Virus record (IMG/VR): IMGVR_UViG_3300038673_000745
Location: 11,367-75,366 of that record
Strand: one strand, 5' to 3'
Length of the DNA stretch: 64,000 nucleotides
DNA from: a virus
Part shown: piece by piece, positions 1 through 64,000 of the stretch
Layout of the letters: every line of letters starts with the position of its first letter
Numbering within the stretch: the first letter of the stretch is position 1
The notes under the pieces: model-generated
Databases searched by the model: none
What the model was told of the DNA's origin: nothing
Seen by the model: only the letters and a program-made list of their open reading frames with translations
Position numbers and translations under genes: made by a program

Positions 1-1
1 T

Positions 2-1078
2 ATCCTCCTGATTGGAGAACCGGGAATTGCTAAAACCGATTTTATGAGAAAAGTTATGGTTTTCTCTCCCAGGTCTGTTTACACATCAGGAAAAGGATCT
101 TCTGGTGTCGGATTGGTAGCCTCTCTGACAAAGGATGAGTTTAATGATGGATCACATACCCTTGAAGCGGGGGCTATGGCTCTTGCTGATAAAGGGGTTT
201 GTATCATTGATGAAATTAATCAAATCGACACAAAGGATTTATCTCTGCTGTATGAAGCATTAGAGTCACAACAGGCAACCATTCATAAATCAAACATCCA
301 TACCACTATACCTACACGTTGTGGAGTGATTGCAGCAGCAAACCCAAAACACGGATGGATTGATGATTTTATCCCTCTTAAGGACCAGATAGAACTTCCT
401 GGTCCATTTCTCCAACGGTTTGATTTGATTTATATTCTCAAGGATGAAGTAAACCTTGAAAAAGACGAGAGAATTATCCGTCACATTATTGCAAACCGAT
501 CCGGGTCCGGACATGAGAAGTTCAAACCTGACGTTGAACCGGAACTATTTCGGAAATATGTAGCCCTTGCGAAACAGCAACCGATCAAATGGTCAAAACC
601 TGCTGAAGATGAGGTAGTCAAATATTATCTCAAGATTCGTGGGACCAGAGATAAAAGTGGAACTAAACCTGTACCGATTACTCCTCGACAGGGAAACAGT
701 ATTGCCCGAATTGCAGAAGCATCTGCCAGGATCCGCTTTTCATCTAAGGTTGAACTTGAGGATATCCATCGGGCACGAACGGTCCTTGATGCATGTCTGC
801 GAAAAATTGCATATGATCCAGAAACAGGAATGTTTGATTCCGGTCCTATGACTGCAGGAACCACAAAGAAACAGGGAAATTTGATAGATGATATTTTCCG
901 AGTAATAAAAGAGATTTCAGACCCACAAACGGGATGGGCTAAAGAAATTCTTGTAATCGAAGGTTTACGTGGGAAATATGATCATGTTGAGATAGAGAAA
1001 CGAATTGAATCACTCTATCAGGACAAAAGTGGGAAACTCATTCGTCCGAGAGACGGGTATCTGAAGGTGGTCGGATGA
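2..1078 (+). CDS. mcm: MCM replicative helicase, C-terminal part (5'-truncated by window edge)
   Basis: The frame is open from base 2 and reads ILLIGEPGIAKT (Walker A), SGVGLVASL, LEAGAMALADKGVCIIDE (Walker B), IAAANP, FLQRFDL (Arg finger), ITPRQ (sensor 2), then a C-terminal winged helix. Confidence 0.95.
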   Translation: MLLIGEPGIAKTDFMRKVMVFSPRSVYTSGKGSSGVGLVASLTKDEFNDGSHTLEAGAMALADKGVCIIDEINQIDTKDLSLLYEALESQQATIHKSNIHTTIPTRCGVIAAANPKHGWIDDFIPLKDQIELPGPFLQRFDLIYILKDEVNLEKDERIIRHIIANRSGSGHEKFKPDVEPELFRKYVALAKQQPIKWSKPAEDEVVKYYLKIRGTRDKSGTKPVPITPRQGNSIARIAEASARIRFSSKVELEDIHRARTVLDACLRKIAYDPETGMFDSGPMTAGTTKKQGNLIDDIFRVIKEISDPQTGWAKEILVIEGLRGKYDHVEIEKRIESLYQDKSGKLIRPRDGYLKVVG

Positions 1079-1172
1079 ACCTTACCGCTTCCGGTCCATC
1101 TCCGAACCTCGAATGGTTTCTTGAAGAGATATCTAAAATCCAGGTTGATGGGGTCTCAATTGAGGTGGATGA

Positions 1173-1523
1173 ATGAAAAAATTCTTTAAACCTCATCCAC
1201 GCCATGAGGATTTTATCCGGTTAATCTGGGAACATGTAGGACCGTATCCGTTTGTCGCGTCGCAAATATCACCCGATAACCCGTCGCAGATGGGAACTAT
1301 CCTATCTTTTCACTGCAAAGACGATTTGTATTTTAACCGACTGAATTATCGGACCAGATACAAAATCTACGTTCTAAACTCTGACATTGCGAAATGGTGT
1401 CAGTTAACATTCGGTCCAGCTCATCCACTTCTCAAAATCTATTCTGATTCGTATCTACCTGCATATATTCGAACAAACAACCACAAACCACTAAAATCTA
1501 ATCGGAGGGTGGTAATTGTATGA
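1173..1523 (+). CDS. hypothetical protein
   Basis: 116-aa ORF with GAGGTGG RBS; stop overlaps the next start. Confidence 0.6.
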   Translation: MKKFFKPHPRHEDFIRLIWEHVGPYPFVASQISPDNPSQMGTILSFHCKDDLYFNRLNYRTRYKIYVLNSDIAKWCQLTFGPAHPLLKIYSDSYLPAYIRTNNHKPLKSNRRVVIV

Positions 1524-1744
1524 ACAAATCTGAAATCTATCTAACTCCTGGAGAACTGTTCATTTTGCATGTCATGGCTGATAAACATGAGATGACGAGT
1601 AAAGAAATATCAAAAATAACCAAGATGAAAGAAGGGACCGTGAATAACACCCTTCGCTCACTGGTTTGCAAACAGAAAGTTAAAAAATTGTATCGGTTAG
1701 TCGAAACATCTCCAAAACCGTTTTACTGTGAGGAGAGATCATGA
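1520..1744 (+). CDS. winged-HTH DNA-binding protein (TrmB/MarR-like)
   Basis: LTPGELFILHVM...MTSKEISKITKMKEGTVNNTLRSLVCKQKV pattern. Confidence 0.7.
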   Translation: MNKSEIYLTPGELFILHVMADKHEMTSKEISKITKMKEGTVNNTLRSLVCKQKVKKLYRLVETSPKPFYCEERS

Positions 1745-1959
1745 ACCAAATTGAACGAACGGTTTTGGTCGATCTGCTGCATAATCCGTCATCAACCGTT
1801 CATCAAATCCTATATCGCAACCAGTGTCATTCAATGCGAAGTGTTGAGGCTGCAGTCAGGACGTTACAGGATAAGAATTTTGTATCATCTCGAACTGCAG
1901 CAGAGTTTTTAACAATATCAGAACGAGGGTATCATCATTTAATCGGAGGCCGGGAATGA
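1741..1959 (+). CDS. small winged-HTH-like protein
   Basis: STVHQILY...RSVEAAVRTLQDKNFV...LTISERG pattern; ATGA-coupled. Confidence 0.55.
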   Translation: MNQIERTVLVDLLHNPSSTVHQILYRNQCHSMRSVEAAVRTLQDKNFVSSRTAAEFLTISERGYHHLIGGRE

Positions 1960-2186
1960 GACTTAGTCAAACAACTCTTGATGTCCTCTCGGATATCTAT
2001 CAGGAGTACGGGCAATATCCCTTTTTAACAGATAAGCTATCATCATCTGCCAGAATGATTGTACCCGCTCTCAGGTCATCCGGATGTATTCAACCCGAAC
2101 GAACAGCCGAAGGGCGAAAACAGTACCGGATAACAAATGTCGGAATGAATAAAGTCCGGCTCAATGCCCGGAGGAAATCTCCATGA
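1956..2186 (+). CDS. small winged-HTH-like hypothetical protein
   Basis: ALRSSGCI...YRITNVG wing-like C-terminus; ATGA-coupled. Confidence 0.5.
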   Translation: MRLSQTTLDVLSDIYQEYGQYPFLTDKLSSSARMIVPALRSSGCIQPERTAEGRKQYRITNVGMNKVRLNARRKSP

Positions 2187-2461
2187 GTTACCTCGGGCAT
2201 CTCGATAAACAACAGGTCTTAAAAGAGATAAATGAAATCCGAGGGGATAAATCCAAAATCTCATATGGTCGTATATCTGATGTGGTTCGCGACCATCCCG
2301 GTAGTTATCCCTATATCCAAACTCATTTTTTCGATAAATCAAACAAAGAGGCTCGATCTAAAATGACCCGATATTTGACAAAAACGTGTGGGTGGGGCAA
2401 ATGGAACAGCGAAAAAAAAGGGAATATGGCTACGTACATTCCTCCGGAGGAACTATGTTAG
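2183..2461 (+). CDS. hypothetical protein
   Basis: 92-aa ORF in the coupled operon. Confidence 0.55.
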   Translation: MSYLGHLDKQQVLKEINEIRGDKSKISYGRISDVVRDHPGSYPYIQTHFFDKSNKEARSKMTRYLTKTCGWGKWNSEKKGNMATYIPPEELC

Positions 2462-2634
2462 ATTTAACAAAAACCCCAGGATACATTCCAGGAATTATTT
2501 TCTATGTAAAATGTCCAAGGTGTGGACGAAAATTGCAGAAGAGCGATCCTGATCCAAATACCGCTCGGATAACGTGCGATTTTTGTCATCATCGGTTTAT
2601 TGCATATTCGTTTATTCAGGAGGTAGAGGAATGA
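2455..2634 (+). CDS. small zinc-ribbon protein
   Basis: CPRCG...CDFC; start re-assigned to ATG 2455 after GGAGG. Confidence 0.6.
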   Translation: MLDLTKTPGYIPGIIFYVKCPRCGRKLQKSDPDPNTARITCDFCHHRFIAYSFIQEVEE

Positions 2635-2975
2635 CTCTTCAATCAGTTTTTGAGCAATACAAACATCTTGACAATCTGCTATCAGATCGGGAATGGCTCG
2701 TCAGACCGGATGAAGACGGACATGTAGATGCCCTTATGATTATTTTGTATGATTGTTGGAATGCGATTAAGGAGGAACTAAATCTCGAAAATTCTAATTC
2801 CAAAAAATATCTCTGTGAAAATTTAACAGAAGCCTTAAAACACCTAAATAATCCATATTTGGGGATTACAAAAGGGATTTGTGAATTTGCTGGACACCCG
2901 CGAAATGAAGAGGATGAACGAAATAGATGTTTTTGCCGTGAAAAAGTGTATTCTGTAAAGGAGGGATTTCAATGA
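2631..2975 (+). CDS. hypothetical protein
   Basis: Start re-assigned to ATG 2631 after GGAGGTAGAGG. Confidence 0.55.
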   Translation: MTLQSVFEQYKHLDNLLSDREWLVRPDEDGHVDALMIILYDCWNAIKEELNLENSNSKKYLCENLTEALKHLNNPYLGITKGICEFAGHPRNEEDERNRCFCREKVYSVKEGFQ

Positions 2976-3268
2976 ATTGCCATCAACATCGTTTCGGAAC
3001 AATGAGGGAGTTATTATGACCGCTGTTACATTATCACTCGATTATTCAGAAGTTCCTCCAGATCAGTGGTATTCATCTCGGATGAAACTATTTCGATTTT
3101 TAGTTGTGACATTAATCTATCTATTTCGTTTTTTACTTATATATCTCATAAATGCAGGCACTTCAGAAACAAAGATTACACAATATGGAGAGCACACTCC
3201 ACCAAAGATTATTATTTTCAGAATGTTTCCTATCGATTATCAGGAGATGGAGGAATGAATGAAGAACA

Positions 3269-3457
3269 ATGAGATCTCTTATCTTCTCAATTTCTCCACA
3301 TGATTGGATTGAACGAGACCGGCAAGTGATAACATCCGAAAAACAACGAGATCGGTTTATTGCACGGGTACGAAATGACATGAAAGAAGGCTCTCCGGAA
3401 CTGTTTGTATATGAGATCCAGGAAACCGGAGATATCATAAAACAAAACACGGGTTAA
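3269..3457 (+). CDS. hypothetical protein
   Basis: 62-aa ORF just before the thyA promoter motif. Confidence 0.45.
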   Translation: MRSLIFSISPHDWIERDRQVITSEKQRDRFIARVRNDMKEGSPELFVYEIQETGDIIKQNTG

Positions 3458-3492
3458 TTCCCCTATATCTTATCTCCCTCCTATTTTTCTTC

Positions 3493-4197
3493 ATGTATTG
3501 TATCCGGGAAGATACCATCGCTGCAGCTCACTATCGTGTGATCCATTTCCTGAACGCGTTGCCGGAGATGGATATCACTGAAGATAATGAATTTGTGAAA
3601 CAATATCCAGAACCAATATCAATTCATATCAACTATCCTCAAGTGAATCCTCAGATTGTACCAGGATCACTCTTCGGTCCACAATTCCAGAACGAGTACG
3701 TCAGAAAAGTCTTAAAAATTACTCCGCTCCGGAACGATGGAACAGACCCGACGTATACCTATGGGAACCGACTCCGGGCATACCCTCAATCCGGATTCTG
3801 GGAAAAAATAAAAAAATGGTTCGGGTTCACATCCGGACTGGATCAACTTTGTCAAGTAATACAACGGTTGGAGGACTCACCAAACACCCGGCGGGCAGTT
3901 ATGTGTCTCTGGGATCCTGAAATAGATTCACAGTCAAATGAACCTCCTTGCATGAATCTTATCCAGGTCTGTATACATAATGATTCGGTGAACCTAGTCT
4001 GCTTTTTTCGAAGTAATGATATGCTATCCGCGTATGGAATGAACACCTATGCAATCGCTCAACTGCAAAAACACCTCGCAGATGAGTTAGATTATGAATG
4101 CGGATGGATTGAGACGATATCAAACAATCCTCATATGTATCCAACTCGGGATGCATACGAACTAAAACATATTCTGAAGGCAAATGTCAAAGTATAG
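3493..4197 (+). CDS. thyA: thymidylate synthase, archaeal ThyA type
   Basis: YTYGNRLR, SPNTRRAV..LWDP, catalytic PPC, FRSND..SAYGMN (dUMP-specifying Asn), SNNPHMY. Confidence 0.88.
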   Translation: MYCIREDTIAAAHYRVIHFLNALPEMDITEDNEFVKQYPEPISIHINYPQVNPQIVPGSLFGPQFQNEYVRKVLKITPLRNDGTDPTYTYGNRLRAYPQSGFWEKIKKWFGFTSGLDQLCQVIQRLEDSPNTRRAVMCLWDPEIDSQSNEPPCMNLIQVCIHNDSVNLVCFFRSNDMLSAYGMNTYAIAQLQKHLADELDYECGWIETISNNPHMYPTRDAYELKHILKANVKV

Positions 4198-4543
4198 GAA
4201 TATTAAGACAACCGTTGACGGTATTGATTTCGATTCGAAAAAAGAAGCGCAGCGATATAAAGATCTTCTGTTTCTGCAGCGGGCAGGAGTAATAGGAGAA
4301 ATCATTTTGCAGCCGTCGTTTCTCCTGCAGGAGAAGTTTGTAGCCAGGTCCGGAGAGAAGATCCGAGAGATAACATACCGGGCAGATTTTGCGTATAAGG
4401 AGACAAATAGGCAGATATGGACCGTGGAGGATGTAAAGGGGTTTAGTAAGTCCTCAAAATTCTCAACCGAGACAAAAGAGTTTAAACTGAAGAAAAAAAT
4501 GTTTTTGAAACGGTATCCGTGTATAGAATACATTTTACTGTAG
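4184..4543 (+). CDS. DUF1064-like PD-(D/E)xK endonuclease
   Basis: SKYRNIKTTVDGIDFDSKKEA..Y..L, LQPSF.LQ, ITYRADF.Y, VEDVKG. Confidence 0.85.
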   Translation: MSKYRNIKTTVDGIDFDSKKEAQRYKDLLFLQRAGVIGEIILQPSFLLQEKFVARSGEKIREITYRADFAYKETNRQIWTVEDVKGFSKSSKFSTETKEFKLKKKMFLKRYPCIEYILL

Positions 4544-4596
4544 ATTCTTATTGAGTTTTATTTCCTGTATAATATCTATCAAATCTATTTTGATAT

Positions 4597-4770
4597 ATGG
4601 TCAGAACCGGCAGACCTCCTAAATCCGGTGAGATGAAACAAACATACGGAGTTTCTCTTCTCCCTTCTGTTCGTGAAAAGGCGTATAAATATGGCATAAA
4701 TATGTCAGAATTACTTCAAAATGCATTAGAGAGAGAATTCAAGAACCGGGAGGATAAGAATGAGAACTGA
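4597..4770 (+). CDS. small ribbon-helix-helix / CcdA-like regulator (57 aa, not in ORF track)
   Basis: Manual translation MVRTGRPPK...GINMSELLQNALEREF; promoter motif 29 nt upstream. Confidence 0.7.
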   Translation: MVRTGRPPKSGEMKQTYGVSLLPSVREKAYKYGINMSELLQNALEREFKNREDKNEN

Positions 4771-5578
4771 TACTCCAAACATTTCTCTTGAGGTCCGGAC
4801 ATTTGGAAACGAGTTTGATGCAACTTTCTTACTCTATGAAGGAGAAGCATATGTCTCCTGGGTGCATGTGTACAAGTATCTGAAGATAGATAAGAGCAAT
4901 GCCCGAAAGGTATTGAAGAAATTAACCGAAGGAATACATTATAAAAACATCCCAAATAAGGTTTTATCAAGAGTGTCAGATAATACCACTCTGGGGTATA
5001 ATGCGCCGGTTTACACATTTCTCTCTCATGAGGGCTTTAATCGGATTATCATCGCAGTCAATGAAGATCATATAGATGATTCAAAAGTAGTTGAATGGAT
5101 TAACCAAAAACGTGATTTGATTGCATCAGTATTTACTGCGTATGAGCAGGGAAAACTGGTTCTTTCTTCGCGTCATGCTATAGAATGGTCAGAGAAGAGA
5201 CATATTTCAAAAGATCTTCAAAAACAGAATGCAAATGCTTTAACTGAATATCATCGACGGGATAAATACCCAGAAGGAAAAATTCCTACGTATCATTACA
5301 TGAATGAGGATAAGATGAATAATAAAATTGCATTGGGTGAACATCGGAAGAATATTAGAAACGATGCATCTATTCACGGATTGGACATCTTAACCGTCAC
5401 TCTAGCGGGAGATAATGCCCTTCTCGATGCAGATATCCCTTATGTAAAACGAAAAGAGATTCTTACCCGGCAGGCAGATCAATTAGTGAACCGGTCTATA
5501 TCTCGGCTGATGACTCCTGATGAGAAACGGTTGATATCTTCAAGGTCGTTATCAAAGGCACAGGCGACTCTATTCTAA
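4760..5578 (+). CDS. Bro-N/antirepressor-like DNA-binding protein
   Basis: LYEGEAYVSWVHVYKYL...LTEGIHYK...FLSHEGFNRII; clear paralog of 15729..16664. Confidence 0.65.
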   Translation: MRTDTPNISLEVRTFGNEFDATFLLYEGEAYVSWVHVYKYLKIDKSNARKVLKKLTEGIHYKNIPNKVLSRVSDNTTLGYNAPVYTFLSHEGFNRIIIAVNEDHIDDSKVVEWINQKRDLIASVFTAYEQGKLVLSSRHAIEWSEKRHISKDLQKQNANALTEYHRRDKYPEGKIPTYHYMNEDKMNNKIALGEHRKNIRNDASIHGLDILTVTLAGDNALLDADIPYVKRKEILTRQADQLVNRSISRLMTPDEKRLISSRSLSKAQATLF

Positions 5579-5585
5579 TTTTTTA

Positions 5586-5597
5586 TTTCCCGTTTAT
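5586..5597 (+). promoter_or_regulatory. virus-wide promoter motif, example copy (TTTCCCGTTTAT)
   Basis: TTTAT starts 30 nt before ATG 5623; one of about 28 copies. Confidence 0.8.
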
Positions 5598-5622
5598 TTA
5601 TTCTTGTCTCTTTTTCTGTTGT

Positions 5623-7161
5623 ATGGGTATCTATTTGGATCTCCTTCGTCTCAGGGATATATCAGCCCACAATTCGCTTGGAATAATCAGAAAAGGCAAG
5701 AAATACATTAAACCGGGTCAGAAGGCACCAAAAGGCGTTCAGTTACACAAAGGACCGAAAGGCGGGACATATTACATTATCGAAGACAAACACACGAAAT
5801 TTGCTGGAAAACATCATGAGCTGGTCCGGAGTAAGGGTGTGACTAAAGATCAATGGGATGAAATCCGGCAGAAATTAATGAGTGAAGGAGCGGAATCAGT
5901 AGAGTTTCTCCCACAACCAGAATACGGTGGAATCAAGGGAAAGAAACTATACAATATCTACGTGAGGCGGGGAGATACTGATGAGAAGATTGAGAGTAAG
6001 ATAAAGGTCGATAAAGATAAATTTGCACAACGTAAAAAGAAGGCTATGAAGAAGGATCTTGAAAAGTTCCTGGCAACAAATCCTGATGGGTTAGAGGATT
6101 CAATTAAGGCCAGGACAAAAGAACCTGAATGGGAATTATCTGAAGATATTTTCACTAATAGAAAGAAAGCATGGGATGATGAACAATTTTATCAAAATAA
6201 AGGATATAAAACAAAGATAATCGAAGGAAAGAACGAAAATGGGAAAAGAACCTATCAGGTACATTATCAGAAACCGGCTCCAGCTACTAATGTAAAGGAT
6301 TATCTGGTCCAAATAGGTGGAAAATATTGGAGATCTAATGATGGATCTAAAGAGCGGGTATATATCCCTCATGAAACGTTTCATACAATGATAGGGCTCG
6401 AATTGCAGTTTTTTGGCACTGGTAATATTAGTTCAGCTAAATTGAAAGGCAAACCTATCAGTAATAACAAAGCGAGGAATATCCATTTTGGAATTAATCC
6501 CTATTATGATTTAAATGAAAATAAATTTTCAGGGGTTAATCCGGATTGGGTTGATGAATTAAATACTCATCTGGAACCATATGAAAAATATACTCCATCA
6601 AAGGCAAATGCTCATAAAGAAGCCAAAAAACCAATATCTATGGGATGGGTGAAAGAACTTGCAGAAGGTGAATCGCCTATGGGGAAGGATGCTAATCGGT
6701 TAGAGTTTCAGAACTATGCAACAAATATCCATGATTCACTAATGCTTCATACCTATAAGAAAGAGTCAGAAATTCCCGCACAATATCATATCAAACCGGG
6801 ATATGATACCGGAAAGATACAAGTATATAATTCCTTTAGTATCAAGGATAAACTAAAATCGAAAGGATTTAAGTGGGATCCATATACAAAATTGTGGGAG
6901 AAATCGGTGAAAGTTTCGGACATACAGAACGAATCCAAGTTTTTATCAGAGTCAGGGGTGACTTCATTCAGGTTTGACAATGCTCCGGATGTACGGAATT
7001 TTATTATTAATGAGCTAAAACCGGAAGGAGGATCCTGGGGTAAATTCTATGATAAGCACCAGGAACAGGCAATGGACAAATTAAATGAGCAGGTTGAATC
7101 AATTAAGAAGAAGTTTGGACTGTTCCAAAAGAATTCAGAGAGAAGAACACGAACCCCATGA
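5623..7161 (+). CDS. leader-bearing putative capsid cargo protein (type A), displaced into the replication region
   Basis: Leader ending IIRK|G, then KKYIKPG..PKGVQLHKGPKGGTYY; first ~120 aa nearly identical to 24145..26166. Confidence 0.75.
   Translation: MGIYLDLLRLRDISAHNSLGIIRKGKKYIKPGQKAPKGVQLHKGPKGGTYYIIEDKHTKFAGKHHELVRSKGVTKDQWDEIRQKLMSEGAESVEFLPQPEYGGIKGKKLYNIYVRRGDTDEKIESKIKVDKDKFAQRKKKAMKKDLEKFLATNPDGLEDSIKARTKEPEWELSEDIFTNRKKAWDDEQFYQNKGYKTKIIEGKNENGKRTYQVHYQKPAPATNVKDYLVQIGGKYWRSNDGSKERVYIPHETFHTMIGLELQFFGTGNISSAKLKGKPISNNKARNIHFGINPYYDLNENKFSGVNPDWVDELNTHLEPYEKYTPSKANAHKEAKKPISMGWVKELAEGESPMGKDANRLEFQNYATNIHDSLMLHTYKKESEIPAQYHIKPGYDTGKIQVYNSFSIKDKLKSKGFKWDPYTKLWEKSVKVSDIQNESKFLSESGVTSFRFDNAPDVRNFIINELKPEGGSWGKFYDKHQEQAMDKLNEQVESIKKKFGLFQKNSERRTRTP
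5644..5903 (+). repeat. 260-bp perfect direct repeat, copy 1 (copy 2 at 24166..24425)
   Basis: Base-by-base visual comparison shows identity; offset 18522 nt equals the offset between the two start codons. Confidence 0.92.
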
Positions 7162-7282
7162 AATTTCCACAACCGGTTATGAGGCAATAGAAAAGGTTGT
7201 TAAAGGGCAGGGAAACTCAGGGAGGGTATATCTTCCATCAAAGTGGATTGGACACACAATATTATGTATTAGGATTGATTAG
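7085..7282 (+). CDS. DUF2080-family small protein
   Basis: GYEAIEKVVKGQGNSGRVYLPSKWIG; true start uncertain. Confidence 0.7.
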   Translation: MSRLNQLRRSLDCSKRIQREEHEPHEISTTGYEAIEKVVKGQGNSGRVYLPSKWIGHTILCIRID

Positions 7283-7331
7283 GCATAACTTTTTTATATT
7301 TATATGAATAATATATGAATGGCGAGTTGAT

Positions 7332-8117
7332 ATGAAGAACACTATTCCACAGTTTGAGAACACGACTGATCTGATCGAAGAAGACCCATTCAACAACAAT
7401 TACCAATCGCAAATCAGACTCTCAATTGATTGGGAAAATGAAGAGATTGGAGTAGGCACGTATTATAATGATAACTGCTCTCCGATGGATGTGTGGCATG
7501 GGCTCCGGAGATTAATTTTGCTTCCAAACAATGTTGATCCCAGGTATCTCAAGGAAGACGTTGATGAACTCCTCCCACGAATCGAAAAGATCTGTGCAGG
7601 ATATGAATCATATTGGGACGGACATAATTGGAAAGGTAAATTTAGCGATGATGCAAAACAGGAATTGTATTCACTAGAATATGATATTGAGCAAAATCCG
7701 TACAATCATTTTCACCTCCTTGAGGAAGGAGGTCTTTGGGATGCGGATGAATGGTTTGTGGATCGAATTGAAGAACTGACTTCAAAAACAACCGATGATG
7801 AAATAAAAGACCTCGCAGGATCGTATGAGATAGATGCTCGTAATGATGGAGTTATCATTCGTGGAGGTCTCGATGCAATTATCCGGCGGTTTAAAAACCA
7901 AAGAGATGATTTAATTGATAAAATTGAAACAACTGTATCTCTCTCAATATCATCATCAAACAAGGAATTTAAGAAAGAATTTCACGGTTTTGATTTTGAA
8001 ATTCTCGGAGAGAAGGATAATAAACAGCGGATTGCAAAACCCCAGGGGACCGGGGCACGGGTAGATGTACCAAAAGACTGGATAGGATCCAGAGTTATTG
8101 TTATCCGGTTGGACTAA
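7332..8117 (+). CDS. acidic protein with C-terminal DUF2080-like domain
   Basis: C-terminus RIAKPQGTGARVDVPKDWIGSRVIVIRLD; canonical TTTATAT box upstream. Confidence 0.65.
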   Translation: MKNTIPQFENTTDLIEEDPFNNNYQSQIRLSIDWENEEIGVGTYYNDNCSPMDVWHGLRRLILLPNNVDPRYLKEDVDELLPRIEKICAGYESYWDGHNWKGKFSDDAKQELYSLEYDIEQNPYNHFHLLEEGGLWDADEWFVDRIEELTSKTTDDEIKDLAGSYEIDARNDGVIIRGGLDAIIRRFKNQRDDLIDKIETTVSLSISSSNKEFKKEFHGFDFEILGEKDNKQRIAKPQGTGARVDVPKDWIGSRVIVIRLD

Positions 8118-8438
8118 ATGACAAATTGTATTTTTTGTGGTCATCCGGTTATTCTGGGAAACATTCAAAAATATTCCGGTGGATTTTTCCGGCAGACATT
8201 TATTTGCCGTTCATGTGGTCGTCAGTATGTGGATGGCCCGGCATTCACAGATAAACCCGGAGATAGACGGATAAATCCGATGGAGCGACCTCCCTGCCCT
8301 CGGTGTGGATGTGAAGACACTATGTTTAACGAGTGGTTGGAGACTAAAACTCGCGTGAAACCACGGTTTAGATGTCATGGGTGTGGTCGGTCATTTACAG
8401 TAGGCGGGAAAGTAAACACTCATAAAAAATACGACTAA
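8118..8438 (+). CDS. double zinc-ribbon protein (IS1 InsA-like)
   Basis: CIFCG...CRSCGRQY and CPRCG...CHGCGRSF. Confidence 0.65.
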   Translation: MTNCIFCGHPVILGNIQKYSGGFFRQTFICRSCGRQYVDGPAFTDKPGDRRINPMERPPCPRCGCEDTMFNEWLETKTRVKPRFRCHGCGRSFTVGGKVNTHKKYD

Positions 8439-8490
8439 CCTTCTTTTTTCAATTCCTGTATATCTTTCTTCGTGCCGATACTAATTCTCA

Positions 8491-9126
8491 ATGAATATAG
8501 ATGGATCGGAGCATTATCCTCCAATTACAGTTGCGACATCTGTTAACATCCCAGAAGCAGAAGTGATTAAGCGAGCCGGAACCGGAGAATTCCCTGGTAA
8601 AAAAACACCAACCGGGTATTGGTTTAGTGCAAATCATATTTCTGCCATTCGGGCAATAGTCCATCCAAATAAGGATGTAAAGAATACGACATCTGTTCAA
8701 AACACGGCTACAATCAGCGCAGAAGAAGCCGCTGAAAGGACCGGATACAAAGCATCAACTCTCCGGACCTATGTCGATGCACACAAAATCGAAGGCCAAT
8801 TTATCGATCACAAACTGTTTTTCACTGAAGAGCAGGTCAAAAAGATTGAAGAAATGAAAAAGAAACCAGAAAAATCTTCAACCGATATTCAAAATCCCTC
8901 ACTAAAACCAGGACTTCATGAAACTCAAGAATCCGTTAAGAAATCACGAGTCCGGTCCTATCCTCGTGGGAAAACTGTAGAACTCCCGAATGAGTTAAAG
9001 CGGGAATATGAATGTGCAAAACGGATTGCAAAAGCGAGAGATGAACCGGTTATCGTATATCTGCTGAAACAGGCAAAGTCAGATATCGACAAGAAAAAGG
9101 AATTGATCAAAACCCTGAGGGAATAA
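8491..9126 (+). CDS. excisionase/MerR-like HTH DNA-binding protein
   Basis: ISAEEAAERTGYKASTLRTYV...IEG...LFFTEEQV; promoter motif upstream. Confidence 0.55.
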   Translation: MNIDGSEHYPPITVATSVNIPEAEVIKRAGTGEFPGKKTPTGYWFSANHISAIRAIVHPNKDVKNTTSVQNTATISAEEAAERTGYKASTLRTYVDAHKIEGQFIDHKLFFTEEQVKKIEEMKKKPEKSSTDIQNPSLKPGLHETQESVKKSRVRSYPRGKTVELPNELKREYECAKRIAKARDEPVIVYLLKQAKSDIDKKKELIKTLRE

Positions 9127-9338
9127 TGTTTACGGTCTCCGGCCACGTTCATTTCTCCGGTAAAATGAAAGGAGAGCGGGCAGATATCGAACCCACTTGT
9201 CAGGACATGCTTGCAGATATCGCAACCTATGCTCAAGAGAAATATCCAGGGTTCGTCTGGGATGCGTCTCCGATCTCTCTCTGGACAAAAGTGTCAAAAC
9301 TGGTAAAAAACAATGGTGCTCGTCGATCATCAGATTAA
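9126..9338 (+). CDS. hypothetical protein
   Basis: 70-aa coupled ORF. Confidence 0.5.
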   Translation: MFTVSGHVHFSGKMKGERADIEPTCQDMLADIATYAQEKYPGFVWDASPISLWTKVSKLVKNNGARRSSD

Positions 9339-9864
9339 AGCAGCGATCTTGAATGAGGTTTTAGGAGTCGAACCGTACCGGGAAGAGTTGGTGAATCCAA
9401 ATAGCCTGGACATAACCCTCTCAAAAAAGTTTAGTTTTCAAAAAGGGTATGAAAAAACCCCTATCAATCCATACAACGAACGTGATGTTACAATCGGATG
9501 GGTAGAACAAACCGGACCGGTTATCATCTCACCCGGTCAATTAATACTTGGATCCACGGTTGAATATATCTCTCTTCCCCGGACCATCTGCGCAGAACTG
9601 AACGGTAAGTCATCGTTAGCACGGTTAGGATTACAGAACCATCAGACCGGCGGATGGATAGATTGCGGGTTTTCAGGACAAATTACTCTTGAACTCTTTA
9701 ACGCAGGGAAAAGACCCATTGTACTTATTCCCAATATGCCTATCGGTCAATTGGTGTTCCATGAAACTGAAGAAGCTGAGAACGGGTATGGGGACCGGAA
9801 GAGTTCAAAGTATCAGGGACAGAAAGGACCGGTGGGATCAAGATACTATCTGAACAAACTCTAA
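9313..9864 (+). CDS. dcd: dCTP deaminase
   Basis: VNPNSLDITL, GSTVEYISLP, GKSSLARLGL, GWIDCGFSGQITLEL, IGQLVF, KYQGQ. Confidence 0.93.
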   Translation: MVLVDHQIKAAILNEVLGVEPYREELVNPNSLDITLSKKFSFQKGYEKTPINPYNERDVTIGWVEQTGPVIISPGQLILGSTVEYISLPRTICAELNGKSSLARLGLQNHQTGGWIDCGFSGQITLELFNAGKRPIVLIPNMPIGQLVFHETEEAENGYGDRKSSKYQGQKGPVGSRYYLNKL

Positions 9865-9906
9865 CAATAATTCCCCTATATCTCTCCTTCCCACCTATTC
9901 TTCCCT

Positions 9907-10044
9907 ATGACAGAAGAGATAAAAACGTACGGTCCGGATGATTTTGACCAGGCGTTTAAAAGAAAAAAACGTCGGAATCAACGAAAACATCAACAAGCGA
10001 GAGCAGAACAGGAAGAGAGGTGTCCGTTCAATGAAGACGAATAA
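9907..10044 (+). CDS. small basic protein (45 aa, not in ORF track)
   Basis: MTEEIKTYGPDDFDQAFKRKKRRNQRKH...; ATG lies 30 nt after the promoter motif. Confidence 0.5.
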   Translation: MTEEIKTYGPDDFDQAFKRKKRRNQRKHQQARAEQEERCPFNEDE

Positions 10045-10828
10045 TTATCTCATTGCAACAGGGCTTGTTCTGATTCTCATCGCCCTCATTCTATCTCATG
10101 TAGTAAACGCAGACATTTACGAATCTCAGGGATATTCAAACGGAGGAGATTCGTCCGGTTGTTTTCAGCAATGGGGTACAACCGGGTCGAACATAATGAA
10201 GTTTGGAACTGTCAACGATTCGGAGAATTACCATGCGGCATCATACCAGTTTACAACGTTAGGGAAATCAGGGTATGCAAAGCAAATTACCTCTGGAGAG
10301 ACATTTTCTAGCACGATGGATATATCTGCATCACACATGCTCAATTATTTTGAGACCGGTGCAATGGCAGATTACCAGGCAAATGTTCCGGATAGTATAT
10401 GTGACACTGATCTTGGAGATATCGGGACCGGTCCATCCGGGAAATATCCGTCGTCCCAATCGGTTGATTATCTAACGGGAATCATGGCAACAAATTCGTC
10501 CCGGTATCAGTCATCAATAGAAATTGCAGGAACCACGCTCACCCACGATATAACAGCAACCTCAAAAGATGGATATTATTACAACGATCTGAAAGGATAT
10601 CTGAAAGCAGGGTTCGATAAAAATTCATCAGATTTAAGTCTTGCATACGGCGTCCATGATCATACCGTTACCCGGTCCAACGAAACCGCACCGCTCAATG
10701 TCGGATTTGACTATTCATGGAACGGATATGAAATCGTAGAACCGGAAGAAGAGACATACACTGTCTCTTCAATATCATCAGAGAGATTAGAAAAATTCGT
10801 GAATGCGACAAACACAACGGCTGAATAG
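10031..10828 (+). CDS. exported or membrane-anchored protein
   Basis: Start re-assigned to MKTNNYLIATGLVLILIALILSHVVNA (signal peptide/TM); S/T/G-rich beta-type body. Confidence 0.65.
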   Translation: MKTNNYLIATGLVLILIALILSHVVNADIYESQGYSNGGDSSGCFQQWGTTGSNIMKFGTVNDSENYHAASYQFTTLGKSGYAKQITSGETFSSTMDISASHMLNYFETGAMADYQANVPDSICDTDLGDIGTGPSGKYPSSQSVDYLTGIMATNSSRYQSSIEIAGTTLTHDITATSKDGYYYNDLKGYLKAGFDKNSSDLSLAYGVHDHTVTRSNETAPLNVGFDYSWNGYEIVEPEEETYTVSSISSERLEKFVNATNTTAE

Positions 10829-10866
10829 AATTCCCGTTTATCTTCTCTCCCACCCATCTCTTTTGC

Positions 10867-11298
10867 ATGGAATCATTGTTACCCTTCGGCATTGATCCAG
10901 CATGGATAGGAATGATCATCGCCTGGGTAGTAGCAGGGGTATTATATCTAAAACTCCGGTCTGTCGTCAACATATCCCGGAACTATGCCCGTATGGTTGT
11001 ATCTCGAGCTAGGATAATGGCCGATGGTCAGATAATCGTAACCGAACCCGATGTTCCGGAATTCGTAAAGGCTACATTTGAGTTCATGGATGAGTTAGAA
11101 GCTGCTCTTTCCAGAATATTTGGGTATCTGGCTAACCATCCATCAACCGGGTGGATTAAAGGATATGAACCGGGTATTCAGGCGGTAGTGAAAGCAGCGA
11201 CACAGGAACTTGCTTCAACTGCTCCTCCGGGACCGTATGAAGTAAAAACAGTAACGCCAGACGAACCGCAGACCGAGACAGTCGGTCAACCAGGATAA
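10867..11298 (+). CDS. N-terminal TM protein (holin-like candidate)
   Basis: WIGMIIAWVVAGVLYL hydrophobic segment; promoter motif 30 nt upstream. Confidence 0.5.
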   Translation: MESLLPFGIDPAWIGMIIAWVVAGVLYLKLRSVVNISRNYARMVVSRARIMADGQIIVTEPDVPEFVKATFEFMDELEAALSRIFGYLANHPSTGWIKGYEPGIQAVVKAATQELASTAPPGPYEVKTVTPDEPQTETVGQPG

Positions 11299-11302
11299 TC
11301 AC

Positions 11303-11743
11303 ATGCCAGTCATTAACATAGTTGGTATCGGACCCTCTGAACAGGAAGCAGCCTTACGGCCAAAACCGGTCCTTTCAACAGATATTCAGACTCTCAATTG
11401 CACAACAAATGGAAAAATCTTCGTAGGAATAGAAATCCTCAAGAACGGGGCTCAATTTGCTCTTCAGATGCTCTTCGACGGAAAACCGGTTGCAATCAAA
11501 GATAATGAAAAAGGTATGAACTCAACCGGAGTGTATACGTCCGGACGATATGAGTCCTATGCAGTCGATCTTCCTTCACGACTGCTCACCGTGCAGAAAG
11601 AACCTCATACGGTCCAATTCCTTATTGGCAAGTATGACCAGGAACAATTCATCGAATCAGGCAGATCTCGGATGTTTGAGATATATGTGACTGGAGAAAC
11701 ACCAAAAATCGATCCAAAGGTAAAGCCAGAGGACCGGGATTAA
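11303..11743 (+). CDS. hypothetical protein
   Basis: 146-aa ORF. Confidence 0.6.
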   Translation: MPVINIVGIGPSEQEAALRPKPVLSTDIQTLNCTTNGKIFVGIEILKNGAQFALQMLFDGKPVAIKDNEKGMNSTGVYTSGRYESYAVDLPSRLLTVQKEPHTVQFLIGKYDQEQFIESGRSRMFEIYVTGETPKIDPKVKPEDRD

Positions 11744-11753
11744 ATTATTTTTT

Positions 11754-11826
11754 GGGCGGGTAGCTCTAACGGCAGAGCGTCCGGTTTGCATCCGGAAGGC
11801 TCCGGGTTCAACTCCCGGTCTGTCCA
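11754..11826 (+). tRNA. tRNA-Ala(UGC)
   Basis: Full cloverleaf: acceptor GGGCGGG/TCTGTCC with G3:U70, D arm GCTC/GAGC, anticodon arm TCCGG-TTTGCAT-CCGGA, T arm CCGGG-TTCAACT-CCCGG, discriminator A, no encoded CCA. Confidence 0.93.
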
Positions 11827-11969
11827 TTCCCTCACTCGCTTCAATGGGTGAGGTGTAGAGGGGTTATGATCTAGTAGATTCGCAACTCTGGAACACACCT
11901 ACCGAATGCGGTAAACCCAGGGCCTTGACGGGTAATGGAACGGTGATGTACCGTTATCAGAATACATCA

Positions 11970-12012
11970 ACTCCTTTCAGGATAACAAACGGTTCAATTC
12001 CGTAAAGGAGCA
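11970..12012 (+). ncRNA. tRNA minihelix-like element (acceptor stem plus T arm only)
   Basis: CTCCTTT/AAAGGAG stem stacked on ACGG-TTCAATT-CCGT; an 11-nt linker replaces the D and anticodon arms. Confidence 0.55.
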
Positions 12013-12107
12013 TCCCATAGGGTAATTCCTATGGAGAAGTATGTGTCGCGAAATACGTGTTGGCAATCCGGAATTAGACGGATAAAACAGATCTCATTCT
12101 GTTTTGA

Positions 12108-12173
12108 ACTCCTGTGGTGTAGTGGTCAATCATACTGGGCCCGGTGACACCGGTTCGATTCCGGTCAGGAGTA
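12108..12173 (+). ncRNA. tRNA-Gln-like RNA lacking the anticodon loop
   Basis: ACTCCTG/CAGGAGT acceptor (A1:U72), D arm GTGT-AGTGGTCAATC-ATAC, CTGGG directly joined to CCCGG, T arm ACCGG-TTCGATT-CCGGT; 66 nt. Confidence 0.75.
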
Positions 12174-12287
12174 TCTCCCCTAATGACCTTCCGTGGTAAT
12201 GGCCGAGCGAAGGGGAGAACAATAATCCTCGGATCATCAGCGAATGCGGTTCATTACCGCATCCGGGGTATTCTCACAGGTGATACT

Positions 12288-15200
12288 TTGCAGAACGATT
12301 ATCAGCGGATGTTACAGGATATTCTTGAGGACCGTTATTTACAACCGGGTGAAAAAACCTTTTCTGACGTTACAACTCGTGTATCCTCATTTCTAAAGAC
12401 GAATGATAAAGACCTCATGGATTCCGGAACCTTCCTTTACAACTCTCCGGCGCTCATGAATGCAGGAACCGCTCATCCTATGATGTCTGCCTGTTTCGTT
12501 TTGCCTATTAACGATTCACTAGATGAGATTTATGACACATTAAAACGAGCAGCGAAGATCTTTAAGGTTGGTGGGGGAGTCGGAATCAATTTTTCTCCAC
12601 TCCGGCCAAAAGGAGCCCCCGTGAAAGGAACCGGGGGCACTTCATCCGGGGCAATTGCATTTATTGAAAATTTTAATTCAATGGTGAAAACCGTAGAATC
12701 GGGAGGAAGACGACGGGGAGCTGCAATTGCAATCCTAAATGATGACCATCCGGACATAATAGATTTTGTCAAAGCAAAATCCGATAATGAATCAGATCTG
12801 AAGAATTTTAATCTATCCGTTCTCATTACAGATAAATTCCTAGAAGCGGTTCAGAATGATGCAATGTGGGAATTGCGATGGAATGATCGCATATTCAAAA
12901 CAATTCCGGCGAAAGAATTGTTTAATCTTATTATCGACGGGATGTATTCGAAAGGTGAACCCGGAATTCTCTTTTTTGAGAATGCGAATCGTTTTAACCC
13001 GATGAAAGAGGTATTAGGAGATATTTACACCTGCAATCCTTGTTTGCATGAAGATTCATTATTATTTACAACTGACGGACTTCAAAAGATATCTCAATGT
13101 AATCATAATATTTGGAATGGATCAGGATATTCTCAATCGAACACTTGGAGTAATGGAATAAAGGAAACGATCAGGATCACTACGAAATCGGGATTTGAAT
13201 GGATTACTACACCAGACCACAGATTCTTATTAAAAGATGGAGATTGGTGTGAGGCTCAATATCTGATGGATAAGAAGATCGCGTTTCAAGTGAGAGAATA
13301 TGATTGGGTGGGGATTAATCCCCATCCTGATTGTGATTATGAAATCCTTGGATTTGAATTTGGGGATGGTTCGTATCATAAAGCCTCTAAACGGATGAAA
13401 TATATCTATGCTACTCCGGGAAAAGATGAAGAGGTTGTAGCAAAACTGGAAACAGTGTTTAATGGTTCATTCTATTTGGATTGTGGAAGTAGATATCTAA
13501 TAAACATTCCATTTGGGACAATTTATACAGATGCATTTATTGGAACTTTGCCAGAACGGATGATTCCTGATTGGATATTATCTCTCCCAAAAGAACAGAT
13601 GAGATCATTCCTCAAAGGATTGTTTAGTGCAAATGGAACTAATCTAAAGAAATATTTTAAATTGCAATTAGTTTCTTCAAATAAAGAGATGCTTCAACAA
13701 GTTCAACAAATGCTTTTACTATTTGGGATAAAAGGGAAACTTTGGTGGCATAATAGAGAAGTGATTCAAACCTTTTACAATGGTGATTATACCTGTAAAC
13801 AATCCTGGCACATTGTAATCAGTGGGGAATCTTATGATAAGTTCTTTGAAACAATTGGATTCATTCAATCATATAAGATGGAACGAATCCCCGGCAGAAT
13901 GTTCAAACCTGAAAAGAATTTTGAAGTAGTATGTGATATTTCAGATGCAGGAATGACAGAAGTATGGGATTTTAATGAGCCTATCAATCACTATGCTATC
14001 TGTTCTGGAGCATTTGTTCATAATTGCGGTGAAATTTTAGCCTGTGTTAATCCTAAAACCGGAGGGGGAGAGAGATGTATTCTAGGTTCTGCAAATCTCT
14101 CTCATTTTGGAACGGTTCAGGAATTTGATATAAATCGGTTTAAAGAAGTTGTTAGGAGCGGAGTTATCGGATTAAATGAAATTGTAGACAAAGATGAACT
14201 TCCACTACCTGAAGTGGCTGAATGTGCAATGCTAGGTAAAAAGATCGGGTTTGGAATTATGGGGTTTGCTGATCTTCTGGTCAAGTCAGGGATTCCATAC
14301 AATTCTGACGATGCCATTCTTGCAATTGAGAAAATAGGGTTTCATCTGAAACAGCAGGCGATTGACACATCAATTGAAGTTGGTTCAATAAAAGGACCGT
14401 ATAAAGAAGGACAATTGATGAGAAATGCCTGTGTCCTCTCTATTGCTCCAACTGGAACACTATCAATCCTCGCTAACTGTTCTTCTGGAATCGAACCGGT
14501 ATACAAATGGGTGTATGACAGAGTCGTGTGCTTGAAAACAGGAGATACGGTGTATAGGATCATTCACCCACTCTATGAAAAACTCCTGGATGAACATTAC
14601 TCAGATCACAAAGAAGAATTGTTAGAGTATGCATACACTCACGGGTCAATCCAGAATGCACCATACATCAGTAAAGAACATAAGAGAATCTATGTTGTTG
14701 CATCAGATATTGAGCCCGGCTGGCAGATACATCACCAGGCAACATGGCAGAAATATGTTGACCAGAGTATCAGCAAAACCTGTAATGTATCATCTGATAC
14801 TACAAAAGAAGAGATCTCACAACTTGTTTTCAAAGCTCATGCAGCAGGTATCAAAGGGTTTACCCTCCTTCGTGAATGGTCGCGGAATGATGCGGTAATG
14901 AAAGCCGGTAAAGAAACCCACAAAAACGGAACCGCGAAACGGAAGAAAGAGTTAACCGGTAAAACCATGCAGTATTCATCCGGTTGCGGAACGCTGTATA
15001 TCACGGTTAATTTCGATGAGAACGGTAAGATAATCGAGGTATTAGCAAACCCGAACGGTGGAGGATGTAACGCATCCATAGAGGCTATGTGCAGGCTCGC
15101 GTCCGTCGCTCTCCGGAACAACCATCCGATAACGGATATCATCCGGCAGCTCAGGAAAGTGAATCCATGTGTAGCAGCCGGGAAGAATAAACAGGCTGAA

Positions 15201-15371
15201 GGGAAATCGTGTGCGGATATTATTGGCAGGTGCCTGGCAGAACATCTCAAGGACCAGGGAAAACCGGAGGTGAATACATCAGGACCGGCATGTCCTGAAT
15301 GTGGTGCTCCGGTGAACTTTGCTGACGGGTGCAGGCGGTGTACTGAATGTTCATGGAGCAAGTGCGGGTGA
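12288..15371 (+). CDS. nrdJ: class II (adenosylcobalamin-dependent) ribonucleotide reductase with intein, TSCPD-like and Zn-ribbon C-terminus
   Basis: NSPALMNAG, SACFV, GGGVG.NFS.LRPKG, GGRRRGA, NP|CGE, SIAPTGT, DQSISKTCN; start re-assigned to TTG 12288 after the AGGTGA RBS. Confidence 0.93.
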   Translation: MQNDYQRMLQDILEDRYLQPGEKTFSDVTTRVSSFLKTNDKDLMDSGTFLYNSPALMNAGTAHPMMSACFVLPINDSLDEIYDTLKRAAKIFKVGGGVGINFSPLRPKGAPVKGTGGTSSGAIAFIENFNSMVKTVESGGRRRGAAIAILNDDHPDIIDFVKAKSDNESDLKNFNLSVLITDKFLEAVQNDAMWELRWNDRIFKTIPAKELFNLIIDGMYSKGEPGILFFENANRFNPMKEVLGDIYTCNPCLHEDSLLFTTDGLQKISQCNHNIWNGSGYSQSNTWSNGIKETIRITTKSGFEWITTPDHRFLLKDGDWCEAQYLMDKKIAFQVREYDWVGINPHPDCDYEILGFEFGDGSYHKASKRMKYIYATPGKDEEVVAKLETVFNGSFYLDCGSRYLINIPFGTIYTDAFIGTLPERMIPDWILSLPKEQMRSFLKGLFSANGTNLKKYFKLQLVSSNKEMLQQVQQMLLLFGIKGKLWWHNREVIQTFYNGDYTCKQSWHIVISGESYDKFFETIGFIQSYKMERIPGRMFKPEKNFEVVCDISDAGMTEVWDFNEPINHYAICSGAFVHNCGEILACVNPKTGGGERCILGSANLSHFGTVQEFDINRFKEVVRSGVIGLNEIVDKDELPLPEVAECAMLGKKIGFGIMGFADLLVKSGIPYNSDDAILAIEKIGFHLKQQAIDTSIEVGSIKGPYKEGQLMRNACVLSIAPTGTLSILANCSSGIEPVYKWVYDRVVCLKTGDTVYRIIHPLYEKLLDEHYSDHKEELLEYAYTHGSIQNAPYISKEHKRIYVVASDIEPGWQIHHQATWQKYVDQSISKTCNVSSDTTKEEISQLVFKAHAAGIKGFTLLREWSRNDAVMKAGKETHKNGTAKRKKELTGKTMQYSSGCGTLYITVNFDENGKIIEVLANPNGGGCNASIEAMCRLASVALRNNHPITDIIRQLRKVNPCVAAGKNKQAEGKSCADIIGRCLAEHLKDQGKPEVNTSGPACPECGAPVNFADGCRRCTECSWSKCG
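13041..14024 (+). mobile_element. intein (328 aa) with LAGLIDADG homing endonuclease
   Basis: Starts CLHEDSL, ends AFVHN with +1 Cys; LGFEFGDGS and FLKGLFSANG motifs; splits the NPCGE motif. Confidence 0.92.
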
Positions 15372-15537
15372 AGCCCCGATGCATGTATCGGGTCAAATTC
15401 CGGGGAACGTTCGTCTGTTCGGAGAAGGTGAGAGGAAGGTATTGCCCGTATCAGCATGTCAAGTGTGATTGTAGATAACCCTTTTTTTCTCAATTCGCAA
15501 TTCCTGTATATTATCTCACAGGGCATACATTAGTTAC

Positions 15538-15735
15538 ATGAGACAAACGACATCACTCACCGTCTCATATCGGACTCGTGATAAGTTGAAATCTGTTGGA
15601 AAATTTGGGGAATCGTATGATTCTCTTATTAACCGATTGATTGATGAACGAGTATCAGAACCGACAGAAGAATACCGGTCCCAAACCTCGCAGGAAGAGA
15701 CCGGTGACACTCACAATGGAGCAGGTACATGTTAG
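15538..15735 (+). CDS. small RHH-like regulator
   Basis: TTSLTVSYRTRDKLKSVGKFGESYDSLINRLID, a typical archaeal RHH/antitoxin pattern. Confidence 0.7.
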   Translation: MRQTTSLTVSYRTRDKLKSVGKFGESYDSLINRLIDERVSEPTEEYRSQTSQEETGDTHNGAGTC

Positions 15736-16664
15736 GCGATAACGTAGAAGTAATTACCGCACAGACGGAAGATAATATCACCGGGATAGTAATTGATGGA
15801 GAACCTTGTTTATATTGGCTCAAAGTATATCAGGCGATTGGATTACGTAAGGAACATGCTCCAAAAGTAATTGCTCGATTAACAGAAGGTATTCATTATA
15901 GAAAGTTTTCAAGAACGGATTATTATCAACTGTTTGAAGGAGTAGCCAAAATGGCTACTGGTAACAATAGTGCAAGATCATTTGTTTTTTTGACCACTGA
16001 AGGGTATAATCGTGCAATTATGGAAATTAGCACAGGTCATATGAGTGATCCTGAAATTGCCGCAGCCATTGACCGGAAGAAGGATGAGATTGCAAATATC
16101 TATACCCGATACCAGAGAGGGGAAGTCCTTCAGTTACCTGATGCAAAACAGAACACAATCACCGGGAAGGTTGACCAGGTTCTTGATGAGAATCTCGATA
16201 TCGCTCAATCACACATCCGGAAAGGAGCAGATAAGACAAAGGCGTATGAAAAGGCGTTGAATGCTTCCATCGAGGCAACCGGATCACCCTATCTGGAATA
16301 CTACCGGGATATTGTTCTGACTCTTCCGGCACCTTCTGATATCCCACTCATTGAAGATATTGAATCTGGGTGGTATTCTGCTTCATCAATTGCTAAGGCT
16401 TTGAACAAGAAGCGAAATGATGTATATAACATTCTCATATCCTGGGGATATATGGAGATGGAAAACGGGAAACACAGCATAACTCCTGAAGGGAAATGCC
16501 ATGGGAAAATGCAGGATACAAAATTCTATGGACCAAAAGGATCCGGCATTCGTCAGAATTGGTATTGGGATCAGAATACCTATGATCGAATTGAGCATGA
16601 ATTTGATATCAGAAAGGGGCAGATGACTTTAACCGGAGAGAAAGCCTGTGGAGTATCAGCTTAA
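15729..16664 (+). CDS. Bro-N plus antirepressor (KilA-C/ANT-like) protein
   Basis: IVIDGEPCLYW...LTEGIHYRK...FLTTEGYNRAI; C-terminal YSASSIAKAL...LISWGYM...ITPEG. Confidence 0.65.
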   Translation: MLGDNVEVITAQTEDNITGIVIDGEPCLYWLKVYQAIGLRKEHAPKVIARLTEGIHYRKFSRTDYYQLFEGVAKMATGNNSARSFVFLTTEGYNRAIMEISTGHMSDPEIAAAIDRKKDEIANIYTRYQRGEVLQLPDAKQNTITGKVDQVLDENLDIAQSHIRKGADKTKAYEKALNASIEATGSPYLEYYRDIVLTLPAPSDIPLIEDIESGWYSASSIAKALNKKRNDVYNILISWGYMEMENGKHSITPEGKCHGKMQDTKFYGPKGSGIRQNWYWDQNTYDRIEHEFDIRKGQMTLTGEKACGVSA

Positions 16665-16827
16665 GAAAGGCTCATTGGATCATTTTTTCCAGACTTTGAA
16701 AATATCAGCGGATATTGATGATGTAATTGTTGGAATAATGAACACTGATGATGAAACAGAACGGGCATGTTTAATCAAACATTTGAATCATGAAGGGGTA
16801 TACTGGGAGACTGAAGGATAAGTTCCA

Positions 16828-17028
16828 ATGACCTCCCCGAAATGTGATCACCGGTGCCCGTATCATCGAATGGTAAAGGCGGTTCAGAAACTTGATGATA
16901 ACACCTGGAACGAATTCGAGAGATCAGACTGTTTTCATCCGAACGCTCTGAAGTTATTCAAGCCGGACCGGAACGGTGGTGTCGCGGTGGGAAAAGTATG
17001 TTGGACCTGTTCAGGTCGATGGCTATGA
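16828..17028 (+). CDS. small Cys-rich protein
   Basis: CDHRCPYH...CFH...CWTC. Confidence 0.45.
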   Translation: MTSPKCDHRCPYHRMVKAVQKLDDNTWNEFERSDCFHPNALKLFKPDRNGGVAVGKVCWTCSGRWL

Positions 17029-17192
17029 ACTGTTTCGGATGCAGATTTAATAAAAATTATGGACTCCCGGTCCATTGGTGTGAAGGATTTGTTCCTGGAA
17101 GATTGAATTTGAACTATCCGCACCCGTTTGATGATTGTCCTGAGGGAAAAAAACCATCGCCCATTGTAACAAAATTAGAGGATTTATGGTAG
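17025..17192 (+). CDS. small Cys-rich protein
   Basis: MNCFGCRF...HWC...DDCP; ATGA-coupled. Confidence 0.45.
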   Translation: MNCFGCRFNKNYGLPVHWCEGFVPGRLNLNYPHPFDDCPEGKKPSPIVTKLEDLW

Positions 17193-17312
17193 ATAACATA
17201 TTATTTTGTCCTGATTGTGAAGGAGAAGGGATAAATGAACGCGGGTATATCTGTAAAAAGTGCAGAGGGACCGGGTTAGTCCGGGTCTATATTAATGAGG
17301 AGGAAGTGAATA

Positions 17313-17498
17313 ATGAAGTATCATGAGATATATTCCCGGAAAAAGATCAATAATATCTTATTCGCTCATGATGAAAACGGGAGATATAAACGAGTGGGAA
17401 AAGTTAAGTCATGGTCGTTTGAAATTGCAGATGGGGCTAAATGGACACGGCACAAGAAAGAATTGATGAAATGTGAGAGGTGTCTTAGGAGACTTTGA
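17313..17498 (+). CDS. hypothetical protein
   Basis: GAGGAGGAAGTGA RBS upstream. Confidence 0.5.
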   Translation: MKYHEIYSRKKINNILFAHDENGRYKRVGKVKSWSFEIADGAKWTRHKKELMKCERCLRRL

Positions 17499-17687
17499 AT
17501 GAAATCCAAAGCAACCTGGATATGTGTCCAGTGTGGGTATAGCAATCGGTGCGAAGTGACACAGCATTCGGATGAGGAGACACACGTCCGGGAATGCCCT
17601 CCGTACGGATGTCTGCAGGGGATGTGCAAGATAGATTACCATGATGAGGATAAAGCAGATTGGGAACTTTTCTGGAGTTCAGAATGA
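17499..17687 (+). CDS. small zinc-finger protein
   Basis: WICVQCG...RCE...ECPPYGCLQGMC. Confidence 0.5.
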   Translation: MKSKATWICVQCGYSNRCEVTQHSDEETHVRECPPYGCLQGMCKIDYHDEDKADWELFWSSE

Positions 17688-17848
17688 TTAATTGTGATAC
17701 TGGTTTTTACAATGAATATGATAAAGAACGGTTTAAAGAGATTATATTCTTTCAGAATAGGCAATTATTGGGTATGATGAAGATGTTGTTTTTATCAGGT
17801 ATTGCTATCGGTATTGTGGTTGGGGGAATTATTGGTGCTTCGTTGTGA
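17684..17848 (+). CDS. small membrane protein
   Basis: C-terminal LFLSGIAIGIVVGGIIGASL. Confidence 0.5.
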   Translation: MINCDTGFYNEYDKERFKEIIFFQNRQLLGMMKMLFLSGIAIGIVVGGIIGASL

Positions 17849-17857
17849 AATGATAGA

Positions 17858-18097
17858 ATGATCCCACCGGTTGAGGAACGTGCGATTAGATTGTGCTCTG
17901 GTTGCATAAATTTAATAATTTTATCTCATGGGTGTGCAGAATGCAGGCTCGACAAGTCCGGTTCGGCTTGGAACGACCGAGTTAAAGAGTGCCAAAATAC
18001 TACCTCATGTGAGTATGCATCAAGAAAATATCCCTGTAAATATAATATCCGTTACGTTGAGGTGGATGAGTTAATCGAATCAGGGGTGATCGAATGA
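17858..18097 (+). CDS. small Cys-rich protein
   Basis: CSGC...CAEC...ECQNTTSC...YPC. Confidence 0.5.
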   Translation: MIPPVEERAIRLCSGCINLIILSHGCAECRLDKSGSAWNDRVKECQNTTSCEYASRKYPCKYNIRYVEVDELIESGVIE

Positions 18098-18375
18098 GCA
18101 ATACAATTGAAATCCGTGAATCTGTATTGCGATTTGCTGAATTAATGGAACTAACACTTCGATTGAATGATTATAAAGGAGGGTGGGAAAACGAACCGCC
18201 ACGGGCATTATTAAAGCGATTAAAAGATGAAGTGACAGAGTTAGAGATTGCTTTAGACTTTGCAGAATATGATGTTGAAAAAGAGGCTGAATGCGTTGAT
18301 GTTGCTAATTTTGCCATGATGATTGCTGATGTGTTGTGGCGTAATAGACAGCAGATCAACTCCGGGGCAGTGTGA
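18094..18375 (+). CDS. MazG-like all-alpha NTP pyrophosphohydrolase-like protein
   Basis: FAELMELTL..NDYKGGW...LLKRLKDEVTEL...EAECVDVANFAMMIAD. Confidence 0.65.
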   Translation: MSNTIEIRESVLRFAELMELTLRLNDYKGGWENEPPRALLKRLKDEVTELEIALDFAEYDVEKEAECVDVANFAMMIADVLWRNRQQINSGAV

Positions 18376-18376
18376 A

Positions 18377-18571
18377 ATGGTGGATCGTTTTATAAATGTA
18401 GAACAATTTTTTGAATATCTTGATAATATGGAATCTTATTTTGCAGATATTCATACCGATATTACAAAAGATGTATTAATTAGAGCACACGCAAGAGATG
18501 CACAAAATCAGTATTGGGTAGTAGGTCAAATATTAACAGAATATCTCAAATCAAACAACATGTGGGAATGA
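18377..18571 (+). CDS. hypothetical protein
   Basis: Start re-assigned to ATG 18377. Confidence 0.45.
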   Translation: MVDRFINVEQFFEYLDNMESYFADIHTDITKDVLIRAHARDAQNQYWVVGQILTEYLKSNNMWE

Positions 18572-18578
18572 GATTGTA

Positions 18579-18713
18579 ATGGGCCACTTTGAGAAAGGTA
18601 GATGGGTGGAAGATGCAAACAAGGCAGTTAAGCAAGGATTGATGCAGATAGGATGGGGCGATTGGGAGTTTGATACCTGTAAAGAAATTACAGACTCCGG
18701 GGTGATTGAATGA
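18579..18713 (+). CDS. small protein (44 aa, not in ORF track)
   Basis: MGHFEKGRWV...DSGVIE; shares its N-terminus with 19331..19762. Confidence 0.5.
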   Translation: MGHFEKGRWVEDANKAVKQGLMQIGWGDWEFDTCKEITDSGVIE

Positions 18714-18961
18714 GTGATTATGAAATTAGAATATTAAATGCAGAAGAAAAACACAATGAACTCATAAAGCAGGGCTGTAATTTTTGCGGTTGCAAATGCC
18801 CAAATTATACTAGGGTTTCGTATGGTGATTCATGCAAACATCCAATTTATAGAATTCGCATGGAATTAGGAAATAAACTCTGGGATGAAGGTGAAATGCT
18901 CATGGACGAAATTGATAATCTAATCACTGAGAAAATTCCATGTGATCGGGCAATCAAATGA
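18710..18961 (+). CDS. small Cys-rich protein
   Basis: CNFCGCKCPNY...SCKHP; GGGGTGA RBS. Confidence 0.5.
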   Translation: MSDYEIRILNAEEKHNELIKQGCNFCGCKCPNYTRVSYGDSCKHPIYRIRMELGNKLWDEGEMLMDEIDNLITEKIPCDRAIK

Positions 18962-19148
18962 TTGCTAAATATTTTTTAAATGGAACATTTTGGTTTGAAG
19001 AGGAGTATATCTTTAGACGAAAATGGGGAGATGGACAATCCTTTGTTCGAGAGTCCATTACGTATTTTGTAAACAATAGTGAAATTATAGATGGAATTTA
19101 TTATGTGTATTGCATTAAGTAAGACATAGATTTGGAGTAATTGTACAA

Positions 19149-19331
19149 ATGGTAAATAAATTTAGAAACTTGGTAGGAAATATATTCTTGATACTTACAG
19201 CGACCCCATTGTTAATCATACTTGTGATATTTGAACTGGCAATCAGATTTCTTGAATTGATATCTAGTTTTGGTGATGCTGTATTAGAAATTTTAGGTAA
19301 TTGGACTTTCAAAATTAAAGGATTAAAATAA
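19149..19331 (+). CDS. small hydrophobic protein
   Basis: IFLILTATPLLIILVIFELAI segment. Confidence 0.4.
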   Translation: MVNKFRNLVGNIFLILTATPLLIILVIFELAIRFLELISSFGDAVLEILGNWTFKIKGLK

Positions 19332-19762
19332 TGGGACACTTTGAACGCGGGCGATGGGTAAATTCTGTTTTTGAGAAATACACCATAAATAGTTTCAAAA
19401 AAATAGAACCCCCACGAAAGTATAGATCGATTGTAATACAATGTGGATTTTCTGAATATGTTATTCAGGAATCTCCTTATATCTATGATAAGTCTGGGAT
19501 AATGATACAAAGTAATCCAAATCATACATTGATTGTGGTTCCATTACCGGGATTTAAAACAGGAGTATATATCGATTATTTTGAAGAGATGAAATCATTC
19601 TATGAAACATCCATTAAACAAGTTATGTTACATCAGAAAGAGTTGTTGAATATGCCAATTAAACAGATTCAAAATCCGTGGGAGATCCCGGCAGATCCAA
19701 TAAATGCAATCAAAGAAGCAATGAGATCATTGAACTCATCGGAAATTCAGGATAATTGGTGA
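19331..19762 (+). CDS. hypothetical protein
   Basis: 143-aa ORF starting MGHFERGRW. Confidence 0.55.
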   Translation: MGHFERGRWVNSVFEKYTINSFKKIEPPRKYRSIVIQCGFSEYVIQESPYIYDKSGIMIQSNPNHTLIVVPLPGFKTGVYIDYFEEMKSFYETSIKQVMLHQKELLNMPIKQIQNPWEIPADPINAIKEAMRSLNSSEIQDNW

Positions 19763-19769
19763 TGGAGAT

Positions 19770-20081
19770 ATGATATTAATTGATTATGTAAAAGTTTTGA
19801 ATGATATTAGGGCTAAACAACGGACTCAAGACAAAATAGATGCGATGTTTAAAGCTGTGGAATTAGCAGCACGCGAACAGCAGGATATAAAAAATAAAAA
19901 TGGATGGTATAAATTAACGCCTCATAAATGCCCCTACTGCAATTCAATACTAATTAAACGATTTGGACCCGGTGTAGTTATACAATTGAACTGGAGTAAA
20001 GACATCAAAGGATATTGCACTCATTGTAATAAAGCAATATTAGTGAATGGAGAATCAAAACCGTGGAATGCAGAGGTATAA
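19770..20081 (+). CDS. zinc-ribbon protein
   Basis: CPYC...CTHC. Confidence 0.55.
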   Translation: MILIDYVKVLNDIRAKQRTQDKIDAMFKAVELAAREQQDIKNKNGWYKLTPHKCPYCNSILIKRFGPGVVIQLNWSKDIKGYCTHCNKAILVNGESKPWNAEV

Positions 20082-20116
20082 TTGAACCATTAAGCGATAC
20101 TTGAGAGTTGGTAAAA

Positions 20117-20413
20117 ATGAGAAGAGATATAAATCTTATCCGGGAAGTATTGAAATCATATAATGCTAGGATAACAATTCCCCTAGAATATGATATGGAA
20201 ACGGTTCAATATCATATTGATTTATGTAAAGATGCAGGATTTATTTTAGAAGATAATCTCACAGAGTCCGGAATATCTTTCCTGAATACTTTTGAAGATG
20301 ATGATATCTGGAATGAAACATTAGTAAATATGCAAAAAAATGGATTTGATGGGTTGCCTGTTGAAGTTTTAGAGAAGTTATATAAGAAAATTGAACTATT
20401 AAGCAATCCTTAA
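20117..20413 (+). CDS. DUF2513-like protein
   Basis: MRRDINLIREVL...YHIDLCKDAGFI...LTESGISFL...DDDIWNET. Confidence 0.7.
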   Translation: MRRDINLIREVLKSYNARITIPLEYDMETVQYHIDLCKDAGFILEDNLTESGISFLNTFEDDDIWNETLVNMQKNGFDGLPVEVLEKLYKKIELLSNP

Positions 20414-20498
20414 CACTTCACCCAGTAAGACATTTCCCTTTTATTTATTATCATTCATCTCTATATCTCATGCGATATATCCTAATCCGGAGGTGTCC

Positions 20499-21008
20499 AT
20501 GAGCCTGTCGGATCCCGAATCACTTTTTGAGCTCATGGACCGATTAACCGAAAATTCAGTCGCAATTACTCAGGTGACTGCAGCCCTTTCTGAACTTAAC
20601 TCTCGATTGAATGTGACAAACCAGAATCTAGAGAAATTTACAGAAGAAATCCGGAAAACTCTTGCTGATCATGAGGTCCGGATAGTTGACGTGGAACACA
20701 ACTGCCGGAAAGAGCCAAATTGGGATCGGGTATGGTCTAGATTAGATGCTCTTGAACAAGCAGAGATGAAACGGCTAGGAGCAAAACAGTTTGAAATTCA
20801 ACGGATAGATCAGATTGAAACCCGATTGGATAGAGGAGCGGAACAGATTCAAAATCTTAATTCTCAATTGAAATCGCATTTGGATGTCTCCCAGAAAACA
20901 GATGAGATAGAAGGAGAGACCGGAGATCATAACCGGGAATATATCCTGGTGGTTATTAGTGCTGCAATTGCGTCTGTGTCTGCGTATATTCTGGCAAAAG
21001 TTACATGA
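20499..21008 (+). CDS. coiled-coil protein with C-terminal TM anchor
   Basis: Heptad-rich body, C-terminal YILVVISAAIASVSAYILA; GGAGGTG RBS. Confidence 0.65.
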   Translation: MSLSDPESLFELMDRLTENSVAITQVTAALSELNSRLNVTNQNLEKFTEEIRKTLADHEVRIVDVEHNCRKEPNWDRVWSRLDALEQAEMKRLGAKQFEIQRIDQIETRLDRGAEQIQNLNSQLKSHLDVSQKTDEIEGETGDHNREYILVVISAAIASVSAYILAKVT

Positions 21009-21033
21009 TTCCAAATTCATGTGGTGATAGTGT

Positions 21034-21273
21034 ATGGTTCAAAAATATTGTATGAATGAATGGATAGAGCGTAACTGTAGATTCTGTACACACCCTCATT
21101 GTGATCTCTGGGTATTTGCTGCTCCAAAACTGAACTCAAAGAGAATGGTAGAAGCTACATCTGGTGATTGTTCATATGATAATATTACTATAGTTTCTTT
21201 CACTATCTTTGAACCGGATGATATTGAAAAGTGTTTCAAAGATGACATCCAGCCATTTGTCATCGATGATTAA
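21034..21273 (+). CDS. hypothetical Cys-containing protein
   Basis: CRFCTHPHC. Confidence 0.45.
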   Translation: MVQKYCMNEWIERNCRFCTHPHCDLWVFAAPKLNSKRMVEATSGDCSYDNITIVSFTIFEPDDIEKCFKDDIQPFVIDD

Positions 21274-21328
21274 ACTCTTTTTTTAATAGCCGTTTAAGCA
21301 TGTCGGTACACTAATAGGTACGCGGTAC

Positions 21329-21802
21329 ATGGCAAGGCCGAAAAATATAATCTTGGTTCTAGAATTGGAGCGAGATGCGCATAGATTACGGAACAAAGGT
21401 TTGTCGATACGGAAGATAGCCGAAGCACTCACACAGAAAGTTGGTACGAAGATTAATCCTCAGTCGGTCCAGCGTTATTTTGACTCATTCAAAGAGAAAC
21501 CTGAAGTTAAGGAGATCGAGGTACAGGTCCCAACACCTGAAGCTCAAGTCGCACTTGAAATCATCCAGGAACGGGTTACAACTCTCAAAGAAGTGGATGA
21601 GAAGATCCAGAAACTTGATCGGGTGGTAGAATTCGCTGAGAAGGCCGGAGACCACCACTTACTCATCAAAGCTGCAAAAGAACAGGTCAGATACTATGAT
21701 CTGAAAGCAAAACTCACCGGTGACATAGGACCGAACCGGGCAGCATCCGCACCGCAGAACAATATTATGATCTATATACCGGACAATGGCAGAGACAAAT
21801 GA
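21329..21802 (+). CDS. terS: terminase small subunit
   Basis: N-terminal HTH (GLSIRKIAEAL...INPQSVQRY), helical middle, C-terminal NIMIYIPDNGR; overlaps terL. Confidence 0.75.
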   Translation: MARPKNIILVLELERDAHRLRNKGLSIRKIAEALTQKVGTKINPQSVQRYFDSFKEKPEVKEIEVQVPTPEAQVALEIIQERVTTLKEVDEKIQKLDRVVEFAEKAGDHHLLIKAAKEQVRYYDLKAKLTGDIGPNRAASAPQNNIMIYIPDNGRDK

Positions 21803-23216
21803 AGAGATGAGACCTCAGCAGGGTCCACAAGAATTATTCTTAACTACTCCGGCAGATATCGCTATCTATGGAGGATCTGCAGGCTCCGGGAAATCATTTG
21901 CTATCCTCATGGAACCGCTCAGACATATTTTATCCGTAAAAGGGTATGGAGCGGTTATCTTCCGGCGGAACACAACACAGGTCAGAAACGAAGGAGGGTT
22001 ATGGGATACATCAAATGAGATCTATCCACATGTGGGAGCATTTCCCCGAGAAACTACCCTGGAATGGATCTTTCCTCCCTATGCGAATAAAGTTAAGTTT
22101 GCACATCTTGAATATGACAAAACTGTCAATGACTGGCAGGGTTCACAAATAGCCTTTATCGGATTTGACGAACTGACGCATTTTTCGGCAAAACAATTTT
22201 TTTACATGCTTTCTCGTAATCGGTCTGTATGTGGTGTGAAACCATATGTAAGAGCTACTACAAACCCGGACGCTGAATCATGGGTTGCAGAGTTTATTTC
22301 ATGGTGGATTGACCAGGATACAGGCTATCCTATCCCTGAACGAGCAGGAAAGATCCGATGGATGGCCCGTTACAACAATCAGATATTCTGGGATGATACT
22401 CCAGATCTACTCTTTAAACAGGTTCACCTGTTTGTAAAACGTGAACATTTCAGACCAAAATCGGTCACGTTCATCCCGGCAAAACTTGAGGATAACCCAA
22501 TACTCGAATCCAAAAACCCGGATTATCGAGCAAACCTTCTTGCATTAAATCTCGTGGACCGAGAACGATTGTTAGGCGGAAACTGGAAGATTAAACCAAC
22601 ATCCGGAACCATGTTCAAGCGGTCATGGTTTGAGATTGTTGATACCTATCCGACAGAATGTAATATGGTCCGAGCCTGGGATAAGGCCGCAACAGAAGGA
22701 GGAGGAGATTGGACCTGCGGAGTAAAGATAGGAGTGTATCATGGACTAACCTATATCATAGACCTGAAACGTCAACAGGGAAGCCCGTTACAGAATGAGA
22801 ACTTGATAAAACAAACCGCTGATATTGATGGAAGAAATGTTAGGATATTCATGGAACAGGAACCTGGGAGCTCAGGCGTCGATGTTATCGACCATTATTC
22901 CCGCGAAGTTCTCCGGGGCTATACCTTCAAAGGTCATAGGTCAACCGGGAGCAAGGTGGACCGGGCAAAACCGGTATCCGCTCATGTTGAAGCGGGAAAC
23001 GTAAAGATGGTAAAAGGCCACTGGAATGAAGTCATGTTAGATGAACTGGAACGGTTTCCATCCGAAGACCCAAAAGCACATGATGATATTGTTGACGCGT
23101 TAAGTTTGGCTTTTAACCGGTCAACAAGTGTGGCAGAACCCGGTGTTGTATCCCGGACGATATTGAAAAATAAATATTCTGAAGGAATGGGAAACTGGAA
23201 CAAATATAGAGGTTAG
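21786..23216 (+). CDS. terL: terminase large subunit
   Basis: Adenine-binding PQQGPQE, Walker A GGSAGSGKS, Walker B IGFDELT, RATTNP, nuclease RAWD and HDDIVDA. Confidence 0.95.
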   Translation: MAETNEEMRPQQGPQELFLTTPADIAIYGGSAGSGKSFAILMEPLRHILSVKGYGAVIFRRNTTQVRNEGGLWDTSNEIYPHVGAFPRETTLEWIFPPYANKVKFAHLEYDKTVNDWQGSQIAFIGFDELTHFSAKQFFYMLSRNRSVCGVKPYVRATTNPDAESWVAEFISWWIDQDTGYPIPERAGKIRWMARYNNQIFWDDTPDLLFKQVHLFVKREHFRPKSVTFIPAKLEDNPILESKNPDYRANLLALNLVDRERLLGGNWKIKPTSGTMFKRSWFEIVDTYPTECNMVRAWDKAATEGGGDWTCGVKIGVYHGLTYIIDLKRQQGSPLQNENLIKQTADIDGRNVRIFMEQEPGSSGVDVIDHYSREVLRGYTFKGHRSTGSKVDRAKPVSAHVEAGNVKMVKGHWNEVMLDELERFPSEDPKAHDDIVDALSLAFNRSTSVAEPGVVSRTILKNKYSEGMGNWNKYRG

Positions 23217-23219
23217 AAA

Positions 23220-23597
23220 ATGGTAAAAGAAATCTTTGAGAGAGGTAAATTTGTAGGCTATCAATGTGATGCATGTGGGAAATGCTGCAATGCCATAATG
23301 TTTAACGTAAAATGGTTTAAACAACACCGGAAGTATGCAGTAAGAGACATTGTCGGAGTGCATCAAGAACATGGGGTAATAATCCCGTTTACGGAATCGG
23401 GTAAATGCTGTTTCTTAACTGAAGATAACAGATGTGTGGTACATGATACAAAAGACGATGTGTGTAAAGATTTCTTTTGCAACGGGCACGTATCCAAACC
23501 ATTTGCAATGAATTCATGGACAAATATTCACTTTAGATCACCAAATGGGAAATTGTATGCATTGAAATACTTTCTTTACACAAAAGAAGAAGATTAA
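23220..23597 (+). CDS. YkgJ-like cysteine-cluster (Fe-S/Zn) protein
   Basis: CDACGKCC...CCFLTEDNRCVVHDTK..VCKDFFC. Confidence 0.75.
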   Translation: MVKEIFERGKFVGYQCDACGKCCNAIMFNVKWFKQHRKYAVRDIVGVHQEHGVIIPFTESGKCCFLTEDNRCVVHDTKDDVCKDFFCNGHVSKPFAMNSWTNIHFRSPNGKLYALKYFLYTKEED

Positions 23598-24049
23598 ATC
23601 GGTGTTCCTCTCTTTCCTGCAAGTGTTACTGAAGTAGGTGTTAACTCAACTACTCCGGCAATAAAATACCCCTGTTCCCATACCCTCCCCGGTCCTACAA
23701 TCATATTCTCTTCTTTCTTCTCTTCCATCTTCATAATCAAAAACACCGGTCCAAATGCATCCAGGGTACTCAGTCGTTCGTATCGCATCACCGGAATTGA
23801 ACTGAATACCAGTTTTATCATGGTGTATCCACTTTTTTGAGGATTGAACCCGATTCCTACCAGTTCAGGAGACAAAATCAGTTCTCGTTCCAACCCGCCA
23901 CGATACACGAATAATGCTCCTGCTCTCAGAGTATGACGAACCGGGACCGGTCCACTCATATCTGCATCAATCCATTTAGCTTTATCGAGGTTGATGTGTC
24001 CGGAATCTTCAGCGGTTTTGGTGAGGATGTTATGGACGATATTAGGCAT
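23594..24049 (-). CDS. hypothetical protein on the antisense strand
   Basis: 151-aa ORF with its own copy of the promoter motif (TTCCAGTTTAT, minus strand) 29 nt upstream. Confidence 0.7.
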   Translation of the reverse strand: MPNIVHNILTKTAEDSGHINLDKAKWIDADMSGPVPVRHTLRAGALFVYRGGLERELILSPELVGIGFNPQKSGYTMIKLVFSSIPVMRYERLSTLDAFGPVFLIMKMEEKKEENMIVGPGRVWEQGYFIAGVVELTPTSVTLAGKRGTPI

Positions 24050-24070
24050 ATTAGATGATTAACGGGAGAA

Positions 24071-24120
24071 ATGATAAACTGGAATTCATACACTTTCCAG
24101 TGTGATATTTCCCGTTTATC
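24071..24120. promoter_or_regulatory. back-to-back divergent copies of the promoter motif
   Basis: Minus-strand TTCCAGTTTAT serves ATG 24049 (29 nt); plus-strand TTTCCCGTTTAT serves ATG 24145 (30 nt). Confidence 0.75.
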
Positions 24121-24144
24121 TTTTCTTATAGTCTTTTTCTGTAT

Positions 24145-26166
24145 ATGTCTCATTATCTCATGCTTCTTCGTCTCAGGGATATATCAGCCCACAATTCGCT
24201 TGGAATAATCAGAAAAGGCAAGAAATACATTAAACCGGGTCAGAAGGCACCAAAAGGCGTTCAGTTACACAAAGGACCGAAAGGCGGGACATATTACATT
24301 ATCGAAGACAAACACACGAAATTTGCTGGAAAACATCATGAGCTGGTCCGGAGTAAGGGTGTGACTAAAGATCAATGGGATGAAATCCGGCAGAAATTAA
24401 TGAGTGAAGGAGCGGAATCAGTAGAATTCTTACCTCAGCCGGAATACGGTGGAATCAAAGGGAAGAGATTATACAATATCTATGTTCGACGTGGGGATAC
24501 TGACGAAAAAGTAAATGCCAAACTGAAAGCGAATAAGGACCGGTATGCTGCACGAAAGGCACCAATAGAGAAGATACAAAATACAATTGGTCAGAAGACC
24601 GAAGATGTTTCAGAGATTAAACCGGAAGAAATGAAGATATCGAAAGAGAAGATATCGTATGAAAAAGAGTTAAAAGATGGGTATGGAAAGATTGTTTCTC
24701 AAATGATTTCAACAACTGGAGAAGACCTGTTCAAAAAAATCGTAACTCCATCAGGAAAGTCGTTTTTAAAGCCGAATGATTCTACTATATGGATGAATGT
24801 ATGGGTCCAGCCGAACGGAAAGAAAATGTCTGTATGGGAAGGCGTTACTCCTGAAATTGCACATGAAAGGGTGAGTAATGCTATTACTACAATGAAGAAG
24901 GTTGAGAAGAAAGGAACATCATCGGTTGAAGAACATCGGGACCGGATTGTAAAACTTGCTTCTATGGGAAGATTGGCGGCGATCAGTAAAAATTCGCAGG
25001 CATATCTCGATACACATGGGATTCAATCTCCGTCTGATATTTCAGTAATAAAGACTGAAAACTATCCTGTTGAAGTTTTTTCGTATGATGAACTTCCAAA
25101 ATGGAAACAGAATGAGGATGGATCATGGGAAGTTCCAATCGTTCAGCAGATGAAAGTTTTGAAAACACGTGCTGGAAAGTATGATGGTCCCTTTGATGTT
25201 CATCGTCCGGATTATGTGTATACATCAGGAAAATTAGGATCATATGTTGTCAGAAACTCCGGAAGGAAAACCCAGACATTATATCACAAATCTCCTGAAG
25301 GTGTAGAAACTCCGATGGATACCCATATGAGAGGAAATGACCGGAACTTTTACGAGTATTATGGTTCTCGGTCAACGAATCAGGAAGAGATTGATACCTA
25401 TACGAAGAACTATGCAGAGAAGCAGACGGCAAAAGAGATGCGGAAACAGGCCGCAGCAAAAACGAGAGCACCACGAAAAGTAAAGGATAAGTCGCATCTG
25501 ACATTGTTTAAAACTGTTCCGGAAGGGATACGATACATAAAAGAGAACTGTAAAACTCCAGTGAATGATATTGAAGGGATGTCAATTAACGGGATTCATA
25601 TGTTAGCAGCATGGCTTACAAAAGTAGAATCTGAATTAGGAGGACCGTTACCCCTAGCAGAGATAACCCCTGGGCAGGTGACGAATAAAAGAGCTCTTGC
25701 ACAATACAGTTCTCGGACAAATAAGATCAATCTCCGGAAAGGTGATAAGTTCTGGCAGAATGATGACATCATGATCAAAGCAAATGAATTGTCTGCATCA
25801 CGAAACGCTGATGGAGTTCCATGGTCTCCATGTCCTACAGCAACCGGTACGCTCTGGCATGAATTGGGTCATTGTATAGATGATAAAATAACGAACCGGG
25901 AATTAACTAAAAAAACTGACACGTGGTTTAATAATGCTTCATCTGAAGAGAAAACAAAAGCATATAAATTGTCTCAATATTCTCAACATACAAATTATTT
26001 GTCTTTCAGCGGGGCACATGGGGAATATGTTGCAGAAGCTATATGTGCAATTATGACAAGATCCGAACGTGTAAAGCACATTCCGAAACCGATTCATGAT
26101 CATATTATCGCATCTCTTGCAACCATGAATCTACATCCTGAAAATTTCTCAATCGGAGGATTATAA
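24145..26166 (+). CDS. leader-bearing putative capsid cargo (type A) with C-terminal HExxH zinc metallopeptidase
   Basis: Leader IIRK|G; TLWHELGHCID...LSQYS...EYVAEA. Confidence 0.78.
   Translation: MSHYLMLLRLRDISAHNSLGIIRKGKKYIKPGQKAPKGVQLHKGPKGGTYYIIEDKHTKFAGKHHELVRSKGVTKDQWDEIRQKLMSEGAESVEFLPQPEYGGIKGKRLYNIYVRRGDTDEKVNAKLKANKDRYAARKAPIEKIQNTIGQKTEDVSEIKPEEMKISKEKISYEKELKDGYGKIVSQMISTTGEDLFKKIVTPSGKSFLKPNDSTIWMNVWVQPNGKKMSVWEGVTPEIAHERVSNAITTMKKVEKKGTSSVEEHRDRIVKLASMGRLAAISKNSQAYLDTHGIQSPSDISVIKTENYPVEVFSYDELPKWKQNEDGSWEVPIVQQMKVLKTRAGKYDGPFDVHRPDYVYTSGKLGSYVVRNSGRKTQTLYHKSPEGVETPMDTHMRGNDRNFYEYYGSRSTNQEEIDTYTKNYAEKQTAKEMRKQAAAKTRAPRKVKDKSHLTLFKTVPEGIRYIKENCKTPVNDIEGMSINGIHMLAAWLTKVESELGGPLPLAEITPGQVTNKRALAQYSSRTNKINLRKGDKFWQNDDIMIKANELSASRNADGVPWSPCPTATGTLWHELGHCIDDKITNRELTKKTDTWFNNASSEEKTKAYKLSQYSQHTNYLSFSGAHGEYVAEAICAIMTRSERVKHIPKPIHDHIIASLATMNLHPENFSIGGL
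24166..24425 (+). repeat. 260-bp perfect direct repeat, copy 2
   Basis: Identical to 5644..5903. Confidence 0.92.
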
Positions 26167-26167
26167 T

Positions 26168-26338
26168 ATGACTACACTAAGACCTCCAATATGTTTTGAA
26201 TGTAAATTTCTTCATGGAGATCGTTCCTGTGAAGCGTTCCCTGATGGTATTCCTGATGATATATGGTGGGGAGAGAACGAACATCGAACTGAATATCCCG
26301 GCGATAATGGGTTCAGGTTCTCACCTATCGAGGAATAA
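26168..26338 (+). CDS. small CxxC...C.AFP.GIP partner protein (56 aa, not in ORF track)
   Basis: ICFECKFLHGDRSCEAFPDGIPDDIWWGENEHRTEYPGDNG; paralog of 32806..33108. Confidence 0.8.
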   Translation: MTTLRPPICFECKFLHGDRSCEAFPDGIPDDIWWGENEHRTEYPGDNGFRFSPIEE

Positions 26339-26384
26339 CCTCATCTTATTTCCTGTTTAAGTATTTCAGTCTCAATTTCTCTGT

Positions 26385-27821
26385 ATGAATTATTATCTCA
26401 CGCTTCTTAAGTTGCGTGAAATCTCGTCTATATCTCCTGGGATAATTCAAAAGGCTCGGATATATATCCAAAGAGGAGAACAACCACCAAAAGGAGTGAC
26501 AATCAAAAGAGGTAAGCGTGGTGGTATGTATTATGAAACCGATTCTCATAAGATATCTGGTCCTGCAGATTCAGTATCACAAGAAACTTCGACCAAAAAA
26601 CGCATTATCCATGATCCGGATACAAAAATAAAGCATAAGATTGTTGAAACTGATTTGAAAGAAAATGCAATAAATCACCAGGGAAAAGAGTATCTTGACC
26701 ATAAACTGAAGGTAGGAGATATGGAGGTTGTTGTAAATCATAAAATATACGACGAAGAATCTCCGGTTGAATATCGTATGCTAGTTAAGGATAAATCAGG
26801 GAGTCAGATCACATTAAAACATAACGATTTTGGCAAGTTCATCCGAATGAAAACGATTGCTACATTTCAGAAGGAAGAGGCGATTAAGAAACAGTTCGAA
26901 GATGAGAGTCGGCGTTTAAACGAAGAGCAGGAGAATAATCCAGTATTGCAAGAGATGTTTACAAAACGAAACCGGATGATGAGGGGTATCGGTCCCTACC
27001 GGAGAGAAGTTGAATCTCTTCCGGAAGGGAGTGAAGAACGAGCCAAAGGAGAGGCACGATTAAATGAGTTACAGGAACAGTTGTGGAAATATAATGAGGA
27101 GATTGATAATCATCCGGAAAAGAAGGCATGGGACCGGAAAGAAAAGAACCATTATTATAAATTCAATGTTTTCTTAAATGAGTCATCCAACCGTATACGT
27201 GATTCTATTTTTGAGTATCTTCCAACGGATTCACGGGCAGATCTTACCATCGTACAAGATAACAGTAACCGGAAGATGAAAGGATATCCAAACGAATGTT
27301 CTCCTGAAGATCAGGACCGGATAACAAAACTGGTATCCCAATATCTCCCGTCATCAAATATTGTAAAACGCGATGGATGCACATTAGGGATCCATATTGA
27401 TGTAAATAAAAAATCCAGGAGTTGCTGTTCTGAAGATGTGATTTTTCTTCACGGTTGGGATAATACAAGGGAACATGTAATTATTCATGAATTTGGTCAT
27501 GCACTAGAACACCAGGTAGATGTGATTAAATATAATTCAAGTCAGTTTTTCAGATACCGGACAAAAGACGAGGAGTTAAAACCGTTAAAATCTATAAGTG
27601 AAAACTATGATGATAATGAGTATTACCGGGCAGATGAGTTTTCAGATCCGTATTGTGGGAAAGATTACGGAAAATATGGGTATTCTGAACTGATATCTAT
27701 GGGTCTTCAGAAGTTACACGAAGATCCGGCAAAATTTGCTATGGAAGATGGAGAATACTTTGATATGATAATTTGCTGTTTATACGGTCAGGAGTGGCAC
27801 ATCGATGGCTATAATACTTGA
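26385..27821 (+). CDS. leader-bearing putative capsid cargo (type A) with C-terminal HExxH zinc metallopeptidase
   Basis: Leader IIQK|A then RIYIQRGEQPPKGV...GKRGGMYY; IIHEFGHALE...YCGKDY...SELISMG. Confidence 0.75.
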   Translation: MNYYLTLLKLREISSISPGIIQKARIYIQRGEQPPKGVTIKRGKRGGMYYETDSHKISGPADSVSQETSTKKRIIHDPDTKIKHKIVETDLKENAINHQGKEYLDHKLKVGDMEVVVNHKIYDEESPVEYRMLVKDKSGSQITLKHNDFGKFIRMKTIATFQKEEAIKKQFEDESRRLNEEQENNPVLQEMFTKRNRMMRGIGPYRREVESLPEGSEERAKGEARLNELQEQLWKYNEEIDNHPEKKAWDRKEKNHYYKFNVFLNESSNRIRDSIFEYLPTDSRADLTIVQDNSNRKMKGYPNECSPEDQDRITKLVSQYLPSSNIVKRDGCTLGIHIDVNKKSRSCCSEDVIFLHGWDNTREHVIIHEFGHALEHQVDVIKYNSSQFFRYRTKDEELKPLKSISENYDDNEYYRADEFSDPYCGKDYGKYGYSELISMGLQKLHEDPAKFAMEDGEYFDMIICCLYGQEWHIDGYNT

Positions 27822-28059
27822 TGCGGGGGAAACTTATCCGGCGATTGTTCTCTGCCAAGGAGACCCGATAGTCCAGTTATATCGGAAAAAAATAAAATAT
27901 CATGATAAAACATTCAAACCAGTGGTAAAAGATATTTTAGAGACCTATCATCCGGATACCTATCAATACTCTCCAAATCCAGATTATGAAGCGGCAAAAT
28001 ATGTCTGTGATAAATTGAACCTTCAAGGATTTGAATGCACGGTTAAATTTGTTCAATAA
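27805..28059 (+). CDS. small partner protein downstream of the metallopeptidase cargo
   Basis: 84-aa ORF overlapping the upstream stop, no own promoter motif. Confidence 0.6.
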   Translation: MAIILDAGETYPAIVLCQGDPIVQLYRKKIKYHDKTFKPVVKDILETYHPDTYQYSPNPDYEAAKYVCDKLNLQGFECTVKFVQ

Positions 28060-28099
28060 TATTTCCTGTTTATCTCTTTCTCTCACCCATCAGCGGGCA

Positions 28100-30229
28100 A
28101 TGAAATATCCCCGGCTTCCATCACTGAAACCAATTATCCGGAAAGCTCAATCATTTTTCTCACCGGACCCTCCGGCATACCTGATAAACCCGCTTGTAAA
28201 TGCTGCGGAAGTCATGCAGAAAGCTCATTCAGTAGGATTTGATACCCGGATGCGGGCAAACTGGGAAAAATATTATCTGGCCGATCATAATCTCCGGAAA
28301 CAGATCGATACGATGAAAGAAGAGGAAGCGATGCAGTATCGAAAAGCGATTGCATCAACCTCTATTTACCCAAATATCTATGGAACATACAGAAAAGGGT
28401 TTAACCGCCATGAAAATGACCGGTTGGCACAAAACGCAACCTATGCTCTGTGTGAGAAATCTATCCAGGATTATGTATCAGCTCTTGAATGGACGGTGAA
28501 GGATAGGGACCGGAACGAAGTTACCGACGCAATAGATTTCCTTGAATCACCAAACAAAGACGATACTCTTAATGATATTGTAAAAATGACGTGCCGGGAC
28601 ATTACCCGGTACGATGCTGGTGTCTGGGTTAAAACATTAAACAAACGGGACGAACTTCTTGATTTCAAAGCATATTATGGACCGGAGTTCTGGATAGGAA
28701 TAGATAGGGAGCTGCAGACGGTTGAGAACGAATACGGGATGAAACTCCAGGGGTTCTGGTCCCACGGATATCGAGAGAAATTCTGGCAGCATTCGCAACA
28801 AGGGGTATACATCGAGTTCCAGCCGGATGAGGTCTCATATTTTATGATGTATCCCCGGACTGATACCCCATACGGAACAGACTTTATCAACCATCTCCGA
28901 TGGTATCTTGAGACGCTGTTAGATTCTACAAAAGCCGCAGGGATGACGTTTGCGAATGGAATGAATCCCGGAACAGTCTGGAAACATCCAGATATCTCAT
29001 CATTCCAGCAGTTAGCAGAACGGAAAGCAGAGATCGAGTTAGATCTGATAGGGCCGGATAATTTTGGAGGAATTCTTCATCTCATTGGAAACGAAGAACT
29101 GCAGCATCTGACTCCTACAATGGTGGATATGCAGTGGTTACAGGGCCAGAAGTTCATATCTGAGATTGTTTGGTCGATGTTTGGATTTTCACCCGCTGAT
29201 TTTGGATCGGGAGACATGAACCGGGCAACTGCGTATATTCAGACGAATGTGACGAAATCCAGGATGTTATTCCCGCTCATCTCACTGTTTGAAACTCGGA
29301 TAAACCGAGACATTCTCCCATATCTTCCGGGATACAAAAAGGGCTGGAAATTTGAGTATATTCCGTCTGTCTCGCTTGATGATGACCAGAAACGGTCCAG
29401 TATCAAACAGACTCGGGCAATGACCTATTCAACATTGCTGCAGACCGGGATGGCTCCAAAGCTTGCAGCAAAGATCTCTGAATTGGGAGATGATCTTGCA
29501 ACAAATGAGATAGAAGAGTTGGAAGGACTGGAGAACCAGACGTCTTTATCCGCTATGTTTGGCGGGATGATGGGCGGAGGTCAGGACCAGGGTGATGATT
29601 CCGGGATGGGGGGAGAGGCTGAATCCTATGATGGGACCGATACTATTCAGGGTGTTCAGCAGGCATCCGCTCCGGTCCAGAAAGGAATTGTGAGGAAAGG
29701 ACGGGTTCAGAACGACCAGCAGCGGTTAGATATTTACTTGCATGTTGATGTTGAGGATGTCATTCAAAAAGCACGGGGGAATTTCGGGCATTTAGGCAGA
29801 CCCGGAAAACGTGGGGGGAGTATTTCCAGGTCAATGAGGACCGGAGATAAAAAATTAGATGGGTTAATCAATCAGTTTCATCAGGCTAACAATTCAGCCC
29901 GCGAAGATCTAAAACAGGGAGTACCACGAGATAATCAATCTCCGAAGATTCTTAATCAAATCGACGAATATTTTGAGGCGATATATGGTCCGGTCCTCGA
30001 TGAAGATGAAGACACTGTGGTTCCATACGATAAAACCGGGTGGACTGAAATGGACCGATTATGTGAAAAAATAAATAAAATTCGAGAGGAAATGAATGAT
30101 TACTCTGAAACGACAGGACAGGAGCCTTCACCTGAATTGTATCGCAAGTTGAAGGGTATCTCAAAAGAGGGGTTTCAATTAACACGAAAATTGTATAATA
30201 CATTAGAAGATTCTATTGTATATCCTTGA
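28100..30229 (+). CDS. portal protein with C-terminal extension
   Basis: Position in the head module; LAQNATYALC, FLESPN, DITRYDAGVW, DMQWL..QK..SEIVWSMFG portal-like motifs; start re-assigned to ATG 28100 (31 nt after the promoter motif). Confidence 0.85.
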   Translation: MKYPRLPSLKPIIRKAQSFFSPDPPAYLINPLVNAAEVMQKAHSVGFDTRMRANWEKYYLADHNLRKQIDTMKEEEAMQYRKAIASTSIYPNIYGTYRKGFNRHENDRLAQNATYALCEKSIQDYVSALEWTVKDRDRNEVTDAIDFLESPNKDDTLNDIVKMTCRDITRYDAGVWVKTLNKRDELLDFKAYYGPEFWIGIDRELQTVENEYGMKLQGFWSHGYREKFWQHSQQGVYIEFQPDEVSYFMMYPRTDTPYGTDFINHLRWYLETLLDSTKAAGMTFANGMNPGTVWKHPDISSFQQLAERKAEIELDLIGPDNFGGILHLIGNEELQHLTPTMVDMQWLQGQKFISEIVWSMFGFSPADFGSGDMNRATAYIQTNVTKSRMLFPLISLFETRINRDILPYLPGYKKGWKFEYIPSVSLDDDQKRSSIKQTRAMTYSTLLQTGMAPKLAAKISELGDDLATNEIEELEGLENQTSLSAMFGGMMGGGQDQGDDSGMGGEAESYDGTDTIQGVQQASAPVQKGIVRKGRVQNDQQRLDIYLHVDVEDVIQKARGNFGHLGRPGKRGGSISRSMRTGDKKLDGLINQFHQANNSAREDLKQGVPRDNQSPKILNQIDEYFEAIYGPVLDEDEDTVVPYDKTGWTEMDRLCEKINKIREEMNDYSETTGQEPSPELYRKLKGISKEGFQLTRKLYNTLEDSIVYP

Positions 30230-30271
30230 TTTCATTTCCCATTTATTTATTCATTCATTCTTTTCTTTCTT

Positions 30272-31867
30272 ATGTCTTATCTGATGCTTTTAAGATTACG
30301 CGACATTTCAAATGAGATTCAAAAGGCTAAGAAATATCTAAAATCCGGTGTGCAGCCACCAAAGGGTGTTAAATTACATACCGGTCCGAAAGGTGGAATA
30401 TATTACAATTCAGAGGATCTCCATGCTGTAAGGGGCACAACTCCGAAAAAACGCCTCCCTGCGTTCCGGAAACAGGAAGATGGGTCGGTGATGCATCGGA
30501 CCAAAGCAGGGTATCATGGAGCCGGTGCCTATAAGATCCACCAAAGAGATGATAAGAAATTTCAGTTGTCATTTACACCCGCAAACGGTGGAAAAACAAG
30601 CAGTATTCTACACCATTCGGATATTAAATTCCTAAAACAAAAAGTTGCTGAATTTAAGCGTAGGGATGAGCGGGGACCACTTGAAGACTACGATGTTAAA
30701 TTTGAGAGAGAACGGAGAGATGATGATTTCTCATTAAAACAACTTAGGAGTTTTGAGGGTACATTACTCTCAAAAATTAAAGACCCCAATGAGTCAGATG
30801 AATCTTTCGAGAAACATGATGCATATACCGATGCTGCAACATGGATTGTAGATGTAAACAAACATGGGGGAAATAAACCCGGATTAATCGAATATTTCGA
30901 GGATAAAGTAAAGGAATTTGATGATAAAGGAGATTGGGATAATCATGTGAATGCATATCAGGATGTAGTAGATCTGTTGAAAAATTCAGAAATTGAACCT
31001 AAATCTAAACCTTTAATCAAACCTACATCATCCCCGCTCACATCCGGCGACAAACGCCACGACCCGGATCAAAAGAAAATAGCAACCGGATTAGGGACAA
31101 CCGAGAAAAAGAAAGCAAAAGAAACCGTCGCAGAGTTTGGTGTTGATACTCGTACAAAATTAAAAGAGATAGCCGAGAACGAGACAGGACCGGTTAAGTC
31201 AAAACAGGTTAGATACAAAAAACTGGTAAGCCCGGACCAGGATAAACCTTCTTTATCTAGGCTCCGGGAACATACCCTGAATCACCCAAACATCATCAAA
31301 CTCTCTGCTGAGCAGAGGTCAGAGATTACGCGGGCATTAGATGATATGGAATCGACGTTAAGCCGGTCCAAATCTATTGACTCATTTAAGCGTGCGATAA
31401 CAAGAAAACGAAATCAGATCCAGAAACAACCCGGATATGATATGAGTAATCAGGGTATGTATGAACAAACCCTGAATACGATCATGGGTGCCGGCGACGA
31501 CTGGTATTATCCGGAGAAAGTTGAGAAACCAGTAAAGAACCAAAAAGCAAAGACAAAGACATCATCTCATTCCCTGGCAGAGCTAAGAATCAAACAGGAT
31601 ATGGTTGCAGCTGGATTAGATCCCGAGTCGCATGATATCTCATCGCTGATGGATAAAACCCTAAACTACAAGGAAAACCGGGCAAATATTGCAAAACTGT
31701 TAGGATATTCCTACACTCAGAAAGATAAAAAGGAAGCAACACAACGAGCAGATCATCATCAGTGTATCCAGGCACAGGAACGGTGCGAAGTTCATGGTGA
31801 TTCCGGTGCATGTCTCCAATACACGACAATGGGGTGCCATAAAACCTATGGTCCTCTTGATACGTAA
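30272..31867 (+). CDS. leader-bearing putative capsid cargo (type A), C-terminal function unknown
   Basis: MSYLMLLRLRDISNEIQK|AKKYLKSGVQPPKGVKLHTGPKGGIYY. Confidence 0.75.
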   Translation: MSYLMLLRLRDISNEIQKAKKYLKSGVQPPKGVKLHTGPKGGIYYNSEDLHAVRGTTPKKRLPAFRKQEDGSVMHRTKAGYHGAGAYKIHQRDDKKFQLSFTPANGGKTSSILHHSDIKFLKQKVAEFKRRDERGPLEDYDVKFERERRDDDFSLKQLRSFEGTLLSKIKDPNESDESFEKHDAYTDAATWIVDVNKHGGNKPGLIEYFEDKVKEFDDKGDWDNHVNAYQDVVDLLKNSEIEPKSKPLIKPTSSPLTSGDKRHDPDQKKIATGLGTTEKKKAKETVAEFGVDTRTKLKEIAENETGPVKSKQVRYKKLVSPDQDKPSLSRLREHTLNHPNIIKLSAEQRSEITRALDDMESTLSRSKSIDSFKRAITRKRNQIQKQPGYDMSNQGMYEQTLNTIMGAGDDWYYPEKVEKPVKNQKAKTKTSSHSLAELRIKQDMVAAGLDPESHDISSLMDKTLNYKENRANIAKLLGYSYTQKDKKEATQRADHHQCIQAQERCEVHGDSGACLQYTTMGCHKTYGPLDT

Positions 31868-31902
31868 TTCCTGTATATTATCTTTCACACAAACCTATGT
31901 AT

Positions 31903-32089
31903 TGGCAGGGGAGCAACATGAGCGATGACCCGGCCAAACAGTAAGACTAAGGTTACCTCATTCAACTCCTGTATTTGTCATTGAAACCTGTATTCTGTCC
32001 CCATCGGAAATCTGTGGAAACTGTATCAAGAGTCTCTTTCAATAAAAGGTGCGTGCGGTTGTGTTCTGAAAGGGGTTCCCACACTCCCC
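31903..32089 (+). ncRNA. candidate small RNA
   Basis: Promoter motif at ~31868-31879 with no ATG at the usual distance; 5' GGGGAG (31908) can pair with 3' CTCCCC (32084). Confidence 0.3.
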
Positions 32090-32132
32090 CTTTCCTGTTT
32101 AATATCTTGTTACGATCATTCTATTATATTCA

Positions 32133-32801
32133 ATGGGTATTTTTCTGACTATTCTGATGTTGCAGGATTTGAGAAACGAGATAAAGAAATCTCGCGGGTT
32201 TTATGAGCATAAGGGAAGACCCGGAAAGATAGGCGGGAGTCTGCCACGGAATGCTCTGGATGATACTGAATTACATCCGTTGATACCTATCCGGAAAAGT
32301 GCCGTTGAAGCGGTTATCACGTATGCGAAACCGATTCAGGATCAGGACTTTGAAACTGTTATTGTTATAAATCCTGATACAGATAGTATTGTTTTTAAAA
32401 AGAATGGCCTTGACAGAGAGATTGATATTCTACCAACAGAATGGAAATATTTCAAGCATAACCGAGTCCTTCATAATCACCCTTCTGGAATGACGTTTTC
32501 ATTTGGAGATATCGGTGCAGCATTTCAGCAGTGTGAAGCTGAAGATTGGGTTATTGGACTGACCGGGATATTATATGTGATTCTTCCTCCGGATGGGATG
32601 AAATATTTTCCGCAATCACTTGCAAACAAGGCATTCAAAGAATATAAACGACTCTCTGTAATTGTTAGTACAAACTTAAAGATCCTATCTATGTTAAGTC
32701 ATTTAGACCCAAAAGAAAGGAAAAATACAATTCACAGAAACATTCTGCAAAAGATGAGTTCAGATGGATGGTTTAGATATTATGAAATTGAACTGGAGTG
32801 A
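32133..32801 (+). CDS. leader-bearing putative capsid cargo (type B) with JAB/MPN-like domain
   Basis: EIKK|SRGFYEHKGRPGKIGGSLPR; E...VLHNHPSGMTFSFGDI. Confidence 0.72.
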   Translation: MGIFLTILMLQDLRNEIKKSRGFYEHKGRPGKIGGSLPRNALDDTELHPLIPIRKSAVEAVITYAKPIQDQDFETVIVINPDTDSIVFKKNGLDREIDILPTEWKYFKHNRVLHNHPSGMTFSFGDIGAAFQQCEAEDWVIGLTGILYVILPPDGMKYFPQSLANKAFKEYKRLSVIVSTNLKILSMLSHLDPKERKNTIHRNILQKMSSDGWFRYYEIELE

Positions 32802-32805
32802 TTAA

Positions 32806-33108
32806 ATGACTGAAGATCCTGAGCATTCAGAATTATTCTTTGATTCACCGTGTTTTGATTGTAAGCACTATGATTTTTGGGGTGAGTATGGAGTGTTTAC
32901 AATGAAATGTAAAGCATTTCCCGAGGGTATTCCATTAGAGATATGGACAAATAAAAACACTCATCGAAAATCATATCCGGGAGATACTGGAATACAGTAT
33001 GAAAAACTGAATAAAGAAACTGATGACGAATACAATAGGAAGAAAGAAGAACATGAGAAATCTGCAAAAGAAGGTCTTCTCTGGTTGAAACAAAGGAAGA
33101 ATAAATAA
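32806..33108 (+). CDS. CxxC...C.AFP.GIP partner protein
   Basis: PCFDCKHY...KCKAFPEGIPLEIWTNKNTHRKSYPGDTGI. Confidence 0.8.
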   Translation: MTEDPEHSELFFDSPCFDCKHYDFWGEYGVFTMKCKAFPEGIPLEIWTNKNTHRKSYPGDTGIQYEKLNKETDDEYNRKKEEHEKSAKEGLLWLKQRKNK

Positions 33109-33150
33109 TCTATTTCCCATTTATCTCTTTTCATTCTTCATTAACATGAC

Positions 33151-33525
33151 ATGGGATATTATTTAGACAAACTCAAAGAAATTGAAGCAAAAATGGAAAT
33201 CAAAAAATCAAAGGGGTTTTATGGTCATAAGGGGAGATTGCATAAGAGAGGGGGAAGTCTTCCCAGAAATGCAGCAAAGAATCCTTCAAATCTGGTTATT
33301 CAAACCCTTAACCCTAAACTGATGAAACTTGCAGATGCAGCGAGTAAAGAATTAACCCGTGATGCATGGCCCTCACAAGCTGAAGATATTGTATTAAGAC
33401 TTGCAGAAAAATTTGATATTGATCCTGATTTAATCGATTTTAATCGTGATTTTGACACTGATGACAATGGGCACAAGTATCATGTAATAAATTTTGATTT
33501 GAAAGAACCAGTATGGTCTGATTGA
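33151..33525 (+). CDS. short leader-bearing putative capsid cargo (type B)
   Basis: EIKK|SKGFYGHKGRLHKRGGSLPR. Confidence 0.72.
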   Translation: MGYYLDKLKEIEAKMEIKKSKGFYGHKGRLHKRGGSLPRNAAKNPSNLVIQTLNPKLMKLADAASKELTRDAWPSQAEDIVLRLAEKFDIDPDLIDFNRDFDTDDNGHKYHVINFDLKEPVWSD

Positions 33526-33571
33526 GTTAATTCATTTCCCGTTTATCTCACTTCATCACTCTTTCACCGGT

Positions 33572-36067
33572 ATGAGTATCTGGGATACCCTTCGGTCAAT
33601 CATCAACGCTCGATTCAGCATCATCCAAAAGGGTAAGAAATACGTTAAACCTGGTCAGACTCCGCCAAAAGGTGTCCAACTCCATAAAGGGCCGAACGGC
33701 GGGATATACTATTTTGTCGAGGATAAACACGTAAAACAAGCCGGAAAATATCATGAACTCATCCGGAGTAAAGGGGTTACAAAGGATCAGTTTGCATCAA
33801 TAGAAGAGAAGTTCAAGGCTCAAGGTGCCGAATCAGTTCATTTTGTTCACAAGCCTGGACTTGAGAAGACCAAAGGCGGTCAAAACCTTTACAATATCTA
33901 TGTAAACTGGGGCGAAAAAACCCAGACGAAGATTCAGGCAAAAAAACAAGCGGATAAAGAAAAATTTGGACGAAAAACCATCCATGATTTTGAAGAACCT
34001 AATTTTACCGAATCAGACGGGATTCATACCACGCCAGCATATGATCGTATCAGAGCCGGGTATGTAGAGAATGGACGGTATGAAATTCATCCGTCCGGTT
34101 CACATGGCGCAAAACTGTATTACATCGATAAACAAGGAACCCCGAATAAGATCACATATTCGTATGATAAAGTCTGGGGAGACAAATCAGAAACGGATAT
34201 TGACGAAGAGAAGAGCCGGGAAAGGAATATAGATTCCTTAAAAAAGACGGTGAAAGATCTTACCCGTGCCGGTCCAACCAGGCGAAATTATCTCATAGCG
34301 AATATGAAACGTCTGGATGAAGAAAAGGCCGCAAAACCGGAGAAGAAAAAAGAACCCGCGAAAAATCCATTGTGGGAGATTCATAATACTCTTCGGTCCC
34401 TTATCGATGCACACAAAGCAAAAACATCGGTTTTAGATATTCCTGAACTCCGGCATGATCCTATGGCAATGTTACAGGATTCTCTGGATAAATGGAGGAA
34501 CACTCCCGGGAAAGTTGAGCAGATAGAAAATGAAGAGGCTGCAATGCAACACAAGCGGGGGAATACCCCTGTCCGGGAGTTCCTTGCAAATCATCTGAAA
34601 AAACATTATCCGGACGCTTCAGAGGACCAGATACAGGATGCTGCACGAACCGGGAATAGTTATCATGCAAACGGGAGACAGCGATTATCTGATTCGTATC
34701 ATTATGCAGCGACTAAACTTTCAAGACTAATGAAACAACCGGCACAGCCAGTATTACCTTCGGTACAGAAAAAACCGGTGGAGAAAGAACCTGATGTCCC
34801 TGCAGAACCGGAAGCATCTACTGAAACCAGTTACAAGGATCCCCGTGTTGCAGGAGCTGCAATGGGTGCAATGCAGGCTCGCGGGTATGATGCAGAGGTT
34901 TTACAAAACGACTGGCAGAAGGATAAAGGTCATATCATCCGGGTCAAATATACAAAGAAACCAGATAAAGGACCGGAAGTTCCTGGACCGGTAACGAAAC
35001 CTGGAAAATCACCTACAAAAAAACCAGTTCCAAAAAAAGAAAAGCCGTTTGTTCGGAAATACCAGGTTACGTCTCCCGAAGCAGCACAGAAACGAAAAGA
35101 GGAACTGGAATCAAAAGGGCATGAAGTCAAAGTTGTTGAGAAAAAGTTTGGGAACCGGACTATTTATGATATTCTTCACCGGACCAGACCACAACAAAAC
35201 TCTCCTGATGTTTCTCTTCCGATGGATGAGACCGGAGCGGTCAGAACATGGATGAGACGAATAGATGGTCATGTTTCAGGAGCAACCCATAACAACATCG
35301 GTGATTGGGTATATCCCACAAGGACTGAAGGCGGAAAACATTATTACAGTCTTCCGGACGGTCTCTATCATGGGAACATGGGGTCACGGTCCATGAATCC
35401 AGAGGGTGAGAAATATTATCTTGTGCAAAACGGAGCGGTCAGAGAAATCCCTGAAGGTGAACGTGCAGCGACTATCAGATCTCACACTCCTGAAATAAAT
35501 CGGGCACAATTTGATGAATTTATGGCTCAAAAGGTTCAAAACGTGAAAGAACATTCTGAAGCAGCAAAAGGTCAAAACAAACCGGTTTCAATCATGTTTA
35601 TAGGAAACACACATCCACGGATGGCAGAAAAATTAAAAGACAAATATCATGCGAAATGGAATCCGGAGAGCAAACACTGGTATTTCTTTTCCTCTCAACC
35701 TCATGAAGATCTATCTCGGTCTTTATCCAAAGATTTTGGTCCGGATGTTGTAACCAGATCAGAGAAAGAATGGTTTCAGGAACTTGGACATAAACAACAA
35801 ATGAGCGAAAGCATTGGTCGAATGAGTAAAGAGATCCAACAGGCATATATTGCTGCAGGAAGACCCCAGGATGCGTTCAAGGGAATAAAAACCGCTGAAC
35901 AGATGTTTAATGATGCTGAATCAGAAGCTCAATCATCCGGTCAGAAAGGTGCAAAATCGTATGTGAGTAATCCATATCTCCATGACCGATGGTATCGAAC
36001 CGATCAGATCATCAAACAGGTTGTGGACCGGTTGAAGCAGGGAGCATCAGCAGCGGCAGCGGGATAA
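33572..36067 (+). CDS. large multidomain leader-bearing putative capsid cargo (type A)
   Basis: IIQK|GKKYVKPGQTPPKGVQLHKGPNGGIYYFVEDKH; basic and modular. Confidence 0.75.
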   Translation: MSIWDTLRSIINARFSIIQKGKKYVKPGQTPPKGVQLHKGPNGGIYYFVEDKHVKQAGKYHELIRSKGVTKDQFASIEEKFKAQGAESVHFVHKPGLEKTKGGQNLYNIYVNWGEKTQTKIQAKKQADKEKFGRKTIHDFEEPNFTESDGIHTTPAYDRIRAGYVENGRYEIHPSGSHGAKLYYIDKQGTPNKITYSYDKVWGDKSETDIDEEKSRERNIDSLKKTVKDLTRAGPTRRNYLIANMKRLDEEKAAKPEKKKEPAKNPLWEIHNTLRSLIDAHKAKTSVLDIPELRHDPMAMLQDSLDKWRNTPGKVEQIENEEAAMQHKRGNTPVREFLANHLKKHYPDASEDQIQDAARTGNSYHANGRQRLSDSYHYAATKLSRLMKQPAQPVLPSVQKKPVEKEPDVPAEPEASTETSYKDPRVAGAAMGAMQARGYDAEVLQNDWQKDKGHIIRVKYTKKPDKGPEVPGPVTKPGKSPTKKPVPKKEKPFVRKYQVTSPEAAQKRKEELESKGHEVKVVEKKFGNRTIYDILHRTRPQQNSPDVSLPMDETGAVRTWMRRIDGHVSGATHNNIGDWVYPTRTEGGKHYYSLPDGLYHGNMGSRSMNPEGEKYYLVQNGAVREIPEGERAATIRSHTPEINRAQFDEFMAQKVQNVKEHSEAAKGQNKPVSIMFIGNTHPRMAEKLKDKYHAKWNPESKHWYFFSSQPHEDLSRSLSKDFGPDVVTRSEKEWFQELGHKQQMSESIGRMSKEIQQAYIAAGRPQDAFKGIKTAEQMFNDAESEAQSSGQKGAKSYVSNPYLHDRWYRTDQIIKQVVDRLKQGASAAAAG

Positions 36068-36103
36068 TTCGTGTATAATATCACACACATCCCATTTTGT
36101 AAT

Positions 36104-36157
36104 ATGAAAGTGGGAGAATTACTGGTTGCCATTCAGGCGAAGATGAACAATCAGTAA
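36104..36157 (+). CDS. 17-aa micropeptide with its own promoter motif
   Basis: MKVGELLVAIQAKMNNQ; ATG 30 nt after TTCGTG-TATAAT. Confidence 0.35.
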   Translation: MKVGELLVAIQAKMNNQ

Positions 36158-36196
36158 TTCACGTTTATCTTATTTCCCTCCTCATATGTGTATTAG

Positions 36197-36352
36197 ATGT
36201 CTAATCTCCCTCCTTGTTTTAAGCCGAAATGTAAACCCTGTTCATATTATCCATATTGTGAGAACGCGGTATTAATTAATGATACGGCGTTGAAAATTCA
36301 AGATAAGGATGCAAAAATCGCTCTCCATAAAATGGAACTCAGATATTCATGA
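36197..36352 (+). CDS. small Cys-rich protein (51 aa, not in ORF track)
   Basis: PPCFKPKCKPCSYYPYC; ATGA-coupled to the MuF-like gene. Confidence 0.55.
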   Translation: MSNLPPCFKPKCKPCSYYPYCENAVLINDTALKIQDKDAKIALHKMELRYS

Positions 36353-37236
36353 CCGATCCTGTAGTCCAATTATCAAATCAGTTCATCAAAGAAGTTCTTA
36401 TTGAACTGAGAAACGAGCGGTCTGATCTAAAAAACCGGATACGATACGCATGTGATTCGGCAAATTCTGATGATGAAATTGAGATCTTAATTCTCGGGAC
36501 CGGAGAACTCACTCAAAAGAGACTTCGAAAGATTTCAGAGCAACATATTGAATATATGTATCTGGAATCAGTAACCAGAGCGATATCTGATATATCTACT
36601 ACGGATATTTATCGTCCGACTGCAGTCCCCGCGTATATCACAGCACAGGACCGGGAGGTTGGGGCGGTTGATTCAATAAATTACGTTATGTCGCTACTCA
36701 CTGCAACGATTCAGGCCAGAAACGAAAGTATCAAAAAGATCATATTTAGCCGGTCCAAGGGCATTACAAAACTCATTGACGATGTAGAATCGGAGATAAA
36801 TAAGATCTGGATCCCACGGATTGAAACCGATATCAGGATAGGATGTAATCATGCCTGGAACGCTGCGTACTATACCCGGTTGTCTGGATACGGGGCGTTT
36901 AAGAAATGGGTATCTGTATCAGATCATGATGAGATGAACGGGGTTATTGTTCAGGCAAATGAACCGTTTAAGATTCCTGAATACCCGGACCCAAATAATC
37001 TTGCTCAAAAAGTCCCAGGATGTGAGATGCTTTACCCTGGAGATGTTTCTGGAAATCCTGATAGGCGACACCTGGAGAAATGTTTCTGCCGGTTGGTATC
37101 AGTATCACAAGGACCGGTTACGTTCGTAAACGTAACAGAAGAAAATCTTACGTCTGCGAACGAACCGGACGAACGTAATGGAGATGAACCTGAAGAAAAG
37201 AAACGAGGCCGGAAAAAGAAACAGGAGGATGAATGA
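36349..37236 (+). CDS. MuF / SPP1 gp7-like minor head protein
   Basis: RIETDIRIGCNHAWN...KKWVS..DHDEMNG...EPF...MLYPGD...CFCRL, resembling the MuF C-terminal signature. Confidence 0.7.
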   Translation: MTDPVVQLSNQFIKEVLIELRNERSDLKNRIRYACDSANSDDEIEILILGTGELTQKRLRKISEQHIEYMYLESVTRAISDISTTDIYRPTAVPAYITAQDREVGAVDSINYVMSLLTATIQARNESIKKIIFSRSKGITKLIDDVESEINKIWIPRIETDIRIGCNHAWNAAYYTRLSGYGAFKKWVSVSDHDEMNGVIVQANEPFKIPEYPDPNNLAQKVPGCEMLYPGDVSGNPDRRHLEKCFCRLVSVSQGPVTFVNVTEENLTSANEPDERNGDEPEEKKRGRKKKQEDE

Positions 37237-37520
37237 AGGGGTTTATGGTAATAACTGATTATTCAGACCCTCTGAATTCTACTACTCTTATTGGTGACTT
37301 CTCTTTTGAAATAGATACAAAAAAGCATCATTCTAAACAGCAAAAAGAAGAACGCAAAGCATTGAAAGCATATTACCGGCGGGTGTGATAATGGTTCAAT
37401 GGATTGAAGAAAATTGGCTTATGCTGCTTTTAATCTCGATCCTGTTGGTTCTTATCGTTCAATTTTTGCACAATCTATAACGGTGAAATATGGAAACAAA
37501 AAATCTCGAGGAACAGGAAG

Positions 37521-38849
37521 GTGAACTACCCCTCCCTAAAATCCTAACGGATTTTTGAGGAAGGGGCTTCCTGCTTCATGGATCGATGCTTTCTTACGTA
37601 AGTAAGGAAAGTCTGACTTAATCTCCACAGGCTCACCGGGCAGTTCCTGCCCTGTATTTTGCTTCATCAAAGCAAACATTTTGATATTTTTTGCAGCATT
37701 GACATCTCTGTCATGAACAGATCCACAATCAGGGCAGACCCATTCTCTTTCTTTCAGAGTTAATCCTTTGTTATGGTATCCACACTTGCTGCATATTTTA
37801 GATGACGGATCAAACCTACCGACAGTTAACAAGGTCTTCCCGAACTTCTCACATTTGTATGTGAGCATAGATCGGAACTCTGACCAAGAAGCATCTGCAA
37901 TATGTTTAGCCAGTTTATGATTCTTTAGCATACCTGATACATTCAGATCTTCAATTGCAATTGCTTGGTTCTCGCTAACAAGTTTAAAAGAAAGTTTGTG
38001 CAAGAAGTCTGATCTCTGGTTTGCTATGTCCTCATGACACTTTGCTAACTTGCTGATTGCTTTTTTACGGTTGTTAGATCCTTTTACTTTTCTGGATACT
38101 GACTGCTGTAGTCTCTTGAGTTTTGCTGAAGTCTTTTTTAGAACCCTTGAGTTTTCAACCTTTGTACCATCTGACAGGATTGCAAAATGAGTTAAACCTA
38201 CATCAATACCAATCGTTGTTTCAGGAGTGAACTGAACCTTTTCAGATTTTGTTTCTCTATCATCGACAAGTATGGATACATAGTAAGATCCAACCGCGTT
38301 TCGTGACACTGTACAGGTCTTAATCTCACCTGTAAAGTGTCTATGCAGTTTACATTTCACTTTACCTATCTTCGGAAGTTGAACAGATCCTTTGATCCAA
38401 TCTACTTTCACGCTTTGAGGGAACTGGAATGATTGAACTGGGTTCTTCTTTGATTTGAATCTTGGAAACCCTTTCTTTTCTCTGAAGAATTTGGTAAATG
38501 CATTATCAAGGTTGCGTGAAGCCATCTGTAATGCTTGTGAATGGACCTCAGATAGAAAAGGATACTCAAGTTTCAAAGCAGGTAACATCTTGTTTAGAGC
38601 AAAACAACTCAATGTAGATTTGTGCTCAGCGTAATGTTTAATCTTCTTCTCAAGAAACAAATTGTACACAAACCTACAAGCACCAATATGTTTCTCAATA
38701 CTCTCTTTCTGAATAGTATTGGGATACAACCTATACTTGTAGGCTTGTAACATGGGTATCTATTTATACTTACAGATATTTATATTTATGTATAAGCAGC
38801 ATTCATCTCCTCCCTGATACCGAGGAAGGAGTCTTCTGCTGCATTTCAG
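37521..38849 (-). mobile_element. IS200/IS605-family TnpB-only element (IS1341-like)
   Basis: Right end ...GTAGTTCAC, subterminal hairpins at both ends, TTTAT target motif at the left end, no target duplication; exact removal restores the host ORF. Confidence 0.88.
37536..38753 (-). CDS. tnpB: RNA-guided endonuclease TnpB
   Basis: [16 protein letters not shown], Ruv[24 protein letters not shown]...[16 protein letters not shown]. Confidence 0.96.
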
Positions 38850-39009
38850 ATAAAATAAACCGGCTCCGTGAATTGGTTCATAAATCCATAGAAGAGCATC
38901 AGACCCGAATGTATAATATGGGAATGCGGGCAAGCAAAGCAGGATTTTTAGCCCGGTTAAAATATCTGGTTACTCGGAAGTTTTAATCTCTTTTTTGTAA
39001 CTGTTTTAT

Positions 39010-39021
39010 TTCCCGTTTATT
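39010..39021 (+). promoter_or_regulatory. promoter motif of the protease-MCP operon
   Basis: TTTCCCGTTTAT, 31 nt before ATG 39048. Confidence 0.8.
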
Positions 39022-39047
39022 TACTATCACCCAAATCTCGTTAGCAG

Positions 39048-40265
39048 ATGCCTGAATCAGAATCCATCTCTATCCCTCTGGATCTATCCTGGGCGGATGA
39101 TGAGAATGGAGTATTGGTGATAACCGGATGTGCATCTGTACCGAAGCCGGATCGTGAGAATGAACTTGTAACGAAAGAAGCGATAGAGGCAGCTCTACCT
39201 GACTTCATGAAACTAGCCGTTCTCCATCTTGATCATACTGAGAGACCGTTAGGACCGATAACAGAAGCATGGTTTGACGGCGACAAGTTCATGATTAAGT
39301 GTCCGATTAAGATGACTCCTGATTGTAAGGATGTCAGGGATAGAATACGAGAGGGAGAACTCGGGCAATTGTCTATCTACGGTAGACGAAACGAAGGAAC
39401 TCCCTCCTGCAAGTTACATCCGAATCGCCGGTCTGAAACGTGCCAAACTCGGTCGCTTTTTCTCGACAGCATATCCCTATGTCCCTCGGGTAATGCCATC
39501 AATGAAAATTCTTATATCGAGCATAATGGCGGCATCGTTGTAAAATCTATGAATTCCGAATCTGCCATCGAGACGGCAGACGGTAGTTTGGAGAAAAACG
39601 ACATGGTTGAAAACGTTGATGCACCAGCCGAATCCGCTCCTACCGGTGATCTGAATCAAGAGATTGTCGAAGCACTATCCGGGATTAATGACCGGCTTGC
39701 TGCTGTCGAACAAACGATTGAGGAGATGACTTCTGTCGAACCGGAGGATATTGAAAAGGCAGAGGAGGATTACGACGGTGCAGAATATGATGCTGGTCCT
39801 GACCTCCAGGAACAGGTCTCTACTCTCGCTGAAGGAATGACGATGATCCTTCAGGAGTTAGCAGAACTCAAAGAACAGATAAGCGGAGGATCGGTCCAAA
39901 AAGCGGAACTTGAGGACGAAGAGGAAGAGGATTACCCGGATGACGGGTATGAGGAGGAGGAAGACGAAGAACCTCCGGTGGAAAAGGGCTGTAGCATCAA
40001 GAAAGCCTTCCCTGACCTTCCAGAAGAAATTCGAAAAGCAATTGCTTCAATCCCAAATCTGAATGAGACAATTCAGAAACAGACTGAAGAGATTGGAATT
40101 CTCCGAAAAGCAGTCCTTGAACTTGAACAGTCGAACCCTCGGGACCGAAAGGTCATTATCGACAAGAAAATTGTTGATTCTGAAGATATCGTAAAGAAAT
40201 CACAGACTCCGGAAAGTTCCGGTGATTCCCAGAACCCAGCTGCACTCATGGCAATGCAGTTTTAG
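39048..40265 (+). CDS. HK97-type prohead protease fused to an acidic scaffold-like domain
   Basis: VITGCASV..PDRENELV, LHLDHTERPLG (His), GQLSIYG (Ser), DSISLCP..NAIN; acidic coiled-coil C-terminus. Confidence 0.88.
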   Translation: MPESESISIPLDLSWADDENGVLVITGCASVPKPDRENELVTKEAIEAALPDFMKLAVLHLDHTERPLGPITEAWFDGDKFMIKCPIKMTPDCKDVRDRIREGELGQLSIYGRRNEGTPSCKLHPNRRSETCQTRSLFLDSISLCPSGNAINENSYIEHNGGIVVKSMNSESAIETADGSLEKNDMVENVDAPAESAPTGDLNQEIVEALSGINDRLAAVEQTIEEMTSVEPEDIEKAEEDYDGAEYDAGPDLQEQVSTLAEGMTMILQELAELKEQISGGSVQKAELEDEEEEDYPDDGYEEEEDEEPPVEKGCSIKKAFPDLPEEIRKAIASIPNLNETIQKQTEEIGILRKAVLELEQSNPRDRKVIIDKKIVDSEDIVKKSQTPESSGDSQNPAALMAMQF

Positions 40266-40280
40266 GAGGTGAAATGAACG

Positions 40281-41573
40281 ATGATGTTTAGAAAAGCCAC
40301 CAAGCAAGATGAAGCACTCGGGCGGTCATTCTGGACTGGTTTCAATGTAGAGCCAGGTTCAGAAGTCAACCTGTACGAAATCAAAAAGGCAATGAGTGCA
40401 GCGATTAGCGCATCTCATGTAAAAGGACAGTCTACGATTGTTGCAGGTATCGCTGTTGATGCAATTGATCCGAACCTTATTCGGAAATCAATCCTGAACG
40501 GATGGTCACAGAAACAGTATGCTCAGGAGATTGAGAAGTCCCTGACCGGGTTTGTTGATAACCTGAACACTATCAAGAAAGCCGATCTGACCAAAGCAGG
40601 ATGGACCGAAGATACCATCAAGAAAGCAGCAGATAGCACGTCAAACCTGATGCATAGCATCTACGACCAGGATATCACCGAACTGTTCATGAGACCGCTT
40701 CCGGTCCAGGCACTTATCGGAAAAGAAGCGAACATGGGAGCGGTTGCTCTCTGGGATGCTATCCCGGCAGGCGGCGCTGGTTCCGCATCGTATGGACCTG
40801 AATCTCCAAACCTTGTCGAGTCCGACATGGACCCTGCCCGGAGATCTGCCGATATCAAGATCGCATGGACGACTGCAGCGGTTACTCAGTTTGCTCAGTA
40901 TGCCGGTATGGCACAGGTGCCGACCCGTGACCTGATGAGCATCGAGCTCCTCGCTCATACTGAAATGCTTAAACAGCTTCGTGAGCGGAGAACCCTTGGT
41001 GTTACTTCATCCTATTCTGCTGATCCAGCATTTGCACCAGCCGGACAGTATGAACCAAAAGGACTGTATGAACTTATCACCGCAAATACCGGTGACCCGA
41101 ACTATGTCACCGCTGGAGCTGGTGTTGATACCTGGGATGAACTCAATCCGCTCATCAAGGATTCAAACCGGATGATGAGACGTGACGGACTTATACCGAA
41201 CTGTTCAATCTGTGACTTCTCAACCTATGATATCATCTGTCAGGGACTTGAGCAGTATGTTCGGTATGCACAGCAGCCGGACCAATCCTGGGGTGTTGAG
41301 AATATCACGATCAACCTTCCAGGGGGCGGAAAGGTCCCCGTTGTTCCATCTATCCACCTTCCGACGACATCAGGCACTAATGGCAGCTTCTTCCTGCTTG
41401 ACCTGAACCGGATCAAGTACCGGGTTCTCTACCCAGAGGTGTTTACTGAGCTTGCACCGTCCACCAACCCAACCAAGCGGTTTACGATTTCATTCGCAGA
41501 AACCCTGATTGATAAGTCTGATGTTGATGGAACCAGCTCTCTCCAGGGAGGAGTGTTCGGTATTGCAATTTGA
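40281..41573 (+). CDS. major capsid protein (HK97 fold, N-terminal delta domain)
   Basis: Follows the protease, GGAGGTGA RBS, 430 aa; high G/C at third positions; GSFFLLDL...YPEVFTEL C-terminal strands. Confidence 0.88.
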   Translation: MMFRKATKQDEALGRSFWTGFNVEPGSEVNLYEIKKAMSAAISASHVKGQSTIVAGIAVDAIDPNLIRKSILNGWSQKQYAQEIEKSLTGFVDNLNTIKKADLTKAGWTEDTIKKAADSTSNLMHSIYDQDITELFMRPLPVQALIGKEANMGAVALWDAIPAGGAGSASYGPESPNLVESDMDPARRSADIKIAWTTAAVTQFAQYAGMAQVPTRDLMSIELLAHTEMLKQLRERRTLGVTSSYSADPAFAPAGQYEPKGLYELITANTGDPNYVTAGAGVDTWDELNPLIKDSNRMMRRDGLIPNCSICDFSTYDIICQGLEQYVRYAQQPDQSWGVENITINLPGGGKVPVVPSIHLPTTSGTNGSFFLLDLNRIKYRVLYPEVFTELAPSTNPTKRFTISFAETLIDKSDVDGTSSLQGGVFGIAI

Positions 41574-41584
41574 GGTGAAGAAAC

Positions 41585-42097
41585 ATGGCAGCAGCAAATT
41601 TAACCGAATTTAACTCATTCCTCCTTCATGGGTTTGCACCGAAGTTTGCAACCGTTGATCAGCTTGAACAGAACGACTGGATTGTGCTCCCATGCAAGGG
41701 AGCCTTTGCAATCTCTCCCCGGTTGATAACCGGAGCAGCAGCAACGATCACTCGTGGAACGGTCACGGTAAATAACAAAGGAACTGCATATACAGCGACC
41801 ACAAAGAGTATCGCGTATGATACCGGCACTCTTTCCCGGTCCACTGGAAGTTTCTACCTGAAGACTGCGTCTGGTGAGATCATAGAGGTTACCGATTCAG
41901 CGCCGACTGCATCAAGTGGCACTCTGACGGTTATTCAACGTGGATGTTTCGGAACTACTCCATCAGCAACCGGAATTGCAGATGACAATGTGCTGTATGT
42001 GCTGAACAACCTGAAACTGGGAGATAACCAGGCCGACCCGGTGGAAGTGCTCTATTATGAACTTCCGTTTGACACTGGCGTGAAACTCTTCGGGTGA
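41585..42097 (+). CDS. probable capsid decoration / minor structural protein
   Basis: Directly after MCP; T/G/A-rich beta protein. Confidence 0.5.
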   Translation: MAAANLTEFNSFLLHGFAPKFATVDQLEQNDWIVLPCKGAFAISPRLITGAAATITRGTVTVNNKGTAYTATTKSIAYDTGTLSRSTGSFYLKTASGEIIEVTDSAPTASSGTLTVIQRGCFGTTPSATGIADDNVLYVLNNLKLGDNQADPVEVLYYELPFDTGVKLFG

Positions 42098-42537
42098 TAG
42101 AGATGAGTTTCTTTTACTCTCTCTTTCGGATGAAAAAGGATGGGACCGGGGCGGAAGCAAAACTTCCGATCACGTTTCATGAGGATCTTATAACCCTGGC
42201 AGATGACATCGATATCACAAACGATCTCGGAGTTGGAAACGATCTAGATGTTACCGGAGCAGCGAGTATAGGCGAAACCCTCGAAGTTACGGGGAACACG
42301 ACTCTTACCGGGACTCTTGGCGTTACCGGTGCAACAACTGTTGATGATCTGACCGCAACCGGAACAATTACCCTGGCAGGGATCACTCTGTCAGCATATG
42401 CAGGGACTCCGGAAGCTCATGTCACTGGTAATGCAAAAGGAGACCTGTGTATGGATACTGCCACAGGAAACTGGTATACGTTCAAGGGCACACCCACTGA
42501 AAATACCGGGTGGAAACTAGTAACCGTGGCAGAATAA
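42094..42537 (+). CDS. probable head fibre / structural protein
   Basis: Repeated [LV]xVTG beta motifs; fibre-like DLCMDTATGNWY..KG....GW C-terminus. Confidence 0.5.
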   Translation: MIEMSFFYSLFRMKKDGTGAEAKLPITFHEDLITLADDIDITNDLGVGNDLDVTGAASIGETLEVTGNTTLTGTLGVTGATTVDDLTATGTITLAGITLSAYAGTPEAHVTGNAKGDLCMDTATGNWYTFKGTPTENTGWKLVTVAE

Positions 42538-42562
42538 TTTTTCTTTTTTATTTCCCGTTTAT
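42537..42562 (+). terminator. oligo-T terminator fused to the next promoter motif
   Basis: Stop codon, TTTTTCTTTTTTA, then TTTCCCGTTTAT; same arrangement at 5578, 44144 and 45219. Confidence 0.55.
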
Positions 42563-42587
42563 TCATTCAGAAACTAATACGTGCTGA

Positions 42588-43289
42588 ATGGCATATTGTT
42601 CTCAACAGGAGGTAGAGGCTCATACCGGATACTCCAATAACGATTTCCGGCAGGCGGACCAGTTCATGACCTCGCAGCAATGGACGACATACATCACGAT
42701 GGTTATCGCCGGAGCAGCGGAGACGATCAATCGGTATTGTAATCGTCAATCCTTTGAATCTGCAAACTATACTGAGTATCATGATGGAAGAGGGCCAACC
42801 GGAGACAGAGGCAGGTATTACCGGGAAATAGACCGGACGTTCCTTCCGCGTGAACAGCCGGTTATTTCTGTGACCTCGGTATCCGTGGACACAAATCCAA
42901 CCGGGGCACCATCCTGGACTGTAATGACGATGCGGGATACCGGCGTGATCGGGAACTATTTTGTCGTATCTGACGGGTATGTGACAAAGATTATATTCAA
43001 CAACACTATCCCTCAAGCAGGGAAAGGGAATGTCAAGATTGTTTACTCAGCTGGATATGCATCCGGATCCCCGGTCCTTGCGGATATCAAATTTATCACG
43101 TTGGATCTGGTTGCGAATTTCTTAGCTCAAAAACGAAGAGAACAGGAGGCGATAGTTGCGTCGTTTGATTCCGGGACGCAGACAATAGCACAGATGATTA
43201 GTCTGCTTCATCCGGAAGTCTTCACTGAAGATCTGAAACTCCGGCTTGCTCCGTACCGGCGCAGCATCAGAGGGAATGCATGGCACTAA
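42588..43289 (+). CDS. head-tail adaptor
   Basis: MAYCSQQEV, AAETINRYCNRQSF, QPVISVTSV, IVYSAGY, LAPYRR. Confidence 0.8.
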   Translation: MAYCSQQEVEAHTGYSNNDFRQADQFMTSQQWTTYITMVIAGAAETINRYCNRQSFESANYTEYHDGRGPTGDRGRYYREIDRTFLPREQPVISVTSVSVDTNPTGAPSWTVMTMRDTGVIGNYFVVSDGYVTKIIFNNTIPQAGKGNVKIVYSAGYASGSPVLADIKFITLDLVANFLAQKRREQEAIVASFDSGTQTIAQMISLLHPEVFTEDLKLRLAPYRRSIRGNAWH

Positions 43290-43660
43290 AGTTATCATTC
43301 TCTCTCCCGGTCCTTGACTTGGAATCATTTGAGAAACGAATTCTCAAGAAATATGCTGATGTCATCAAACAAGAGTTACGGGATGCAACACCCGGACAGG
43401 CAAAAGCCCTATGGATAGATAGAAATGTGCCTGAAGGGGTGCTGATAAGCAACAAATCACATTATCTCCCGTTTATTGTCCGAGGGACCGGGATATATGG
43501 ACCAAACCATACTATGATTATCCCAAAGACAAAAAAAGCGTTACATTGGATACAGGATGGAAAAGACGTGTTTGTAGTAAAGTCACGGGGAATGAAACCA
43601 AACCCGTTTATATCCGGAGCAGTCGAACGAGGGATGAGGAGAGTTTATGCCGACATTTGA
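43280..43660 (+). CDS. HK97 gp10-like neck/tail completion protein
   Basis: YLPFIVRGTGIYGP...ALHW...VKSRGMKPNPF. Confidence 0.75.
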   Translation: MALKLSFSLPVLDLESFEKRILKKYADVIKQELRDATPGQAKALWIDRNVPEGVLISNKSHYLPFIVRGTGIYGPNHTMIIPKTKKALHWIQDGKDVFVVKSRGMKPNPFISGAVERGMRRVYADI

Positions 43661-44144
43661 GGATATTAACGCAGTTGTTGACGGAATGAAGGCCGTATTA
43701 ACAACAAATATCGTAAGTATTGGAGGGACAGCAGGAACAACCCAGATTCTCGAAGGGGATGAAATGCCTGCTGCAATTCGCACGTTCCCGACGATATACA
43801 TTATTCCACTTGGTGGGGGACCGGACCAGATCACTACAAAACAGAGCGGCGGACCACGGTTTCATGAATTCAGTGTGATTTTAGCCGGAGCCTACAAATC
43901 AGCGAATATTCCGTCGATGCTTAGGACCGTCAGAAACTATGGGTATACTGCAGCAGATTTGTTTTCTCTATCCGGTCAGGCCGTTTCAGGGATTTATTAT
44001 GATGAGGATGGAGATGTTGATGATACTAAATCAATCAAGGCATACTGTGTCAATCCAAAAATCGAAACCGGGTATCACCAGGGCAAAGATTTTTTTATTC
44101 TTACTTGGAGTGTTGAATTTGGAGTGAAGATGGTTACCCTCTAA
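43647..44144 (+). CDS. tail terminator-like protein
   Basis: Synteny; FPTIYIIP...FSVILAG beta pattern. Confidence 0.55.
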   Translation: MPTFEDINAVVDGMKAVLTTNIVSIGGTAGTTQILEGDEMPAAIRTFPTIYIIPLGGGPDQITTKQSGGPRFHEFSVILAGAYKSANIPSMLRTVRNYGYTAADLFSLSGQAVSGIYYDEDGDVDDTKSIKAYCVNPKIETGYHQGKDFFILTWSVEFGVKMVTL

Positions 44145-44197
44145 TTTGCTTCTTTTTTATTTCCCGTTTATCTATTGTTGCTGTCATTTACCTTCAA

Positions 44198-44725
44198 ATG
44201 GCAGAGGATTTTTATTTTGCCGGAGCGGACTCCAAAGTTGGGATTATGGTCCAAACGGACTTTTATGACCCAGATCCTGACGCTGAAGACACTCCTCCGA
44301 CATGGGCGAGCGGCACAAAAATAGGTGCTGTTTCTGGATGGTCGTTTAATGTGGCATTTGACCATAAAAAACTCTATGCGATGAGTTCAACCAAGCGTCT
44401 CGCGGTTGCCCGGTGTAAGGCCCGAGTAGAAGGAAAACTTGATTTCTATAAGTTTGATCCTACAGTTAGCACATTCTGGGCTATGAAAATTGCAAACCCC
44501 TCTGGTGGCGGGACCATTGCAGATACGGGTAAATTCACGTTCTTTATGTTGTATGGCAGTATTAAACCATTTTCCACGGCAGGTGTTGTTTTGGGAGCAA
44601 AGGTATACAATGTTGCCTTTACCAACATGCCTTTTGGCGCATCAGAACACGAATGGATTGGTTGGAACTTATCATTTACGGGTACAAATGCTGAATTCGT
44701 CAACGCGGAGGTGACATTCACATGA
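44198..44725 (+). CDS. tail tube protein 1
   Basis: FYFAGAD...IGAVSGWSF..F....E.EW pattern shared with the next gene; own promoter motif. Confidence 0.65.
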   Translation: MAEDFYFAGADSKVGIMVQTDFYDPDPDAEDTPPTWASGTKIGAVSGWSFNVAFDHKKLYAMSSTKRLAVARCKARVEGKLDFYKFDPTVSTFWAMKIANPSGGGTIADTGKFTFFMLYGSIKPFSTAGVVLGAKVYNVAFTNMPFGASEHEWIGWNLSFTGTNAEFVNAEVTFT

Positions 44726-45219
44726 GTGAAGCGTTATACTTTGCTGGAGCAGATGCAACCCTTAAAGCTGGGGCTGTATCTATTGGGGCGGTATCTGGAT
44801 GGTCGTTTGAGATCACTTGGCAACGAAATGATAAGTATTCATCAGAATCTATCTTCTTACGAGCTGCAGCTAAGTACCAGATGGAAATCTCTGTGAAGAT
44901 GAAAATTGCATCATTTGATCCAACTGTTGGTGGAGAAGGTGCATGGTGGTTATTCAAGTCTTTAGCCGGTGGAGGTGCTACTAATGTTGATAAGAACGGT
45001 GACGCGATTACCATTGGTCATATCGGAGATACGTCTGCCGTTTCGTTATTTGATATCGTCGGTGAAGTCGCTCCATTCAATACCGGAGGAGCAAAAGTCA
45101 TGGTTACTGCAGAAGATTGTTACGTGACCGGGTTTCCATTCGAAGTTAAAGAAAATGAATGGGTATATATGGAAATCACCGCTGATGCTGCTGATGTTGT
45201 GTATACCAACCCGGTATAA
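44722..45219 (+). CDS. tail tube protein 2 (paralog)
   Basis: LYFAGAD...IGAVSGWSFEI...FDPTV...FPF..KENEWV. Confidence 0.65.
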   Translation: MSEALYFAGADATLKAGAVSIGAVSGWSFEITWQRNDKYSSESIFLRAAAKYQMEISVKMKIASFDPTVGGEGAWWLFKSLAGGGATNVDKNGDAITIGHIGDTSAVSLFDIVGEVAPFNTGGAKVMVTAEDCYVTGFPFEVKENEWVYMEITADAADVVYTNPV

Positions 45220-45268
45220 TCTCTTTTTTTAATTCCTGTATATTATTCCTAACAACATATTGGATGGT

Positions 45269-45673
45269 ATGTCATTTGAATCAGACATTGATGAGATTGA
45301 TACTCTTAAAAAACAAAAATTAGAAGAGTATGAAGAAACATTTCATCAGATCATCAATTCCCGGCAGAGTGTTGAAAAAACAATTACCGTGAGGATCCTT
45401 GGTCTGTCCTTCAAAGTCTTCAAAAATACTCCTCTGGACAAAGACCAGAAATTAATTGATTACAAAAACAAAATCGAGATAGAAGGCGAACCTCAAATAA
45501 ATACCGCTCCGGAAGCCAAAAAACCATTGTACCTGCTTATGGCTGCACTATGCGCAGAATCTCCATACAATGACCCAGATTTCTGGGAACTGTTAGATAT
45601 CAAATCTAACGGGGATGTGTCAAACATTCATGAAGAAACGGTAGCAGCAATAAAAAAAATGAAGAAGCGATAA
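45269..45673 (+). CDS. tail assembly chaperone (G-like)
   Basis: Between tube and tape measure genes; ATG 45269 is 30 nt after the promoter motif. Confidence 0.7.
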   Translation: MSFESDIDEIDTLKKQKLEEYEETFHQIINSRQSVEKTITVRILGLSFKVFKNTPLDKDQKLIDYKNKIEIEGEPQINTAPEAKKPLYLLMAALCAESPYNDPDFWELLDIKSNGDVSNIHEETVAAIKKMKKR

Positions 45674-45852
45674 AAACCTTTGCCCGGTCCCCAAAAGGGC
45701 AATGGTTACTATCCATTTGTGATTTCCTGAAACGGGCTCCGTCAGAATGTTTTGACCTTACCCATGAGGACTACCTTTTTTTAACCGAATCATTAATACA
45801 GCGGTCTAAAGATAGAGAAGCAGAAGCTCAGAAGAGACAGAACCATCATTGA
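45652..45852 (+). other. programmed -1 frameshift site (A AAA AAA at 45652..45658) and GT-like extension
   Basis: The -1 frame continues NEEAIKTFARSPKGQWLLSICDFLKRAPSEC...QNHH-stop(45852) and has no start codon of its own. Confidence 0.8.
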
Positions 45853-45896
45853 GTTTCTTATCCCGTTTATTTACTATAACATCTTTTTTCATAGGT

Positions 45897-48800
45897 ATGG
45901 CTGATAAATATCAGGAAGAAATAGAAATAATCTTAAAAGCCAGGGGTCAGCAGGAGGTTAATGAGGAAGCTCAGGATCTTGTAACCGTTTGGCGAAATGC
46001 GTTCCAGTTAGTACAAGATGCAGTTCCTGATATCAATCAATTTTCATCAATACTTACCAACGTTCGGGAATCAATAGCAGGAGGTTTTGATTTTACCGGT
46101 GTAGATTGGTCTGGTTTATTTGATGGAATAGATGAGCAATTAAGCCGTGCATTGGGTAATATAGATTTATCTTTTGATCAACAATGGGATTCGATATTAG
46201 CGGCCATGTTCTCATCCGGTATGAACATGTCAGATCTATCTGCCTTTGTTCATTCACTTGAATCATCAATACAGTCATCGTTAGACGAAATGGATATTGA
46301 GGCCAATATCTCAAATATTGATACATCTCCAATAGATTTTACTCATGCACGAATACAGGAACTGTTTGAAGAGTTCAAAACCGTATCGGGGCTTGGAATA
46401 GACAATATTTTTGATACGGATGCATTGGATTCATTTAGTATGGCCGTATCTGATCTCTCTTCATACCAGTTAGAGAATTTAAAAAAGGTTCTTTGGGATA
46501 TTGGCGGGATTATAAACAATCTGAATGTTGATGAGGTTGTAAAAGATGATGCATTTTCACGGATCCGGTCCTTTGTAGATCTTATTGAAGAGATGGAAAT
46601 ACCAGAGATTGAGGCTCCTGCTTTAGATACAGACCGGTTTTTTGAAAGTTATAATGAGGTAATTGATTACATCAATGAATTGTATGATACATACGATTCG
46701 GGTGGAATCGTATTATTTTCGGCCAATGATATTGTTTCTGAAAAAATACAAAAGGTGCTCGATTCTATCGAGAACGTTGATCCTTCAAGTCTATATACGG
46801 TAATCCATGAACTTGAAAACATAGCAAACACAATAGAATCATCCCAATTCAAATTTGAGATCGATGAGAGTGTTCTTTCACAACTAGAGAATTTTAGACA
46901 ACGAGCGGATGAATTATTATCATTTGACCAAAAAGAGATGGAAATACCGGAGATTGAGGCTCCATCTTTAAATACAGACCGGTTTTTTGAAAGTTATGAT
47001 GAGGTAATTGATTACATCAATACATTGTATGACACATATGATTCTGGTGGAATTGTATTATTCTCGGCAAATGATGTGATTACAGAAAAGATAAAGGATG
47101 TTCTGGATTCGATTGAGAGTGTTGATACTACAAACATGCATGAGGTAAAAAGCGTGCTTGATAATATCTCGGATACACTAGATTCAGCCAGATTTGAATT
47201 TCAGATTGATGATAGTATTATTTCACAACTAGAGAATTTCAGACAGCAGGCAGATGAATTATTATCGTTTGATCAAAATGTAGACAATCTGAAAGATTCG
47301 TTTGACCAATTAAATGATTTAGATGAGGTAAATCCCGAAATTGATTATACTTCTATAGATATCGCGGTACAAAAGATTCAAGGCATATTCAATACGTTTA
47401 AGACCGTAGCGAGTCTTGGAATAGATGATATCTTCAATCCGGACAATCTGGAGTCATTTAGTACAACCATTTCTGATCTCTCCTCAAATCAGTTAGACTA
47501 CCTCAATGAAGCACTTCAGGACATATCGGGCCGGATAAATAATCTAAATATTGATGAGGTTGTAAAAAGCGATGCATTATCCCGGATTCAGTCTTTTATA
47601 GATATTATTGAAGGAGCACAATTAGATCCCATAATTGATGCATTAAATCAGATACGAGAAGAGTTTGATAAACTCGGTGAGTCGGTTGATATCTCTATAG
47701 AAGACCTGTTTGATTCTTCATCAATATTTAATTTTAAAGATGCAATAGCAGATTTAAACAATTCTGATCTTGAACAGTTATATAATCTTTTAAACCAGGT
47801 TGTTGAGAATATTGAGGAGCTAAACATCAATTCATCAATTAAATCCGGAGTTTTGGATCAGTTCAGAGAATATTTAGATATTCTCAATGATGTGAACGAA
47901 GCACAGAACAAAACTGCTACAGAAGGAGGTACGCGGGTTACTCAGTTCCTGGACCGGTACAAATATTCACTGGCTTTAGTTGGTGGAGCACTGGGAGTTA
48001 TCATGGGAATGATGCGGTACTCAACCACCTTTGGATCAGCAATAGATATACTTGGTCAGGCTATTGGGTATCTGGCTGATTCAATTCTGTATCCTCTCCT
48101 TCCGGGGATTATGGAACTGGCGAAGTGGATTATTGGACTTGCAGATTGGTTCAATGAATTACCGGATCCGATAAAACTGGTTATATCTGGATTTGCAACC
48201 CTTGCGGCAGTAATTGCATTGTTTAAAGCATTATCCGGAGTAAATATTTTCAGTTGGTTGAAAAAGTCGTTAGATAGTGTAATGGGATGGCTAGACGAAG
48301 CAATAACGTTATTAAAAGTAAAATTGGCTGCCTGGAATGCAGCTATGGCTGCAGGAGGATTGACCGGAGGACTTGCCTTTGCAGCAGCTGCAGGAGTAGG
48401 GATCCTTCTTGGATTTGCTGCGATTTATGCAATGATACAGACGGGTGTGCTGAACACAATTAGTAAGTTTGGGGATGAGTTTCGAAAAACGCAACCCATG
48501 TTAGCAACTATGGTTACTGCATGGTTAGGTCCAATTGGATTGATTGCAATACCGCTCATAGATGCTGCAGCAGGACAATTTGATCTCATCCCGATGCATA
48601 TGGATCTCGCTTTGAAAATGATAATTGAGTCATGGAGAGTGGTGGCTTTGTCGGTCCTGAACTCAATTACTGATATGGGTATTGCTATTCAGGGATTTAT
48701 CGGTTCGATAGGTTCATTGCTCCAAAACAACCCTTTAACGAAAGGTATGGGGAATGCTCTTGTCGGTTGGGCGGATGAGAACAAAAAGAGATTCGAGGAC

Positions 48801-49868
48801 GAAAAAATTACTATTGAAGGATATATTAAGACAAAACAAAACCTTGTTGACCAGTACCGAAGGATTATCGTGACTGGTTCAAATGTTGAATCTAATGAAG
48901 AAGAGTTTAAACCAGGTTCGTTTTTGCAGGGATTGACATCCGAAGATCAACAGAAATATTATGAACAGTTGGACCTGTTAAAAGAGTTAACCGATTCGAG
49001 TTCTGTTGAAGATATCCTTGCGAATTATAATAATAAGATTCAATCCGGCAATTTAGACGATTCAACCTCTGATATGTCTGAATTCCAAAATGGGTTGATT
49101 AATCTCTCTAAATCATTAGAATCGGGGAGTATTTCCTTTGACGAATACCAGGAAAAATTAAAAGATTTGTCGTATGGATTATCGACTACCAAGGACAAAA
49201 TGGATAGTTTGAATAGTTCCACAAAAACATCTATGGATCTGCTGGATACTAGGTCAAAAACAATTAATCAGGATTCAGGTGGAAATACATCTGTTTCAGA
49301 AGAGAATCTGGTAAATAAACAGAAAGATCTCTTAACTGAACATACTGTTTCACGTCAACAAATAGTCACGAATACAGATGTAATCAAACAGACACAAGAA
49401 GAATTAACAAGTGTGCCCGGACCGGTTACGTATGAGATAGAGTCTCCAGACGTATCATTAACCATTTCAAAGATTCAAACCTGGTGGGACAGTGTTAAAT
49501 CCGGACTCTCATTATCGTTACCATTTAATAACGATATTCAAAACACATTAGATTTCTCAGTCATCACTCCGGATGTTGATCTCACTGTGTCGAAAATTCA
49601 GTCCTGGTGGGACGATGTAAAAGGAGGTCTGTCTCTATCTGCTCCGGTCCAAACACCTGATATTGGATCATCACAGATTCCCTTACCTTCATCTCCCGTA
49701 CCAACCAACGAAAATAAAACAGTGATCATTCAGAACCAGCAGCAGAATACAGATTCTAAACCTGGTAATGTATACATTACAATTCAGGGGTATCAAAAAG
49801 ATGCGAGACAACTGGCTGATGAAATCGCTAAAATATGGGAATCCAGGACCAGAGGTTCAAGGATTTAA
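45897..49868 (+). CDS. tape measure protein
   Basis: ~1320 aa, starts MADKYQEEIEIILKARG, helical, hydrophobic A/G/L-rich middle, C-terminal NVYITIQG...LADEIAKIW; start 31 nt after the promoter motif. Confidence 0.88.
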   Translation: MADKYQEEIEIILKARGQQEVNEEAQDLVTVWRNAFQLVQDAVPDINQFSSILTNVRESIAGGFDFTGVDWSGLFDGIDEQLSRALGNIDLSFDQQWDSILAAMFSSGMNMSDLSAFVHSLESSIQSSLDEMDIEANISNIDTSPIDFTHARIQELFEEFKTVSGLGIDNIFDTDALDSFSMAVSDLSSYQLENLKKVLWDIGGIINNLNVDEVVKDDAFSRIRSFVDLIEEMEIPEIEAPALDTDRFFESYNEVIDYINELYDTYDSGGIVLFSANDIVSEKIQKVLDSIENVDPSSLYTVIHELENIANTIESSQFKFEIDESVLSQLENFRQRADELLSFDQKEMEIPEIEAPSLNTDRFFESYDEVIDYINTLYDTYDSGGIVLFSANDVITEKIKDVLDSIESVDTTNMHEVKSVLDNISDTLDSARFEFQIDDSIISQLENFRQQADELLSFDQNVDNLKDSFDQLNDLDEVNPEIDYTSIDIAVQKIQGIFNTFKTVASLGIDDIFNPDNLESFSTTISDLSSNQLDYLNEALQDISGRINNLNIDEVVKSDALSRIQSFIDIIEGAQLDPIIDALNQIREEFDKLGESVDISIEDLFDSSSIFNFKDAIADLNNSDLEQLYNLLNQVVENIEELNINSSIKSGVLDQFREYLDILNDVNEAQNKTATEGGTRVTQFLDRYKYSLALVGGALGVIMGMMRYSTTFGSAIDILGQAIGYLADSILYPLLPGIMELAKWIIGLADWFNELPDPIKLVISGFATLAAVIALFKALSGVNIFSWLKKSLDSVMGWLDEAITLLKVKLAAWNAAMAAGGLTGGLAFAAAAGVGILLGFAAIYAMIQTGVLNTISKFGDEFRKTQPMLATMVTAWLGPIGLIAIPLIDAAAGQFDLIPMHMDLALKMIIESWRVVALSVLNSITDMGIAIQGFIGSIGSLLQNNPLTKGMGNALVGWADENKKRFEDEKITIEGYIKTKQNLVDQYRRIIVTGSNVESNEEEFKPGSFLQGLTSEDQQKYYEQLDLLKELTDSSSVEDILANYNNKIQSGNLDDSTSDMSEFQNGLINLSKSLESGSISFDEYQEKLKDLSYGLSTTKDKMDSLNSSTKTSMDLLDTRSKTINQDSGGNTSVSEENLVNKQKDLLTEHTVSRQQIVTNTDVIKQTQEELTSVPGPVTYEIESPDVSLTISKIQTWWDSVKSGLSLSLPFNNDIQNTLDFSVITPDVDLTVSKIQSWWDDVKGGLSLSAPVQTPDIGSSQIPLPSSPVPTNENKTVIIQNQQQNTDSKPGNVYITIQGYQKDARQLADEIAKIWESRTRGSRI
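46590..47279 (+). repeat. tandem 345-nt (115-aa) duplication inside the tape measure gene
   Basis: EMEIPEIEAP...ADELLSFDQ occurs twice, starting at 46590 and 46935. Confidence 0.9.
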
Positions 49869-50845
49869 AATATATTCATATTTTTCATAAACAATTCAAT
49901 AACCTGATCCATATCTTCATATTTACCTCCCGGAGAAACATAATTGAGTTGAATAATTTTATCTCCAGTGTTGATAAACCCATCAATGGATAACGATTGA
50001 TAATCGGAAAATTTTATAATATACGCAGGAAATCCGCTTATTGTTGTTTTTTCTCGGTCCAGATTGAATTTCTGACCCGTTAGTAAACCCATCCCTCGAA
50101 CACTTCTGTATTGATTAAAAATTGAATCTATATATTCATCGAAATCATAATTAGCCGCTTCATAATCCGTAATTATGTCTAAACTCATACCCCTCGATGA
50201 GTCAGATAATGTCACTTTGTTATCAGTGGTTAATGCGATAAGTTGAGCTCTTTTTTGAGGATCTTTTTCAAATGAAAATTGATCATTTGTATTTGTGTCA
50301 AAAACAGACCAATATTTTGGATATGCGATACGATATCCTTCTGATGGATTTTCATAGAATGCGATATTGCTATCCTCATTTGTTTGCGTTTGGACCGGGC
50401 TTACCAATTGAGACCGTGATTGAAGGGATGATTGATCCGGTCCTTGTGTAAATCCAATTACAGCCATTGATATTATACCCATTATAAAAAAAATACCTAA
50501 TATTGTTAAGAATGTTGAAATAATTGACTTATTAGGAGAGTTATATTTTTCTTGATGTGGCGATGCTTTTAAAGAGTGATTATTTAACCTTTCAAGAATT
50601 TTTTGATATTTTGGATTTGTTGGATCAAATTTGATTGCGTTTTCAATGTTTTTTTTCATAAGATTAAAATCATTAATCTTGTAATAACAACTTGAGAGAG
50701 CATAATATACCTTAGAATTCTCGGGAAATAAAAAGAGGGCTTTGTCAAAACATCGAATTGCAGCCCAATAATTATATTTTTTGTAATTATTAATTCCCTT
50801 TTTGAATAATTTTTCAAATTTAATCTTTTTATTATTGAACTCCAT
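49865..50845 (-). CDS. TPR + TM + PsbP-like membrane protein (moron)
   Basis: N-terminal TPR helices (AAIRCFDKALFLFPENSKVYYALS), TM FLTILGIFFIMGIISMAVIGF, YENPSEGYRIAYPKYW...TTISGFPAY PsbP-like domain; AT-rich. Confidence 0.75.
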   Translation of the reverse strand: MEFNNKKIKFEKLFKKGINNYKKYNYWAAIRCFDKALFLFPENSKVYYALSSCYYKINDFNLMKKNIENAIKFDPTNPKYQKILERLNNHSLKASPHQEKYNSPNKSIISTFLTILGIFFIMGIISMAVIGFTQGPDQSSLQSRSQLVSPVQTQTNEDSNIAFYENPSEGYRIAYPKYWSVFDTNTNDQFSFEKDPQKRAQLIALTTDNKVTLSDSSRGMSLDIITDYEAANYDFDEYIDSIFNQYRSVRGMGLLTGQKFNLDREKTTISGFPAYIIKFSDYQSLSIDGFINTGDKIIQLNYVSPGGKYEDMDQVIELFMKNMNIF

Positions 50846-51056
50846 ATTCTATTGCACATACAACATGCAACACAATAAATGTATCGAACCGCAAGAGTTA
50901 TTTATTTGCATGGAGATTTATTAAAAAGAGCATTAATTCAGAGATATCTTTTGTGTATAGCATTATCTAGTTTATATTAATGTTTCATCATAATTTTTTT
51001 AGATTATAATTCCTGTTTATTAGATCTCATTTGCTAATAGATAATTTGTAAAGCCT

Positions 51057-51233
51057 ATGGCAAGACAACGAAGTAAACCGCAGGTCAATAAATACGGAAC
51101 CCTGTATTTTAACGTGACCGTTCCTGAAGAGCTTGCAGAACAGACAATTTCATTGTTTAATGCAGGGTATGATCCGAACGATATGATAAAAGAAGGTATC
51201 CGCGTTCTCCATAAGAGGGAGATGACTGTATGA
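51057..51233 (+). CDS. small RHH-like regulator (58 aa, not in ORF track)
   Basis: YFNVTVPEELAEQ...NDMIKEGIRVL; ATGA-coupled to the next gene. Confidence 0.55.
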   Translation: MARQRSKPQVNKYGTLYFNVTVPEELAEQTISLFNAGYDPNDMIKEGIRVLHKREMTV

Positions 51234-52147
51234 GTATAAAGAGGAACAATGCCGGAACCCTTGACCCGACCAAAGGCAATAAGGAACCGGCGCAAACTAA
51301 TTTGATTGCTACACGGAAAAAGGAAGCGTATGAGATCCTGTATGATGAGTACCTGGGAGAGATGATCCCATATGTCGTCCACGAAGGGAAAAAAAGGTAT
51401 CCGGTAAATGCAATTGGCCGTTTGTTTGGATATGATGAAAAACATGAAACCCAATTATATGAGCGGAATAAGGAAATACTCAAAGATAATGCTTATCCCC
51501 TCAAGATTGGGGGAAAAGAACGTGCGACTTTAATTTGGTGTGTTGACTCCATAGGGTTGTTAATTTTGACAGGGAGGGCTGATATGAAAAGACTTCCTGA
51601 AAAACGAATTAATACCGTTATTAAGATTGTTCAGATGATGGCTGAATCTACAGATATGCGGTTGAAAGGAGATCTCATCCCACGATCTGAAGTAGAGAAT
51701 ATGATAGATGTAGGCTCCATCAAAGATGATCCAAAATCTATTCAGGGGGATAATAGTCTTCGGCGGGCACTATTCATTAAAAAAGTAAATGAGGCTCATC
51801 CATCCTCTCCAAATACGGTGAATAGATTAAAAGATCTCTCTCATAATGATCAAGCATTGCTCTTTGGTCCTGGCGTCCCGTTTGAAGCAGGCAAGCATAA
51901 AAAATATTCAAAAGATGTTGCGAAGAAAGACTCCGCTCAAAAGATGGTATCATTCGCTGCAATCGCGTGCGGAAAGATTGAGATGAATGATATCAACCGG
52001 TTTGAGCGGGAAGTATTCCGTGGACTCCCTGAACAATATATCCCAGATCATCTGAATGATATGATCGAATCAACACGGCAATCAACTCTTTTAGAATCCG
52101 GAAATGATTCTGGCAAACAATATTTGTTAGAGAACATAGACAATTAA
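51230..52147 (+). CDS. antirepressor/Bro-like putative DNA-binding protein
   Basis: PYVVHEGKKRYPVNAIGRLFGY; same two-gene layout as 4597/4760 and 15538/15729. Confidence 0.45.
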   Translation: MSIKRNNAGTLDPTKGNKEPAQTNLIATRKKEAYEILYDEYLGEMIPYVVHEGKKRYPVNAIGRLFGYDEKHETQLYERNKEILKDNAYPLKIGGKERATLIWCVDSIGLLILTGRADMKRLPEKRINTVIKIVQMMAESTDMRLKGDLIPRSEVENMIDVGSIKDDPKSIQGDNSLRRALFIKKVNEAHPSSPNTVNRLKDLSHNDQALLFGPGVPFEAGKHKKYSKDVAKKDSAQKMVSFAAIACGKIEMNDINRFEREVFRGLPEQYIPDHLNDMIESTRQSTLLESGNDSGKQYLLENIDN

Positions 52148-52203
52148 TCCCTCCCTCCTCTTTTCCTGTTTATTATCTCTCACAACTATATACACCTCAA
52201 CGG

Positions 52204-52647
52204 ATGGCAAATTCAAAAATCTATTTGGAGGTTCAAGGACACACAATTCCTTTTCCGGGAGCTCATGTAAATAGAAGACTCAATAAGGACTTAACTCTCA
52301 TCAACCTTCCATATTTTGAAAATACAAAAACAGGAGGAACAATAGGCCGGGATCTTCTCCGGGTTGAAGATACGTTTACTGTTGATGGAATTTGGGAAGA
52401 TGATAATGAGATATCGCCACGATATGACGGATGGCCTACATTTGGCCGGTATCAGTTAGTATGTGCATTAGCCAAACAGAAACGGATAGTCTGTTCATTT
52501 GTCTGGCATCATTTGACATATTCTTGTGTACTAAAAAAATTTGTGTTTATCAAACATTCCGGACAATCAAATGACGGTTCATATTCGTTAACTCTGATTG
52601 TTGTGACCGATGACCCGACACAGAAGGAGGAGAAACTTTGGCTGTAA
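52204..52647 (+). CDS. distal tail/baseplate-proximal protein (Dit-like) 1
   Basis: Synteny; RDLLRVEDTFTVDGIWEDD resembles the next gene. Confidence 0.5.
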   Translation: MANSKIYLEVQGHTIPFPGAHVNRRLNKDLTLINLPYFENTKTGGTIGRDLLRVEDTFTVDGIWEDDNEISPRYDGWPTFGRYQLVCALAKQKRIVCSFVWHHLTYSCVLKKFVFIKHSGQSNDGSYSLTLIVVTDDPTQKEEKLWL

Positions 52648-53081
52648 TTGATTCTCCGGTTTTAACTTTGAAGTCATGGCCGAAACAACAATCTCCAGCT
52701 GTAGTTTTAGCAATATTTTATTTTCCGGGATGTTCTGTTGAACGCGGAGTAGACAAGGATATCCGGCTTATAAAAATGTCTGGGATTACACGGGCAAATG
52801 ATATGTTACGAACAGATGATTCGTTTCGGATATATGGAACATGGTTAAATGACGATGATGGCAGATTTGATAATTCAACCACCATTGATCGTGTAGAGTC
52901 TCTATACTCCCTATGCAAAAACAAAGAGTTGTACGGGTCATTAACCTGGGGAGATAAGACCTATTCGGAGACTCTGATATTATTGCCTCATACTCTTGAT
53001 TGTGACCAGGAGCCCGGTAATGTCGGTATGTTCGGATATAATTTCCTGTTCGCCGTGTTGACGAAGGAGCCAAGTGCATGA
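52638..53081 (+). CDS. distal tail/baseplate-proximal protein (Dit-like) 2
   Basis: NDMLRTDDSFRIYGTWLND; paralog of the previous gene. Confidence 0.5.
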   Translation: MAVIDSPVLTLKSWPKQQSPAVVLAIFYFPGCSVERGVDKDIRLIKMSGITRANDMLRTDDSFRIYGTWLNDDDGRFDNSTTIDRVESLYSLCKNKELYGSLTWGDKTYSETLILLPHTLDCDQEPGNVGMFGYNFLFAVLTKEPSA

Positions 53082-56035
53082 CGTTTCCAGATGATTGGAG
53101 ATATTATAAAACACATCAGATCACTCATGATACTGAACTGGTTGATTATCAGGTAAAGATCCTGGTTGATTCAGGGGCCGGATCATCATCCGGAAATACA
53201 GTCTATCTTGGATCCAATTGTAAAACTGATTTCGGGGATATTCGATTTACTGATGATGATGAGAATGAATACCCGTACTGGTTAGAATCTGTTACTGGAA
53301 CCATAGCAGTATTCTGGGTTAAGATTGGATCTATTGATTCTGATTCTCTTATTCGAATATATTACGGGAATCAAGATGCTGAAACAACCAGTGATGGGGA
53401 TAACACATTCATTTTCTTTGATCATTTTGATGGTTCTTCGATTAACTCATTAAAATGGACTGTTGAAAAGAAAGGTAGTGCATCGGCGATTGCTCAAGTC
53501 AATGGAAGCAGTATCCTTCAACTATCCGGGGCAAATGGAGTCACATCAAGCGCAAATTTAATATCAGTTTTAACATTTGCTCAACCATTCGTGGTTGAAA
53601 TCCGAGAACAAATCAACACTACAAACGGAGCATATGCAGACACGTCCTTTGGATTAACAACAACATTACAGGATTTAGATGGAGTTGGAACAAACTATTG
53701 GAACACATCTTTAGGGAACAGTTACATCTTTACTCCCGGTTATAATTCGAATGGGGCACTGTTCAGAAGCCCATTAGGGCTGGCATACGTTAAGTGTGGG
53801 AACATGTCCGGGAGAATATTTCCAGCTGCAAATACCTATTATCGAAATAAATATCTAAAAACGTCAACAGGTATACAATTCATCCGGGATGGGATTACAT
53901 ATGGATCTGCAACCGATGCGACATATACAGGTCCGTTTTATATATGCTTGAACCAGGGAGAGTATGGTGGTGGTAGTAGTTATGCAGGATACCGGAACAT
54001 CGATTATATTTTAGTCCGGAATTATTCTGCTACTGAACCAACACACGGAGAATGGTCAGAAGAACAGTTAACTGGCCCTCAAATCTCTGTGAATTATAAT
54101 CCTGGGTTTGTAGATGAAATATTACAGTTCTCTGCTGATTCGGGTTCGTACACCTATGCCTGGGATTTCGGAGATGGTGAAACGTCAACTGACCGGAATG
54201 TCTCTCATTCCTATTCAGGGCCGGACACGTATACAGTCACGTGTGTCATCACTGCATTAGATCTCTCTGCATCCTGGACAAAAACAATATCATTACTGAT
54301 TCAGGCGTTTGAAATCACTGCAGACCCATCACCAGGATATTCTGACGAGGTAGTATCATTTTCTGTTCCGGATTGGGGTGAATCGCATTACTGGCAATTT
54401 GGTGACGGATATGATTCATATCTCCAGAACCCGGACCATGTGTATTCAACCCCTGGAACCTTTGATGTAACCTGTACTGCATGTGATGAGGTAGCATCAC
54501 GGTTTATTACTGCATCAGTATCTCTTATAATTCTTAAAAATAGGGCACAGTTAATTACAGATTTTTATGCAAAACCGCGATATGGAGTTCTGCCTTTATC
54601 GGTTATGTTCATCCCGGAAATATCAGATACCATCATCAGTACATCCTGGGATTTTGGTGATGGTGATACCTCTACGGTTCTCTATCCGGTCCATGAATAT
54701 ACAAACCCTCAATCCTATACCGTAAAACTCACGGTATCTGATGGAACAAACACAAAAACACTCATTAAAGAGAATTATGTATATGTCGCATCGTTAGATA
54801 TCCCAAAAGCAGGATACACTCACAATCTCACCGGAAATTCAGGATTAGTTCCCGCGACGGTTCAGTTTACCGATGCATCTACCGGAACAATTACAGAATC
54901 AGAATGGGATTTTGGCGACGGAGCTACTTCTACCAGTCAGAACCCTGTTCACGTGTATGCCCGGTCAGGATACTATTTTGTCAAACGAATTGTACGGAAC
55001 GCTGATTGGGAAGACGAATCCTTACAATTGTTTTATATCCGTCCACGTCTTCCCACTATCCGGATACATACTGATATTACATCCGGTTTATCTCCATTAA
55101 CGGTATCATTTACTCCAATAATAATAGGGTTGTACACCCGGCTGTTGTGGGATTTTGATGATGATACAACTTCAACGGACCTGAACCCGGAACATACCTA
55201 TTCTGTCCCTGGCACGTATACCGTTACTCTGACGGTCTGGAACACTACTGTACAACAATATTCGATATCTACAACTACTACCATACAGGTCATTGATCCT
55301 GCATTATATCCGGCAGCTGCATTTTCGGCAGATGTAACAACCGGAGAGGTGCCATTAACGGCAACATTCTCCGACGAATCATCCCTTGCTGAATCCTGGT
55401 TATGGGATTTTGGTGATGGTACAACTTCAACGGACCTGAACCCGGAACATACCTATTCTGTCCCTGGAACCTATACCGTTACTCTGACGGTTACAAATAC
55501 ATATGGATCGGATATAGAAACAAAGACCGGATATATCATTGCAGGAGCGGATCCAGTCTCTGCATTCGAGGTTGATTCGGACATTAATTATCTGTCTCAT
55601 GAGTTTTCGTTTGTGGACCGGTCCTTATACATTCCATCGTCATGGTTATGGGATTTTGATGATGGTACGATTTCAACCGACCAGAACCCGGAGCACACTT
55701 TTTCTGCAGCAAGAAGTTATTGGGTTACTCTGACGGTTACAAATACATATGGATCGTCAACAATCGGGAGAGATATCACGGTCATTTCAAACGGTGAACC
55801 GCTTCCATCGTTCACATGGTCCACGATTCAGACAAAGGCACCATATGTTGTGCAATTTACCGACACATCTACCGGAACAATTACATCAAGAGTATGGGAT
55901 TTTGGCGATGGTGAGACATCAACCGATGAGAACCCGGAACATACCTATCTGTTCTCAGGACGGTATGTTGTTTCATTAACGGTTATCACAACAACTACAA
56001 CCGTTCGTGCGGTACAGGAGATAATCCATGATTGA
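53078..56035 (+). CDS. DUF2341 + lectin-like + 8 PKD-domain adhesin
   Basis: DYQVKI...CKTDFGDIRFTD...YPYWLE...VFWVKI...IYYGN...FIFFDHF; eight W[DQ]F[GD]D[GD] PKD cores. Confidence 0.85.
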   Translation: MTFPDDWRYYKTHQITHDTELVDYQVKILVDSGAGSSSGNTVYLGSNCKTDFGDIRFTDDDENEYPYWLESVTGTIAVFWVKIGSIDSDSLIRIYYGNQDAETTSDGDNTFIFFDHFDGSSINSLKWTVEKKGSASAIAQVNGSSILQLSGANGVTSSANLISVLTFAQPFVVEIREQINTTNGAYADTSFGLTTTLQDLDGVGTNYWNTSLGNSYIFTPGYNSNGALFRSPLGLAYVKCGNMSGRIFPAANTYYRNKYLKTSTGIQFIRDGITYGSATDATYTGPFYICLNQGEYGGGSSYAGYRNIDYILVRNYSATEPTHGEWSEEQLTGPQISVNYNPGFVDEILQFSADSGSYTYAWDFGDGETSTDRNVSHSYSGPDTYTVTCVITALDLSASWTKTISLLIQAFEITADPSPGYSDEVVSFSVPDWGESHYWQFGDGYDSYLQNPDHVYSTPGTFDVTCTACDEVASRFITASVSLIILKNRAQLITDFYAKPRYGVLPLSVMFIPEISDTIISTSWDFGDGDTSTVLYPVHEYTNPQSYTVKLTVSDGTNTKTLIKENYVYVASLDIPKAGYTHNLTGNSGLVPATVQFTDASTGTITESEWDFGDGATSTSQNPVHVYARSGYYFVKRIVRNADWEDESLQLFYIRPRLPTIRIHTDITSGLSPLTVSFTPIIIGLYTRLLWDFDDDTTSTDLNPEHTYSVPGTYTVTLTVWNTTVQQYSISTTTTIQVIDPALYPAAAFSADVTTGEVPLTATFSDESSLAESWLWDFGDGTTSTDLNPEHTYSVPGTYTVTLTVTNTYGSDIETKTGYIIAGADPVSAFEVDSDINYLSHEFSFVDRSLYIPSSWLWDFDDGTISTDQNPEHTFSAARSYWVTLTVTNTYGSSTIGRDITVISNGEPLPSFTWSTIQTKAPYVVQFTDTSTGTITSRVWDFGDGETSTDENPEHTYLFSGRYVVSLTVITTTTTVRAVQEIIHD

Positions 56036-57890
56036 TATTCAGGCAGCAATTGCTCAAATAACATCCAACTCGTTTCCGAAATGGACCGTGCTTATAGGTA
56101 TCGGAGCGTATAATCCATCTCAACTTCTCGATGAGACTGATTTTTTTGATCTCGTTATTGAAGACAAGATGAACAATATTCCGACAGCGACTATTACATT
56201 TACGAATCGCACAGAAGACACGTTACAGGACCAAGGTATTAGAATTTATTTAGATGGAAAAAAGAAATTTACCGGAGTTATAAAAAAATGTTCGAAATCC
56301 TATCAATCAAACCTGATAACCTGTGAATGCCTGGGTATTGCATTTGAGTTTCAACGAACCAATATTACAACTCAAAAAGATATTATAAAAAAGAAATCTT
56401 CAGAGATAATTACAGAAAATTTCACTCCTGTAAATTGGACTATTGATATAGATACGACATCAAACGATTTTGTTATCAGTCATCGGATAGAATCAGGGAA
56501 TTATCTGACTCATATCAATAATATCTGTGTCCAGAACCATTGGGAATGGTGGGTGGAAGAGACAGATTCTACGTCAACCTTTGCAACACGAATATTAAAA
56601 ATTGCGTCACGGAGAGGAAAAGAATCTCCTTCAAAGACATACACATTAGAATCTTCCGGGTACAATGCGGTTATTGATAAAGACAAGGATAAACTAAAGA
56701 ACACGGTCCTGGTATCCGGGTCATCATCCCAAACATCAAATACAAATACTACTGCAGCGGGATTTTTCTCTCTTGGGGATTCAGAAAACCCTACTGCAAT
56801 GGGGTTTATGATCGGGTCCGAATCTCATCTGGTACGACCGGTATTATCTGATGAATCTGAACCAATTCAGATCATCAATGCAGTTCTTGCAGAACCTGTT
56901 ACTATTGGGGATGAAACGGTTACCACAAACGGTACAAACGGATTTGCTCCGGTTGGAACGATTATCATTGGTTCGGAGATTTTAGAGTACTCAAGTGCAG
57001 CAGGAGGGGTGATAACTTTGATCTCTCCCGCTACAGCAGGACATAATACCGGAGTTCCGGTGATTCAGGTGTTGGCACTTGAAGATGTGACTGGATACCA
57101 GGATACTGGGACGGTTTTGATTGACGACGAAGAGATTACGTATGCAGGCCGTGATTTAACTACAAACACGTTATTTCTGACAAACTCGGTAGCGCAACCG
57201 CATGAAGTTGGTAACCCGGTCCTTATCTTATCCTTAATCCGGGCTTATGTTCCAACATCCGTTCAGAATGCGCAAAACAAAGTATGGATTGGGAACGAGT
57301 TGATTCAGTATGAATACGTAGACTATTGGGGATTACATAACGTAACCCGTGGATGTGAGTATAATGACCAGGAGACTCCTGCGTATGCTCATGGAGATGG
57401 AACAAAAATATTCTCCGGTGTAAATTCGTTAGATAATCCAGCAGGAAGTAGTAGTATCGGGTATTGGGGTCAGTCTGATTGCCGGGTGAATAACATAGGG
57501 TCAATTGATAGAGACGGTCTTGATAAATACGGGACTTCTATTCTGCTTAATTTACAACGATACGAAATATTCGGGTCGTTTCAGATTATTGTTGATGACC
57601 TTGATCTGGTTGTTGGTGATGCATTCTATTTAAAAGAGACCGGGACCGATAATCAGACAATTGTGCGATGTATGGGGATAAAATTTGAAGGGGATGTCGT
57701 GACGTTCTATCTTGGTCAAAACGAAGAGTATATTTTAACACAGTTTGATTCTATCACAAAAATCGACAATTCTACTTACGTAAAACAAGATCTGGACAAA
57801 TCAAGTAATGTTGTAGCAGTCTCCCCGGATGAGACTTCAGTAAAAGTCCTGAAAAAAGATGGGACATATGAATGGGTGACGGTCAGATGA
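56028..57890 (+). CDS. baseplate hub / Tal-like protein
   Basis: IEDKMNNIPTATITF, IRIYLDGKKKFTGVI, YLTHINNIC...WEWWV, LKNTVLVSG hub pattern. Confidence 0.7.
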   Translation: MIDIQAAIAQITSNSFPKWTVLIGIGAYNPSQLLDETDFFDLVIEDKMNNIPTATITFTNRTEDTLQDQGIRIYLDGKKKFTGVIKKCSKSYQSNLITCECLGIAFEFQRTNITTQKDIIKKKSSEIITENFTPVNWTIDIDTTSNDFVISHRIESGNYLTHINNICVQNHWEWWVEETDSTSTFATRILKIASRRGKESPSKTYTLESSGYNAVIDKDKDKLKNTVLVSGSSSQTSNTNTTAAGFFSLGDSENPTAMGFMIGSESHLVRPVLSDESEPIQIINAVLAEPVTIGDETVTTNGTNGFAPVGTIIIGSEILEYSSAAGGVITLISPATAGHNTGVPVIQVLALEDVTGYQDTGTVLIDDEEITYAGRDLTTNTLFLTNSVAQPHEVGNPVLILSLIRAYVPTSVQNAQNKVWIGNELIQYEYVDYWGLHNVTRGCEYNDQETPAYAHGDGTKIFSGVNSLDNPAGSSSIGYWGQSDCRVNNIGSIDRDGLDKYGTSILLNLQRYEIFGSFQIIVDDLDLVVGDAFYLKETGTDNQTIVRCMGIKFEGDVVTFYLGQNEEYILTQFDSITKIDNSTYVKQDLDKSSNVVAVSPDETSVKVLKKDGTYEWVTVR

Positions 57891-60586
57891 GCATAGAACC
57901 AGGTGATAAGGTACATATCCGGGCCGGACAGGACGGAAAATATTATGCGACGAAATCAGGAGCTCCTGAGGTAGGAGACAAAGTATTGTTGTCTCAAATG
58001 GATGATGGCCGGGTGGTTGCTCACAAATCCGGAGCTCCTGAAGTGGGAGATAAGATCCTTGAGGTGCAGGGAACCGACAAGAGATATGCTATCAAATCCG
58101 GTGGAGAACTTCATTGTAAAGGAACCTGGTGGACTGTTGGCGGAGGTTCAGGAAACCAGGGGAAGATTGAGTCGAAACCGAGTTATTATTATCCGAATGA
58201 TGGGCGGTGGTTAGGGGGACGATTCTCCTTCCCAGAGAACCCGAGAGAAAATGACATGTTTCGGTACATATTCCCTAAGGTTCAGTCTGGTCAGTATTAT
58301 TATAATTCATCTCAACAATGGTCACATATTGACGGAGATATTCCGGACGGGTTAACCTGGCAAGGAGAGGTATCTGAATTTCCTGAACATCCTGAAGAAA
58401 ATGACCAGGTATTTTTGCGTAATTTTGTACCTTATTGTCATGGATTATTTTATTATACTGAAGATTATGGATGGTTATCATATACAATACTAGACCCGGT
58501 TCAATTAAATTGGAGAGGTTCTGTTAGTTCATTACCTGATACGGATACAAATGATATTTTATATTTAAATACTGATTATTCGAGTTATACGAAAGGGGTG
58601 TATTACTATAGTAGTTTCCGGTGGTATAAAGTTCCAATTACAATTGAGTCTGAACCAAACTGGTTAGGGAATGTTTATCAATTGCCGTCATCCGGGCAAG
58701 TGAACGATCTGGTGAATGTGAATACAGTTACGTATAAAATATATTATTATTACAGTAGAGGGATAGGTCATCAATCGGGTGGTTCAGCTTATAGTGTTCT
58801 ATTAACTAGTTCAAACTGGTTAGGTTCTGTATCGACATTACCAGCAACGGCAAATAATTATGATCATGTCCACTACAACAATAGTATTTATTGGTGGTAT
58901 CCGTGGGGTGGTTATTGGACCAAGGCCAGTTTATCAAAACTTATAGAAACACCTCCTATTTTCGGAGGTGTTTTTGGTGCTTTCCCATCTGAACTTCAAG
59001 GCGGTTATATTTATTTTATTAATGAACCTACAAAATCATATTTCATATATGCGTATGAACGGGTATATTCACAGAACTGTGAAATAATTTTAAACGCACT
59101 CCCTGAAAATGTTAACTGGTTAGGGAATCTCGATATTTTTCCCGAAGAACGTCATCATGGTGATATGTTCTATTTAACTCAAACAAAATTTATATATTAT
59201 TATTCGGGTGTAGATTTTTGTTGGAACACAGTAAACTTTCCGTCCACTCAATACCACACTCCCCCAAATTGGTTAGGTGTTTTAGATTCTTTACCTTCTG
59301 ATCCTCAACCTGGTGATCTTATGATACTCAGTACACCTCAAATTAGAAATACTTTCTATATTGATACGTTTCTTGGAGGTCATCTTGGTATTTGTTTCAG
59401 ATATACTGATTCAGCATGGAGACAAGTTGATGATATTCAACTTATTCCATCTGCACAATTTGAAGAATCTATTGATTCATATCGTAAATTTTCAGGATTA
59501 TCTTTTAATAATGGATGTGTATATTTTGGGTATATGGGATATCCAGATGTGTATGCCCTTGACATTGAAACTTTAGAAATAAAATGGAAGTATATATTAG
59601 AAGGGGATTTATTTGAATCTGATGGTACTAATTATCCTATTATTTCTCCAAACGAGTATGTTTACATAGGTGATTCAACCGGAACTTTGTATTGTTTAGA
59701 TGGATTAACTGGAGAAGAAATATGGAAAGTATCTACAGGACATGATATTGTTACGGGATTAGGGTTTGATTCTGGTATAATCTATAGTGGATCTAGTAAA
59801 TCGCTTGGAACCTATGACCGAGCGGTATCAATACAGGCGAGAAATGCAAGTACAGGAAATCTCATCTGGGTACGAGAATATTTAACTGACGATAATACAA
59901 CTTATCCAATTCCGTTCGCGTTTAATAAAAAATATATCTTTACTCATTTTTACAGATCAATTGTGTGTTTAAATAAAAAAACCGGTAAAACTCGGTGGGA
60001 AACTATTAATAATGTTTATTCTGAAGATGGCACATCGTATCTCTCTTTTGGTGGTTTTCGTACAGGTCAATCGCTGATATTAGTTGGAGATACCTTAATT
60101 GTAACCCCCTCAACCAATAATTCAGGTTATGATTATGTATTATTTATAAACTGTATTAGTGGCAGATATACATATAGTATAACATCATCACTATGGTATA
60201 AGGTTTATGCATCACTGGTTGCGGTAGATAATAAGTTAATTGTACAATATAGAAGATTTGATGGAACGGGAGCTAGTTCTCCAGCGTATATATATGATAT
60301 TAATAAAAGAACTTCTGTTTCTATTGAGCCGTGGTTTTGTCCACATTTACCTGTGTTTAATGGATTGGTTTATAGTATAGATTATGATGGATATATTTGT
60401 AAAGAAAGTATATATGCCGCTATAAGTTCACGTTTCATTAATCATACCAGATTACCAGGCGATTATTATGGGTGGAACTTGTACCTTTATAGTACTTATA
60501 TTTTTGAAAATGTGTTATATCTCCCATTTATTAAACAAATATCCGGGGTTAATGAATATACAGCAGTTATTTTAAAATTAAAATAA
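57887..60586 (+). CDS. receptor-binding/fibre protein with W-x-G repeats and PQQ-type beta-propeller
   Basis: GAPEVGDK repeats, eight [WF]xG....[LF]P....D repeats, LEIKWKY / GEEIWKV / GNLIWVR / GKTRWET blades; start at ATG 57887. Confidence 0.7.
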   Translation: MSIEPGDKVHIRAGQDGKYYATKSGAPEVGDKVLLSQMDDGRVVAHKSGAPEVGDKILEVQGTDKRYAIKSGGELHCKGTWWTVGGGSGNQGKIESKPSYYYPNDGRWLGGRFSFPENPRENDMFRYIFPKVQSGQYYYNSSQQWSHIDGDIPDGLTWQGEVSEFPEHPEENDQVFLRNFVPYCHGLFYYTEDYGWLSYTILDPVQLNWRGSVSSLPDTDTNDILYLNTDYSSYTKGVYYYSSFRWYKVPITIESEPNWLGNVYQLPSSGQVNDLVNVNTVTYKIYYYYSRGIGHQSGGSAYSVLLTSSNWLGSVSTLPATANNYDHVHYNNSIYWWYPWGGYWTKASLSKLIETPPIFGGVFGAFPSELQGGYIYFINEPTKSYFIYAYERVYSQNCEIILNALPENVNWLGNLDIFPEERHHGDMFYLTQTKFIYYYSGVDFCWNTVNFPSTQYHTPPNWLGVLDSLPSDPQPGDLMILSTPQIRNTFYIDTFLGGHLGICFRYTDSAWRQVDDIQLIPSAQFEESIDSYRKFSGLSFNNGCVYFGYMGYPDVYALDIETLEIKWKYILEGDLFESDGTNYPIISPNEYVYIGDSTGTLYCLDGLTGEEIWKVSTGHDIVTGLGFDSGIIYSGSSKSLGTYDRAVSIQARNASTGNLIWVREYLTDDNTTYPIPFAFNKKYIFTHFYRSIVCLNKKTGKTRWETINNVYSEDGTSYLSFGGFRTGQSLILVGDTLIVTPSTNNSGYDYVLFINCISGRYTYSITSSLWYKVYASLVAVDNKLIVQYRRFDGTGASSPAYIYDINKRTSVSIEPWFCPHLPVFNGLVYSIDYDGYICKESIYAAISSRFINHTRLPGDYYGWNLYLYSTYIFENVLYLPFIKQISGVNEYTAVILKLK

Positions 60587-60631
60587 CACTTATATTCCCA
60601 TTTATCTTTTCTGCCACCTATTTCTCTCTCA

Positions 60632-61327
60632 ATGCCTGATTCTATCCGGACAATATATACAACTCAGGATCCTGATTATGGTTCTCTGGTCCTGGGATTT
60701 TTCCAGGAAACACCTTTTTATTGTGCTAATCTGTCAACCGGTGTAACATCTCCGATATCCACTTCTCATATTCTGCTCTATGATCCTCCTGCTGATATGA
60801 CCGGAGTGGATTACATAGAAGGATCTATCGAGGCAATTCCAGGGAATACAACAGAGGACGATATTGATGTCACGTTCACATTTATTCAAACAAAAGCGAT
60901 ATCAATAGCAGGGATTATTCAATCCCTGATTAATGTCACATTAGATCTGGACCAAGTTGATAGTACCTATGGTGGAGCTGCACGACTTGAAACGATTCTG
61001 GTCGAATTATTAAAATACAATCTGTTAACAAGCACTACGTCTCAAATAGGAATTCTTACTCATACTATCTCAAAAGATATTGCAGGAAACATTACAACTC
61101 CTTCGTATGCAGAACAGACATTTACCGACCCATTTTTCTTTGATGTAGGGGTTTCGCCTCCGCTTGAATTTGGAGTTCTACCTGGGTATCTGCTGCAGAT
61201 GCGGGTCAAGATTACGTTTTCAGCGTATACTCCAGCCCTTGCATCTACAAACACAATCGCAAAATGCAGGCTCAACTGTTTCCGGAATCTGACGAAGAAT
61301 ACCATCCTCAAAGCAGCGGTGATCTAA
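60632..61327 (+). CDS. putative structural protein
   Basis: Own promoter motif 31 nt upstream; lies in the tail cluster. Confidence 0.5.
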   Translation: MPDSIRTIYTTQDPDYGSLVLGFFQETPFYCANLSTGVTSPISTSHILLYDPPADMTGVDYIEGSIEAIPGNTTEDDIDVTFTFIQTKAISIAGIIQSLINVTLDLDQVDSTYGGAARLETILVELLKYNLLTSTTSQIGILTHTISKDIAGNITTPSYAEQTFTDPFFFDVGVSPPLEFGVLPGYLLQMRVKITFSAYTPALASTNTIAKCRLNCFRNLTKNTILKAAVI

Positions 61328-61328
61328 T

Positions 61329-62180
61329 ATGGTACAGGCAAGCGCAATGCAGGTATATGACGCTCTTGTTACCGCTACTCTGCCGGTTGCTACTGTTGAT
61401 GGAATTACTACGACAATTTATTTTGCATCCGCTGTATCTTCGTCTGCTGTACATGCAGTCATTGATCCGCTCGAATGGACTAATGCAACATTATCTTTGG
61501 TTTCGTCAGATGTTGATCCTTATACTCAATACCTCAACACAACCAGGCACGATCAGCCTATCCGGCATGAATTAGGGGTATCGGTCCCTCGGGATACAAC
61601 AAAAATTGATCTGACATATTTAGATACCGATGGAACATTAGCGGCGAATTCGGATACGAAGATAGCGTCTCAAAAAGCTGTAAAAACATATGCAGATACG
61701 AAATCTCCTCTTGAGTCTCCCACGTTCATCGGAACACCTGCAGCTCCTACCGCTGCAGCAGATACCGATACTACTCAGATAGCAACGACTGCTTTTGTAT
61801 TAGGTCAGGCAAGTGATGCAGATCCTGGGATGGACGGGACTGCTGATCCAGGTACTTCGGAGAAATATTCTCGGGATGATCATATTCATCCGACTGATAC
61901 GAGTCGGGCAGCATCTGATCATAACCACGATGGGGATTATACCCGTTGGCGTGGTTCCTCTGCAACCGCTCCGGATAGTCCTTCAGCAGGGGACCGGTAT
62001 TACAACTCTTCAGAAACACGGTTTTATGAGTATGATGGTTCATCCTGGGTAACGACTCCCAAGTTTCATGGGTCTCTTGCATCAGATCCATCTTCAGCAA
62101 TCGGAGGAGATACCTATTACAACTCAACCGATTCAAAACCATACTTCTATACGGGGTCTGCGTGGGTTGCACTCACATGA
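61329..62180 (+). CDS. tail fibre-like protein
   Basis: ASQKAVKTYADTKSPLESPTFIGTPAAPTA..DTTQIATTAFV, YSRDDHIHP, GDRYYNS...YDGSSW. Confidence 0.8.
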   Translation: MVQASAMQVYDALVTATLPVATVDGITTTIYFASAVSSSAVHAVIDPLEWTNATLSLVSSDVDPYTQYLNTTRHDQPIRHELGVSVPRDTTKIDLTYLDTDGTLAANSDTKIASQKAVKTYADTKSPLESPTFIGTPAAPTAAADTDTTQIATTAFVLGQASDADPGMDGTADPGTSEKYSRDDHIHPTDTSRAASDHNHDGDYTRWRGSSATAPDSPSAGDRYYNSSETRFYEYDGSSWVTTPKFHGSLASDPSSAIGGDTYYNSTDSKPYFYTGSAWVALT

Positions 62181-62209
62181 GGAGTATATAAACCCTTTTA
62201 AACACATAC

Positions 62210-62692
62210 ATGTACATGGCAAAGATTGGTTATCCCCCGGCCAGTTACCGAGCCAGATCATCCCGCGATTATCTCCGAATAGAACCGGTGGTTCTCCAAT
62301 ATCTTGAAGAAGCGAACCATCCGGATATGGTAATCCAGGATGAGATAGAAAAATATGTTCTTGCGCATATAGATCCAAAATGGATGAATCCGAACCGGAT
62401 TCCTCATTGTATATCTGAGGCCATGCATCTTGTGGGTTTTAGTCGCCGTTCAAACCGTGGGCGGTGTTGGGACCAGATCTATGATTCTATATCCGGTATG
62501 CCTGTCGTCGGCTGGTGCATCCGGGTTGCAGATTTCCGGTCAAAACCAAAACAATCCTGGAAGAAATCAGCCGGATGCGGTGATACATTCCAGTGTCAGG
62601 ATACCCACAAAGTAAGAACTCGGAAACGAAAGGTCAAATTACCGAGCCCTGATAAATCCGTGATACCCCTTTCCGAGTTCATTTCTCTTTGA
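62210..62692 (+). CDS. hypothetical basic protein
   Basis: 160-aa ORF, GAGGAG RBS. Confidence 0.5.
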   Translation: MYMAKIGYPPASYRARSSRDYLRIEPVVLQYLEEANHPDMVIQDEIEKYVLAHIDPKWMNPNRIPHCISEAMHLVGFSRRSNRGRCWDQIYDSISGMPVVGWCIRVADFRSKPKQSWKKSAGCGDTFQCQDTHKVRTRKRKVKLPSPDKSVIPLSEFISL

Positions 62693-62734
62693 TATTATTT
62701 CCTGTTTATTTACTCTCCGGAAGATGAGAGAGGT

Positions 62735-63115
62735 ATGGATTACTCGTTCCGGTCAGAGTTAGCGCCTCCTCTGGTCGTGATAAAACAATCAGAGACATTG
62801 CCATTAGGAAATACAGATCTCTGTGAGATAACAATATCCGGCGACACAAGTTTAAAAAAATGCGGTGCATTTGAGATCTATTTTGCTGCAACTACCGGCG
62901 GCACGCTCAAACTAAAACGGGTGATTGGGGCGGTCACGACGTACGAAACATTGAATTTTGGTCAGGCATTGACTGCAAATGTTCCGTCTGGCCCGCAGAT
63001 TGTGACGTTCGCATCCGGTGAAACTCTTTCTCTCATTTACTCCGGGACCGGAGGAACATATTATCTGACTATTGCTGATGTATCCGGGGATTCAGTCAGG
63101 CAGGTGAAAGCGTAA
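62735..63115 (+). CDS. small beta-rich structural protein
   Basis: Promoter motif 30 nt upstream. Confidence 0.55.
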
Positions 63116-64000
63116 TGGGTCGGCGATTACCGGTATCACGAGGCACGTCATCCGGTGGAGGAAGTGGAGACCCGCATAACCTCGGATGGTACACAACTGA
63201 AGCATCATTAGTAAGTGCATATCCTACGGCAAACGATGGCGATTGGGCGATTGTTGGAGCGACTGATTCGGTATGGATCTGGGATTCGGATACTGCTACT
63301 TGGGTAGATTCCGGAGAACAGGCGCTGGGGGATGTAGTGGGGCCTGCTTCAGCGACAAATAATGCTATTGCCAGGTATGATACCGAGACAGGTAAGTTAG
63401 TTCAGGATTCGTTGGCGACGGTTGATGATGCGGGTTCGGTAAACATTCCGGCAGGTCAGCAATACAAAATTAATGATACTGCTCTAGCATCTTCAGATAT
63501 AGGTGCGGTACCTGCTACTACAATGATCAACGGAAAACCCCTCTCATCAGATATAACTCTCAACGCAAACGACGTAGGGGCCGTCCCAACAACCCGAACT
63601 GTCAATTCAAAAGCCCTTTCGGCTGATATCTCACTGACTCCGGCAGACGTAGGAGCACAACCGGCAGACGCCACGCTCACCGCTCTGGCAGGGGTGACAA
63701 GTGACGCAAACAAACTCCCATATTTTACCGGAGAGGATCAGGCAGGAGTCACTGATATTACTGCATTTGCCCGGACCATACTTGACGATGCAGACGCAGC
63801 AACCGTCCGAGGTACAATCGGATCACAGCAAGCGACAAATGATTTGACATCTGGAACAATCATCGCAGAAGACGATTTTATACCCATTTATGACAAATCC
63901 GCTACAGCACACAGAAAAATACCTCGGTCGCACTTTTTAAAAGGCGTTCCGCGAATAAATGATATAATTGGCGTGAAATGGAATTCCGCCAGCAGTTCCC
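63115..64000 (+). CDS. tail fibre protein (3'-truncated, absent from ORF track)
   Basis: Open frame from ATG 63115: [44 protein letters not shown]...[16 protein letters not shown]. Confidence 0.85.

Follow-up and report, generated by a model that had tools for sequence, protein, structure and literature searches.

Two tRNA-derived units without an anticodon, candidate processing signals, in the variable tRNA island of a Methanospirillum virus

The gap upstream of the ribonucleotide reductase gene

In the window, that is, the whole stretch of 64,000 nucleotides of viral DNA analysed here, positions 11744-12287 form a gap between an open reading frame (ORF) of 146 codons (11303-11743) and the gene for a class II ribonucleotide reductase (RNR). 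A credible coding sequence is absent from this gap, as the first-pass annotation of the sequence had stated, and a Pfam search of the small ORFs within it returned no family match; present are an intact tRNA-Ala(UGC), a minihelix of 43 nt and a loop-less tRNA of 66 nt, all on the plus strand, like the other features described below. Directly downstream of the stop codon of the 146-aa gene, and upstream of the tRNA-Ala, a T6 tract (11748-11753) is legible in the sequence and may represent an attenuator or an incomplete archaeal terminator; related viruses have a T5-6 at the equivalent position, within their minihelix A (see below).

The tRNA-Ala(UGC) at 11754-11826 is indeed intact. It is the sole tRNA called at the locus by ARAGORN (11753-11827), which found no tmRNA, it reaches 57.7 bits with the Rfam tRNA model RF00005, for which the gathering score is 29, and it has a 7-nt anticodon loop with UGC. 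A G3:U70 pair and A73 can be read in the sequence, and CCA is not encoded. The Rfam check that had been proposed was also informative for the rest of the locus: the tRNA model matches the tRNA-Ala and the loop-less unit, and a scan of 11000-13000 with E-values up to 10 gave tRNA only, besides chance-level rows. None of the curated covariance models for Y RNA/YrlA, tmRNA, riboswitches or introns placed the locus in its class.

The array as a whole is more structured than expected by chance, with a fold z-score of -2.80 (0 of 100 shuffles folded equally well) and three perfect hairpins of at least 7 bp in 544 nt, compared with 0.9 per kb genome-wide, a count that is reached by 2.3% of equal-sized windows. 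The first-pass annotation was therefore right about the density of structure, but its statement that nearly every base can be paired was exaggerated, because two long segments fold no better than shuffles: 11828-11969 (z = -1.00), which comprises the proposed multibranch block at 11830-11960, and 12175-12287 (z = -1.09), where further stems up to the ribosome-binding site of the RNR gene had been seen. The three hairpins described between the minihelix and the loop-less tRNA, by contrast, were upheld (12014-12107, z = -3.46). They include a perfect hairpin with a 7-8-bp stem at 12015-12034 and a perfect 8-bp hairpin at 12084-12105, which ends in U4 two bases upstream of the loop-less tRNA; both were found by folding as well as by the hairpin scan. 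A further hairpin with an 8-9-bp stem and the loop GCUUCAAU lies directly 3' of the tRNA-Ala (11830-11855) in both the minimum-free-energy and the centroid fold, and the remainder of the supposed block (11856-11969) is a spacer that is indistinguishable from shuffles. In the putative 5' UTR of the RNR gene, the centroid fold contains a tentative 7-bp long-range stem, CUCCCCU...AGGGGAG (12175-12219), in keeping with the shuffle-like z-score of this segment, and the hairpin scan a perfect 7-bp hairpin (12244-12262). BLAST detected no similarity of the window's spacers to those of any related virus, so that a likeness of 11830-11960 to the relatives' spacers, noticed by eye, was discarded. No excess of antisense matches to the spacers was seen across the viral genome, where the longest is 14 nt versus 12-14 nt in shuffles.

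The start of the RNR gene had to be revised. The ORF track sets it at 12144, inside the loop-less tRNA, whereas homology to RNR begins only at residue 58 of that ORF (12315). In a variant strain (X2), a 1-nt insertion at 12270 breaks the frame, and the TTG at 12288 is replaced by GTG. Together, these observations place the RNR start at the TTG at 12288, behind the Shine-Dalgarno motif AGGTGAT (12278-12284; motif and start, 12278-12290), and the 5' extension is spurious, as had been suspected. An ATG at 12191, located in the RNR frame 17 nt after the loop-less unit, was rejected as a start codon because of the same disruption of the frame at 12270 in X2. The RNR gene itself is interrupted by an intein at 13041-14027 (CLHEDS...VHN, followed by C) with a LAGLIDADG homing-endonuclease domain, and its product ends in a TSCPD domain.

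Two tRNA units without an anticodon

The unit at 12108-12173 is a tRNA-Gln-like sequence that lacks exactly the 7-nt anticodon loop. It scores 48.4 bits with the Rfam tRNA model (gathering score, 29) and is not called by ARAGORN; the strands of its anticodon stem abut (CUGGG directly followed by CCCGG), so that 0 nt stand where the model has a loop of 7 nt. All of its helices are intact (acceptor stem of 7 bp, D stem, anticodon stem with five complementary positions, T stem of 5 bp), A1:U72 and A73 are present, and CCA is not encoded. The unit can be aligned end to end with the tRNA-Gln(UUG) of the host and with viral tRNAs that have a CUA anticodon (Sup(CUA)), with only the seven loop columns missing, and this full-length homology, including A1:U72, assigns it to the tRNA-Gln lineage. 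Compared with the nearest Sup tRNA, 52 of 66 positions are identical and 14 differ (21% divergence). Nevertheless, no pair of the host tRNA-Gln has been lost, owing to compensatory changes at 6:67, 49:65 and 50:64 as well as within the anticodon stem, which could all be older than the deletions. A 10-nt palindrome-like sequence, CUGGGCCCGG, can be read in the unit and would permit pairing between molecules.

The minihelix at 11970-12012, likewise reported in the first pass, was confirmed by a descriptor match and by its fold z-score of -2.94. According to the descriptor scan it consists of a 7-bp acceptor stem, an 11-nt linker, a 4-bp T stem and the T loop UUCAAUU; A1 is located opposite C72 (a mismatch), and the 7-bp stem extends from C2 to U8. 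It does not reach the score threshold of RF00005. In the alignment, the 5' acceptor strand of the tRNA-Gln/Sup type is followed by the 3' strand of the anticodon stem, the variable region, the T arm and the 3' acceptor strand, and the D arm, the 5' strand of the anticodon stem and the anticodon loop are missing. The pair table revealed that the minihelix and the loop-less unit have a derived U6:A67 pair in common. The alignment and the common pair indicate that the window contains two tandem tRNA-Gln/suppressor paralogs, each of which has lost its anticodon via a different internal deletion, and by sequence comparison the minihelix is the further-deleted paralog of the loop-less unit.

The loop-less unit has no loop that could contain a CUA anticodon, and the minihelix has no anticodon arm and hence no 7-nt loop; the two units are therefore not decoding tRNAs, and neither are they suppressors, Y RNAs or tmRNA-like domains. 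At the level of sequence, it has been shown that both derive from a tRNA-Gln-type gene that related viruses have kept as an apparently intact amber suppressor tRNA(CUA). In both, the acceptor stem still stacks on the T arm, and the D arm survives in the loop-less unit. They have the shape of a t-element, that is, an acceptor stem coaxial with a T-arm-like hairpin, with contiguous 3' strands and about 12 bp, which amounts to 7 + 5 bp in the loop-less unit and 7 + 4 bp, with the T loop UUCAAUU, in the minihelix. Two other interpretations were discarded. An attP site was ruled out by the presence and covariation of the 5' acceptor strand. A genome-wide punctuation by minihelices was rejected because the descriptor matches in the 75-kb genome comprise this locus and one likely chance match inside the RNR gene, while shuffled genomes average 2.45; being confined to this locus, such minihelices do not form a general punctuation system.

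Variants of the locus were compared in contigs, probably of DNA, that came from four runs, each of a different study (X2, X3, X6 and X8); runs with a metatranscriptomic label were probably DNA as well. All four span 12108-12173 without an indel, and since the loop-less form occurs in four independent studies, the loop deletion belongs to the virus population and did not arise during assembly. X2 is about 96% identical (about 4% diverged) in the neighbouring gene. It has 19 differences to the window in the 444 nt upstream of the array, mostly at third codon positions, three at most within the array (11749-12242), and at least 20 at 12243-12341; substitutions near the hairpin at 12244-12262 affect its loop, its closing pair and one base just 5' of it. 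The region of low divergence is sharply delimited, with an indel of 264 nt at one of its ends, and recent recombination of a cassette fits this pattern as well as selection does. The 264 extra bases replace five bases at 11743-11749, the site occupied by minihelix A in relatives. A contig break at 12172 in X3 was considered as a possible RNA end, but it has a 13-nt overlap with the next contig and the variant is joined to the non-variant form, and thus it is an assembly break.

tRNA islands of related viruses

A DNA search against the deposited phage collection gave no match for the virus record, an IMG/VR contig of 75,366 bp, and an IMG/VR search with the neighbouring protein or with the exact loop-less pattern did not retrieve a close relative. 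Two loci selected via RNR (L002, L003) were too distant and without tRNAs. Homologs of the 146-aa protein (54-62% identity) are found on contigs of metagenome-assembled Methanospirillum genomes and on a metagenome contig of 3.76 Mb. In addition, the virus encodes a terminase and a portal protein, and it has a promoter motif, aTTTCCYR directly followed by TTTATMT/TATAT, that resembles BRE/TATA elements and was confirmed at 21 sites (including 3464, 9877, 10837, 15507, 24115, 39017 and 62705) about 30 nt upstream of ATGs, a distance that implies leaderless or very short-leader transcripts; distant relatives do not use this motif. Taken together, these features identify an archaeal tailed virus, not a bacteriophage, with the methanogenic archaeon Methanospirillum as its host, and the framing of the locus as a phage non-coding RNA does not apply, since the host is archaeal and not bacterial.

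In relatives, the gap downstream of the 144-146-aa gene contains tRNA genes, namely tRNA-Met (L005/6/7, L009, L013, L016), tRNA-Ala(CGC) (L004) or tRNAs with a CUA anticodon (L004:5754-5825, L013:1768-1840, L021:2129-2200, and L019:1132-1155, which is cut by the contig end). The best Methanospirillum match of the viral Sup(CUA) tRNA, which has an A1:U72 pair, is tRNA-Gln(UUG), with 71% identity. Downstream of the island, RNR is replaced by other genes in the relatives. Within the gap, their similarity to the window is limited to the tRNA-type units and does not extend to the spacers, and the content of the island changes from one relative to the next (Met, Ala, Sup, a variant form, or empty). 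The locus is thus the variable tRNA island of a tailed virus of Methanospirillum. Another non-canonical variant, found in the same slot of a metagenome-assembled Methanospirillum genome (L020:3445-3527), has acceptor and T arms of the tRNA-Gln/Sup type and an odd, enlarged anticodon region; ARAGORN labels it tRNA-Leu(AAG), 81 nt. In L005, an uncalled 145-aa ORF (5678-6115) is homologous to a called gene of L009 (5676-6113), which shortens the seeming gap of 703 nt in L005/L006/L007 to about 243 nt.

Related contigs contain a conserved module (L010:2706-2885, L005:5529-5670, L013:1434-1476 and 1844-1980, L047, L063, L099, L101, L132), in which minihelix A follows a stop codon, a long-range stem of 9-10 bp, CCGGUAUGC...GCAUACCGG, encloses a variable 50-100 nt, and minihelix B precedes an ATG. 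Visual inspection of the long-range stem revealed no bulge-helix-bulge motif. Minihelix A takes the position right after the stop codon that in other cases is taken by a full tRNA (Met in relatives, Ala in the window). In an alignment of 10 distinct sequences of minihelix A, 96.4% of the cells are paired and four pairs have changed on both sides, with slid controls at 52% or less. For minihelix B (11 distinct sequences) the values are 94.4% of the cells and 6 of 13 pairs, a degree of pairing that none of 500 shuffles reached, again with slid controls at 52% or less. Minihelix B ends 4-10 nt upstream of an ATG. For 10 of the 11 distinct relatives, this ATG is the first codon of an ORF with 116-145 aa, and in L004 an intact Sup tRNA is found in its place, 9 nt upstream of the ATG. 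Judged from these alignments, the acceptor/T-arm shape is under selection in relatives of this virus. The covariation in homologs that the first-pass annotation had called for is thus strong, but it resides in two families, A and B, that are missing from the window, and it therefore bears on the units of the window only by analogy. The adjacency to a start codon cannot be transferred either, because the loop-less unit, the last of the array, ends 114 nt upstream of the RNR start, and the RNR gene has a Shine-Dalgarno motif of its own. The possibility that a promoter replaces minihelix B in front of the same gene in the window was rejected, because the ORF concerned (15538-15735) is unrelated to the relatives' gene.

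The presence of suppressor tRNAs in relatives raises the question of TAG recoding, which was rejected for the window. The plus-strand ORF cover is 0.829 with code 11 and 0.836 with TAG as a sense codon, TAG is the stop codon of 6 among 54 large ORFs, and thus this virus apparently has no need for a suppressor. TAG stops are equally rare in relatives with and without a Sup tRNA, and the genes of the Sup-carrying relatives exhibit no obvious TAG recoding. One site in the window may be mentioned, at which the large terminase ORF (21786 onwards) stops at a TAG (23216) and the same frame resumes one codon later with a 125-aa ORF that contains a CxxCxxCC domain (23220-23597); a glutamine suppressor would join the two, which may be a coincidence.

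Transcript processing, alternative readings and known systems

The virus's promoter motif is absent from 11000-12400, the nearest copies being at 10837 and 15507, and thus the array and the RNR gene are probably co-transcribed. In the simplest reading, one transcript would comprise the gene at 10867, the gene at 11303, the array and the RNR gene, possibly attenuated at the T6 tract. The release of the tRNA-Ala from such a transcript requires cleavage by RNase P and tRNase Z in any case. We propose that the two reduced units are t-elements, that is, tRNA-shaped cleavage signals for the same two enzymes, kept from an inactivated suppressor tRNA, and estimate the probability of this reading at roughly 0.5. 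A role as RNase P/RNase Z processing signals had been suggested in the first pass, and of the functions considered it is the one that is best supported, by the retained helices, the covarying minihelices of relatives and the lack of a promoter of their own, all of which bear on it indirectly.

The units have kept the features that the enzymes read and would be expected to act accordingly. The array would be transcribed with the two upstream genes and the downstream RNR gene, and host RNase P would cut the 5' end and tRNase Z the 3' end of each unit, as at any pre-tRNA. Cleavage at the units would release the tRNA-Ala and set the RNR mRNA free with a leader of 114 nt that is capped by the stem at 12175-12219. 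The hairpin-rich spacers would be freed as by-products, and upstream fragments would end in hairpins, like that at 12084-12105 in front of the loop-less unit. The decoding function of the former suppressor would thereby have been switched off and its processing function kept: the part read by the ribosome has been lost, whereas both units retain the stack of acceptor stem on T arm by which RNase P, tRNase Z and the CCA-adding enzyme recognise their substrates, and the loop-less unit additionally retains the D/T elbow.

Alternatively, the units could be neutral relics, pseudogenes of a suppressor tRNA that was useless or harmful, each of them hit by one recent deletion, with stems that have not yet decayed and without any function. 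This is possible but rather unlikely in our estimation. The high variability of the island between relatives, the unconserved spacers and the absence of TAG recoding in the window, which makes a suppressor dispensable, are all compatible with it, as are the A1·C72 mismatch and the T stem of only 4 bp in the minihelix, and the near-identical stretch of X2 has sharp borders that fit recombination and not constraint. However, two independent, clean internal deletions would both have to have spared exactly the acceptor/T-arm half, and the loop-less unit would have to have diverged by 21% from the nearest Sup tRNA without one helix-breaking substitution. Furthermore, the same reduced shape covaries in two other element families of related viruses, and the loop-less form persists in four studies, including a strain that is about 4% diverged in the neighbouring gene.

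It is also conceivable, though improbable, that the units mimic tRNA-Gln without decoding, as processed, CCA-tailed, stable small RNAs that would sequester, as a sponge or decoy, a factor whose recognition depends on the body of tRNA-Gln. Candidate partners are GatDE, a modification enzyme and a tRNA-directed defence nuclease of the host. GatDE is reported to recognise A1:U72 and the D loop without reading the anticodon (Oshikane et al. 2006), and the loop-less unit has kept A1:U72, a host-like D arm and the T arm; in addition, its palindrome-like sequence could pair two molecules. Yet the minihelix has neither a D arm nor the A1:U72 pair, and no defence or counter-defence genes were identified beside the locus, where the neighbouring proteins have no family match; the anti-defence decoy considered in the first pass gained no support. 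A tRNA decoy system of an archaeal virus, with stable CCA-tailed mimics that titrate GatDE, GluRS or a tRNA-directed defence enzyme, or with functional hairpin RNAs released by cleavage, would likewise be a long shot. The remaining reading, a single structured non-coding RNA of about 500 nt, as had also been proposed in the first pass, or a riboswitch-like leader of the RNR gene, is very improbable, in spite of the fold z-score of the whole locus, its hairpin density and the lack of a promoter between the units, because three local hairpins and the tRNA-type units account for most of the signal, two of the three spacers are shuffle-like, Rfam matches tRNA only, and relatives share the tRNA-type units but not the spacers and have other genes in place of RNR.

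Should RNase P and tRNase Z indeed cut the reduced units, as the t-element reading predicts, archaeal viruses would shape their transcripts with tRNA-derived t-elements, and in related viruses a tRNase Z cut after minihelix B would yield nearly leaderless mRNAs without a promoter. Independent of that, one gene slot offers a rare evolutionary series, from a host-like tRNA-Gln via a viral amber suppressor and a loop-less tRNA to a minihelix, which illustrates how a decoding tRNA can become a pure processing signal, and amber suppressor tRNAs are documented in viruses of a methanogen. The elements may be usable as compact processing cassettes for methanogen genetics, as t-elements of Haloferax already are in comparable work.

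The closest relative by descent is the viral tRNA-Sup(CUA), of which an intact homolog occupies the same slot in related Methanospirillum viruses (L004, L013, L021); unlike these, the copies in the window have no anticodon at all, in a sequence without TAG recoding. Bacteriophage genomes offer a more distant parallel. The species 1 and 2 RNAs of T4 are stable non-tRNA RNAs within a phage tRNA cluster, and C4 of P1/P7 and M3 of phi80 are phage RNAs processed by RNase P. They are comparable as small structured RNAs that are co-transcribed with tRNAs and released by tRNA-processing enzymes, but they are bacterial, unrelated in sequence to the locus and not visibly truncated tRNAs. In mitochondria, tRNA-shaped units punctuate polycistronic transcripts and separate the coding RNAs. 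The cut predicted for the related viruses would leave a leader of 3-9 nt and thus a nearly leaderless mRNA, as in mitochondria; however, mitochondrial tRNAs, including armless ones, still decode, whereas the viral units have lost the anticodon and are confined to one locus of the genome.

The highest similarity in shape and proposed mechanism is to the t-elements of plant mitochondria (Forner et al.), which are also non-decoding tRNA shapes between genes with an intact acceptor stem and T arm, and which are cut by RNase P and RNase Z (PMC1920247), so that cleavage by the host's RNase P and tRNase Z would define RNA ends in both cases. Cleavage is a prediction for the viral units. They differ from the plant elements in that they are encoded by a virus of a methanogen, are demonstrably derived from a tRNA-Gln/amber suppressor gene, and occur as two differently truncated tandem paralogs beside a real tRNA, one of which has kept the entire cloverleaf minus seven loop bases. 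With about even odds, therefore, the units belong to a known kind, the t-elements, and what would be new is that these are borne by a virus and are visibly derived from a suppressor tRNA.

Follow-up and report, generated by a model that had tools for sequence, protein, structure and literature searches.

What becomes of a tRNA gene in a virus genome when the loop that should hold its anticodon is missing? The question is raised by a locus in IMG/VR virus record IMGVR_UViG_3300038673_000745, a linear record of 75,366 nt that is about 75% complete and of which positions 11,367 to 75,366 were analysed (64,000 nt, hereafter the window). All genes in the window are on the plus strand, and their Pfam domains include an MCM helicase, a T4-type terminase, a portal, an SU10-type capsid protein, a dCTP deaminase, a thymidylate synthase, TnpB, PKD-rich proteins, and a class II ribonucleotide reductase (RNR) with an intein. 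The virus is an archaeal tailed virus. To the left of the window, the remaining 11 kb of the record contain an RVT_1 reverse transcriptase of 351 aa and a tyrosine integrase of 433 aa (L152 741–3451), a pair that is possibly a diversity-generating retroelement and marks a temperate lifestyle.

A tRNA-Gln-type gene that lacks exactly its anticodon loop

The element and its parts are laid out as follows:

12108–12173, plus strand: loop-less tRNA-Gln-type gene, 66 nt, RF00005, CCA not encoded
12117–12133, plus strand: D arm, with G18 and G19 present
12135–12139 and 12140–12144, plus strand: the two anticodon-stem strands, CTGGG and CCCGG, abutting at 12139/12140
12149–12165, plus strand: T arm, 5/5 pairs, loop TTCGATT

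In a cmscan search, the RF00005 model matched 12108–12173 on the plus strand with 48.4 bits against a gathering score of 29 (E = 2.8e-7 for the window). Model positions 1 to 71 were all aligned, those of the acceptor, D, and T arms with posterior probabilities near 1, and the anticodon loop went from 7 positions in the model to 0 in the sequence, so that what should be an anticodon stem closed by a 7-nt loop with an anticodon is two strands meeting end to end. The length of 66 nt equals 73 minus 7. A preliminary description of this DNA had proposed a tRNA-Gln-like RNA with exactly the 7-nt anticodon loop missing, and both the alignment and the length bear this out. That description also called the remaining arms perfect, which holds for the acceptor stem (12108–12114 with 12166–12172, Watson-Crick in 7/7 pairs including A1:U72) and the T arm, but not for the D stem, where there is a G10.U25 wobble and a U13.U22 mismatch. 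The same D arm occurs in natural archaeal tRNA-Gln genes, and the D arm of the element is therefore the native form. U8 and G9 follow the 5′ strand of the acceptor stem, A26 follows the D arm, the variable region is the 4-nt TGAC, and A73 lies at 12173. The abutting strands read as a near-palindrome, and the deletion created a near-palindrome of 12 nt. ARAGORN made no call for 12108–12173 and reported only a tRNA-Ala(UGC) in the window.

A second contig (JGI 3300045917), of 75,057 nt as compared with 75,366 nt, is 100% identical across 9,063 nt including the element. The same loop-less sequence in an independently assembled contig of different length argues against a one-off assembly error.

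The body is of the archaeal tRNA-Gln type

Species genomes were searched with the 20-nt D-arm motif, and tallies were made over 120 loci among the matches listed. These 120 loci are in Archaea only; A1 is the first nucleotide in 108 of them, and at least 94 belong to tRNA-Gln genes, many with introns. One of the 120 (L095, genome G010) is flagged as unpublished; it enters only these tallies and an example alignment, and none of the conclusions depends on it. The element has the A1:U72 pair together with the Gln-type D arm and D loop of archaeal tRNA-Gln, while the YUG anticodon of that class is missing with the loop. A BLAST search of 401 Thermoplasmatota genomes gave 126 matches to the element, nearly all of them covering both halves of the query, and these exceeded the aligned query by 7 nt; none of the genomes yielded a second loop-less copy. 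Among 401 Halobacteriota genomes no match reached E ≤ 1e-11. Scans of IMG/VR with a signature of D arm plus T loop yielded one intact viral tRNA-Gln only, that of L148, and no loop-less copy. In a joint alignment the intact genes compare with the element as follows:

Thermoplasmatota tRNA-Gln: 88% identity, one 7-nt gap at the loop
Viral tRNA-Gln(UUG), L148 (IMGVR_UViG_3300011979_000236): 86% identity, one 7-nt gap at the loop
Methanoculleus tRNA-Gln: 82% identity, one 7-nt gap at the loop

Intact homologues differ from the element in length by the 7-nt loop only, and where paired positions differ (2:71, 31:39, and 49:65), the changes are compensatory or turn a wobble into a Watson-Crick pair. 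The D-arm tally and the identities of 82% to 88% thus bear out the archaeal tRNA-Gln body that A1:U72 and the style of the D loop had first suggested, and the assignment is confirmed. Archaeal GatDE reportedly recognises A1-U72 together with the D loop; it touches the acceptor stem, T arm, and D loop and does not read the anticodon (PMC2330236).

A tRNA slot upstream of the ribonucleotide reductase gene

The element stands in the spacer between a conserved gene for a 146-aa protein and the RNR gene, together with other structured features:

11303–11743, plus strand: conserved 146-aa gene at the upstream edge of the tRNA slot, homologues 53–62% identical
11753–11969, plus strand: extra segment with tRNA-Ala and a block of hairpins
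11754–11826, plus strand: intact tRNA-Ala(UGC), 57.7 bits with RF00005, called by ARAGORN at 11753–11827
11970–12012, plus strand: tRNA-like minihelix, an acceptor-like stem plus T arm with the 7-nt loop TTCAATT
12015–12034, plus strand: hairpin common to the window, L016, and L018
12058–12083, plus strand: conserved hairpin before the tRNA slot, with covarying stems in the window, L016, L018, L161, L180, and L181
12084–12225, plus strand: extra segment with a hairpin (12084–12105), the loop-less tRNA, and a stem (12174–12181 with 12211–12218)
12309–15371, plus strand: class II RNR with a LAGLIDADG intein, by Pfam

The true start of the RNR gene is either ATG 12309, homologues beginning at the equivalent ATG, or the in-frame TTG 12288, 7 codons upstream of the annotated ATG, which the preceding GGTGAT (12279) suggests. 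About 45 nt before the ATG are nearly invariant among relatives (window 12279–12311). An extension of the RNR ORF back to 12144, over the tRNA, was rejected as spurious, since both the homologues and the gene calls have their start at the equivalent ATG. Further T-loop motifs, at 14487 and 9364 of the window, have no fold and were set aside as chance matches.

Homologues of the 146-aa gene, each followed by a spacer, were found in L016, L018, L161–L165, G1149, G1203, and G1314. The minihelix recurs at the equivalent place in L016 (6710–6743), L018 (3127–3161), and L161 (about 6437–6481), just after the 144–146-aa gene. Its stem sequences are wholly different in each lineage, which amounts to covariation, and its fold has z-scores of −2.9 to −5.0. 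Conservation of the minihelix shows that selection acts on an acceptor/T-arm module in this spacer.

In the closest relatives, L016/L017 and L018 (= L021), the slot is empty. Their RNR is 74–76% identical to that of the window and free of the intein, with 692 aa (L016:6898–8976) as against 1020 aa with the intein. The gene order of a 143-aa gene, the 146-aa gene, spacer, and RNR is common to the window, L016/L017, and L018, and the spacer between the 146-aa gene and the RNR gene measures about 200 nt in L016/L018 versus 566 nt in the window. Inspection by eye together with alignment showed four features common to the window and L016/L018: the minihelix, the hairpins at 12015–12034 and 12058–12083, and a hairpin/leader before the RNR. 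The spacers of L016, L017, L018, and L021 gave no Rfam tRNA match; the loop-less element and the tRNA-Ala are absent from them. L016 and L018 form one clade, and gain and loss of the segment are for that reason equally possible. The segment 12084–12225 was also considered as a mobile element, for which there was no second copy in the 75-kb record and no similarity to the TnpB element, and as captured host DNA including its flanks, which match none of the 136 loci compared. A TnpB gene (IS605 OrfB) lies directly after the RNR gene in L016 (9333–10556) and L017 (3639–4862), and the TnpB gene of the window is at 37536–38753.

Further relatives of the locus were scarce. A metagenome scan with the 146-aa alignment returned L021, identical to L018 across the spacer from the 146-aa gene to the RNR, and beyond it only the distant L022 without the locus. 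No match came from blastn of 10800–13500 against a phage database, and nothing was found in IMG/VR by single-protein searches with the RNR and the 146-aa protein or by a scan for the conserved RNR leader. Relatives of the major capsid protein (MCP) in IMG/VR are distant (33–42% identity) and have ordinary tRNAs only; a closer MCP relative, 68% identical, is on a 50-kb contig. In more distant viruses with an RNR, no spacer precedes the RNR gene, and no MCP match was obtained in 261 genomes of the order that holds the best-matching Thermoplasmatota tRNA-Gln.

Relatives with an occupied slot

Large archaeal contigs and MAGs contain (pro)viral regions that encode homologues of the 146-aa protein with 57–62% identity, and six carriers of its profile were found in 401 Methanomicrobiales genomes. 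Because these relatives are binned in Methanomicrobiales genomes, the lineage probably infects that order. The slot is occupied in these relatives by the following genes:

L161 6754–6825, G1149 (L173/L180), and G1314 (L178/L181): tRNA(CUA), of amber-suppressor type, on a tRNA-Gln body
L162 and L163–L165: initiator-like tRNA-Met(CAU), directly after the conserved gene

The 146-aa gene, the minihelix, and the conserved hairpin all precede the tRNA(CUA) in L161, G1149, and G1314. A tRNA begins 4–10 nt past the conserved hairpin in L161, L180, and L181; in G1149 and G1314 it is the CUA tRNA that starts these few nucleotides downstream, and in L161 it is the first of two tRNAs, the CUA tRNA being the second. 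The tRNA-Gln(UUG) genes of the host order start with ACTCCCG or ACCCCCG, which indicates that the CUA tRNAs derive from a host-type tRNA-Gln. Since the conserved hairpin also precedes the loop-less tRNA in the window, downstream of the 144–146-aa gene, the element is an occupant of the same conserved slot as the suppressor genes of the lineage. The preliminary description had pointed to related viruses as the place to look for the same deletion; such relatives exist, and none has a loop-less copy, the near ones having an empty slot and the distant ones intact tRNAs.

Two other loci were seen in passing. The slot of G1203 holds a tRNA-like gene (L182:6157–6237) with 17 nt in the anticodon loop region, which may be an intron or another non-canonical anticodon arm. 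Viral contig L144 (IMGVR_UViG_3300007616_000002) has at 7292–7330 the 5′ part of a tRNA up to the D arm only and then diverges, and this may be an attachment-site fragment.

TAG codons in a relative and in the window

Do the viruses with a tRNA(CUA) need it? In L161 the terminase ORF (8187–9491) grows from 377 to 434 aa when TAG is read as sense, its single TAG being codon 15. Between this TAG and residue 58, where the first canonical start is found, come the Walker A motif and the beginning of the Pfam domain (residue 28); a functional L161 terminase therefore needs read-through of TAG. A late ORF of 464 aa in the same provirus (10958–12352) is likewise split by a single TAG, at codon 111. 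These single in-frame TAGs suggest TAG read-through or recoding in an archaeal provirus. Alignment of the L161 late proteins with those of the window and of L163 was tried and gave nothing usable, as the modules differ.

The window is different in this respect. TAG terminates 6/54 plus-strand ORFs of at least 100 aa, among them the terminase, the protease/scaffold gene, 9938–10828, and 3493–4197, and no TAG-split gene was found in the window. The marks of a viral amber suppressor, a CUA anticodon and in-frame TAG in the virus's own genes, are present in the relatives and absent from the element and the window. With TAG a genuine stop in the window virus, an active amber suppressor would be useless or harmful there. 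At 21786–23597 the terminase ends in TAG and a 125-aa ORF starts one codon later in the same frame, so that read-through would fuse the two.

Predicted fold

A 5-bp anticodon stem without a loop cannot close as a hairpin. If a 3-bp remnant of the stem is kept and closed by a GGCC tetraloop, the cloverleaf is predicted at −15.9 kcal/mol. The minimum free energy (MFE) structure, at −24.5 kcal/mol, is a 3-way junction; its D region is paired to the 5′ strand of the anticodon stem, with a probability of about 0.99. Both folds keep the acceptor/T-arm domain. If the RNA refolds as predicted, the D-loop elbow read by GatDE would be lost. The intact tRNA of L148 is misfolded by nearest-neighbour models as well, and the MFE fold of the element is therefore only indicative. 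A homodimer (−9.3 kcal/mol relative to two monomers) was rejected as unspecific, because a dimer of this sort can be drawn for every hairpin RNA.

Origin and fate of the element

We think the element is probably a disabled tRNA-Gln-type gene that cannot decode, lying in a variable tRNA slot and possibly once a suppressor. A tRNA-Gln-type gene in the slot would have lost exactly the 7 nt of its anticodon loop and so been inactivated, decoding being impossible with the loop gone. Its ancestor would have been a tRNA-Gln or a CUA suppressor, in a virus in which TAG is a stop, and the lost anticodon may have been UUG, CUG, or CUA. Position favours a suppressor, and the sequence is closer to ordinary tRNA-Gln (82–88% identity) than to the CUA tRNAs of the relatives (71–73%), which leaves position as the only argument for suppressor ancestry. 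As expected of a pseudogene, the lesion abolishes decoding and the element is missing from L016, L017, L018, and L021. What speaks against a disabled gene is the neatness of the lesion: random deletion rarely excises exactly the loop while sparing both stem strands. Microhomology at the deletion is only 1 nt, and we know of no loop-specific deletion mechanism. No stem has decayed any further, as would be expected if the lesion is very recent or if selection still acts on the body. The preliminary description had taken this intact pairing as an argument against decay, a weak argument given that a recent deletion leaves the same picture.

Disabled or not, the RNA may still be processed. The spacer transcript would be cut at the ends of the element by RNase P and tRNase Z and might receive CCA, as the acceptor stem and T arm are untouched. 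Given the conserved minihelix and the t-elements of Haloferax, processing of the loop-less tRNA is reasonable to expect whether or not it is selected. The t-elements of Haloferax volcanii are tRNA-like structures that RNase P and tRNase Z cleave (PMC4326828, citing Holzle 2008 and 2012). They resemble the element in their non-decoding tRNA-like fold, their intact acceptor/T-arm domain, and their location between transcripts. They differ in that they are processed, whereas the element is a recent, unconserved derivative of a real tRNA gene whose processing is only expected.

Other known systems resemble the element in part. Archaeal tRNA-Gln has the same A1:U72, an identical D arm, the 4-nt variable region, the T arm, and A73, while the element is without the 7 loop nucleotides, the anticodon, and a foldable 5-bp anticodon stem. 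The tRNA(CUA) genes of the relatives occupy the same slot, have a Gln-type body, and share an acceptor starting with ACTCC, but they keep a loop of the CUCUAAC type, and one carrier has TAG in essential late genes. In bacteriophages, late genes that depend on a suppressor are documented, and the recoding of TAG by means of suppressor tRNAs is established (bioRxiv 10.1101/2021.08.26.457843; PMC9523058); in the literature searched, nothing joined suppressor tRNAs, stop-codon recoding, and archaeal viruses, and no loop-less tRNA-like gene was described in an archaeal virus. The tRNA pseudogenes of viral tRNA clusters likewise have a single disabling lesion and a patchy distribution among relatives in a variable tRNA island, though the lesion here is unusually clean, an exact excision of the loop with no other decay. 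Phage tRNAs that evade anticodon nucleases are also virus-encoded and altered in the anticodon loop, but their alterations are point changes and they still decode (PMC10264068), whereas the element has no loop at all.

Alternative explanations

If the body has been kept by selection, it could have been kept for its acceptor/T-arm half, as a processing signal that works as t-element-like punctuation: RNase P and tRNase Z would part the upstream mRNA from the RNR mRNA, or set RNA ends or stability. We regard this as rather unlikely. It would account for the deletion sparing all the features that these two enzymes need, and the minihelix, which has the same half with covarying stems, opens the spacer in every relative examined; Haloferax t-elements act in this way (PMC4326828), and by eye there is no well-spaced archaeal promoter before the tRNA-Ala or the loop-less tRNA, which suggests co-transcription. 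The nearest relatives, however, express the same RNR without the element, the minihelix and a full tRNA-Ala already lie upstream and make a third cut site seem redundant, and two runs of T, a T6 before the spacer and a T4 directly in front of the element, are potential terminators of archaeal transcription. The proposal of the preliminary description, a selected non-decoding mimic that binds GatDE, GluRS, or EF-1A or that soaks up an anticodon nuclease while being itself uncleavable, is improbable. The GatDE determinants (acceptor stem, T arm, D loop, and A1-U72) are all kept (PMC2330236), phages do counter tRNA-targeting defences with altered tRNAs (PMC10264068), and precise removal of the loop with undamaged stems fits a selected body. 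On the other side, the element is conserved in no relative, and the closest ones do without it; the IMG/VR and Thermoplasmatota scans gave no second loop-less example; known evasion tRNAs retain a working anticodon (PMC10264068); and the predicted fold would give up the D arm and anticodon stem (0.99 for the alternative pairing). Nor did the scanned ORFs (≥100–120 aa) contain companion genes for RNA repair or tRNA enzymes, with no RNA ligase, RtcB, CCA enzyme, or synthetase among them. The mimic is thus left unsupported. We give similarly little credence to a broader version in which the selected product is a CCA-tailed sponge or decoy (for GatDE/transamidosome or a tRNA nuclease) or a tail-to-tail dimer, and the element is the "off" form of a toggled suppressor slot.

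The remaining two explanations concern how the gap arose. An assembly or sequencing artefact, in which the real genome has a normal 7-nt loop, is very unlikely: the site is a GC-rich near-palindrome, but assemblers use k-mers far longer than a 5-bp inverted repeat and the two contigs of different length agree over 9 kb. Least likely of all is a scar of site-specific recombination, with the core of a tyrosine integrase at the anticodon stem-loop and abortive cleavage and repair removing the overlap. The deleted segment of 7 bp is a typical overlap length of tyrosine recombinases, the record encodes a tyrosine integrase (L152 2150–3451, outside the window and about 20 kb away), and distant relatives are proviruses adjoining tRNA genes. 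Against a scar, a long distance separates the site from the integrase gene, an attP site can do without the full 5′ half of a tRNA, the slot of the relatives holds ordinary tRNA genes and not att sites, and a matching attB was not found.

Significance of the slot

By itself the element is most likely a dead tRNA gene and as such ordinary. Programs that find tRNAs overlook it, and the exact excision of its loop is useful for testing them. What gives the element value is the slot that it marks, a variable tRNA site in methanogen viruses that holds a tRNA-Gln-derived amber suppressor, a loop-deleted copy, or nothing. In the improbable case that the element is the "off" form of a toggled slot, the lineage would toggle between TAG-recoded and standard late genes. 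If, under the preferred reading of a disabled gene, the element is a former suppressor, it would record the return of the virus to the standard code with the RNA-processing architecture of the locus kept.

Follow-up and report, generated by a model that had tools for sequence, protein, structure and literature searches.

The window analysed here is a stretch of 64,000 nucleotides of viral DNA (positions 11,367 to 75,366 of IMG/VR virus record IMGVR_UViG_3300038673_000745), and the region that concerns us is two copies of a conserved two-gene cassette in which a gene ending in an effector domain is followed by the gene for a small partner protein of the family referred to here as C3H. The features of this region are the following:

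24145..26166, + strand: cargo protein P0001, 673 aa; shared N-terminal leader, then C-terminal gluzincin-type metallopeptidase domain
26168..26338, + strand: small C3H partner P0002, 56 aa; CFEC at nt 26192-26203, CEAFPDGIP at 26228-26254, HRTEYPGDNG at 26282-26311
26385..27821, + strand: cargo protein P0003, 478 aa; same leader as P0001, then C-terminal zincin of a second family
27805..28059, + strand: P0004, 84-aa ORFan; overlaps the end of P0003 by 17 nt; GGAGTGG upstream
28031..30229, + strand: portal protein; PF04860, E 2.3e-19; phrog_2662
32133..32801, + strand: cargo protein P0005, 222 aa; type-B leader (GHKGRPGKIGGS), then JAB/MPN+ domain
32806..33108, + strand: small C3H partner P0006, 100 aa; CFDC at nt 32851-32862, CKAFPEGIP at 32908-32934, HRKSYPGDTG at 32962-32991

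The stop codon of P0001 (TAA) is separated by one base from the ATG of P0002, which has a GGAGGA 7 nt 5' of it, and the gap between P0005 and P0006 is 4 nt. The ribosome-binding sites of the partners sit within the 3' ends of the upstream genes, an arrangement that fits coupled translation. P0002 and P0006 are paralogs, with 42% of 55 aligned residues identical (E 9e-14); both match phrog_33375 (E 6.7e-4 and 2e-8, respectively), and the family profile, when searched against the virus record of P0002, matched P0002 at E 7.6e-26. P0006 consists of a core (aa 10-72, AF2 model with pLDDT 88) and a Lys/Glu-rich tail. The first-pass annotation of this DNA had reported an HExxH cargo gene at 24145 with a 56-aa gene 1 nt downstream, a paralog of that small protein after the JAB cargo at 32133 and, more generally, a small partner gene coupled to each effector; both ORFs of the first pair are where it had placed them, the paralog is present at 32806, and coupled small genes were seen at 26168, 27805 and 32806. 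It had also described the partners as leaderless, and the N-terminal leader of the neighbouring cargo genes is indeed missing from P0002 and P0006.

The HExxH motif that assigns P0001 to the gluzincin-type metallopeptidases is HELGH (aa 572-576, nt 25858-25872), and its third-ligand Glu is E627 in EYVAEA (aa 627-632, nt 26023-26040), which aligns with the sole invariant downstream Glu (ExxAE) of the zincin family. The protein can be aligned with 27 partner-associated zincin domains in which H, E, H and E are all invariant, and HExxH is invariant across 30 aligned sequences of the family. Pfam gave no match for P0001 or P0003, and relatives of the zincin gave only sub-threshold matches, to Peptidase_M57, Mx1, ATLF, M10 and M90. 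P0003 has HEFGH at aa 368-372 (nt 27486-27500) with its third-ligand Glu in SELISMG; it matches phrog_33618 (E 1.3e-16) and phrog_19443, annotated as 'minor head protein' (E 7.9e-10), and in bacterial phages its relatives occur as the C-terminal part of a MuF minor head protein of 698 aa (locus L203). The different 84-aa gene that had been noticed overlapping this second HExxH cargo is P0004, and the overlap is the 17 nt given above. P0004 has no relative among 5.8 billion proteins and none in Pfam or PHROG searches, so its coding status is read from its position alone; neither the acidic ORF behind the related L203 zincin nor the 'EYPxGT' family of small ORFs downstream of JAB proteins is related to it. 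P0004 is a possible second kind of partner.

P0005 has a complete JAMM motif (E ... HxH ... S-x2-D), made up of E74 in FETVIV (aa 73-78) and of H114, H116, S123 and D126 in HNHPSGMTFSFGD (aa 114-126, nt 32472-32510). An alignment of 31 JAB sequences shows E, H, H, P, S and D to be invariant, and the loop from HxH to Ser has 6 residues in P0005 compared with the canonical 7. The AF2 model (pLDDT 91.9) has the MPN fold, and its top Foldseek matches are nearly all JAB proteins (RadC 2qlc, PfJAMM1 5ld9/5lda, AF2198, BRISC, CSN5 and Cap3), those to RadC and PfJAMM1 having a probability of 0.97-1.00 with E only about 4e-3. Pfam, its JAB models (RadC PF04002, Prok-JAB) included, gave no match for P0005 at E up to 0.1, and the RadC model was matched by one of 74 relatives (E 0.0046). 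The complete motif and the predicted fold bear out the earlier description of 32133 as a JAB-like cargo. The further idea that the enzyme might target SAMP conjugates found no specific support, since HNHP is a RadC-clade signature and RadC is the best structural match, level with PfJAMM1; the RadC clade has been judged unlikely to hold a ubiquitin tail (Iyer et al., PMC5512222). The catalytic motifs of the zincin and the JAB domain are intact, so both enzymes can be presumed active and in need of control.

Both cassettes sit in the head and packaging block, with the terminase at 21786, the portal at 28031 and a capsid protein at 40281, which places the effector-type zinc hydrolases of the first-pass annotation among the head genes of a head-tailed virus. 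The layout is that of MuF toxins: a variable C-terminal enzyme, a small ORF (<150 aa) directly downstream and a head module. No match to PF04233 (MuF) was found in P0001, P0003 or P0005, which thus lack the N-terminal MuF domain; a separate, weakly MuF-like gene lies at 36349-37236 of the window. In bacterial phages the same effector domains are the C-terminus of MuF/gp7-type minor head proteins, whereas the archaeal virus uses short N-terminal leaders. In phage T4, a short N-terminal leader directs Alt and the internal proteins into the head, from which they are ejected with the DNA; we liken the window leaders to this capsid-targeting sequence, although T4 cargo is not known to come with a coupled small partner gene.

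The genes that precede the partner in other viruses were classified at the 74 IMG/VR loci having an upstream ORF, and 73 of these ORFs end in a zincin (31), a JAB domain (36) or an ADP-ribosyltransferase (6), with a Phage_Mu_F domain present on 53 of the 74. The pairing of effector and partner, repeated in 73/74 loci, is far beyond chance. The earlier claim that one partner family serves two folds can therefore be widened, as C3H follows zincin, JAB and also ADP-ribosyltransferase domains elsewhere. Cassettes are also found in cultured phages (Flavobacterium phage lotta8-2 gp028/gp029 and Brevibacillus phage Jenst gp075/gp077) and in archaeal proviruses (L227, L234 and L249). A tblastn search of cultured phages with the window's own partner found Brevibacillus and Flavobacterium phages only, the same search with a typical C3H member found no match, and a viral scan with P0224 returned ordinary zincin-plus-partner loci only. 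No recognisable effector lies upstream in 22 of 71 genomic loci. As a control we used 80 MuF genes picked by DNA motif, irrespective of their C-terminus; the partner follows two of them, both with a C-terminal zincin, and none of the about 58 short MuF genes in the same sample. The partner thus accompanies particular effector domains and not MuF, and we rejected the notion that it is a generic MuF neighbour. A DNA-pattern scan indicated that about 1 in 5 phage proteins with the same JAB domain have a C3H partner, while about 80% have other small ORFs in its place. When effector type is mapped on the partner tree, the label changes 8 times versus 26 in shuffles (0/200 shuffles were as low), which shows that partner subfamilies co-segregate with effector type. 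In ART-type loci no ORF other than the partner separates the toxin from the scaffold gene. Partner subfamilies thus cluster by effector type, but one conserved family spans three folds.

The C3H family comprises 6379 cluster representatives, mostly viral and unnamed, and neither Pfam nor NCBIfam contains a family for its single-domain members. Every member has the pattern C-x2-C...C...H, even where the upstream gene encodes an ADP-ribosyltransferase, and the best reading is that these residues bind a metal of the partner's own, probably zinc. Searching PDB sequences with the C3H profile gave bL36 as best match (E 0.1). With the partner model, Foldseek found no PDB match below E about 3; bL36 and an [FeFe]-hydrogenase region with a 3Cys-1His cluster ranked best. 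VIA-align, run over 48,161 chains, returned none with a Z of 2 or higher, and a BFVD search returned uncharacterised family members only. The bL36 zinc ribbon shares with C3H the arrangement C-x2-C-x(n)-C...H and a beta-hairpin after the first knuckle. Compared with bL36, HiPIP and the small subunit of 4-hydroxyphenylacetate decarboxylase, C3H differs in its spacing to the His and in having His, not Cys, as fourth ligand, and none of the three is a significant match for a single C3H domain by the searches just described. Multi-repeat members clear the whole-protein cut-off of the Pfam HiPIP model (24.2 and 26.9 bits versus 22), which is passed only by summing over repeats, and one of them matches NF033716 (E 4.5e-7). 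A HiPIP-type [4Fe-4S] identity was rejected because the invariant residues are three Cys and one His, not four Cys, and there is no HiPIP structural match; a DNA-binding zinc ribbon was rejected because the domain is mildly acidic, with a mean net charge of about -3.

The invariance of the motif also bears on the cysteine switch proposed in the first-pass annotation, in which a partner Cys would ligate the catalytic zinc of the zincin or JAB enzyme as the pro-domain Cys of matrix metalloproteases does. Both window effectors are zinc hydrolases with a cysteine-rich partner encoded directly downstream, which speaks for such a switch; however, the same C3H is kept after metal-free ADP-ribosyltransferase domains, and all of its three Cys and its single His belong to an invariant pattern resembling the bL36 zinc site, with no conserved Cys to spare. 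Since C3H is also paired with a non-metal enzyme, we consider the switch very improbable.

Fused forms of C3H numbered 198 at E up to 1e-5, including zincin-C3H and MuF-JAB-C3H. Among the 121 fused forms examined, C3H is at the N-terminus of a larger enzyme in 96, its fusion mates being ART, Zeta toxin, topoisomerase IB, XkdF/ClpP-type prohead protease, GNAT/SprT-like, JAB and zincin domains; in 21 it is C-terminal and comes immediately behind a zincin or MuF-JAB. Both head-module neighbours are represented, upstream (zincin-C3Hx2, MuF-JAB-C3Hx2) and downstream (C3H-XkdF, C3H-ClpP), and locus L061 carries the array [JAB][C3H-...-JAB][C3H-ART][239 aa][MuF]. Tandem and multi-repeat forms also occur, with four genes in L014, 3 repeats in P0013 and 4 in P0030. 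Finally, intact orphan copies are present in Methanosarcinales chromosomes, among cellular genes and with no virus nearby.

Because of these fusions and orphans, we keep a loading role beside the immunity-like reading that we set out further below. As a loading handle or adaptor, C3H would be a protein-binding module of the procapsid interior that tethers effectors to the scaffold, prohead protease or portal. The tether would be covalent where C3H forms the N-terminus of a cargo enzyme and non-covalent where a separate C3H protein binds the product of the upstream effector gene. C3H would then serve trafficking, as MuF and the leaders of the window virus do, and would be no inhibitor. Its N-terminal position in most of the fusions examined, with swappable C-terminal enzymes, is that of trafficking domains in polymorphic toxins, and the fusions to both flanking head-module genes and the L061 array point the same way. 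However, most of the family consists of free, cargo-less proteins of 55-100 aa, MuF-fused effectors already have a capsid address, the orphans are intact in virus-free surroundings, and N-terminal fusions could be mere joins to whatever gene comes downstream; we regard a loading handle as unlikely.

The domains of the cassette are also those of polyvalent proteins (PMC5512222), which have a zincin-like MPTase with HExxH and a Glu on a later helix, and in which RadC-type JAB, ART and MuF are interchangeable domains of proteins injected with DNA. By its fusions the C3H domain acts like a promiscuous polyvalent-protein domain; the cassette differs in that its domains are mostly split over two coupled genes. 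Searching the full text of Iyer, Burroughs, Anand, de Souza and Aravind 2017 (PMC5512222) turned up no cysteine-rich, zinc-ribbon or iron-sulfur partner domain. If the cassette were a split polyvalent protein, C3H would be a junction or processing module between polyprotein effector domains, the neighbouring zincin or JAB would cut at this module or close to it, and a free C3H gene would be a split-off piece with no inhibitory role. Natural fusions exist on either side of C3H, and the zincins of polyvalent proteins are predicted autoproteolytic processors (Iyer et al. 2017, PMC5512222). Against this, ART-type upstream genes contain no peptidase, the free C3H forms dominate and are conserved, and no conserved cleavage motif was identified, so we find this origin improbable.

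MuF toxins provide the precedent for the immunity-like reading. Their neutralisation through binding by small adjacent ORFs has been shown experimentally (PMC11699363), and Jamet et al. 2017 (PMC5576092) give a small downstream ORF for 89% of MuF toxin genes. In the Bxa locus, the MuF-ART toxin Bxa is held inactive by Bsi, BAH is also described, and BACSTE_RS09440 is non-protective (PMC11699363); Apk2/Tis1 is a tested MuF toxin pair as cited in the same paper. We liken Bxa/Bsi to the C3H cassette by description, not by sequence. In MuF toxins and in the cassette alike, the enzyme is C-terminal and variable, its carrier is head-associated, genes for portal, scaffold and protease lie close by, and a small ORF comes directly after it; the kinds of enzyme also overlap (a metallopeptidase is present in about 20% of MuF toxins, and ARTs are common). 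The window effectors differ in having short shared leaders instead of a MuF domain and an archaeal host, and the C3H partner differs from MuF immunity proteins in being one conserved, putative metal-binding family over three effector folds and not fold-specific. With these pairs at hand, the toxin-immunity comparison made in the first-pass annotation is reasonable as an analogy.

Our best reading, to which we give a probability of roughly 45%, is that the partner is an immunity-like binding partner that keeps the effector in check. The zincin (24145) and the RadC-like JAB domain (32133) would be virion-delivered effector domains, and the partner would be translated in step with its effector, bind the catalytic domain and, in the producing cell, keep the effector inactive (or stable), like Bsi on Bxa and Tis1 on Apk2. 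Loading of the effector would leave the partner behind or destroy it, and the effector would then act once it has been ejected into the following host. The metal bound by the invariant Cys and His would be the partner's own, with no switch on the effector zinc. We count in favour of this reading the paralogy and coupling of the partners, the size of the family and its invariant residues, the intact catalytic motifs of the effectors, the 73/74 loci, the cassettes of cultured phages and archaeal proviruses, the MuF control, the tree clustering, the position in ART loci, the tandem and multi-repeat forms, the orphan chromosomal copies and the MuF toxin precedent. Intact copies in host-lineage chromosomes are expected behaviour for orphan immunity genes. 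Several observations count against it: one family with three unrelated folds is unusual for an immunity protein that plugs an active site, the C3H core motif is far more conserved than immunity proteins usually are, covalent toxin-immunity fusions such as C3H has are not typical, the partner is missing from about 80% of same-JAB proteins, and a recognisable upstream effector is missing from the 22/71 loci. The first-pass annotation had itself named occurrence of the family away from adjacent effectors as speaking against its proposal, and such occurrence is what the Methanosarcinales orphans and the fusions to many other enzymes present. Complex prediction for the JAB domain, the partner and two Zn gave a score of 0.00 ('no answer') and weighs neither way.

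Phage-delivered effectors such as MuF toxins and polyvalent proteins are a known class, in which only two pairs have been worked out experimentally, neither with a protease or JAB domain. The analysis defines a compact and very widespread cassette of effector domain and C3H partner, which occurs in phages of many bacterial phyla and spans the divide between bacterial and archaeal viruses; the C3H family has no Pfam or NCBIfam model and is absent from the two key comparative papers on phage-delivered effectors. As the cassette is free of MuF in the window virus, it helps to tell apart what the partner does and what the carrier does. It is possible, though on balance we doubt it, that C3H founds a pan-viral superfamily, as yet uncatalogued, whose members pair with virion-delivered effectors of three or more folds, both in archaeal viruses and in phages of a dozen bacterial phyla; in that case C3H would be either a general immunity scaffold (SUKH/SuFu-like, with the Methanosarcinales orphans protecting the host from injected viral enzymes) or a new non-MuF trafficking handle that loads enzymes into capsids. 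The orphan host copies may represent a host defence against injected viral enzymes, and knowing which of the two roles C3H has, general inhibition or loading, would provide an annotation for thousands of phage genes now listed as hypothetical.

The cassette formed by an effector gene and a small partner gene was confirmed, and it extends well past the window. All ORF positions proposed in the first-pass annotation were recovered, and the two cysteine proteins of the window proved to be the paralogs that it had taken them for (42% identity, E 9e-14); both match phrog_33375. We refer to this partner as C3H (C-x2-C...C...H). The window encodes a large terminase, a portal and a major capsid protein of the SU10 type and therefore belongs to a head-tailed virus, whose full IMG/VR record comprises 75,366 bp.

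ORFs of the window
21786-23216, large terminase
23220-23597, 125-aa cysteine-rich protein directly 3' of the terminase, with a CxxCxxCC putative zinc/iron-chelating domain (PF03692, E 1.9e-6)
24145-26166, zincin effector P0001, with the motifs HELGH (aa 572-576) and EYVAEA (aa 627-632)
26168-26338, 56-aa C3H partner, starting 1 base past the P0001 TAA, with GGAGGA within the end of P0001
26385-27821, second zincin effector P0003, with HEFGH at aa 368-372
27805-28059, 84-aa ORF with a 17-nt overlap with P0003
28031-30229, portal (PF04860, E 2.3e-19)
32133-32801, JAB effector P0005, with Glu74 and HNHPSGMTFSFGD at aa 114-126
32806-33108, 100-aa C3H partner, starting 4 nt past the P0005 TGA
36349-37236, 295-aa protein, weakly matched by 'head morphogenesis' PHROGs (E 0.006-0.008), with a C-terminal ...EKCFCRL motif
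37536-38753, minus strand, TnpB-like ORF of 405 aa between the probable MuF-like gene and the protease/scaffold gene
40281-41573, major capsid protein, SU10-type

The products of several genes around the portal, P0001, P0003 and P0005 among them, have an N-terminal leader in common. The motif G-H-x-G-R-x-x-K-x-G-G-S is found in the C-terminal extension of the portal (29650-30229), in a 124-aa ORF (33151-33525) and at the N-terminus of the JAB cargo, and a related RGRFASGS-like stretch stands at the start of two bacterial zincin-C3H fusions (P0023, P0052). The 295-aa product is probably the MuF-like protein of this virus, encoded separately from the effectors; its EKCFCRL motif resembles the MuF signature H-x-x-C-R-C. 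The head block is interrupted by the TnpB-like ORF, and the 125-aa PF03692 protein of the packaging block has no kinship to the C3H family. A search of 5.8 billion proteins found no homologue of the 84-aa ORF.

P0005 carries a JAB/MPN+ domain, although no Pfam model reaches it. When it was aligned with C-terminal domains from 30 phage proteins, the residues E, H, H, P, S and D did not vary. The AlphaFold2 model built from this alignment (pLDDT 91.9) gave as best PDB matches RadC, Pyrococcus JAMM1 (alone and with SAMP2), AF2198, CSN5, AMSH and Cap3. A SAMP or ubiquitin-like target had been suggested for this enzyme, which we consider a guess only, as the domain is RadC-like (its HNHP signature is of the RadC-clade type) and Iyer et al. 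doubted that the RadC clade binds a ubiquitin tail (PMC5512222). In P0001, aligned with 27 partner-associated domains, H, E, H and a later E are invariant, the pattern that the same authors give for zincin-like MPTases in polyvalent proteins (PMC5512222). P0003 represents a second family of zincins, phrog_33618; its members in bacterial phages form the end of a 698-aa MuF minor head protein.

The profile of the partner family was made from an alignment of the two partners of the window and one close relative, and 6379 cluster representatives among 1.84 billion match it (E up to 0.001). Free proteins of 55-100 aa make up the majority, and 2-4 tandem copies are common; C-x2-C, the third Cys in C-x-A-F-P-x-G-I-P, one His and the Asp of a GDxG motif are invariant. 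Repeats within one polypeptide number three in P0013 and P0162 and four in P0030, and one locus (L014:4878-5983) has a single MuF-zincin gene followed by four C3H genes in tandem. Neither Pfam nor NCBIfam has a model for the family, it carries no name in the ESM Atlas, where most members are viral, and it is absent from both key comparative papers on MuF toxins and polyvalent proteins. For the core, AlphaFold2 gave a confident model (pLDDT 88), for which structure searches found no significant neighbour; the domain comes closest to the C3H zinc ribbon of bL36 (E 0.1), and multi-repeat members also give weak HiPIP-like matches.

The gene neighborhoods of the partner were compared in 80 IMG/VR loci drawn with the family alignment. 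Samples of 80 loci such as this one are ordered by closeness to the window's protein and are not random, and the genes in all fetched loci come from simple ORF calls, which may be wrong in GC-rich DNA. An upstream ORF was recognisable in 74; in 36 it ends in an HNHP-type JAB, in 31 in an HExxH domain set about 80-110 residues before the C-terminus and in 6 in an ADP-ribosyltransferase (ART), with 1 ambiguous, and Phage_Mu_F was found on 53 of these ORFs. Thus the proposal that one partner family serves different folds holds for zincin and JAB and extends to ART. The usual next gene downstream is a scaffold or head maturation protease. Among cultured phages, the MuF-zincin gp028 of Flavobacterium phage lotta8-2 overlaps its partner gp029, and Brevibacillus phage Jenst has the zincin virion protein gp075 outside the head module with its partner, gp077, one gene on. 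A second scan, limited to one genome per species, showed members in a dozen or more bacterial phyla, in Methanosarcinales and in Methanolobus, with a JAB or HExxH gene upstream in 47 of the 71 loci classified and no recognisable effector there in 22; in three archaeal proviruses a portal-like gene is followed by a JAB protein and then by the partner with a 4-nt overlap. The expectation that the partner always lies beside an effector stood for nearly all of the 74 IMG/VR loci but not for Methanosarcinales chromosomes, where intact copies occur among purely cellular genes, with no viral gene within 5 kb and no adjacent effector.

Orphan C3H copies
L268:4968-5474, two tandem C3H between an AMP-binding ligase and NikR
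L216:4899-5174, one C3H adjoining a cation-efflux gene (zinc transporter type)
L257:4962-6075, two C3H between a sodium:solute symporter and a solute-binding protein

The partner could also have been a companion of MuF itself. We drew 80 MuF genes, whatever their C-terminus, with a DNA motif for the signature P-x-H-P-N-C-R-C; a partner follows just two of them, each with a zincin placed about 85 residues before its end, and none of the roughly 58 short MuF genes or the other long MuF extensions. We therefore rejected this candidate: the partner tracks the effector domain and not MuF, with which the window is consistent because its cassettes lie away from the weakly MuF-like gene that starts at 36349. 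The dependence is one-sided, since only 14 of about 74 viral ORFs with the same JAB domain have the partner; for most of the others, the next gene is a small overlapping ORF from another family. One such family (about 50-64 aa, motif D..EYPxGT) directly follows the JAB gene in seven loci of phages without C3H (L297, L315, L326, L332, L340, L357, L367), and further small families follow the same domain, for example in L324, L330 and L353. A tree of 67 partners groups by upstream effector type, with 8 label changes compared with a mean of 26 after shuffling. Such clustering would fit inheritance as a cassette and perhaps co-adaptation of partner with effector type; shared ancestry alone could also produce it.

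The reading that we favor, tentatively and with a probability of roughly 0.45, is that the partner may act as an immunity-like inhibitor of the effector; where it lies, its coupling to the effector gene, its arrays and its orphan copies are all as expected of toxin-immunity pairs. Products of small ORFs adjacent to MuF toxin genes have been shown to bind and inhibit the toxin, Bsi acting on the ART toxin Bxa and Tis1 on Apk2 (PMC11699363). In the ART-type C3H loci, no ORF other than the C3H gene stands between toxin and scaffold gene. The mechanism first proposed, a cysteine switch in which a partner Cys sits on the catalytic zinc of the effector, is unlikely because the same invariant C3H set pairs with the metal-free ART and the partner has no spare conserved Cys. 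Fused forms (198 at E up to 1e-5) show that the domain is promiscuous: C3H is N-terminal in 96 of the 121 examined, ahead of enzymes such as ART, Zeta toxin, topoisomerase IB, XkdF- or ClpP-type prohead protease, a GNAT/SprT-like giant, JAB or zincin, and C-terminal in 21, such as MuF-JAB-C3Hx2 (P0018) and zincin-C3Hx2 (P0023, P0052). These fusions would suit a loading handle or adaptor, as would an array in an IMG/VR phage (L061:2479-9290): a JAB-ended protein of 823 aa, a C3H-...-JAB of 537 aa as the ORF was called (515 aa as database protein P0164), a C3H-ART of 347 aa, an ORF of 239 aa and a short MuF of 300 aa. The fusions may equally represent an inhibitor gene joined to whichever gene stands downstream. 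The intact orphan copies among cellular genes of Methanosarcinales may likewise point away from an inhibitor or towards another role. We consider a handle less likely than an inhibitor.

The cassette is best regarded as a variant form of the strategy known from MuF toxins or polyvalent proteins. In the archaeal virus of the window, leaders replace MuF, and the effectors are joined by an uncatalogued family of C3H partners with a putative immunity-like role.
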